Source: Crocosphaera sp. XPORK-15E (GTDB lineage Bacteria > Cyanobacteriota > Cyanobacteriia > Cyanobacteriales > Microcystaceae). Taken from it: a DNA stretch of 32,000 nt. The position numbers and the translations under genes are program-made. The DNA is taken from NCBI RefSeq assembly GCF_034931425.1, contig NZ_JAYGHQ010000019.1, forward strand, positions 54,216 through 86,215, in the 5' to 3' direction. Under the pieces are notes generated by a model. The model ran no database searches, was not told where the DNA came from, and saw only the letters and a program-made list of their open reading frames with translations. Shown here in pieces: positions 1 to 32,000 of the stretch (position 1 is its first letter; every line of letters starts with the position of its first letter).

Positions 1-435
1 TGTCCAGAGGCCACCCTAGAAGAAGTGATAAAAGCGGCTGAAATGGCGGGGGCTGACAAGTTTATTAAACAACTGCCTATGGGCTACGAAACCCGCATTG
101 GAGAAGGGGGCGGCTTGTTGTCTGGCGGACAACGGCAACGGTTAGCGATCGCCCGCGCCCTATTAGGAGATCCTCCCCTGCTAATTTTTGATGAGGCTAC
201 CAGTCATCTGGATTCTGAATCGGAACGACTGATACAAACCAACTTAGAAACCCTCTTGAGAGATCGTACCTCAATTGTCATCGCCCATCGCCTTTCCACA
301 GTACGGCGCGCCGATCTCATTCTGGTCTTAGATCAGGGGGTATTGGTGGAGAAGGGAACCCACGATCAATTAATTGCCAAACAGGGAACCTATTTCTATC
401 TCAATCAACAGCAATTAGCGGGAATTCCGACCTAG
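1..435 (+). CDS. ABC transporter ATP-binding domain, C-terminal part; the gene starts upstream of the window. Bacteriocin/peptide exporter type (HlyB/ComA-like).
   Basis: Frame 1 is open from nt 1. ABC signature LSGGQRQR and Walker [13 protein letters not shown], with H-loop IVIAHRL. An HlyD gene follows immediately. A C39 peptidase domain, if present, would lie outside the window. Confidence 0.9.
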
Positions 436-493
436 ATCTCTGCCCTTAATTCCCCAAAATTAAGCCTTTTTTTAGCTATTCGGAGACAAAACT

Positions 494-2053
494 ATGACTA
501 GTTCCTACGACTTCAATAATAATCACAAAACTCCCCCATCGGGTTCCACCACCGCACCAACTCCCATTACTAATTATCAACCCCTTCCCCCTTCGACTCC
601 TCCTATCCCCTTAAAAGATCCCACTGAGGATTGGTCTTTAGCCACCAAAGACATAATCGATACCTTGCCCCAGGTTTGGACTAGGGGGTTACTGTATCTT
701 TTAGCAATTTTTGCTGGGGTGATTTTGCCCTGGTCAATGTTGGCGAAGGTGGATGAAACAGGAGAGGCGAGGGGAAAACTTGAACCCAAAGGCAACACCA
801 TCGACTTGGATGCCCCCGTAACAGGCAAAATAGCGGTGATTAATATTAAAGAGGGAGAACCCGTTAAAGCTGGTCAAGTCATCCTTGAATTGGACTCTGA
901 GTTAGTCAAAGCGGACCTTCAACAAGTTCGACAGAAACTGCAAGGGGAAATCAATCGTTTAGCCCAATTGGAGATCCAGAAAAACCAGTGGTTGATGGCA
1001 GTACAAACCCAAGGCTTACAAAATCAGTCCCAAGAATCAGAAAAACTGTCCCAAGTCGATCAAGCAAAGCAACATTTAGAGTCTTTAAGGGCTTCCTATG
1101 GCTTGCAACGGGCTGAAAAAGAAGCCAAAATTGCCCAAGTTAAACAAGCGATCAATGCCAGCGAAGCATCCTATCGATTAGCCAAAGTCCGTTTAGAAAT
1201 GGATCAAGAAAAACTCCCTCGATATCAGAGAGTTTTTAAAGAGGGAGCTATTTCTGAAGACCGATTTCTAGAGGTGGTTGCTTCTGAAAAAGAAAACACT
1301 GAAAACCTAGCTAAAGCTGAATCAGAAATTGCTCAAGCTCAGTCTGGTCTGTTGGAGCAGCAGGGCAACTACGAGACAATTTCCCATGAAGCGGCTTCGG
1401 AAATTGAACAGGCTGTATTGAGGTTACAAGAGCAAAAAAGAAGCTATAAAACCATGGTGCATTCTGGGAAATTGGCGTTATTAAAAAATCAAGAACAACT
1501 CAAAAATGTTGAAACAGAAATTATGAAGATTCAATCTTCTATTGCTGAAAATAAAAGTCAGATTACTTCTTTACAATTGCAGTTACAACAACGGGTGTTT
1601 CGCTCTCCCATTGATGGGACAATTTTTGAGATGCCAACCGATGAACCTGGACAAGTGGTGCAACCGGGTGAATTAGTCGCTCAAATTGCTCCCAAAGGTG
1701 TTCAGTTAGTGCTTCGGGCCCAAATGCCATCTTCCGAAAGTGGTTTTATGAAAGTGGGAATGCCAGTTAAAATCAAACTTGATGCTTATCCTTTCCAAGA
1801 GTATGGCATTTTAGAAGGACGTTTAGATTGGGTTTCTCCTGACTCTAAAGTTCAAGAAATGAAAGAAGGTAACTTGGAAACTTATGACATTAAAGTAACT
1901 TTTGATAAGCCCTATTTAGAAACTAAAGGGGAACTCATTCATCTCATTCCTGGTCAGGGTGCAACCGCAGAAGTTATTGTGCGTCAGCGTCGGGTAATTG
2001 ATTTTGTTCTTGATCCCTTTAAGAAGTTACAAGAAGGGGGCTTAGAACTTTAA
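494..2053 (+). CDS. HlyD-family membrane fusion / secretion protein (type I secretion adaptor)
   Basis: 519 aa. One N-terminal TM segment (LLYLLAIFAGVILPW), then a lipoyl-like hairpin (GKIAVINIKEGEPVKAGQVILELD), a long coiled coil and a C-terminal beta-barrel (DGTIFEM..GELVAQI). GGAGA Shine-Dalgarno about 8 nt upstream of the ATG. Confidence 0.9.
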   Translation: MTSSYDFNNNHKTPPSGSTTAPTPITNYQPLPPSTPPIPLKDPTEDWSLATKDIIDTLPQVWTRGLLYLLAIFAGVILPWSMLAKVDETGEARGKLEPKGNTIDLDAPVTGKIAVINIKEGEPVKAGQVILELDSELVKADLQQVRQKLQGEINRLAQLEIQKNQWLMAVQTQGLQNQSQESEKLSQVDQAKQHLESLRASYGLQRAEKEAKIAQVKQAINASEASYRLAKVRLEMDQEKLPRYQRVFKEGAISEDRFLEVVASEKENTENLAKAESEIAQAQSGLLEQQGNYETISHEAASEIEQAVLRLQEQKRSYKTMVHSGKLALLKNQEQLKNVETEIMKIQSSIAENKSQITSLQLQLQQRVFRSPIDGTIFEMPTDEPGQVVQPGELVAQIAPKGVQLVLRAQMPSSESGFMKVGMPVKIKLDAYPFQEYGILEGRLDWVSPDSKVQEMKEGNLETYDIKVTFDKPYLETKGELIHLIPGQGATAEVIVRQRRVIDFVLDPFKKLQEGGLEL

Positions 2054-2072
2054 ATTAATCCTGAATTTTTAT

Positions 2073-2089
2073 GGTAGACATTGTCTACC
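2073..2089. repeat. Short palindromic element (GGTAGACA-T-TGTCTACC followed by CTA), 20 nt 3' of hlyD
   Basis: 17-nt palindrome read directly. It belongs to the GTAGGG...CCCTAC-type family seen elsewhere in the window. Confidence 0.6.
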
Positions 2090-2143
2090 CTAGTTGTTCC
2101 TAAATAACCATCTTCTAATTATTAATTACAAGAGTTTTTCATC

Positions 2144-2905
2144 ATGTCAGAACTTATCATTTCTCTCGAAAAAGTCATCAAACAAGTTAAGTTTTCTTAT
2201 CAATTTACCCCCATTATTGAAGGAATAGCGGCTCGTCAAATTGTAGCTACGGTAGCTCAAGAAAAAGGAATTAAAGTTGAGGCCGAAGAACTGCAAAAAG
2301 GAGCCGATAGCATTCGACTAGCTAACCAACTTTTTAAACCAGAAGATACCTGGTCTTGGTTAGCAAAAAATGGACTTTCTTTAGATGAATTTGAAGAATT
2401 AGTCCACCATCAAATTCTGGCATCAAAGTTAGCAATGCACTTATTTTCTGAGCAAGTAGAACCATTTTTTGTCGCCAACCAACTTAATTGGACAAGAGCA
2501 GCTATTTATGAGGTTGTTCTCGATGATCAAGATTTAGCTATGGAATTATTTTATGCTCTCAGTGAAGAAGAAATTAGTTTTCCTGAAGTAGCACATCAAT
2601 ACATCGAAAATCCTGAAATTCGTCGTGTGGGAGGATACCGAGGACTCCTTAACCGTAAGCAACTTAAACCGGAAATTTCATCGGTTGTTTTTGCAGCAAC
2701 TCCCCCCCAAATTCTTAGACCTATTGTTACTTCTGTCGGGGTACATGTAATTTTAGTTGGGGAAATTATTCCCCCAAAATTAAATGAGCAATCTCATCAG
2801 CAAATCCTAGGAGAGTTATTTAATCAATGGTTAAAAACAAAAATCTCTAAGATTGAATTAATTGATCAAACAAGAGCTTTAGAAAAATTGAGTTCTGCTG
2901 ATTGA
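2144..2905 (+). CDS. Parvulin-type peptidyl-prolyl isomerase-like protein (SurA/NifM/PpiC-like)
   Basis: 253 aa. The C-terminal part (GGYRGLLNRKQLKPEISSVVFAATPPQILRPIVTSVGVHVILVGEI) looks like a parvulin rotamase fold. It is co-oriented directly after ABC-HlyD, as in cyanobacterial bacteriocin export clusters. Confidence 0.65.
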   Translation: MSELIISLEKVIKQVKFSYQFTPIIEGIAARQIVATVAQEKGIKVEAEELQKGADSIRLANQLFKPEDTWSWLAKNGLSLDEFEELVHHQILASKLAMHLFSEQVEPFFVANQLNWTRAAIYEVVLDDQDLAMELFYALSEEEISFPEVAHQYIENPEIRRVGGYRGLLNRKQLKPEISSVVFAATPPQILRPIVTSVGVHVILVGEIIPPKLNEQSHQQILGELFNQWLKTKISKIELIDQTRALEKLSSAD

Positions 2906-2922
2906 TTAGGTAATTAAAGTAT

Positions 2923-2959
2923 AACCCCCCGAAACAAGGGGGTTGGATAAATTTTTTTC
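2923..2959 (+). terminator. Candidate intrinsic terminator after the PPIase-like gene
   Basis: AACCCCC ... GGGGGTT stem (7 bp) followed about 10 nt later by a T7 run (2953-2959). The spacing to the T-run is longer than ideal. Confidence 0.35.
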
Positions 2960-4090
2960 ATGAAAACACTTACTAAAAACCTATTATTATCTTTCGGTGT
3001 TATCGCTGGAAGTTTGACAAGTATCGTTACTCCTAGTAAGGCTGTAACTCTCGCTAAAGCACAAGGTAGTCTTGAATTTACGAACTTTAGTCATATCCCT
3101 CAAGAAGTGGCTACATTTCAATCAGCTTTTGCTTATATTTTAACACAGGAGGAACAGAATTTGACTGTTGTTACTTCAACACCTATGTTTGTTACAGGTT
3201 TATCAAATATTTTTTTTCACCCATCTTCCACCAAAATACCTGCTAATCTAATCTCACTTCCTGGAGTAAATTTAGTTACTGCTCCGTTAGGGTTTAACTC
3301 AGTTTCTGGTTTAACAATGGGGAGTAATCAATTAGTTTATTCTAGCTTAAACCCAGAGCAACTTCTATCTGTTAATTTAAGTTCTCAAAGTCTAGTTTCT
3401 GTTAGTAATATTCCCCATATTGTCTCAACCACTGGTCAATCTGCTTTTAACGCAACTTTTTACTTAGAACCAGAAGACAGATTTTCCTTTGATTTTAACT
3501 CTTATTTAAACTTAGAAACTGACCATAGTTTGCCTTACATTGAACAGGCAAAAGTAGACGAAGAACAGGTTATCTATTTTTCTGCTTATCCTGCTGATAT
3601 GAACATTAATAATGAGTTTTTATTTTTCGCTTTTTATCCTCACATGAAAATATCTGCTAGTAATTCTAACATCGATGTTGGCTTATTACAAATAGACGGG
3701 CATTTATCAGAGGATAGCAATTACTCACTAGAAGTCAATGGTAATGGAAATCCTTTAAATTTTTCAGACTACTTCAAATTTGAACAGAACCAAAATTCAG
3801 AGAATAATTCTCAAGGAATATTTCAATATGTTGCCGAACAATCTACTATTATAACGGTCGCAGCCTATATCTCTAGTAATGCTTTCTCAAGTCATTTTTT
3901 CGTTCCAGAAGCCCTGCCCTCCAAACAATCTGTTACAATTTCTGAACCCTCGATAAGTAAACCACTATTTTATTTTTGTATAATGGTTTTAGGGGGGAAA
4001 TATACAAGAGTAGTTTTCAAATTACTCTTGTATATTCCAGGTATTGATTCATTCCAGAGAAAGTTAGTTTCTATGAAGCATAAAAAGTAA
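2960..4090 (+). CDS. Secreted hypothetical protein with a possibly degenerate PEP-CTERM-like tail
   Basis: 376 aa. N-terminal signal peptide (MKTLTKNLLLSFGVIAGSLTSIVTPSKA). S/N/T-rich body. C-terminus ..VPEALPS..ISEPSISKPLFYFCIMVLGGKYTR.. resembles PEP + TM + basic. The last ~90 nt contain a perfect 12-bp hairpin, so the true 3' end is uncertain. Confidence 0.6.
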   Translation: MKTLTKNLLLSFGVIAGSLTSIVTPSKAVTLAKAQGSLEFTNFSHIPQEVATFQSAFAYILTQEEQNLTVVTSTPMFVTGLSNIFFHPSSTKIPANLISLPGVNLVTAPLGFNSVSGLTMGSNQLVYSSLNPEQLLSVNLSSQSLVSVSNIPHIVSTTGQSAFNATFYLEPEDRFSFDFNSYLNLETDHSLPYIEQAKVDEEQVIYFSAYPADMNINNEFLFFAFYPHMKISASNSNIDVGLLQIDGHLSEDSNYSLEVNGNGNPLNFSDYFKFEQNQNSENNSQGIFQYVAEQSTIITVAAYISSNAFSSHFFVPEALPSKQSVTISEPSISKPLFYFCIMVLGGKYTRVVFKLLLYIPGIDSFQRKLVSMKHKK

Positions 4091-4118
4091 CCTTCCTTTT
4101 AATTGTTAAATCAATCTA

Positions 4119-4406
4119 TTAATATGCGGTGGGATACTTAACAGGAAGCCCAAAGAAGCTACCAACTCCACCTAATAAGCCGGGAATGACAATACCTCCA
4201 TATCCACCGTAACCTATAGCAGCACCTAATGCTGGACCGATGGAACTTGGGCCACCTAAGGGAGTAAAGCCAACCAGTAGTTCAAAGGCAGGGGCAGCAC
4301 CAAAAAGGCTATCAATTATACTACCACCGATAACGGTAGTAATTTCAGCAGATTCCATTTCAGCTAAGAAGCTAGGACGTAATTCAAGAACAGCGATAGA
4401 AGCCAT
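4119..4406 (-). CDS. Double-glycine-leader, glycine-rich bacteriocin-like precursor peptide (95 aa from ATG 4406; the ORF track extends to a TTG at 4439)
   Basis: The leader MASIAVLELRPSFLAEMESAEITTVIGG fits the double-Gly consensus: G-1, G-2, V-4, I-7, E-8, M-12. The 67-aa core has no Cys and is Gly/Ala/Pro-rich (..GYGGYGGIVIPGLLGGVGSFFG..). GGAG lies 8 nt upstream of ATG 4406. It lies 2 kb from the ABC/HlyD exporter. Confidence 0.75.
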   Translation of the reverse strand: MASIAVLELRPSFLAEMESAEITTVIGGSIIDSLFGAAPAFELLVGFTPLGGPSSIGPALGAAIGYGGYGGIVIPGLLGGVGSFFGLPVKYPTAY

Positions 4407-4834
4407 GATATTTACTCCAAGAAAATCAGAAATTGTCAACTTTGTTTAAACTCGGAATTGAACATTTATTTGTTAATTCCTAACTCTTATTATTATTGAT
4501 TTTTCTGGTATCGTCAATATTTTTAGCCCATTAAAATGGTTCACAACTAGAGTAATTATGTCATGTTTTTTGGTAAATATTTTATTTTAAACAGTCTTTT
4601 TGTTCTAGTCAGTGACCGAACACAAACAAAAAAATAGGACAAGGTTAAAAACTATTAAAGAGGTTGAAACGCTCTACTATTCTTGGTTTCCTGTCACTAA
4701 TTCCCTAACTTAACAGTTAACTGTATAATTTTGTCCGACTACTTAAAGGGGATAATCAGCTTAGGACATAAATCAAGGAATTATGTCTCAATCAATTGAC
4801 AACTCTCACCGTTAACTAAATATTGAGTGTTTTG

Positions 4835-4862
4835 GTAGGGTCAATTCATGAATTGACCCTAC
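4835..4862. repeat. 28-nt perfect palindrome GTAGGGTCAATTCATGAATTGACCCTAC, 26 nt 3' of rsgA
   Basis: Read directly. It is self-complementary over its full length. A related copy lies at 24993-25020. Confidence 0.85.
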
Positions 4863-4887
4863 GGGCAGTGCTGGTGCGTAAGTCCGG

Positions 4888-6060
4888 TTAATCCGTATCT
4901 TCTTCTTCAAGCTCTTTTAAACTTTGATTTTCGTACAATTCCTGTAAGTTTTGCTGTTTTTCTCGACGGGAAGACCGACGATATTTTTTGCTTTCTAATT
5001 TAGGTTCATAAGATTCTTGACCTGCTCCTTTTATTTTTAACTTTAAAGTTGATTCTTTGTCCCCTATTTTTTGGTTTGATTCTTGTTGAGATATGGCTTC
5101 TTCTAAAAATTTTAAATAATGGTCATACCGTTCCCAATTTTGTTCAATAACACAGTTAGGTTCACCACGATGTAAACAGTCTTTAAACTGACAATTTCCC
5201 TGTTTTAACGGTTGCTTAGCTTCAGGAAAATACTCAATTAATTGGGGTGGATTACACTCTAAATTAGGTTGATTAAATCCAGGTGTATCTGCAACTAATC
5301 CCCCTGCTGGCAATTCAAATAATTCGACGTGACGGGTAGTATGACGACCTTTTTGCAATTTACCAGAAACTTTATTGACCCGTTGTTTAATATTAGGAAT
5401 TAATGTATTAATCAAACTAGATTTACCAACTCCTGATGGCCCTGCTAAGATGGTAATTTTATCCCGTAAACAGTTTTTAAGCTCATCTAATCCTTGTCCT
5501 GTCATCGTACTAATAAATAACGGATTATAGCCCCATTTTTGTAGACGTTCCTGCCATTCTTTTTGTAGAGTAGATGGCATTAAATCAGCTTTATTTAGAC
5601 ATAAACATGAGGGTAGATTAGTGGACTCTGCTTTAACTAAAAAACGACTTAATTGCCAGGGTTCTAACGGGGGTTCTTCTAACGCAAATACTAAGAGAAT
5701 TTGGTCAGCATTGGCCACGGGAGGCCGGGATAATTCGGTTTTGCGGGGTAAAACTTGGGCGATCGCACCTCGTCCATCTTGATAGTCCGGTTCTTCAACC
5801 ATCACGCGATCGCCTACCATGATATTTTGACCAATTTTCTTTAAGCGAGTGCGTCGGGTACAGAGTAAATGGGAGAGTGGGGAACCATTTTGATCCTTTA
5901 AGGTGTGATCTAAACGTACCTGATAAAAATTAGCCTGTACTGCTACCACTGTCCCGAAAATCTCGAAGACAGGAGGAATGGAAAATTGGTCTGTTGGAGT
6001 CACATCATGCACGACGCACTTTAAGAGAAAAGAATGTCTGACGATCTTCAATGGTTTCAA
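4888..6060 (-). CDS. rsgA: Ribosome small-subunit-dependent GTPase A
   Basis: OB-fold N-terminus (GTVVAVQANFYQVRL). Circularly permuted GTPase motifs NKADL (G4) then GPSGVGKSSLIN (G1). C-terminal zinc-finger Cys/His cluster (CQFKDCLHRGEPNC). The ATG at 6060 overlaps the tusA-like gene by 56 nt; in-frame GTGs at 6012 and 6003 are alternative starts. Confidence 0.9.
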   Translation of the reverse strand: MKPLKIVRHSFLLKCVVHDVTPTDQFSIPPVFEIFGTVVAVQANFYQVRLDHTLKDQNGSPLSHLLCTRRTRLKKIGQNIMVGDRVMVEEPDYQDGRGAIAQVLPRKTELSRPPVANADQILLVFALEEPPLEPWQLSRFLVKAESTNLPSCLCLNKADLMPSTLQKEWQERLQKWGYNPLFISTMTGQGLDELKNCLRDKITILAGPSGVGKSSLINTLIPNIKQRVNKVSGKLQKGRHTTRHVELFELPAGGLVADTPGFNQPNLECNPPQLIEYFPEAKQPLKQGNCQFKDCLHRGEPNCVIEQNWERYDHYLKFLEEAISQQESNQKIGDKESTLKLKIKGAGQESYEPKLESKKYRRSSRREKQQNLQELYENQSLKELEEEDTD

Positions 6061-6244
6061 TGTGATACCCTTCCATCGTCAAACTGTCGGGAACCTGTTC
6101 AATGGGTTCTCCTGGATCTAACCATACTTCCAAGACCTGATCAGAGGACATTTGCTCTAATTTTAGTTTAGTGCGAACGAAGTTAATGGGGCAGGGGGTT
6201 CCCCGTAGATCCAATAAAAAGACTTCAGCAGTAGGGAGGTTCAT
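6005..6244 (-). CDS. TusA/SirA-like sulfurtransferase-fold protein
   Basis: 79 aa with the [12 protein letters not shown] motif (CPxP). ATGA start/stop overlap with dnaJ at 6241-6244. Confidence 0.8.
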
Positions 6245-7371
6245 TTATGGAATAAGCCTCCTAAAAAGCCTTCTATTCCCCCTTTACCGTGACTATGACC
6301 CTTAATATGGGCTAATTTTTCTAAAAGTTCCCGTTCCTCTGCATTGATCCGGGTGGGGATATCAATTGTAATGGTGATCAGATGATCGCCCCGCATAGTT
6401 GCATTTCCCAGTTTAGGAACCCCTAAATTTTCCATGGTTAACACCGTATTGGGTTGAGTTCCTGCGGGAATGATTAATTCTTGTTCTCCATCAACGGTAT
6501 TGACAGGAACGGTACATCCTAAAATTGCTTGCAGATAACTGATAGTAATTTCAGAATGAATATTCATCCCATCGCGGGTAAATTCTCTGTCAGGTTCGAC
6601 ATAGAGATAAACGTAAAGATCCCCAGATGGGCCACCTCTCACCCCTGCATCTCCTTCACGGGACACTCTGAGACGGGTTCCGTTATCAACCCCCCCAGGA
6701 ATGGTGATTTTCAGCTTTTTGGTTTCTTGTCTACGTCCGGCCCCACCACAGACTTCGCATTTTTCTTCAATTACTTCTCCACTGCCGTTACAACTGGGAC
6801 AGGCGGAAACTTGGGCAAAACTGCCAAAAGGGGTACGGGTGGCGCGGCGGACTTGTCCTTGACCGTTGCAAGTGGAACAGGTACGAGATCCGGTTCCTGG
6901 TTTGGCCCCGTTACCTTTACAAACTTGACAACTTTCGAGATGAGGGATGCGAATTTCTTTTTCTCCCCCAAATACTGCTTCACGGAAGTCTAATTTGAGG
7001 TCGAGGCGTAAATCATCCCCTTTACTGGGGCCACTTCGACGGCGTGTGGTTCCGGTTGTTGCACCACCTCCAAACCCACTAAAAATGGTTTCAAAGATGT
7101 CGGCAAAACCTCCCATGTCGCCCATATCGCCGTAGTTGAAGCCTCCCGCGCCACTGACTCCTGCTTCTCCAAACTGATCGTAACGACTACGAGTTTCTGG
7201 TTCGGATAGCACTTCGTAAGCGCGATTAATTTCTTTAAAGCGTTCTTCGGCTCCTGGTTCTTTGTTAACATCAGGATGATATTTCCGCGCTAGACGGCGG
7301 TATGCTTGTTTTAGGTCTTCTTTACTGGCGTTACGGGCAACCCCAAGAGTTTCGTAGTAGTCACCTGGCAT
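6241..7371 (-). CDS. dnaJ: Molecular chaperone DnaJ (type I Hsp40)
   Basis: J domain with HPD (YYETLGV...KYHPDVN), a G/F-rich linker, and four CxxCxGxG zinc-finger repeats ([32 protein letters not shown]). Confidence 0.97.
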
Positions 7372-7549
7372 AGAGCTTTGATCGAGTAAGTTGTGCGGTT
7401 GAGTTGAGTGATTGGCCTAGTGTTACTTTAGCAAATTATTGTGAAGAAAACATCAATAAGAATTCTTTTTCTCTAAAATGTAGATGACTTGAGTTTTGCT
7501 AATATTCCATACTGGGTCTGGTTTTGAGGCAAATAAGGGAGATTGAATC

Positions 7550-8020
7550 ATGAGTGATCCATTAACCGCAGGTTTACTTGTAACCTTGCCTGTACAGGAA
7601 TTTGTCAAGTCTGGGACGGAAGATTTGACTAAACGTTTTACCGCAGAGGCGATCGCAAAAATTCCTGTATTATGGGGCAAGATTAAAGCCCGATTAACGG
7701 GAAAATCTCCTAAAGTTGATGAGGCATTGGTTAAAGTGGAAGGGGGCGACAGTGCGGCCATTGAAACTATTACTAAAAATCTTGATGTGGTGTTGGATGA
7801 CGACCCCATTTTTGCTGAGGAATTACAACTTTTAGCCAAGGACATTAAAGCAGGGGAACTCAGACAAGTAGGATTAGAAAATGTTGAGGCGGGTGAATTA
7901 GATGCAGAGGTTGATCAACAGGTAAAGGGACAACCAACGGCTAATACTGAACAAATTGGAGCAACTGGGTTGAAAGTTACGGGAAAAGCGACGATTAAAA
8001 CTAAGCAAAGTATTGAGTAG
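7550..8020 (+). CDS. Hypothetical helical protein with a C-terminal tandem Q/G-rich motif. Candidate Bell-like effector partner of the downstream NLR-like ATPase.
   Basis: 156 aa. GGGAG Shine-Dalgarno about 9 nt upstream. Hydrophobic N-terminus (DPLTAGLLVTLPV), amphipathic middle, and a C-terminus with two motif copies (aa 105-124 and 134-156). The stop is 5 nt before the MNT start. Function is inferred only. Confidence 0.7.
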   Translation: MSDPLTAGLLVTLPVQEFVKSGTEDLTKRFTAEAIAKIPVLWGKIKARLTGKSPKVDEALVKVEGGDSAAIETITKNLDVVLDDDPIFAEELQLLAKDIKAGELRQVGLENVEAGELDAEVDQQVKGQPTANTEQIGATGLKVTGKATIKTKQSIE

Positions 8021-8025
8021 AATTT

Positions 8026-8340
8026 ATGAAACTGGCTATTTCTTTGCCAATGGAAGAATTGCAAACATTTTGTCAGCATTGGCAGATTCAAGAATTGGCA
8101 GTGTTTGGCTCAATTTTACGGGATGATTTTCGTCTGGATACAAGTGATGTGGATTTTTTAGCTGTGTTTGAACCTTCTTGTCGTTGGAGTTTGTTGGATA
8201 GAGTACGCATGGAAAGCGATTTAGAAAAGTTGCTTGATCGTCCAGTGGATTTATTAGACAGAGAAGAAATAGAACAGAGTCCTAATTGGTTACGTCGTCA
8301 AACTATTCTTAAATCAGCCAGAATTATTTATGCCGCGTGA
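8026..8340 (+). CDS. Minimal nucleotidyltransferase (MNT) antitoxin-type protein
   Basis: 104 aa. GS-x-RDD...DVDFLAV nucleotidyltransferase motif (FGSILRDDFRLDTSDVDF). 11-nt overlap with the downstream HEPN gene. Confidence 0.88.
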   Translation: MKLAISLPMEELQTFCQHWQIQELAVFGSILRDDFRLDTSDVDFLAVFEPSCRWSLLDRVRMESDLEKLLDRPVDLLDREEIEQSPNWLRRQTILKSARIIYAA

Positions 8341-8665
8341 TCAAGAAACGCTTTTAGATATTGTGCGATTTGCTCAAGAAATTCTCGATCTGACAAAGGG
8401 AATGGATGAGGATACTTTTGCTAAAAATCGTCCTACTCAACTGGCTATATTGTATGAAATTGCTGTTATGGGAGAAGCTGTTAAACGACTTTCGCCAGAG
8501 TTTCGAGCTAATCATGGGGCGATTCCTTGGAAAGAAATTGCAGGAATGCGAGATAAGGTGATCCATCAATATGATCGCGTTAAAATTGCAGTGGTTTGGC
8601 AAGTTATTATGGTTGATATTCCTTTTTTACTTCGGCAACTTGAACCTTTGTTACCTCAACCATGA
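8330..8665 (+). CDS. HEPN-domain (DUF86) protein, toxin-type partner of MNT
   Basis: 111 aa. R-x4-H motif (AGMRDKVIHQYDRV). Canonical MNT-HEPN gene order and overlap. Confidence 0.88.
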   Translation: MPRDQETLLDIVRFAQEILDLTKGMDEDTFAKNRPTQLAILYEIAVMGEAVKRLSPEFRANHGAIPWKEIAGMRDKVIHQYDRVKIAVVWQVIMVDIPFLLRQLEPLLPQP

Positions 8666-8683
8666 CTTAAAATTTTAGGCAAA

Positions 8684-11209
8684 ATGAACGACAAATTTAA
8701 TCAAACGGGAATTGAAAATTCAATCATTGGCGATAATGCTCAAATTAATGTTGAACAGAAGATCATTTTGCCGTCTGTTAAGAGGGAAATTAAACCAAAC
8801 CCCCACAATTTATTTAACAGTGGAGTCCCTCAATTTGTGGGACGCGATCCCGTTTTAATTAAGTTACACGAACAGTTACAGCAAACTGAAAGGGTCGCTA
8901 TTTCTACCTTAACGGGAATGGGTGGCATCGGTAAATCGGAATTAGCCTTACAGTATAGTTGGCAGGAATGGCCGAAAGAAACTTATCGGGGGGGAATTTG
9001 TTGGTTGAATGTGGTAAATAGTGATCCTGGTTTAAGTATTGTGACTTTTGCCAGCAGTTATTTGGGCTTAACTATACCAGATACGGAATCCTTAAGGAAA
9101 CGGGTTGCTTATTGTTGGCAATATTGGCTTAAAAATGATACGGATCAAACATTGATTATTTTTGATGATGTGCGGGATTATGAGCAGATTAAGCACTATT
9201 TACCGCCGAAGGAAGAAAAACGCTTTAAAGTCATCATTACAACGCGCTGTGAGTATCTATCGGCAACTATTCAAACTCTCCATATCGAGAAGTTAGATGA
9301 AGCAGCAGCCTTAGATTTATTGCGTTCATATATAACTGATGGCAGAATTGATGAGCAAATTGAGCAAGCAGAGTCACTTTGTCGAGATTTGGGCTATTTA
9401 CCCCTAGCTTTGGAATTGGTAGCGCGGTTACTGCGACGGCGCAATAGTTGGACAGTGGAGAAAATTCGGGAGAAGTTGGCAGAGAAGGGGTTAGAAGATG
9501 CTAGTTTAGTTAAAAATCCTAAGTTTGACTCGGAAATGACTGCGGAACGAGGGGTTAAAGCTGCTTTTGATCTGAGTTGGGACGCTTTAAATCAGGAACC
9601 AGAAGCCCAAAATTTAGCTCTCTATCTTAGTTTATTTGCTCTTGCGCCTTTTCCTAAAGTGTTTATTGATGCGTTATTCCCTGAACAAGAGGAAGACGAA
9701 ATTGAGGAATGGTTAACGGATAATCTAGTTCATCTTAATCTAGTCAGAACCTTAGATAATGGTTGGTATGAACTGCATACTTTGATTCGTCGCTATCTAA
9801 GGGATAAATTAGAACAGTCTGAGATTAAAGAGACAGCAAAACAAGCTTACTGTAAGGTGATGGTGATAGTTGCTCAAAATATTCCTCATACCCCTACCTT
9901 AGAAGATATTGCCAATTTTGAACCCATTATTGATCACCTGAAAGTTGTTGCTGATGAGTTAGACAAATCCCTAGAAGATGAGGATTTATATTGGCCGTTT
10001 ATTGGTTTGGGTAGTTTTTATCGAGGTCAAGGACTCTATAATGATGCAGAACCCTATTTAACCAATTGTTTAACCTTTACGCAACAACGCTTAGGGGAAA
10101 ATCATCCCGATGTTGCACAAAGTCTCAACAATTTAGCTTTATTGTACTTTTCTCAAGGACGTTACCCAGAAGCAGAACCCTTGTATCTGCGATCGCTGTC
10201 TATCTGGGAACAACAATTGGGGGAAAATCATCCCCATGTTGCTTCCAGTCTCAACAATTTAGCAGAATTGTACCGTTCTCAAGGACGTTACCCAGAAGCT
10301 GAACCCTTGTTACTGCGATCGCTGTCTATCATGGAACAACGCTTAAGGGAAAATCATCCCCATGTTGCTACCAGTCTCAACAATTTAGCAGAATTGTACC
10401 GTTCTCAAGGACGTTACCCAGAAGCAGAACCCTTGTATCGGCGATCGCTGTCTATCAGGGAACAACAATTGGGGGAAAATCATCCCGATGTTGCTACCAG
10501 TCTCAACAATTTAGCTAGTTTGTACAGTTCTCAAGGACGTTACCCAGAAGCAGAACCCTTGTATCGGCGATCGCTGTCTATCAGGGAACAACAATTGGGG
10601 GAAAATCATCCCGATGTTGCTACCAGTCTCAACAATTTAGCTAGTTTGTACAGTTCTCAAGGACGTTACCCAGAAGCAGAACCCTTGTATCGGCGATCGC
10701 TGTCTATCAGGGAACAACAATTGGGGGAAAATCATCCCGATGTTGCTTCCAGTCTCAACAATTTAGCTGGTTTGTACGAATCTCAAGGACGTTACCCAGA
10801 AGCAGAACCCTTGTATCTGCGATCGCTGTCTATCAGGGAACAACAATTGGGGGAAAATCATCCCTCTGTTGCTTCCAGTCTTAACAATTTAGCTTTGTTG
10901 TATGAAACGCAAGGAAAGCTGGAAGAAGCAGAAAGATTTGCACAACAAGCATTAACAATGTATCAAGCTGCATTAAGTGATAATCATCCTCATACTCTTA
11001 ATTCATTGCTTATGGTTAAAGGTTTCCAGATGATGAAGCTTTTGGGATGCGATAAACAAACATTGTTGGGTATTCTACAAGCAATTGCAGAGGCGAATAA
11101 TATTCCCCAGTTGAATACAGAAACAATGTTGATGTTACTGGACTTTATGTCGGATAATCCCGAATTATTGGAGAGTTTGCGGGAACAAATATCAACGAGA
11201 ACATCATAA
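8684..11209 (+). CDS. STAND NTPase: NB-ARC ATPase plus a TPR (TPR_10/12, kinesin-light-chain-like) sensor array. NLR-like protein with only a ~45-aa N-terminal extension.
   Basis: Walker A GMGGIGKSELA, Walker B LIIFDDV, IITTR, and a GLPLA-like motif GYLPLALELV. About 8 TPR units of 42 aa (GRYPEAEPLYxRSLSIxEQQLGENHPxVAxSLNNLAxLYxSQ). N-terminus NQTGIENSIIGDNAQINVEQ. Confidence 0.92.
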   Translation: MNDKFNQTGIENSIIGDNAQINVEQKIILPSVKREIKPNPHNLFNSGVPQFVGRDPVLIKLHEQLQQTERVAISTLTGMGGIGKSELALQYSWQEWPKETYRGGICWLNVVNSDPGLSIVTFASSYLGLTIPDTESLRKRVAYCWQYWLKNDTDQTLIIFDDVRDYEQIKHYLPPKEEKRFKVIITTRCEYLSATIQTLHIEKLDEAAALDLLRSYITDGRIDEQIEQAESLCRDLGYLPLALELVARLLRRRNSWTVEKIREKLAEKGLEDASLVKNPKFDSEMTAERGVKAAFDLSWDALNQEPEAQNLALYLSLFALAPFPKVFIDALFPEQEEDEIEEWLTDNLVHLNLVRTLDNGWYELHTLIRRYLRDKLEQSEIKETAKQAYCKVMVIVAQNIPHTPTLEDIANFEPIIDHLKVVADELDKSLEDEDLYWPFIGLGSFYRGQGLYNDAEPYLTNCLTFTQQRLGENHPDVAQSLNNLALLYFSQGRYPEAEPLYLRSLSIWEQQLGENHPHVASSLNNLAELYRSQGRYPEAEPLLLRSLSIMEQRLRENHPHVATSLNNLAELYRSQGRYPEAEPLYRRSLSIREQQLGENHPDVATSLNNLASLYSSQGRYPEAEPLYRRSLSIREQQLGENHPDVATSLNNLASLYSSQGRYPEAEPLYRRSLSIREQQLGENHPDVASSLNNLAGLYESQGRYPEAEPLYLRSLSIREQQLGENHPSVASSLNNLALLYETQGKLEEAERFAQQALTMYQAALSDNHPHTLNSLLMVKGFQMMKLLGCDKQTLLGILQAIAEANNIPQLNTETMLMLLDFMSDNPELLESLREQISTRTS
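10157..10912 (+). repeat. Six near-identical in-frame tandem 126-bp units (TPR repeats). More diverged units flank them at ~10031-10156 and ~10913-11040.
   Basis: Unit starts at 10157, 10283, 10409, 10535, 10661 and 10787 (GGACGTTACCCAGAAGC...). Units 10409-10534 and 10535-10660 are identical at all 126 nt. Each unit carries one HIP1 site. Confidence 0.95.
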
Positions 11210-11227
11210 AGTACGGTAATTTAATGG

Positions 11228-11301
11228 CTTTGTAGGGGTTTAACACCGTTAAACCCTGAACGACAAGGGCATAATAGTATTATGCCCCTACGGTAATTTA
11301 G
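11228..11301. repeat. Cassette-boundary element copy 1: 48-nt module A (hairpin GGGTTTAAC-ACC-GTTAAACCC) plus 26-nt module B (hairpin GGGCATAAT-AGT-ATTATGCCC)
   Basis: Read directly. Flanked by 12-nt direct repeats TACGGTAATTTA at 11222-11233 and 11299-11310. Related copies lie at 12291-12338 and 12914-12976. Confidence 0.85.
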
Positions 11302-11341
11302 CAGAAAATGTTATAATACATATCCAATGTCTAACTAAATC

Positions 11342-11536
11342 ATGAAAGTCCGCAATGTTATTCAACGGTTAAAAGTCGATGGATGGTATCAAGCAAGAAT
11401 GCGAGGTAGTCATCGAGTTTTTAAACACCCTCAAAAAATGGGTATTGTCGTCGTTCCGGGTAGCTTTTCTGATGAAGTTGCCATTGGCACATTAAAAAGT
11501 ATTTGGAAACAAGCACAGATAGAGGATGAAACATGA
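11342..11536 (+). CDS. hicA: HicA-family toxin (mRNA interferase, YcfA-like)
   Basis: 64 aa. LKVDGWYQARMRGSHRVFKHP motif. ATGA overlap with hicB. Confidence 0.88.
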   Translation: MKVRNVIQRLKVDGWYQARMRGSHRVFKHPQKMGIVVVPGSFSDEVAIGTLKSIWKQAQIEDET

Positions 11537-11748
11537 AAGAATATCTAGTTATTTTTGAACAGGCTGGTAATAACTATTCTGCTTATGTTCCTGATTTACC
11601 TGGTTGTATATCTACAGGAAAAACGCTTGAAGAATTAGAAATCAATATTAAAGAAGCAATTACGCTTTATATTGATACTCTTAAGGAAGATGGTCAACCC
11701 ATTCCAGAACCTTCAGTGAGTAGCAAATTGATTAAAGTAGCCGCATAA
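11533..11748 (+). CDS. hicB: HicB-family antitoxin (UPF0150 fold, short form)
   Basis: 71 aa. YSAYVPDLPGCISTGKTLEELEINIKEAITLYI is typical of the HicB N-domain. Confidence 0.85.
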   Translation: MKEYLVIFEQAGNNYSAYVPDLPGCISTGKTLEELEINIKEAITLYIDTLKEDGQPIPEPSVSSKLIKVAA

Positions 11749-11807
11749 AAGGACAATTACTAGACTGTGTACTTTTTTTTAAAGAACGATATACTTCAGC
11801 AAAAACT

Positions 11808-12026
11808 ATGACAATTAAAGAACAACTCATTAAAGAAATTGAACATATTCCTGATTCTCTCTTAGGACAATTACTTGATTATGTACTCTTTCTTAAAGAA
11901 CGACATATTGAAGAAGAAATCGGCGAAGAAGAAATCAGCGAAGAAGAACGTGATAATATTATTGCATCTGAGTCTGCTTATCAATCAGGAGATTACTTAA
12001 CCCTTGAAGAATATGAGGCTAGTTAA
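11808..12026 (+). CDS. Putative type II antitoxin (acidic C-terminus)
   Basis: 72 aa. LLGQLLDYVLFLKERH helix then an E-rich tail. It directly precedes a relE/parE-type reading frame. Confidence 0.65.
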   Translation: MTIKEQLIKEIEHIPDSLLGQLLDYVLFLKERHIEEEIGEEEISEEERDNIIASESAYQSGDYLTLEEYEAS

Positions 12027-12028
12027 AA

Positions 12029-12282
12029 TTGAGCTATCATATTATTATTCCTAAACCTGTTCAAAAGCAACTAGATGAATTACCTCAAAAACAACGCAAA
12101 CGAATGATTGCAGACATTCGACTTCTTGCTGATACACCTCGTCCTAATGGAGTTAAAAAGATAAAGGATATGATAACAGTTATCGAATCAGAATAGGTAA
12201 CTATCGTGTAATTTACAGAATTCAAGATAAGGAAATGCTGATTCTTGTCTTAAGTTGTATTCATCGTAAAGATGCTTATTAA
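12029..12282 (+). pseudogene. Frameshifted RelE/ParE-family toxin gene
   Basis: Frame A (TTG 12029 to TAG 12194-12196) gives LSYHIIIPKPVQKQLDELPQKQRKRMIADIRLLADTPRPNGVKKIKD... Frame B from ~12166 gives GYDNSYRIRIGNYRVIYRIQDKEMLILVLSCIHRKDAY* (stop 12280-12282). Together they make a complete RelE/ParE toxin, broken by a 1-nt frame change near 12160-12170. Confidence 0.8.
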
Positions 12283-12290
12283 ACTAGAGT

Positions 12291-12338
12291 AATTTAATGG
12301 CTTTGTAGGGGTTTAATACCGTTAAACCCTGAGCGACA
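12291..12338. repeat. Cassette-boundary element copy 2 (module A only)
   Basis: 46 of 48 nt identical to 11228-11275. Starts 9 nt after the pseudogene stop. Confidence 0.85.
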
Positions 12339-12397
12339 TTCACACATATATAAATAATATATATAATAGGATAGTCACCATTAAAGGATAAAAAAAC

Positions 12398-12607
12398 ATG
12401 GAATCAATCATTAATGAAGAAAAGACAAAAGAACTTCTAACTGAAATTTTAATAGAGATGATGCAATCGAAACGAGAAATCTTTTATGAAATTGTTTTAG
12501 AAGCGTTAGAAGAAATCGGGTTAGCTAACGCCATAACGGAAGGAAGACAGAATGAATTTGTTTCCGAAGAAGAAATATTTTCAATTCTTGATAGCGAAGT
12601 AGAATGA
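12398..12607 (+). CDS. Putative type II antitoxin
   Basis: 69 aa, acidic. ATGA overlap with the downstream RelE/ParE toxin. Confidence 0.65.
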   Translation: MESIINEEKTKELLTEILIEMMQSKREIFYEIVLEALEEIGLANAITEGRQNEFVSEEEIFSILDSEVE

Positions 12608-12870
12608 AAATTAAATTTGAATCAAAATTTGCGAAAGACTTGAAGAAAATTAAAGATAAAAAACTATTATTAAATGTCAAAGAGAGCATCAATGAATGTA
12701 AATTAGCTGATAGTTTAAGTGAAATCAATAATCTCAAAAAACTTAAAGGTTATCAAACATTTTATCGCCTGAAAATAGGAGACTATCGAATTGGGATTGA
12801 AATCACTAATAATGAATTGATTTTTGTTCGCTTTTTACATAGAAAAGAAGTTTATAGATTCTTCCCCTAA
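12604..12870 (+). CDS. RelE/ParE-family toxin (plasmid stabilisation system type)
   Basis: 88 aa. KKLKGYQTFYRLKIGDYRIGIEITNNELIFVRFLHRKEVY matches the RelE/ParE core pattern. Confidence 0.85.
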   Translation: MKIKFESKFAKDLKKIKDKKLLLNVKESINECKLADSLSEINNLKKLKGYQTFYRLKIGDYRIGIEITNNELIFVRFLHRKEVYRFFP

Positions 12871-12913
12871 CAAGTTTATGATGCTACAGTATTTTAATGG
12901 TTTGTCAAAGATT

Positions 12914-12976
12914 AGGGCATAATAGTATTATGCCCCTACAGCAATTTAATGGCTTTGTAGGGGTTTAACACCGTTA
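12914..12976. repeat. Cassette-boundary element copy 3: module B, then module A truncated inside its hairpin
   Basis: 12914-12939 is identical to 11276-11301. 12943-12976 equals the first 34 nt of module A and ends abruptly at the hicB-remnant junction. Confidence 0.85.
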
Positions 12977-13164
12977 TTGAAAAGGACAAAGATACCAATC
13001 TTTATGTAGGTTATGTCCCCGGTTTTGCTGGCGCACATTCCACTGGTGAAACCTTGGATGAATTACACAAAAACTTACAAGAAGTAATTGAAATGTTATT
13101 ACAAGATGAAGATATTAACTTAGAAACAGAATTTATCGGAACACAACAAATTGCCATTAGGTAA
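12976..13164 (+). pseudogene. 5'-truncated HicB-like antitoxin remnant (no start codon)
   Basis: Translates to IEKDKDTNLYVGYVPGFAGAHSTGETLDELHKNLQEVIEMLLQDEDINLETEFIGTQQIAIR*. The in-frame upstream sequence is the repeat element and a TAG at 12958-12960. Not in the ORF track because it lacks an initiator. Confidence 0.7.
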
Positions 13165-13167
13165 AAT

Positions 13168-13251
13168 ATGGGTAATATTCCAGTTCTTAAACCACAAGAA
13201 GTCATTCGCTTATTAGAAAATGTAGAACAATTTTTAGAGAATAATTCATAA
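13168..13251 (+). pseudogene. 3'-truncated HicA-like toxin remnant (27 aa)
   Basis: MGNIPVLKPQEVIRLLENVEQFLENNS*. The first ~18 aa match the HicA N-terminus pattern and then the sequence diverges and stops. It ends 22 nt from the dnaX stop. Confidence 0.55.
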
Positions 13252-13273
13252 TAAAAATCCCAAAATTGTTTAG

Positions 13274-15466
13274 TTAAAAATCAAGGTCTTCATCATTTTC
13301 TGGTATCGCTTCCTTTCTATTTATTATTGGTCTATGTTTAGGGGGAACAGATGGAGGAATATTCTCATTTTTTGTTGGTTTATCCTCTAATTTTTCTTGT
13401 TTAATTTCCTGCTTTTCTTGTTGTTGAAGTTTCTGAGATAATTGATGATTTTCTTCTACAACAAAAGATAATTCTTTTTGTATTCCTAATGCTTCGTCTG
13501 ATTTTTCCTCCTCATCTTCTCTAAGATTAATTAGATTTTTTTCTTCATTTTTTATCACTTCATTGGTCTTAATTTCTTTTTGTTCTATGTTTTGATCTAA
13601 GTTAGAATTATCATCATAAACCAAGATTTCTTCATCTTCAAAATAATCGACAACATTAATAATCTCTCCTTCAAAAAATTTGGCTACCTTGTCCACTGCT
13701 TTTTTAAATTCATCTTCAGAAGGCTCAACTAAATCAGAATTTTCTAAAATAATAGGAGATTGAATTTCATCCTCAACTTTATTCAAAGGAGGAAGTTCCT
13801 CTTTTTTTTTAGCAATAGTTTCTGATTCAGTTTCAGGAGATTTATAGTTTGCAGGATCAATTATTTTAGGGATTTTTAATGAAGTTTGAGGAGCAATAGA
13901 CTTAGGAATAGAACCGGAATTAACTTGAAAATTAATCTTAACTTTGTGTCCATAAACTAACTCAAATGCCGCTTCAATGTGAGATAATTGAGCTTTCGCT
14001 ATATTCAGTAAAGGCTGACTCGTAATACCGATAGTTGCAATTTTTCCCTGATAACTAATTAAATGACCATGCTGTTTAATTAATGCCGAGGTAATAGGAG
14101 GAACTTTAGATAATATTAATTCCCAAAGTTGGGCAAGCTCAAGATTTTGGGCATCAATTTCAGGCAATGAAACATTAGTCGGGGCAGACTGCTCTTGATG
14201 ATTAATAATCACTTCAGATGAGTTTATATCAGGTTTAACTTCCGTCTTTTCAGGAGGGAAAGAACTCGGTTTAGTTTCGATTTTTTCTGGAGGAGAATAG
14301 GCAGGTTTTGAAGTCTGATTAATGGGTGTTTTTTGAGGAATAGAAACTGTCTCAATAATCTGTTGAGGACGGCAAACAGAAGGCAATAAACCTAATAGAG
14401 TAACTTCTAACCATAAACGAGGTTGAGTGGTATTTTTTATCTGAAATTCACTGTCTTTTAGCTTCTGTTGACCCATTAAAATTGTTGCAATTTCCCACTG
14501 TTTTGCTTCTTGACATAAATCTTGCCAAGTTGTTGCCGTAACTGCTACTAAATCAGCCCGATTTGCAGCAGTTTTAGCAATTAATAGGTTAAGATAAAAA
14601 CTAGCTAAATTCTGCAAAACTACTAAGGGTTCTCGCCCTCTATTCATCAATTGACGACAAAATTCTATGACGGTTTCTGATTGATTGGAACGAATCGCTT
14701 GTAATAATAATAATAAGTCTCTCTCCGGGACTGCCCCCACTAAATCCCAAACTTTTTCGGGGGTAATAGTTCCTGATGATAAGCTTAATTGATCTAATAA
14801 ACTTTCTGCATCTCTTAATCCACCGTTGGCTATTTGTGATACTAAAGTTAAGGCTTCTTGGTCAATTTCAATCGCTTCTTTAGCAGCAATTTCTGTTAAA
14901 TGTTTAACCATTGCTTCTAAGGGAATGCGGCGATAGTCGAAGCGTTGACAACGGGATATAATAGTAGGTAAAACTCGCTGAGGATCGGTAGTAGCTAGGA
15001 CAAAAATAACCCGTTCTGGAGGTTCTTCTAAGGTCTTTAATAAGGCATTAAATGCCGCCACGCTCAGCATATGACATTCATCAATTACATACACTTTATA
15101 ACGGCATTGTACGGGGGCAAATTGGGCCCGTTCGATGATTTCTCGAATGTTATCAACCCCAGTGTTACTCGCTGCGTCAATTTCAATTACATCTAATGCT
15201 GAACCCCTGGCGATCGCCCGACAAACCTCACAGCTTCCACAAGGAGTCGCGGTAGGATATTCAACCGCTAAACAATTGAGAGATTTGGCTAAAATCCGCG
15301 CACTAGAGGTTTTTCCTGTTCCTCTGGGGCCCGTAAATAAGTATGCAGGTGCAATGCGTCTTGTGGCGATCGCATTGGTTAAGGTGGTGGCGATCGCTTC
15401 TTGGCCCACTAAGTCTGCAAAAATTTGGGGGCGATATTTATGATGGAGGGGTTCATAGGAAGACAT
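13274..15466 (-). CDS. dnaX: DNA polymerase III subunit gamma/tau, with a long acidic/lysine-rich C-terminal extension
   Basis: HKYRPQIFADLVGQE, Walker A GPRGTGKTS, zinc module CGSCEVC, Walker B VYVIDECHML, and sensor motifs SRCQRF. The C-terminal ~175 aa are low-complexity E/K-rich. Confidence 0.97.
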   Translation of the reverse strand: MSSYEPLHHKYRPQIFADLVGQEAIATTLTNAIATRRIAPAYLFTGPRGTGKTSSARILAKSLNCLAVEYPTATPCGSCEVCRAIARGSALDVIEIDAASNTGVDNIREIIERAQFAPVQCRYKVYVIDECHMLSVAAFNALLKTLEEPPERVIFVLATTDPQRVLPTIISRCQRFDYRRIPLEAMVKHLTEIAAKEAIEIDQEALTLVSQIANGGLRDAESLLDQLSLSSGTITPEKVWDLVGAVPERDLLLLLQAIRSNQSETVIEFCRQLMNRGREPLVVLQNLASFYLNLLIAKTAANRADLVAVTATTWQDLCQEAKQWEIATILMGQQKLKDSEFQIKNTTQPRLWLEVTLLGLLPSVCRPQQIIETVSIPQKTPINQTSKPAYSPPEKIETKPSSFPPEKTEVKPDINSSEVIINHQEQSAPTNVSLPEIDAQNLELAQLWELILSKVPPITSALIKQHGHLISYQGKIATIGITSQPLLNIAKAQLSHIEAAFELVYGHKVKINFQVNSGSIPKSIAPQTSLKIPKIIDPANYKSPETESETIAKKKEELPPLNKVEDEIQSPIILENSDLVEPSEDEFKKAVDKVAKFFEGEIINVVDYFEDEEILVYDDNSNLDQNIEQKEIKTNEVIKNEEKNLINLREDEEEKSDEALGIQKELSFVVEENHQLSQKLQQQEKQEIKQEKLEDKPTKNENIPPSVPPKHRPIINRKEAIPENDEDLDF

Positions 15467-15523
15467 GAAGACGTTAGATCAAATAGAACAAGAGTATTAT
15501 TAATGATTATACACTTATTTTAA

Positions 15524-17371
15524 TTAATCATTAGAGGGTTTATCAATCATCGAAGGATCAAAAATAATGGTGCGATCGCGGCCTTGATCTTTGGCTTGAT
15601 ATAGGGCCGTATCTGCATTATTAATCACCGTTTCTCCAGTTAACCCATGGTCAGGAAAACAAGCTACTCCAATGGAAATTGTAATCCCTTCTAAAAAATA
15701 TTCTTGATATTGAAAATGAAGTTGTTTTATTTTCTCTCTTAACATTTCTGCTCGTTGATAAGTGTTCTCTAAATTTGCTTCTGGCAAAACCAAAATAAAT
15801 TCTTCTCCCCCATAACGACAAGCAATATCTGAGCCTCTTATATTATGCTTTAAAAAGCTGCTAAGTTCTTTTAAAACTACATCTCCTAAGCTATGACTAA
15901 AGTTATCATTTATCCGTTTAAAATGATCAGCATCAATTAAAATAATGCCGATATTGGTCGGGTTTCGTTGCGCTTTGATAATTTCTTTGTCTAAGAATTC
16001 ATGAAGATAACGGCGATTAAATAAACCTGTCAATGAATCACGAATACTTTGTTCTCTTAAGGTTTCTTGCAGTTGTAAATTAACCAGGGATAAAACAATA
16101 TTTTCGCTCACTGTTTGGGCTAAATTTTGTTGTTCTGCGGTTAATTTTTCTTGATCATTTGTGCTAATATATAAAATACCAAATATCTTACCTTGAGCCA
16201 TCATCGGGAAACATAAAGAAGCACTTAGATTTGATGTTGAGTCAAGATGAGAACAAAATAATTGACTATGGCTTTTTTCTGCATAATGGGCTTTTCCCTG
16301 TCGCAATGACCAGCATTCTTGTGCCGGAAATTTCTCTTTACTATTCAAATTATTCCCCCAACTTGATACTAATTTAGCCAGATTTTGATCCTCATAAAGT
16401 TGATAAATCCCAAGGGAACAACCTTCAAATAATGGTTGTAGTAAATCCGCCAAAATTGTATAAGCTTCTTCCATTGTATTACAGGATTGGAGATATTGAC
16501 TCACCCGACTTAATAAGGTTCTCTCTTGATTTTGTTTGGCCAATTGTTTGATAATTGTTTTTAATTGTTGGTTGGCTTTTTTCAAAGCATTTTCTGCTTT
16601 TTTTCGTTCCTCAATATCTTCGACAATTCCCATTAAATAATCAGGTCTACCATTGGCATGATTAACCATAGAAACCGTCAGATTTACCCAAACTAATAAA
16701 TTATCTGAAGTGAGATATCGCTGTTCTAATGTAAAGGTAGTAATCTGATTATTTAGTAATTTATTGAGAGACTTTTGATAATAGGGAAGATCATCAACAT
16801 AAATAATATCTTTCAGGGTCTTTTCTTGGATTTCCTCGAATAAATAGCCTGTAATTTGGCAAAATCGTTGATTAGCTTTGAGAAATTCTCCTACTAAATT
16901 TAAGTGATAAATTCCAACAGCAGCTTGCTCAAAAGTTGCTCTAAATTGTTGTTCACTTTTTTCTAATTCCCGACTAAGCTTGACCCTTTCTATAGCTAAA
17001 TATAAAGATTTTAATAAGCTTTCTGGGGTAATATTATCTTTGAGTAAATAATCCTGTGCGCCATTTTTCATGGCTTCTACTGCAATCTTCTCGTTCCCCA
17101 TTCCTGTTAACATAATCACAGGCAAATTTTTCTCAGGAATGTAAGTATTTAACTGCTGTAAAAATTCTATCCCATCCAGATCAGATAAGTGAAAATCTAA
17201 CAAAACGCCATCGACATGAACCGTTTTTAAGACTTGTAAACCTTCTTGTCCTGATGATGCTTCAATTACCTCATAGTTAGCTTCTGTTTGCCTCTCTAAA
17301 TAGCGTCGCAATGTAAATCTATATTCTGGACTATCATCAATAATTAAAATAGTAAGGGGTTGAGAAAACAT
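15524..17371 (-). CDS. Response regulator receiver - PAS - GAF - GGDEF diguanylate cyclase
   Basis: REC (ILIIDDSPE...DGVLLDFHLSDLDG...K), a PAS region, a GAF region, and a GGDEF domain with RYGGEEF and an upstream RxxD-like site. The start is 3 nt after the stop of the upstream REC gene. Confidence 0.9.
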   Translation of the reverse strand: MFSQPLTILIIDDSPEYRFTLRRYLERQTEANYEVIEASSGQEGLQVLKTVHVDGVLLDFHLSDLDGIEFLQQLNTYIPEKNLPVIMLTGMGNEKIAVEAMKNGAQDYLLKDNITPESLLKSLYLAIERVKLSRELEKSEQQFRATFEQAAVGIYHLNLVGEFLKANQRFCQITGYLFEEIQEKTLKDIIYVDDLPYYQKSLNKLLNNQITTFTLEQRYLTSDNLLVWVNLTVSMVNHANGRPDYLMGIVEDIEERKKAENALKKANQQLKTIIKQLAKQNQERTLLSRVSQYLQSCNTMEEAYTILADLLQPLFEGCSLGIYQLYEDQNLAKLVSSWGNNLNSKEKFPAQECWSLRQGKAHYAEKSHSQLFCSHLDSTSNLSASLCFPMMAQGKIFGILYISTNDQEKLTAEQQNLAQTVSENIVLSLVNLQLQETLREQSIRDSLTGLFNRRYLHEFLDKEIIKAQRNPTNIGIILIDADHFKRINDNFSHSLGDVVLKELSSFLKHNIRGSDIACRYGGEEFILVLPEANLENTYQRAEMLREKIKQLHFQYQEYFLEGITISIGVACFPDHGLTGETVINNADTALYQAKDQGRDRTIIFDPSMIDKPSND

Positions 17372-17374
17372 AGA

Positions 17375-17845
17375 TCATAAATTTTGGTAATTAGGAAGAA
17401 TAACAACATTAAACCAATATTCCCAAAATACCTGGATGTTTTTTTTAAGTTGATTAAGATCAATGGGTTTAAGAATATAACTTTTTGCACCATGTTCATA
17501 ACAAAATTGAATATCCCTTGGATCAGCAGAACTACTAAAAATAATAGTGGGAATTTGTTGCCACTGAGGGTTTTCTATGATACAGGTTAACACTTCTCGT
17601 CCATCAGTGCCAGGTAAATTGAGATCTAAGATAATCAAGGCAGGAAGCTGAGTAGTCTGATAAATATTACAGCCAAGCTTATCACTCACATCCTTTAAAA
17701 ATTCTAACGCTTCTTCCCCATTTCGACAACGGGTAACGGGATGTTCTAAGATAAATTCACTACTAAACCGCATAAAAGCAGTAAAGTCTTCATCGCTATC
17801 TTCTACTAACAATAAAAAGGGTTTTGTAAACAGATTTGACATCAA
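17375..17845 (-). CDS. Single-domain response regulator (Rcp1-like, phytochrome-associated)
   Basis: 156 aa. LLLVEDSDEDF...LIILDLNLPGTDG...SYILKP. Located directly downstream of the phytochrome-like kinase. Confidence 0.88.
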   Translation of the reverse strand: MMSNLFTKPFLLLVEDSDEDFTAFMRFSSEFILEHPVTRCRNGEEALEFLKDVSDKLGCNIYQTTQLPALIILDLNLPGTDGREVLTCIIENPQWQQIPTIIFSSSADPRDIQFCYEHGAKSYILKPIDLNQLKKNIQVFWEYWFNVVILPNYQNL

Positions 17846-17914
17846 TGATTTTCGGTTCTTCGGTATATATTATGCTAAATTATCACAAATAATAGACTTT
17901 AACAATAAATTTTC

Positions 17915-20200
17915 TTATCTAGCTAAAGTAAAATAAAAAGTAGTTCCTTCATTTAGAGTAGATTCTAGCCAAATATTTCCCCCATGACGTTCAATAATTT
18001 TTTGAGCAATAGTTAAACCAATTCCTGTTCCTCCTCCATATTTTTCGGGGGAATGTAACCGCTTAAAGATTTGAAAAATAGTAGTTTGATGTTTTGTCGG
18101 AATTCCAATGCCATTATCTCGAACATAAAAAATAAAATCTGGATGATTCAATTCACTAATTTTAGTTTGGGGAAAATTTTCTAAAGCTTCTCCATGATTA
18201 AAATAACCTATTTCGACTATTTTATGATCTTTATCATTATACTTTATGGCATTACTAATCAGATTTATGTAAAGATCATGTAATCTAGCTTGGTCAGCGT
18301 TAATCCTTGGTAAAGGTCGAGGAATGATCAGATTAACCTGATTTTCTTCTATTCTCCCCCTTAACAGATCTAAGGTTTGTTCAAGTAAGCTATTTAGATC
18401 AATATCTTCATAGAAAAAATCAATTCTTCCTAGGCGAGAATATTGTAAGAGGGAGTCTAATAAGTTGGCCATTTTTTGGCTTAAACGCACTAGGGTTTCT
18501 ACTTGATGAACCCCATTTTCATCTAAGCGATCGCTATAATCTTCTAGGAGAAAGTTTGCATAATTATAAATTCCCCTTAAGGGTTCTTTGAGATCGTGGG
18601 AAGCGATGTAAGCAAAGGCATCTAAGTCTTGATTTTTTTGCTGTAATTCACTATTTGATTGAGCGAATTCATTTAACTTATTAAATCCAATTTCTAAGAT
18701 GGCTTTTCTGAGTTCTAATGCTGCTTCTATTTCTAAATTTTGCCAAGGAAGTGAACAAGAATCAACAGTTTCTTTCCAAAGTTCAAAAGATTTTCTCGGA
18801 TGTAATTTTTCTTGTTCATCAATTTCTACCAATTGATTAAGACTCCCTGCCCAATTGACGGTTTGTAGTTCTTCAGGACGAAACCAAAATATATATTGTA
18901 GAGAATTTTTTGCTAAATAAATTGATAAAATTCCACTAGCTATTGCTTTATATTCGACAGCATCAGGATAAATTTTAGGGAGTTGATTAGTATAAAAAAT
19001 ATCTTGAGAATGATTATTTTTTAGCCACTGTACAAGTCCTTGAATCTGTTCTTGATTAGGGGACTGACCAATGGCTTGATAATTTCCGTCTAAATAAATT
19101 CCTGCCCCTTGACAACTAAATAAATCTAAAAGATTAGGCGAATAATTGACTAATGATTGAAAAATATCCAGATTTTTAGATAGGCATTTAATTAATTTTG
19201 TGTGATTATTTTTGATGTTTAATTGATATTTATAATTCTCAGTTTCTGCTACTTCTGATAAAGCCAATGAGAGAATTTTACTAAATAATTCACAGGCGAC
19301 TCTGACCCCTTTTGTCACAAATTTAGCGGTTTGGTTATGACAAGCAATTAACCCCCATAATTGATTGTTTTTTATTAAAGAAATGGTCATAGAACTGCCA
19401 ACTCCCATATTTTGTAAATATTCAATATGGATAGGATGAACCCCTCTTAAAATCAAATAACTAAGGTCTAAAGGTTGTTGAGTAATGGGATTATTCTGAG
19501 GCATAAAGGAAACGGGTTGATGATTAACATCAGGGATAAATCTTAAAGTTTGTAAACTAAAAAGATGTCTTGATAATGGGGGAATATCTGCTGCGGGAAA
19601 ATGTAACCCTAAATAAGATTCCATATATTTTGTGTTATCTTCAGCGATAACTTGTCCATGCCAATTTTTATCAAATTGATAGACCATTACCCGATCAAAT
19701 TGAGTTATTTTCCGAATTTCTTGGGCTGATATTTGACACACTTCTTCTAAGCTTAAGCCTGATTTTATCTTAGAAATTGAAACTTCTGTTGCTTTATAAA
19801 AGTCAAGTAATGATATTTCTTGCTGAGGATCATATTCTTCTAGTTCTAATAATAAAACTTGCTCTAAACTGTGAATATATCCCAAAAACAATACAGTTTT
19901 TTTCTTTATTTTTAAGGTTATTTCAAGAGGATTAATCGCTTTTAAATTATTGGCTGAAAGATGAGCTATAATGGTTTCTAGTTGAAGCTTTGGCAATAAA
20001 TCTTTGAGATTTTTACCTAATAATTTTTCTGTTGGTATGCCTAACTTTTCTGTTGTATTCTGACTCGCTTGAATAATCCTTAAGTCAGATTCTTGTATAA
20101 CTAATAAAATGCCATGAGGTTGTATACAACCGAGTAAATGAACCGGATCTTCATCACGGTAACTAGAGGGACTATTAATCGGGGTTTTCGGTTGATTCAT
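17915..20200 (-). CDS. Phytochrome-family sensor histidine kinase (PAS-GAF-PHY-HisKA-HATPase)
   Basis: IQPHG motif, GFDRVMVYQFD, YLGLHFPAADIP, HIEYLQNMGVGSSMTISL, LWGLIACHN, PHY region WFRPE..VNWAG..HPRKSF, H-box FAYIASHDLKEPL, and G-boxes DNGIGI / GGTGIGL. Confidence 0.93.
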   Translation of the reverse strand: MNQPKTPINSPSSYRDEDPVHLLGCIQPHGILLVIQESDLRIIQASQNTTEKLGIPTEKLLGKNLKDLLPKLQLETIIAHLSANNLKAINPLEITLKIKKKTVLFLGYIHSLEQVLLLELEEYDPQQEISLLDFYKATEVSISKIKSGLSLEEVCQISAQEIRKITQFDRVMVYQFDKNWHGQVIAEDNTKYMESYLGLHFPAADIPPLSRHLFSLQTLRFIPDVNHQPVSFMPQNNPITQQPLDLSYLILRGVHPIHIEYLQNMGVGSSMTISLIKNNQLWGLIACHNQTAKFVTKGVRVACELFSKILSLALSEVAETENYKYQLNIKNNHTKLIKCLSKNLDIFQSLVNYSPNLLDLFSCQGAGIYLDGNYQAIGQSPNQEQIQGLVQWLKNNHSQDIFYTNQLPKIYPDAVEYKAIASGILSIYLAKNSLQYIFWFRPEELQTVNWAGSLNQLVEIDEQEKLHPRKSFELWKETVDSCSLPWQNLEIEAALELRKAILEIGFNKLNEFAQSNSELQQKNQDLDAFAYIASHDLKEPLRGIYNYANFLLEDYSDRLDENGVHQVETLVRLSQKMANLLDSLLQYSRLGRIDFFYEDIDLNSLLEQTLDLLRGRIEENQVNLIIPRPLPRINADQARLHDLYINLISNAIKYNDKDHKIVEIGYFNHGEALENFPQTKISELNHPDFIFYVRDNGIGIPTKHQTTIFQIFKRLHSPEKYGGGTGIGLTIAQKIIERHGGNIWLESTLNEGTTFYFTLAR

Positions 20201-20260
20201 TGTTAATTAATTCAATAGATAAAAAACATTTTTGTAATAAGAATTTTTGGCTAAGCTATT

Positions 20261-20277
20261 GGTGGGCATTGCCCACC
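20261..20277. repeat. Palindromic element GGTGGGCA-T-TGCCCACC (followed by CTAC), 3' of nadA
   Basis: Read directly. A near-identical core lies at 26977-26995. Confidence 0.8.
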
Positions 20278-20307
20278 CTACATTGAGCTATTATCCCCAA
20301 AATCAAC

Positions 20308-21279
20308 CTATTTTGACATTTCTAACATTCTTTGAATGGGAACTAATGCCGCCACTCGAATTGATTCATCCATAGTAATTTCTGGGGTTTTAAACTTCAT
20401 GGCTAAATACAATTTTTCTAGGGTATTAAGACGCATATAAGGACATTCATTACAGGCACAATTATTCATTGCTGGTGCAGGAATAAACATCTTATTAGGG
20501 TTGTCTTTTTGCATCTGATGAATAATCCCAGGTTCAGTCACAACAATAAATATTTGATGGGAACTCTGATGGGAATAGTTGAGTAAAGCAGTGGTGGAAC
20601 CGATATAATCAGCATGGTGTAAAACTGAGGGTTCACACTCAGGATGTGCTAGAATTTCTGCTTCGGGATGCTCAATTTTTAATTGTACAATTTTCTTCTC
20701 TGAGAAGGTTTCATGAACGATACAACTTCCTTGCCATAAAATCAAATCTCGTCCCGTTTGTTCCATCACATATCGCCCTAAATTGCGATCTGGAGCAAAA
20801 ATAATCGGACGATCTTTCGGCAGTTGATTAACAATTTTTACCGCATTAGAACTGGTACAAATAACATCACTCATGGCCTTGATTTCTGCGGTACAATTAA
20901 TGTACGAAACCACCAAAGCGTTAGGATATTGTGCCTTAAATTTGGCAAATTCTGCGGGAGGACAACCCTCCGCTAAGGAACATCCGGCCTCTAAATCTGG
21001 TAATAATACTAATTTATCAGGATTCAAAATTTTGGCGGTTTCTGCCATAAAATGAACTCCCGCAAAGACGATCACTTCCGCTTGCGTCGTAGCTGCTTGC
21101 TGAGAAAGACCGAGAGAATCTCCGATATAATCAGCAATATCTTGAATATCAGGGTCTTGATAGTAATGAGCTAAAATAATCGCCTTTAAATCTCGTTTAA
21201 GCTCATTAATTGCTGAAAATAAATCATTAGGTAGCAAATTAAGGGCAGATGATGATGAGGGTTTTATAGTAGTGAACAC
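20308..21279 (-). CDS. nadA: Quinolinate synthase A
   Basis: 323 aa. [37 protein letters not shown], and Cys ligand contexts ([19 protein letters not shown]). Confidence 0.95.
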
Positions 21280-21385
21280 AGTAGGGTACGATTCCTCCCA
21301 GAATTATAGTTGATCTTACCAAAACTATTATAACAAAAAAAAGATTATAGCATGATTTGTTCAACTTTAAACAAGAAATGACTCT

Positions 21386-22819
21386 TTACTCCAAAAACGT
21401 TTTAACTGTGCCATTAGGACTCAAAACAAGGCGAATGGTTTGATTACCAGGAACGTCGAGACTAGAGACAAAAGCTGTTCCAGGGGCAGGAATACCCGTC
21501 TGGGGGGTATAAAGAGCCGCCGCCTTACCCAAAGGAATAGCCTGTTTGAGAGCGCCATCAGATTGCACAATTAAGCGATATTCTAGGGTTTGCGCCAGCT
21601 TTTTAGGGGGTTGCCATCGCTGTTGTAGATATTCCCGCGCTTCTGCCACTTGCGGTATAGCATCAAGTAGGGTCATGTTAGGGCTAGGTTTCACCGCAAC
21701 CACTTCATTCTGGGAGCGCAATTCATTGGGAATAGTGAGAGTATCTCTTGGCGATCGCTGATTAGGGACTCTCGCTTGTAAGGTTGGGGGTGAGGGAAGG
21801 GAAGGCTGTCTCATCATTTCTGCTACGGTACCAGGGGGTAAAGCGGGCATAACGATGGGGGTTTCGCCATTGGGCAAAAGATGCACCGGAACCTGATAAT
21901 TCCCTGTATTGGGGGCATAATTAGCCGTATTGGGTTTAGGAGGAGCGGGAGGAGCGACAGGGGGCGGAGGTAAGACGCGCAGGGGTGGGGCTTGAATGGC
22001 AATGTTAGGATTACGGAGGGGCGCGGTTCCTTGACCAATTTGAGAGGGGGGAGGCAAGGGATCTCGATTAGCCAAATTAGGGTCTAAGGAAGGCTGAGAA
22101 ATGGATTTATTAGGTGCAGGGGAAACAGGGGGTAAAACATCGAGAAAAGAACGGCTATTGTCTTTATTCTTGGGATTTTCCGTCACCGATGACTCGGAGG
22201 AATTGATTTCTCTCACCCATTGCACCCCGACGGTAGGAATTAAGATGGCAAGTAAGGCCGCTATTGTTGCCGCACTCCACACCCAAAGGGTTTTACGAGG
22301 GGAGACTGCTTTAGAAGATACGATGGCAACAATACTATCACTGTATTCTTCTAAGGCATTGAGGAGATCAAACAGTTGAGAGGCACTAAGATTAATTGTG
22401 GGATGGGTAGCTTGGTTGGACAAAGCTCCTAAGTTAAGCTTGTGGGTGAGTAACCCGCTAGGGGAAAGGGCAGGATGATCCTCTGGCAACCAGGAGGAGC
22501 GAGGTTCTTCTTCTGAATAGCTTTCTGGCTGGTTTGAGGGATGCTCAGATCCCATCAAACAACGGGAAGTTTGGCAGAGAAAATTCTGCACATAAGAAGT
22601 CACCACATCATAAAGTAACTCTAATTGAGAGCGATCGCCTTTAATCGTCACTTGTTGGTCTTCTAAGAGTCGGGGGTCATCAAAATTTAGTTCAAATTCT
22701 AAATTATCTAAGATGTTATTCTCGTGCCAACGGGATAATAGGGGGCGTTTGTCCCACAGTTTGAGGGTACAGGTGGGGGGCGTGTAAAGTCGGATCGGGG
22801 CATTATCAAAGAGCATCAT
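21386..22819 (-). CDS. Conserved cyanobacterial hypothetical protein (DUF4335-like N-domain, one TM, long Pro-rich linker)
   Basis: 477 aa. N-terminal YTPPTCTLKLW motif, TM segment LWVWSAATIAALLAILIPTV, then P-rich ~150 aa. The family assignment is from memory only. Confidence 0.6.
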   Translation of the reverse strand: MMLFDNAPIRLYTPPTCTLKLWDKRPLLSRWHENNILDNLEFELNFDDPRLLEDQQVTIKGDRSQLELLYDVVTSYVQNFLCQTSRCLMGSEHPSNQPESYSEEEPRSSWLPEDHPALSPSGLLTHKLNLGALSNQATHPTINLSASQLFDLLNALEEYSDSIVAIVSSKAVSPRKTLWVWSAATIAALLAILIPTVGVQWVREINSSESSVTENPKNKDNSRSFLDVLPPVSPAPNKSISQPSLDPNLANRDPLPPPSQIGQGTAPLRNPNIAIQAPPLRVLPPPPVAPPAPPKPNTANYAPNTGNYQVPVHLLPNGETPIVMPALPPGTVAEMMRQPSLPSPPTLQARVPNQRSPRDTLTIPNELRSQNEVVAVKPSPNMTLLDAIPQVAEAREYLQQRWQPPKKLAQTLEYRLIVQSDGALKQAIPLGKAAALYTPQTGIPAPGTAFVSSLDVPGNQTIRLVLSPNGTVKTFLE

Positions 22820-22950
22820 AAGTCATGCTTGATCTAGAATGTCGCAAATTATGTTCTTACTATAAACGACAATGAGAAAATGAGGCGCAAACCACTCCAT
22901 GCTTGGGATGTTATTTTATTAATAAAATTATCATCTATTTTGGTAAAAAA

Positions 22951-23064
22951 TCATCCTGAGTTCCAGTCAACTTGATTAAATTGTCCTTGCTTAATGAGTT
23001 TTGTGGTTTCTTCAGTCCAAGCAAAAAAGTCGGTTTCATATAATTGAGTAAGGTTTTTAAGCAT
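22951..23064 (-). pseudogene. Truncated DUF29-like fragment (37 aa)
   Basis: MLKNLTQLYETDFFAWTEETTKLIKQGQFNQVDWNSG* matches the N-terminus pattern of cyanobacterial DUF29 proteins (~140 aa) but stops early. GGAG lies 9 nt upstream. Confidence 0.45.
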
Positions 23065-23129
23065 TAATTTTAACTCCTGATTGATCAGTTAAGTAATGTG
23101 AGTATTAAAATACTTTTTTTGCTGCTTCG

Positions 23130-23381
23130 TCAAACTTCCTCATACTTCACTAATGCTTGAAATTGAACCTTAAACGATTTAGGTAACAAGGGAATCAGCA
23201 AAGCAAAATTTTCAGGATTAATCGTTTTTACCCCTAATAACTCAACGCCTACTATCTTGTTATCTTCATCATAATCAATAATAATTCCTTCAGCAATTTC
23301 TTCGGAATCTAAAACAGTTTTATTCTCAATACGAAAATAGGCTGCATCAACTTCTTGATCATAATTAACATCAAAAATCAT
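23130..23381 (-). CDS. DUF2283-family small protein
   Basis: 83 aa. YDQEVDAAYFRI...IIIDYDEDNKIVGVELLG pattern. Confidence 0.7.
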   Translation of the reverse strand: MIFDVNYDQEVDAAYFRIENKTVLDSEEIAEGIIIDYDEDNKIVGVELLGVKTINPENFALLIPLLPKSFKVQFQALVKYEEV

Positions 23382-23445
23382 AAAAATATGGTGACGACTT
23401 TTACATCAGAAGGGGACTTAAACAAATTTTAAGCCCCCTTCCCCC

Positions 23446-24876
23446 TTAAACAGCTACATCAGCCCGTTTATAAGCCTCATCTAACACTTCTGAAAGAGTA
23501 GGATGAGTGTGGATATTAAAGGCTAAATTCTGCACACTTTGACGTTGGGCGATCGCATTAGCGGCTTCTTGTATCAAGTCTGAGGCATGGATGCCAATAA
23601 TATGCACCCCTAAGACTTCGCCGTTATCTTTGCGGTATACCACCTTAGCAATGCCATCGGTTTCCCCTTCTGCAAGGGCTTTAGAATTGCCTTTAAAGTA
23701 AGTTTTGACGCTTGAAACCTCAAACCCCTCATTTTCCCCTAATTCGATGGCTGCGGGTTCGGTTAACCCCACATAACTAATTTCAGGATGAGTAAAGGCA
23801 GCAGCCGGAATACTGCGATAGTCCATGGTTTTCTCCCGTCCACAAATATTCTCAACGGCGATCACTCCTTGGCCTGATGCAGCATGGGCTAACATCATTT
23901 TACCTGTTGCATCTCCAACTGCCCAAAGATGGGGGACGATTTGACCATCCCGTAATACTTCCATTTTGTCATTGACCGGGATAAAACCGCGATTGGTTTC
24001 AACTCCAATGTTTTCTAAGCCTAAATTTTTCGTGGCAGGAATGCGCCCCGTAGCTACTAAACAAGCGTCTACTTCTAAGACATTGATCACTTCTTTAGTT
24101 TTGGCATCGGTTAATTCAATAGTAACAGGTGCGCCTGGGGTTATTTTTGTCGCAAAAACACCGGAATAGGTTTCAATATCACGGGTTTTAATTAACACTC
24201 GTTCAGCAATTTTAGAAATTTCGGGATCAAATCCTGGCATTAAGGTATCTAAGGCTTCAATCATAGTAACTTCACACCCTAATGCGGTATAAATGTCAGA
24301 AAATTCTAGCCCAATGTAACCACTACCAATAATAGCAATCCATTGGGGTAAGGTTTCTAATTTTACGGCTTCGTCACTGGTAAAGACTGTTTTATGATCA
24401 ATTTCAACACCGCGAGGCACAAAAGGCACTGATCCCGGACAAAGCATAACATCTTTGGCGGTGATAATTTTTTCCCCATTATCAGTTAAGACGCTGACTT
24501 TTTGGCTATCGATCACTTTTCCCCAACCGTGAATAGTTTCTACCTTGAGACGTTTTAAACTATTGGTGAGATCACCGCGAATTTTATTAACTAAATTGGT
24601 AGCATGATCTGCGATCGCTTCTCGTTGAAATTGCACCCCGCCGATGGAAATGCCTAAACTGTTAAGATGGTGAGCATCTTCTAATTCTCTGACTCTTCCT
24701 GATGCTGCTAATAAGGCTTTTGAGGGAATACAACCACGGTTAACACAAGTTCCCCCCATATCTTTTGCTTCGATGATCGCGGTTTTCAGTCCACATTTTA
24801 CCGCGTGTAAAGCCGCACCATGGCCCCCGACTCCTGCACCGATAATGATTAAATCATAATCAAATTGATCACTCAT
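23446..24876 (-). CDS. lpdA: Dihydrolipoyl dehydrogenase (E3)
   Basis: FAD motif [13 protein letters not shown], redox-active disulfide [16 protein letters not shown] motif [11 protein letters not shown], and C-terminal HTHPTLSE. Confidence 0.96.
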
Positions 24877-24992
24877 TAGACTTTTTCCTTCACTTCTTGA
24901 TAATTCTTTCCCATCGTAAAAATTTTACTCTAAAAGTAAACCAATTGTTAAAATATTTTCAATTTAACAGAACTGACTTACCGCCCCTCTCA

Positions 24993-25020
24993 GTAGAGGT
25001 AATTCATGAATTACCCCTAC
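24993..25020. repeat. 28-nt near-perfect palindrome GTAGAGGTAATTCATGAATTACCCCTAC, 18 nt 3' of the 25038-25601 gene
   Basis: One mismatch from self-complementarity. It shares the AATTCATGAATT core with 4835-4862. Confidence 0.8.
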
Positions 25021-25037
25021 TTATCAACAATTAATTA

Positions 25038-25601
25038 TTAACTAATTTGACAAACAATGGGCGTTTCTGCTGCATCAAGTTCTTGACAAATAAACTTTTT
25101 CAGGACTTGAAGTACAATTAAACCGCCATCTTTTAACCATTGGGGTGCGTTTTCTTCCATTTCTACCCGATAAACACAATCTGCCCTAATTGTCCATTGA
25201 GCAATTTTTTCTGCCTTTTCAGCTTCAATGCCTCGATAAATTAGTTGATTTTTCAGCCATTCTCGACTATTCCTTGTCAGGAAAATTACTCGAATTGAAC
25301 AATGTTTAACATATTTTTCTTGTGGAGTACCAAAGGATAATATGCCCACTAAAAGATATAAAAATTCACGGGAAATAAAATCCAAGTCTTTCTTTTGTAA
25401 TGCCAAGGTAAAATCAGTCATGGAAATGTCACAACTTCCCTCACGACAACGGGCATTTACATTAGTATCAATGACTTGAATAGCTTGCTCAATTAGATCT
25501 TTTACATCTTCATAAGTAGGGGGTAATTCATCAGAAAATGTAAAGGTATTTTTTAATACTTGAGCAATGACATCTCTCGGCAGTTCAACAAAACTTATCA
25601 T
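25038..25601 (-). CDS. Hypothetical protein
   Basis: 187-aa ORF with no motif I recognise. It has coding-like composition and no competing ORF. Confidence 0.55.
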   Translation of the reverse strand: MISFVELPRDVIAQVLKNTFTFSDELPPTYEDVKDLIEQAIQVIDTNVNARCREGSCDISMTDFTLALQKKDLDFISREFLYLLVGILSFGTPQEKYVKHCSIRVIFLTRNSREWLKNQLIYRGIEAEKAEKIAQWTIRADCVYRVEMEENAPQWLKDGGLIVLQVLKKFICQELDAAETPIVCQIS

Positions 25602-25964
25602 AATAGTTGACCCAATTCTTTTTGATTTTATTCTGATTTCTTTTCAGTTTATCTATTTTGTCTTTAAGCTTACTTGATAACTTCATTATAGCAATTTATT
25701 TAGGTCTTGTCATCTTTCTGAGGTGGTTCACCTTTTTGATAGCACATTTTATGATTTTTTGAATCCTTCAATAAGTTGATTTTCCTGGACTATCATAAAT
25801 AATTTTAAAGTTTATTATCAGATATGTTACATATTTTATGATAGAATCTCCCAGGTGCTAAAAATAGCTAAAAAAATATTTTCCTCAAACTTTCTGTTAC
25901 TCTTGTTACACTTTTGCTCTAAAATGAAAAAGTATAAGTAAATTTCAATCAGGCAGAACAAACT

Positions 25965-26972
25965 ATGTTAACTCAACTCTCCAAAGGACAATTAGAAATA
26001 ACCTATTTAGCAACCCTTGAAACCCTAAATAACACAGAAAATCAAGAAGATAAAGAGGTCAAGAATGGGTTAAATGAATACAAAAAAACTTTACCATCAA
26101 AATACTTCTATGATGCTCGTGGTTCAGAATTATTTGAGCAGATTTGTGAGTTACCAGAATATTATCCAACCCGCACAGAAGCTTCTATTTTGCAACAATA
26201 TGCGAAGGAAATTTCTGAGATTACAGGAGCTTGTGAATTAGTAGAATTAGGCAGTGGTAGTTCGACCAAAACGCGGCTTTTATTAGATGCCTATCAAACT
26301 AAAGAAGAACTCTGTAAATATGTGCCAATTGATGTTAGTGAAAGCATTTTAAAAGACAGTGCTATACAACTACAAAAAGATTATCCTAGTTTACAAATTC
26401 AAGGGTTAGTTGGCACTTATAATCAGGCTTTAACCCAATTAAAAGCGACTTCTTTACCAGCGCGAATGATTTTTTTCTTGGGAAGTTCTATCGGTAATTT
26501 TAGTCCTTATGACTGCGATATCTTCTTAAATAAAATCACAGAAGTTTTAGAAATAGGGGACTATTTTTTATTGGGAATTGATTTACAGAAACCTCAATCA
26601 ATTTTAGAAGCTGCTTATAATGATAGTCAAGGAGTAACCGCAGCATTTAACTTAAATATGCTCTCTCATTTAAACAAAAAATATCAGGGTAATTTTGATC
26701 TCAATTTATTTGCTCATCAAGCAATTTATAATACAGAAAAAAATCAAATTGAGATGTATTTAATTTCTCAACAAATACAAGTTGTCAATTTGAAAAATCT
26801 GGACTTAACAGTTAAACTAGAAAAAAATGAAATGATTTTGACTGAGATTTCCCGTAAATTTAATGTAGATCAAGTCAAAAAAGAGCTTGAAACTAAAGGA
26901 CTAAAAACAATTAAAATCTTTACTGATCCTCAAAATTGGTTTGGTTTAATTCTCTGTCAAGTAATAGAATAA
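25965..26972 (+). CDS. egtD: L-histidine N-alpha-methyltransferase (ergothioneine biosynthesis, EgtD family)
   Basis: 335 aa. LPSKYFYDARGSELFEQICELPEYYPTRTEASIL, SAM motif LVELGSGSSTKT, and FLGSSIGNF. Confidence 0.88.
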   Translation: MLTQLSKGQLEITYLATLETLNNTENQEDKEVKNGLNEYKKTLPSKYFYDARGSELFEQICELPEYYPTRTEASILQQYAKEISEITGACELVELGSGSSTKTRLLLDAYQTKEELCKYVPIDVSESILKDSAIQLQKDYPSLQIQGLVGTYNQALTQLKATSLPARMIFFLGSSIGNFSPYDCDIFLNKITEVLEIGDYFLLGIDLQKPQSILEAAYNDSQGVTAAFNLNMLSHLNKKYQGNFDLNLFAHQAIYNTEKNQIEMYLISQQIQVVNLKNLDLTVKLEKNEMILTEISRKFNVDQVKKELETKGLKTIKIFTDPQNWFGLILCQVIE

Positions 26973-26976
26973 AGTT

Positions 26977-26995
26977 GGGTGGGCATTGCCCACCC
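26977..26995. repeat. Palindromic element GGGTGGGCA-T-TGCCCACCC between egtD and egtB
   Basis: Read directly. It begins 5 nt after the egtD stop. The ORF-track GTG start of the next gene (26979) lies inside it. Confidence 0.8.
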
Positions 26996-27026
26996 ATTGA
27001 AATCAATCAATATTGTTACTAAATTT

Positions 27027-28388
27027 ATGCAAGGAAAAACAATGAATAATCTCAAATCTAACTTACCTTTTTTTCTGAATGATTGTTCTCAAAAAACAAT
27101 TCTTACTTACTTTCAAAATACTTGGCAATTAGAAGATATTCTGCTAAAAAGTATTCAAAATGAAGAAACTTTTTATATTAATCCCGATCCATTAAGAAAT
27201 CCATTAATTTTTTATTTAGGTCATTCTGCGGTTTTTTATATTAACAAATTAATCAGTGTTGGGTTACTAAAAAAACGTCTTAACCCTAACTATGAAATAC
27301 TCTTTGAATTAGGAGTTGATCCAGACAATGCGGAACAACTTAATGCAGCGATCGCACACATTAATTGGCCCAAAGTAGAGGCAGTCTGGGACTATCGTAA
27401 TCAAGCTTATAATACCATTATAGAAGTCATTAAAAACACAGCCATAAGCCTTCCTATTCACCAAAATCATCCCCTTTGGGGACTCATGATGGGAATGGAA
27501 CATCAACGCATTCATTTTGAAACATCTTCTATGTTAATTCGACAATTTCCTGTCGAAAAATTGAAACGCCCTCAAGGTTGGCAATATGCACCTTCTCAGG
27601 GAATTCCTAATCATAATAAGATGATTTTAGTGCAAGGTGGCACTGTTAAACTAGGTAAATCAGAAGATTTTCCTCTCTTTGGTTGGGATAGTGAATATGG
27701 CGATCGCTTAGTTAATGTTGAGTCATTTTTTGCCAGTCAATCTCTCATTACTAATGCAGAATTTAGAGAATTTGTCAATAGTAATGGTTACGAAAATCAA
27801 GAATATTGGGATGATAAATCTTGGCAATGGAAACAAGAAAATAATGTCAAACATCCCAAGTTTTGGCACATTGAAAACGGTAATTATCAATATAGAGCAA
27901 TGTTTGATAATCTAGAATTACCCTTAGATTGGCCCGTAGAAGTCAATTATTATGAAGCGATGGCCTATTGTCGCTGGAAGGGGCCAGAAACACGCTTAAT
28001 GAGTGAAGCAGAGTGGAATTTAGCCACATATAAATCAATCGAAAATCAGACCCCTTTAGAGATAGAAAACATCCACAATTATAATCTTAATTTAAAATTC
28101 GGTTCACCCAGTCCTGTCGGGTTATTAAAAACAGCAGAAAGTGCCTCTGGACTTTGGGATTTACGGGGCAATGTTTGGGAATGGTTAGAGGAGACTTTTA
28201 ACCCATTACCAGGGTTTAAACCGCACTTTTTATATGAAGATAATGCCGCCCCATTTTTTGATAATAACCATAAAATGATGTTAGGAGGAGCTTGGGTAAC
28301 ACAGGGAACAGAAGCCTTAAGATTTTATCGTAATTGGTTCCGTCCTAATTTTTATCAACACGCAGGGTTTAGAATTGTGCAAAATTAG
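27027..28388 (+). CDS. egtB: Sulfoxide synthase of the EgtB/OvoA family (DinB_2 + FGE-sulfatase-like domains, no methyltransferase domain)
   Basis: DinB-like N-domain (FYLGHSAVFYINKL, MGMEHQRIHFETS) and FGE-like C-domain (YYEAMAYCRWKG, GNVWEWLEE, GGAWVT, RNWFRPNFYQHAGFRIV). The start is more likely ATG 27027 or 27042 than GTG 26979, which lies within the palindrome. Confidence 0.85.
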   Translation: MQGKTMNNLKSNLPFFLNDCSQKTILTYFQNTWQLEDILLKSIQNEETFYINPDPLRNPLIFYLGHSAVFYINKLISVGLLKKRLNPNYEILFELGVDPDNAEQLNAAIAHINWPKVEAVWDYRNQAYNTIIEVIKNTAISLPIHQNHPLWGLMMGMEHQRIHFETSSMLIRQFPVEKLKRPQGWQYAPSQGIPNHNKMILVQGGTVKLGKSEDFPLFGWDSEYGDRLVNVESFFASQSLITNAEFREFVNSNGYENQEYWDDKSWQWKQENNVKHPKFWHIENGNYQYRAMFDNLELPLDWPVEVNYYEAMAYCRWKGPETRLMSEAEWNLATYKSIENQTPLEIENIHNYNLNLKFGSPSPVGLLKTAESASGLWDLRGNVWEWLEETFNPLPGFKPHFLYEDNAAPFFDNNHKMMLGGAWVTQGTEALRFYRNWFRPNFYQHAGFRIVQN

Positions 28389-28396
28389 GCCATCCT

Positions 28397-28548
28397 GTAG
28401 GTTGGGTTAAGGCGTTGTCCTGTATACTTCGACAAGCTCAGTACAAGTCTCGACACCGCGGCAATTGAGCGACTTGTACTGAGCGCAGTCGAAGTAAGTC
28501 GAAATTCGATAACCGCGGTAGTCGAAGGACACGAAACCCAACCTTATC
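28397..28548. mobile_element. MITE-like structured non-coding element
   Basis: Terminal inverted repeats AGGTTGGGTT (28399-28408) and AACCCAACCT (28535-28544). Internal long hairpin 28427-28494 with a perfect 14-bp stem (GCTCAGTACAAGTC 28436-28449 / GACTTGTACTGAGC 28471-28484) plus CTTCGAC/GTCGAAG. ACCGCGG occurs twice. Confidence 0.55.
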
Positions 28549-28558
28549 AAGCTTATTA

Positions 28559-28626
28559 AGGGCGTATGCCATACACCCCTACAAAAACGGAATTTATACC
28601 ACTGTAGGGGCGCAATGCTTGCGCCC
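28559..28626. repeat. Two further CCCTAC-type palindromic elements (GGGCGTATGCCATACACCCCTAC and GTAGGGGCGCAATGCTTGCGCCC)
   Basis: Read directly. They lie between the MITE-like element and the 3' end of the ABC-F gene. Confidence 0.65.
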
Positions 28627-28673
28627 ACAATGTAACATATACGAACTTTTTCCCCATGATGTCGGGAGAGCCA

Positions 28674-30377
28674 TTAGGCTTTTTTACTTTTCTTTGCCTT
28701 TTCTTTAGCTCGTTTTGCCTCAGCTTTAGCCTCTTTTTCAGCTATTAATCTCTCCTGTTGAGCTTTTTGTTTTTCTTCCTCTAATTTTTCGAGATAATAA
28801 TGATAATTACCCGGATAAACTATCAATTCACCGTCTCGAATTTCCACAATTTTATTAGCGACTTGAGAGATGAAATAACGATCATGAGACACAAATAAAA
28901 CTGTACCATCATATTTTGATAACGCTTGTTCTAGCATCTCTTTCGCTGGAATATCAAGATGGTTTGTCGGCTCATCCAGAATCAATAAGTTAGCGGGTTC
29001 AAGTAACATTTTAACCAAAGCAAGGCGGGCTTTTTCCCCTCCGCTTAACCCTTCAACTTTTTTGAAAACCGTATCACCACTAAACAGAAATTGACCTAAT
29101 AATGACCTGACTTCAACATTTTTCCAGTCGGGAACTTCATCATGAATGGTGTCAATAACGGTTTTTGATAAGTCTAAAGCTTCTGCTTGGTTTTGTTCAA
29201 AATAACCAGGTATAACATTATGTTTACCGAATTCAACTGTTCCTTCCGTTGGTTTTTCTGTCCCCATAATTAAACGGAGTAAGGTCGATTTTCCGGCCCC
29301 ATTTGGCCCTAATAAAGCAATGCGATCGCCCTTTTCAATTAATAAATTAGCTCCTAAAAATAGGATAGCCTCATTATAAATATGAACTAAATTTTTAATA
29401 ATTGCTACCTCTCGGCCACTTTTTGGAGCAGGAGGAAACTCAAATCTGAGGGTTCTGGGGCCGGAAATTGGAGCCTCGACAAGTTCGATTTTTTCTAATT
29501 GTTTCTCGCGGCTTTTTGCCTGGGTACTACGGGTAGCACTGGCACGGAAACGATCAACAAAGGTTTGTTGTTTTTCTAGTTCTTTCTGTTGCCTTTGATA
29601 AGTATTTTCTTGAATCTCACGACTTAGCTCTTTTTGTTGTAGGTAATCTGAATAATTACCGATGTAGGTAGTCGAAACTCCTCGCTCAGTTTCAATTATT
29701 TTGGTACAAATGCGATCCAAAAATTCCCGTTCATGAGAGACAATAATCATCGGAATATTGAGATCTTTGAGATACTTTTCTAACCACTCAACTGTTTCTA
29801 AATCAAGATGGTTTGTCGGTTCATCCAATAGTAACAAATCAGGCTCTTGTAGGAGAATTTTTCCCAAACTCATCCGCATTTGCCAACCGCCACTAAACTC
29901 ACTGACAAAACGTTCTCCATCTTCAAGTTTAAAGCCCATGTCGGGTAACATTTTCCCGATAATTGCATCAAGTCCATAACCATCTAAGGCTTCAAATTCT
30001 CGTTGAAAGCGGTCTAATTTCTTAATTAACTTATCTAATTCATCCCCTTCGGCTGTTTCAAGTAAATGGTGTACTTTGGTTAATTCATCTTGTACTTGAT
30101 TCGCTTGGGTAAATACCGTCCAAAACTCTTGGGTAACGGTGCGAGTTGGCTCAACTTCAAATTCTTGGGTGAGATAACCAATTTGTAAACTAGCGGGCCG
30201 GATAATTTGTCCTGATGTGGGTTCGACATCCCCTTTAATAATTTTCAGTTGGGTCGATTTTCCGGCCCCATTGGCTCCTACTAATCCAATGCGCTCTCCT
30301 GGGTTGACTTCCCATGAGACATTTTTGAGAACTTCGGCTGTCGGGTAGATTTTACTGATGTTTTCCAGTCGTAGCAT
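28674..30377 (-). CDS. ABC-F family ATPase (two ABC domains, no TM) with a Lys-rich C-terminal tail
   Basis: Two Walker A motifs (GANGAGKST, GPNGAGKST), two signatures (FSGGWQMR, LSGGEKAR), two Walker B motifs (LLLLDEPTNHLD, LLILDEPTNHLD), an inter-domain linker, and a C-terminal KEAKAEAKRAKEKAKKSKK. Confidence 0.93.
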   Translation of the reverse strand: MLRLENISKIYPTAEVLKNVSWEVNPGERIGLVGANGAGKSTQLKIIKGDVEPTSGQIIRPASLQIGYLTQEFEVEPTRTVTQEFWTVFTQANQVQDELTKVHHLLETAEGDELDKLIKKLDRFQREFEALDGYGLDAIIGKMLPDMGFKLEDGERFVSEFSGGWQMRMSLGKILLQEPDLLLLDEPTNHLDLETVEWLEKYLKDLNIPMIIVSHEREFLDRICTKIIETERGVSTTYIGNYSDYLQQKELSREIQENTYQRQQKELEKQQTFVDRFRASATRSTQAKSREKQLEKIELVEAPISGPRTLRFEFPPAPKSGREVAIIKNLVHIYNEAILFLGANLLIEKGDRIALLGPNGAGKSTLLRLIMGTEKPTEGTVEFGKHNVIPGYFEQNQAEALDLSKTVIDTIHDEVPDWKNVEVRSLLGQFLFSGDTVFKKVEGLSGGEKARLALVKMLLEPANLLILDEPTNHLDIPAKEMLEQALSKYDGTVLFVSHDRYFISQVANKIVEIRDGELIVYPGNYHYYLEKLEEEKQKAQQERLIAEKEAKAEAKRAKEKAKKSKKA

Positions 30378-30418
30378 TGAATTTATTGTATGAGTCTGTT
30401 TATATGACTATATCCGAA

Positions 30419-31018
30419 TTACTTTGTTCGAGCAATAGGGGTGGCTTTAATCGTTAGTTTACTGCCTGATTCCGCGATGTCAATTTGATCGATAATGTAT
30501 ATCATGTCCTGAGATTGATTGATTAAATTTTGCCATTTTTCATCGCTTAAAATATCTTGCAGGTTTAATGAGGCTGTTTTGGCTCCTGGAGTTAATCTCA
30601 AGGCAGTTAAGGGAATATCTAACCAGGTTTGTTGTCCTTCTGTGGGGCGAGCTTTTTCGGGAAATTTTCGACAATTAGACTCCCTTTCTGTGCAGATTAC
30701 ATTATTATTCATCGGAATTAAAACTCCTGATTGAAATTTGATAGTTTTAATTTCTGAGAGAGGAATTCCTTTGATATAACCACTAAAGGCAATAATCAAA
30801 GTTTTTTCATTCAAATTAATAAAATCTCCTGATGTCATTCTCCCTGAATTAAGAGAAACTAAGGTAAAGTCAGGTAGGGCGATTTGAATAGTATCTTTAA
30901 CATTTTTGCTGGCTTGTTTCTGATTAATTACCGAATTTGGCTCGATTTGCTTGGCTAAATTAATTGTAGGAATGCTGATAATTCCGAACAAAATTAAACT
31001 AGCAATAAATTGTTTCAT
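30419..31018 (-). CDS. Secreted hypothetical protein
   Basis: 199 aa with an N-terminal signal peptide (MKQFIASLILFGIISIPTINLA). No recognisable domain. Confidence 0.6.
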   Translation of the reverse strand: MKQFIASLILFGIISIPTINLAKQIEPNSVINQKQASKNVKDTIQIALPDFTLVSLNSGRMTSGDFINLNEKTLIIAFSGYIKGIPLSEIKTIKFQSGVLIPMNNNVICTERESNCRKFPEKARPTEGQQTWLDIPLTALRLTPGAKTASLNLQDILSDEKWQNLINQSQDMIYIIDQIDIAESGSKLTIKATPIARTK

Positions 31019-31195
31019 AGTTTAACTCAGGCAATTTCTGAGGGAAATTACGGGGATTTGTTATTTCTATTGTAGTCATTCACAGCCCCAAAAACAGTAA
31101 CCAAGATATCAAATCATAATTGTGGCATTGACTGTTACTTTTTCTGTGTTTTGAGGAACACTAAGGATAAGAGTGGCTTTTAGGTTCTAAAAATT

Positions 31196-31885
31196 GTGAG
31201 TAGCACGTTTAAACTCTTGAGACTGAAGATATCAGACTTTCCCTGGTTAGGCGATCGCTCCCTGATAGATAACACTGTTCATAATTCTGTTTACAATAAG
31301 ACAAAACGCCTGATTGACATTATTGGGGCAATTATTGGACTGATCTTAACAGCAATTTTAGCAATTCCCATCTTTATTGCTATTCAAATTGATGATCCTG
31401 GCCCAATTTTATACCGTCAAACTCGTTGCGGTTTACGGGGAAAAACGTTCAAGATTTGGAAATTTAGGTCTATGGTGATTGATGCTGAAAAGCAAAAATA
31501 TTTAGTGAAAAATGAAGTTGAAGGTCATATTTTTAAAAATAGTAATGATCCTCGTATTACTAAAATCGGCAAGTTTCTCCGTCGTAGTAGTTTAGATGAA
31601 TTTCCTCAATTTTGGAATGTTTTAACGGGAGAAATGAGTTTAGTGGGAACTCGTCCCCCAACTCCTGATGAAGTAGAAAAATATCAACCCTACCATTGGA
31701 AACGACTAGAAGTTAAACCAGGTTTAACAGGAGAATGGCAAGTTAATGGACGATCTAGGGTGACAAATTTTGAAGATGTGGTTAAGTTAGATCTAGACTA
31801 TCAACAGAAATGGTCAGTTTTGTATGATCTTAATTTAATCTTAAAAACGATTATTGTAGTTCTAAGTTGTCGGGGTGCTTGTTAG
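31196..31885 (+). CDS. Bacterial sugar transferase (polyprenyl-phosphate hexose-1-phosphate transferase, WbaP/EpsL C-domain family)
   Basis: 229 aa from a GTG start. One TM, then PGPILYRQTRCGLRGKTFKIWKFRSM, DEFPQFWNVLTGEMSLVGTRPP and KPGLTGEWQVNGRS. Confidence 0.9.
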   Translation: MSSTFKLLRLKISDFPWLGDRSLIDNTVHNSVYNKTKRLIDIIGAIIGLILTAILAIPIFIAIQIDDPGPILYRQTRCGLRGKTFKIWKFRSMVIDAEKQKYLVKNEVEGHIFKNSNDPRITKIGKFLRRSSLDEFPQFWNVLTGEMSLVGTRPPTPDEVEKYQPYHWKRLEVKPGLTGEWQVNGRSRVTNFEDVVKLDLDYQQKWSVLYDLNLILKTIIVVLSCRGAC

Positions 31886-31934
31886 TAATTAAATATTCTC
31901 TAGAGTTTTTCAGAAAATAATCCTCCGTTATTTC

Positions 31935-32000
31935 TCAATCATTCAGAGCAAACCAATTATCGTCTAAAATTTGTTCAATATTAGCGATAGGATAGACAGG
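31935..32000 (-). CDS. 3' end of an unidentified minus-strand gene entering from beyond the window
   Basis: Open frame from nt 32000 down to TGA (31937-31935): ..PVYPIANIEQILDDNWFALND*. Too short to assign. Confidence 0.3.
   Translation of the reverse strand, partial: PVYPIANIEQILDDNWFALND

Follow-up and report, generated by a model that had tools for sequence, protein, structure and literature searches.

Does the 156-aa protein encoded upstream of an NLR-type STAND ATPase in Crocosphaera sp. XPORK-15E serve as its executioner, and does a motif that ends the one and begins the other couple them? In the window, that is, the whole 32,000-nt stretch of DNA analysed, the effector ORF (7550–8020) and the ORF of the 841-aa NLR (8684–11209) lie on the + strand with 663 bp between them. 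Our preferred reading, at a probability of roughly 0.7, is a Bell-domain executioner paired with a cognate NB-ARC/TPR NLR, the link between the two being an amyloid signalling motif that is BASS4-like but divergent.

A Bell-domain effector and an NLR in a four-gene cluster

The effector matches a Crocosphaera sp. XPORK-15E hypothetical protein at 100% identity and had no matches in Pfam (E up to 1), NCBIfam or PADLOC. The original prediction of a Bell-like effector is borne out by its aa 1–105, which share 75% identity and 90% positives with ELS47768.1 (P0124), a Bell-side BASS9 protein in Table S2 of Dyrka et al. (2020; bioRxiv 10.1101/2020.01.06.895854). AlphaFold2 predicts six helices within aa 7–101 (7–19, 23–29, 32–49, 54–64, 69–84 and 86–101), and the N-terminus, MSDPLTAGLLVTLPV, where the consensus of the effector family is MxDPLTAxxLVxLAVQEF, forms a hydrophobic helix with an acidic residue (Asp) at position 3; Dyrka et al. 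(2020) characterise Bell domains by a hydrophobic helix at the N-terminus, with position 2 or 3 acidic. The 156-aa protein therefore belongs with the Bell-domain proteins and has a ~100-aa α-helical N-domain homologous to Bell (aa 1–104, nt 7550–7861; the hydrophobic helix followed by a helical bundle) ahead of a two-repeat C-terminal tail. Among homologues, one N-domain type bears either a tail like that found here (type-a) or a BASS9 tail, and the type-a tail is found on diverged Bell-like N-domains too.

The larger protein has an NB-ARC domain (PF00931, E = 3.5e-17, aa 60–274) with a P-loop, GMGGIGKS, read from the sequence at aa 78–85 (nt 8915–8938), and C-terminal repeats (TPR_12, E = 1.5e-125). 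Having an NTPase domain with a P-loop and then C-terminal repeats, it is an NLR/STAND protein of the NB-ARC-TPR type. Tandem Repeats Finder delimits a TPR array with strong internal conservation at 10083–10894 (6.4 copies of a 126-nt unit, 93% identity). Only the motif and a linker precede the NB-ARC domain, whose Pfam match starts at aa 60, and the NLR thus has no effector domain, as had been proposed.

The effector and NLR genes had been presented as a pair, but they are not adjacent, and the two genes between them had gone unmentioned. The first (8026–8340, + strand) encodes an MntA-like nucleotidyltransferase, the antitoxin (PF01909, E = 3.3e-15; PADLOC PDC-S09, 1.3e-20), and the second (8330–8665, + strand), overlapping it by 11 nt, a HepT-like (DUF86) RNase toxin (PF01934, E = 1.8e-22). 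Both score under their NCBIfam equivalog cut-offs (33.9 bits against NF047752 MntA, cut-off 60), and together, with the nucleotidyltransferase gene running into the HepT/DUF86 gene, they make up a type VII MntA/HepT toxin-antitoxin pair. All four genes are on the same strand, separated by gaps of 5 and 18 nt besides the overlap; no terminator-like sites lie in the short gaps, and the closest such site on the + strand (8837–8853) falls within the NLR ORF. Most likely, the MntA/HepT pair is an opportunistic toxin-antitoxin insertion inside the same operon.

Two foreign genes between the partners could also mean that insertion and recombination have uncoupled effector from NLR, leaving a decaying relic in which signalling is lost. 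The locus of the sister strain UHCC 0190 points this way, since another Bell gene stands there in place of HepT and of the motif-coding 5′ end of the NLR gene, and the NLR is split; because the sister-strain NLR is without the motif, the effector/NLR coupling is not always maintained. Moreover, three type-a Bell genes whose downstream sequence extends for at least 2.5 kb are without a matching NLR. In the window, however, the four tightly packed ORFs are intact and the NLR retains its P-loop, NB-ARC domain and highly conserved TPR array, while elsewhere small genes often intervene in type-a pairs whose motifs still match, and Dyrka et al. (2020) accepted pairs up to 5 kb apart. We consequently regard decay as distinctly improbable.

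The motif in effector tail and NLR N-terminus

The effector tail consists of an acidic repeat 1 (aa 105–124, RQVGLENVEAGELDAEVDQQ, nt 7862–7921, + strand) and a basic repeat 2 (aa 134–156, EQIGATGLKVTGKATIKTKQSIE, nt 7949–8017, + strand), supported by conservation, predicted β-strands and charge complementarity, together with a copy-1 HMM for the former and hhalign for the latter. The NLR has a single copy at aa 4–28 (KFNQTGIENSIIGDNAQINVEQKII, nt 8693–8767, + strand), delimited by an HMM from six other loci. The original prediction, which had the NLR copy at aa 6–26 (nt 8699–8761), was exact in its ORF and motif coordinates. Both repeats are conserved over 60 non-redundant tails, the copy-1 HMM scores 35.7 bits on repeat 1 of the window, and the Q-to-Q units of the tail span 18–19 residues with alternating hydrophobics. 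BASS motifs have ~20–25 residues, conserved G/N/Q, a hydrophobic pattern and β propensity, and the tail repeats agree with this description.

The similarity between tail and NLR had been proposed from an alignment by eye. It is present, but within the window alone only marginally above shuffled controls: the local alignment of the tail with NLR aa 1–40 scores 30 (shuffle p = 0.033 and 0.049), with p = 0.02 for copy 1 against the NLR motif, p = 0.09 for copy 2 and p = 0.57 for the two copies against each other. Such values would suit a chance likeness between two low-complexity stretches containing Q, G and N, and it is comparative data that make the similarity solid. An NLR-side HMM, built on the six other loci without the window and searched against a 1188-ORF database, found the window NLR at aa 4–28 (27 bits, E = 1.7e-7) and, at E < 1, matched 23 of the 26 type-a Bell tails (window tail, E = 0.026) but none of the 33 Bell proteins whose tails are of another type. 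Among the remaining 1088 ORFs there were two matches at E < 1 (loci L065 and L016), in both cases to stretches with the NLR-side motif that are probably NLR fragments. Consistent with this, hhalign aligned the NLR-side profile with copy 2 at 94% and with copy 1 at 84% probability.

Tail type and NLR N-terminus type also co-vary at class level: a type-a NLR lies within 5 kb of 13 type-a Bell genes, a BASS9 NLR accompanies 20 BASS9 Bell genes and there are no mixed pairs, so that 33/33 pairs match; locus L067 holds an additional pair. The expected linkage of homologues to NLR genes and co-variation of their motifs is thereby confirmed for classes; within the class, the Mantel test of NLR motif against tail yields r = 0.20 (p = 0.12), and an NLR motif has just 5–8 of 19 residues in common with its own partner's repeats, no more than with those of non-partners. 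With window-free profiles recovering both sides specifically, the NLR-side HMM, hhalign and the pair matching lead us to reject chance similarity, which now seems scarcely credible. The window genes, collinear, <5 kb apart and with a motif common to the Bell C-terminus and the NB-ARC protein N-terminus, have the layout of a BASS pair.

As to which family the motif belongs to, hhalign of the NLR-side profile against BASS1–10 returned BASS4 at 68% probability and all others at ≤2%. A BASS4 HMM, which we rebuilt from 16 published BASS4 sequences and is thus not the authors' own pHMM, was searched against the 1188-ORF database and gave 19 matches at E < 1, namely 12 type-a Bell tails, five P-loop ORFs, those listed being type-a NLR N-termini, and two short fragments carrying the NLR-side motif. 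It scored 13.2 bits (E = 0.004) on the window Bell protein and 20 bits on related NLR N-termini, and did not recognise the NLR-side motif of the window (0.1 bit). The motif words of the window pair are absent from the published pair table of Dyrka et al. (2020), and the type-a subfamily is small: among 1.84 billion proteins it accounts for no more than 28 cluster representatives. The proposal that the family is new nevertheless finds no support, the motif being specifically related to published BASS4 and Bell/BASS pairs being already known from Crocosphaera and Microcystis (Dyrka et al., 2020). From these profile comparisons, the motif is not clearly a new family and reads best as a BASS4-like subfamily that has diverged.

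Charge complementarity and predicted fold of the tail

When the two repeats are laid parallel and in register, each protein has on average 3.68 opposite-charge and 0.07 same-charge pairs, whereas shifted or antiparallel registers all give ≤2.41 opposite-charge pairs. Column 12 has opposite charges in 59/59 tails (R/D in 32, E/K in 27), and column 8 shows E/K, E/R and K/E combinations; the complementarity is significant by permutation (p ≤ 2e-4), the charge swaps descending from few independent evolutionary events. By AlphaFold2, the tail alone is predicted to be all-β (pLDDT 89.4), with two strand-arc-strand-arc-strand units. In Foldseek the predicted structures had no significant match, the best for the tail being the HELLF amyloid 6EKA (E = 1.7, TM 0.22), and HET-s was not found. 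Charge swaps and predicted fold fit a HET-s-like two-rung β-solenoid, and the charge pattern and the AlphaFold2 two-rung tail are what is new in this pair.

The confident AlphaFold2 prediction of the tail as a folded monomer might instead suggest that it works as a docking module rather than a prion-like template, with the NLR N-terminus and the tail forming a stoichiometric heteromeric β-sheet by β-augmentation, by which the effector is recruited or released and no self-propagating amyloid is involved. The repeats satisfy each other's charges intramolecularly, which would allow the tail to form a stable mini-domain closed on itself; the identity of the NLR motif to either repeat is only ~30%. 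Yet HET-s and HELLF, which likewise have two complementary effector rungs and one copy in the NLR, are bona fide amyloids. The motif here agrees with BASS in composition and length, and related BASS motifs, where assayed, give fibrils and prions: BASS1 and BASS3 form both, these being the only two with prion/fibril assay sections in the accessible part of the preprint. Docking of this kind thus appears unlikely to us.

Under the amyloid signalling reading, every step of which is modelled on HET-S/NWD2, BASS and Bab/Agp, a ligand, perhaps arising from phage or cellular perturbation, would be sensed by the NLR's TPR array, and oligomerisation through NB-ARC would gather the single N-terminal motifs (aa 4–28) into a cross-β fold able to template the effector tail. 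The two tail repeats, one acidic and one basic, would then stack parallel and in register as two β-solenoid rungs with a salt-bridge ladder; this folding would free the hydrophobic N-terminal helix of the Bell domain, which would attack the membrane and kill the cell, in abortive infection or regulated cell death. More speculatively, and with rather little confidence, the type-a tail might be a distinct bacterial subfamily with a HET-s-like two-rung β-solenoid in one effector and a co-evolving inter-rung salt-bridge ladder, convergent or anciently shared with fungal HRAM prions, and the recurrent toxin-antitoxin modules between effector and NLR (MntA/HepT, RelB-like/ParE, DUF29) might be functionally integrated, e.g. 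as stabilisers or second effectors, rather than opportunistic.

Comparison with known systems

The arrangement of a two-repeat tail and a one-copy NLR, in the manner of BASS or HET-S/NWD2, was part of the original prediction and is sustained by the NLR linkage, matched tail types and predicted β tail. HET-S/NWD2 of Podospora anserina (HRAM motif, HET-s β-solenoid) and HELLF have, like the window pair, two effector pseudo-repeats and one in the NLR, a ~10-residue flexible linker between repeats, predicted inter-rung charge complementarity and an N-terminal helix, putatively membrane-targeting in the window effector, in a helical killing domain. They differ in host, the window pair being bacterial, and in killing domain, which is HeLo rather than Bell; and the effector shows no homology to HET-s(218–289), with no Pfam match (E up to 1) and no significant Foldseek fold, 6EKA included.

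Bab/Agp of E. coli ECOR25 (BASS11), an abortive-infection defence experimentally shown to act via amyloid signalling (bioRxiv 10.1101/2024.11.07.622273), has, much as predicted for the window pair, a small Bell-related effector that a neighbouring TPR-containing sensor activates by way of a common amyloid motif, but this motif is of another family and single-copy, and the effector is shorter (109 aa). The Microcystis Bell/BASS9-NLR pairs (ELS47768.1/ELS47767.1 and relatives) have the same Bell domain (75%, 105 aa), gene order and strand; their C-terminal motif, MIQNNSDNAKGWQTKVEGGTAYI, is wholly other and single-copy, and their genes, unlike those of the window, are directly adjacent, mostly with 7–34 bp gaps.

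The cyanobacterial Bell/BASS4-NLR pairs (Dyrka et al., 2020; e.g. BBD58559.1/BBD58560.1 of Nostoc sp. HK-01) have a collinear NB-ARC/TPR NLR at <5 kb with the motif at its N-terminus, and BASS4 alone among the BASS families resembles the window motif by profile. The window pair departs from them in its Bell side, with two charge-complementary repeats and an invariant Q-h-G start, in an NLR variant, QTGIENSIIGDNAQINVEQ, itself missed by the BASS4 HMM, and in the toxin-antitoxin pair between the genes.

The catalogue of bacterial amyloid signalling thus gains a Bell/NLR pair that is intact, was not listed before and comes from a genus of unicellular diazotrophic cyanobacteria, together with a small divergent BASS4-like subfamily defined by the type-a motif, and the charge-swap co-variation between effector repeats is evidence, at the level of sequence, of a HET-s-like fold with two rungs. 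If confirmed, this would lend weight to the likeness of NLR-controlled cell death in fungi and in bacteria and give cross-seeding work a compact model pair from cyanobacteria. What Dyrka et al. (2020) and the studies of Bab/Agp established is unchanged, and the pair belongs to the system described in 2020 rather than to a new kind of system.

The effector gene and its surroundings

The 156-aa protein (7550-8020, + strand), identical (100%) to WP_323293364.1 of Crocosphaera sp. XPORK-15E, is encoded by the first of four tightly packed + strand ORFs. It is followed by a MntA-like nucleotidyltransferase (8026-8340; PF01909, E = 3.3e-15), a HepT/DUF86 protein (8330-8665; PF01934, E = 1.8e-22) whose gene overlaps the preceding one by 11 nt, and the 841-aa NB-ARC/TPR protein, here NLR (8684-11209; PF00931, E = 3.5e-17; TPR_12, E = 1.5e-125). 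The remaining gaps are of 5 and 18 nt, and a terminator scan found no terminator-like site in these short intervals: the six sites detected in all (3.6 ± 1.9 expected from shuffles) lie within the NLR ORF. A promoter scan gave matches at chance level only. The original prediction had singled out the first and last of the four genes with exact motif coordinates (in the 156-aa protein, aa 105-124 for repeat 1 and aa 134-156 for repeat 2), but left unmentioned the MntA/HepT toxin-antitoxin pair (8026-8665) between them.

Housekeeping genes flank the island on both sides. Upstream are ORFs resembling a GTPase (annotated as RsgA in the sister strain), TusA and DnaJ; downstream is a large ORF that by eye we take to be dnaX. 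Just 3' of the NLR gene lies a toxin-antitoxin island (11342-12870) with HicA (11342-11536), HicB (11533-11748), a weak DUF2281-like ORF (11808-12026) beside a 55-aa ORF (12029-12196), and a RelB-like antitoxin (12398-12607) with ParE (12604-12870). In the TPR array of the NLR gene (10083-10894), a unit of 126 nt, or 42 aa, is repeated 6.4 times with 93% nucleotide identity. Highly internally conserved repeats are typical of fast-evolving NLR sensors, and the array matches this pattern.

A Bell domain with alternative tails

Pfam, NCBIfam and PADLOC returned nothing for the 156-aa protein, and the family profile found no credible match among PDB sequences (best E = 0.27, MatB). Foldseek against the PDB yielded nothing significant for the full-length model (best E = 0.18), and no Bab, HeLo or MLKL match for the full-length or tail-only models. 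A search of 5.8 billion proteins retrieved 120 cyanobacterial homologues, from Microcystis, Pseudanabaena, Woronichinia and Snowella, which have the N-terminal ~105 residues in common and carry alternative tails. In type a, to which the window protein belongs, the tail consensus is ..QVGLxxxxAxxxxAExxQ..(linker)..EQIGAxxxKxxGxAxxKxKQxIx; in type b it is KIQDNSSMxQNNSDNAKGWQTKVEGGTAYIGEIHI. Table S2 of Dyrka et al. (2020; bioRxiv 10.1101/2020.01.06.895854) gives MIQNNSDNAKGWQTKVEGGTAYI, at aa 110-132 of ELS47768.1 and in related Microcystis Bell proteins, as BASS9, and the type-b tail is this published motif. Since ELS47768.1 (P0124 among our homologues) has 75% identity and 90% positives to aa 1-105 of the window protein, the N-domain of the latter can be identified as a Bell domain in the sense of Dyrka et al., as had been anticipated. 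Its N-terminus, MSDPLTAGLLVTLPV, is a hydrophobic helix with the acidic residue at position 3 that is a Bell hallmark, and the domain is helical in the AlphaFold2 prediction.

The type-a tail behaves as a module, because it also occurs on diverged Bell-like N-domains, at 35-40% identity or less (P0114-P0120, P0151, P0157-P0162, P0168; the P0117 contig stops at the gene and thus provides no gene context). A tail-only profile matched only 28 of 1.84 billion representative proteins, always at the C-terminus of small proteins, one unrelated repeat protein excepted.

Matching of tails and NLR N-termini

Within the window alone, similarity between the tail and the NLR N-terminus is barely above chance, and the case depends on relatives. 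Against shuffled controls, the Smith-Waterman score of 30 for tail aa 100-156 versus NLR aa 1-40 was marginally significant (p = 0.033 and 0.049), with p = 0.02 for repeat 1 and p = 0.09 for repeat 2 against the NLR motif, but the two repeats did not resemble each other more than their shuffles (p = 0.57). An HMM of the NLR-side motifs of six other loci was searched against 1188 ORFs. It matched aa 4-28 of the window NLR (27 bits, E = 1.7e-7) and, at E < 1, 23 of 26 type-a Bell proteins, including that of the window (E = 0.026, the alignment covering both repeats), and not one of the 33 Bell proteins whose tail is of another kind. In the 1088 ORFs left, just two further matches reached E < 1; these stretches, in L065 and L016, have the same NLR-side motif and are probably NLR fragments. 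In hhalign, the NLR-side profile aligned with repeat 2 at 94.4% probability (23 columns) and with repeat 1 at 84%.

Across 68 related loci from genomes and metagenomes, with Bell tail and NLR side both classed by HMMs, 13 type-a Bell genes had within 5 kb downstream an NB-ARC gene, whole or fragmentary, whose N-terminal motif was of type a, and 20 type-b genes an NLR with the BASS9 motif; mixed combinations, with either tail, numbered zero. Linkage was not universal, as three type-a and five type-b Bell genes with at least 2.5 kb of sequence lacked a matching NLR. Examples of type-a NLR N-termini are MNDKFNQTGIENSIIGDNAQINVEQ (window), MSEQQQVNQTGLKDVSVGGNLTANLDQ (L001), MDNKFTQIGIQYSSFGDNAQIEVQQ (L024), MDNKQTGIKDSTFGDHARIEINQ (L025), MSEQQITQIGMQGVNAGGNINATFDQ (L026) and MDKSVQQTGIQNAQFGDHAQIEINQ (L067). 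Tail and NLR types thus co-vary by class, but fine-scale tracking of partners is absent: NLR motifs have 5-8 of 19 residues in common with their own repeat 2 (non-partner mean 5.4), and residue-level co-variation within type a was not significant (Mantel r = 0.20, p = 0.12). The resemblance of tail and NLR motif is confirmed, chance being excluded by the HMM search, the class matching and the profile comparison, and homology, linkage and class-level co-variation support the main interpretation of a Bell-like effector and an NLR sharing a motif.

Between type-a partners, small genes of toxin-antitoxin or similar type are found repeatedly: a ParE toxin gene in L014 (5701-5967) and, by position, L025, and a DUF29 protein in L001 (6487-6918; Pfam confirmation for this copy), L018, L021 and L026. 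A ParE-type ORF lies just 3' of the Bell gene in L008 (5683-5949) and L048, whose contigs end too early for an NLR to be seen. In BASS9-type pairs the two genes mostly lie next to each other, 7-34 bp apart. In L019, L020 and L029 (Microcystis-type metagenome contigs), a BASS9-type Bell gene precedes a 131-aa ORF of unknown family, after which comes a protein of ~1370 aa. The latter has a P-loop near aa 585-600, its N-terminal region is caspase-like (FYFSGHG), and the BASS9 motif was not detected in it. In L010 (Microcystis VYLK01000077.1, 6989-7348), a type-a Bell gene has no NLR within 5 kb and a second Bell-like gene (P0114 type) ~1.5 kb 3' of it, an arrangement like that of the sister strain.

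In that strain, Crocosphaera sp. UHCC 0190 (L066, JAYGHP010000025.1), the locus is syntenic with the window at ~96% identity, and a second Bell-like gene (120 aa) stands in place of HepT and of the NLR's first ~35 codons (6838-7566 versus window 8333-8790), the NLR-side motif being lost with them. The tail of this protein, KLEKILNFASRDIN, is by eye similar to the published BASS5 motif, and its gene is in frame with the NB-ARC ORF, one stop codon intervening. The NB-ARC/TPR gene as called is truncated (508 aa), with a separate 310-aa gene called downstream, and an IS605 OrfB/TnpB gene lies just 5' of the first Bell gene. Loss of the motif in the sister strain would fit a decayed locus in which effector and NLR have become uncoupled; all ORFs in the window are intact, however, and we consider such decay very unlikely.

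BASS relationship, predicted tail structure and proposed mechanism

BASS profiles were rebuilt from Table S2 of Dyrka et al. The BASS4 HMM matched the NLR N-termini of L001 and L018 (20 bits) and the window Bell protein (13.2 bits, E = 0.004, both repeats contributing), and scored only 0.1 bit with the window NLR motif. Its 19 matches at E < 1 among the 1188 ORFs were 12 type-a Bell tails, five P-loop ORFs, those listed being type-a NLR N-termini, and two short fragments carrying the NLR-side motif. Neither HMMs nor profiles of BASS1, 2, 3, 5, 6, 7, 8, 9 and 10 pointed to a relationship with the type-a motif. Given these matches and an hhalign value of 67.6% between the NLR-side profile and BASS4, against at most 2% for each other family, the type-a motif is best described as a divergent, two-repeat BASS4-like subfamily, and the new family originally suggested as a possibility is not supported. 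The supplementary tables of Dyrka et al., pair list included, contain no exact copy of its motif words (QVGL, NQTG, GKATIK and others).

When the repeats of 59 non-redundant tails were aligned parallel and in register, with their Q-to-Q units matched and a single gap behind position 10 of repeat 1, each protein had on average 3.68 opposite-charge and 0.07 same-charge pairs, compared to at most 1.56 opposite-charge pairs in shifted parallel registers. Antiparallel registers reached at most 2.41, and an antiparallel or helical hairpin was rejected. Column 12 paired opposite charges in all 59 tails (R/D in 32, E/K in 27), column 8 held E/K, E/R or K/E, and columns 5, 16 and 18 were mostly complementary. 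The observed value was never attained when columns were permuted or repeats re-paired across proteins (p <= 2e-4); the charge swaps probably stem from only a few evolutionary events. Mean net charge is -3.0 in the acidic repeat 1 and +1.8 in the basic repeat 2, and charged residues are fewer in the NLR motif (3.2) than in the repeats (5.3 and 4.8). Two stacked, HET-s-like beta-solenoid rungs would be expected to leave such a signature. The tail is predicted as beta in the full-length AlphaFold2 model (pLDDT about 70-85) and, modelled alone (pLDDT 89.4, pTM 0.64), as two strand-arc-strand-arc-strand units with a 6-residue loop between them; Foldseek found no significant PDB match for the tail-only model, the top one being the HELLF amyloid solenoid 6EKA (E = 1.7, TM 0.22), which carries no evidential weight.

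Tail and NLR motif might simply dock without propagation, which we regard as unlikely. The best-supported mechanism is modelled on HET-S/NWD2, BASS1/BASS3 and Bab/Agp (bioRxiv 10.1101/2024.11.07.622273): a ligand sensed by the TPR array would cause the NB-ARC protein to oligomerise, its clustered N-terminal motifs would form a cross-beta template converting the two-rung tail of the effector, and the freed Bell N-terminal helix would damage membranes, with toxicity possibly serving defence. Dyrka et al. (10.1101/2020.01.06.895854) had earlier described Bell/BASS pairs from Microcystis and Crocosphaera watsonii; the Crocosphaera rows consulted in their Table S2 hold a different motif left unclassified by the authors. 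To this already described kind of system the locus adds a divergent BASS4-like, two-repeat Bell/NLR pair, and the structural inference from the repeat charge pattern is new.
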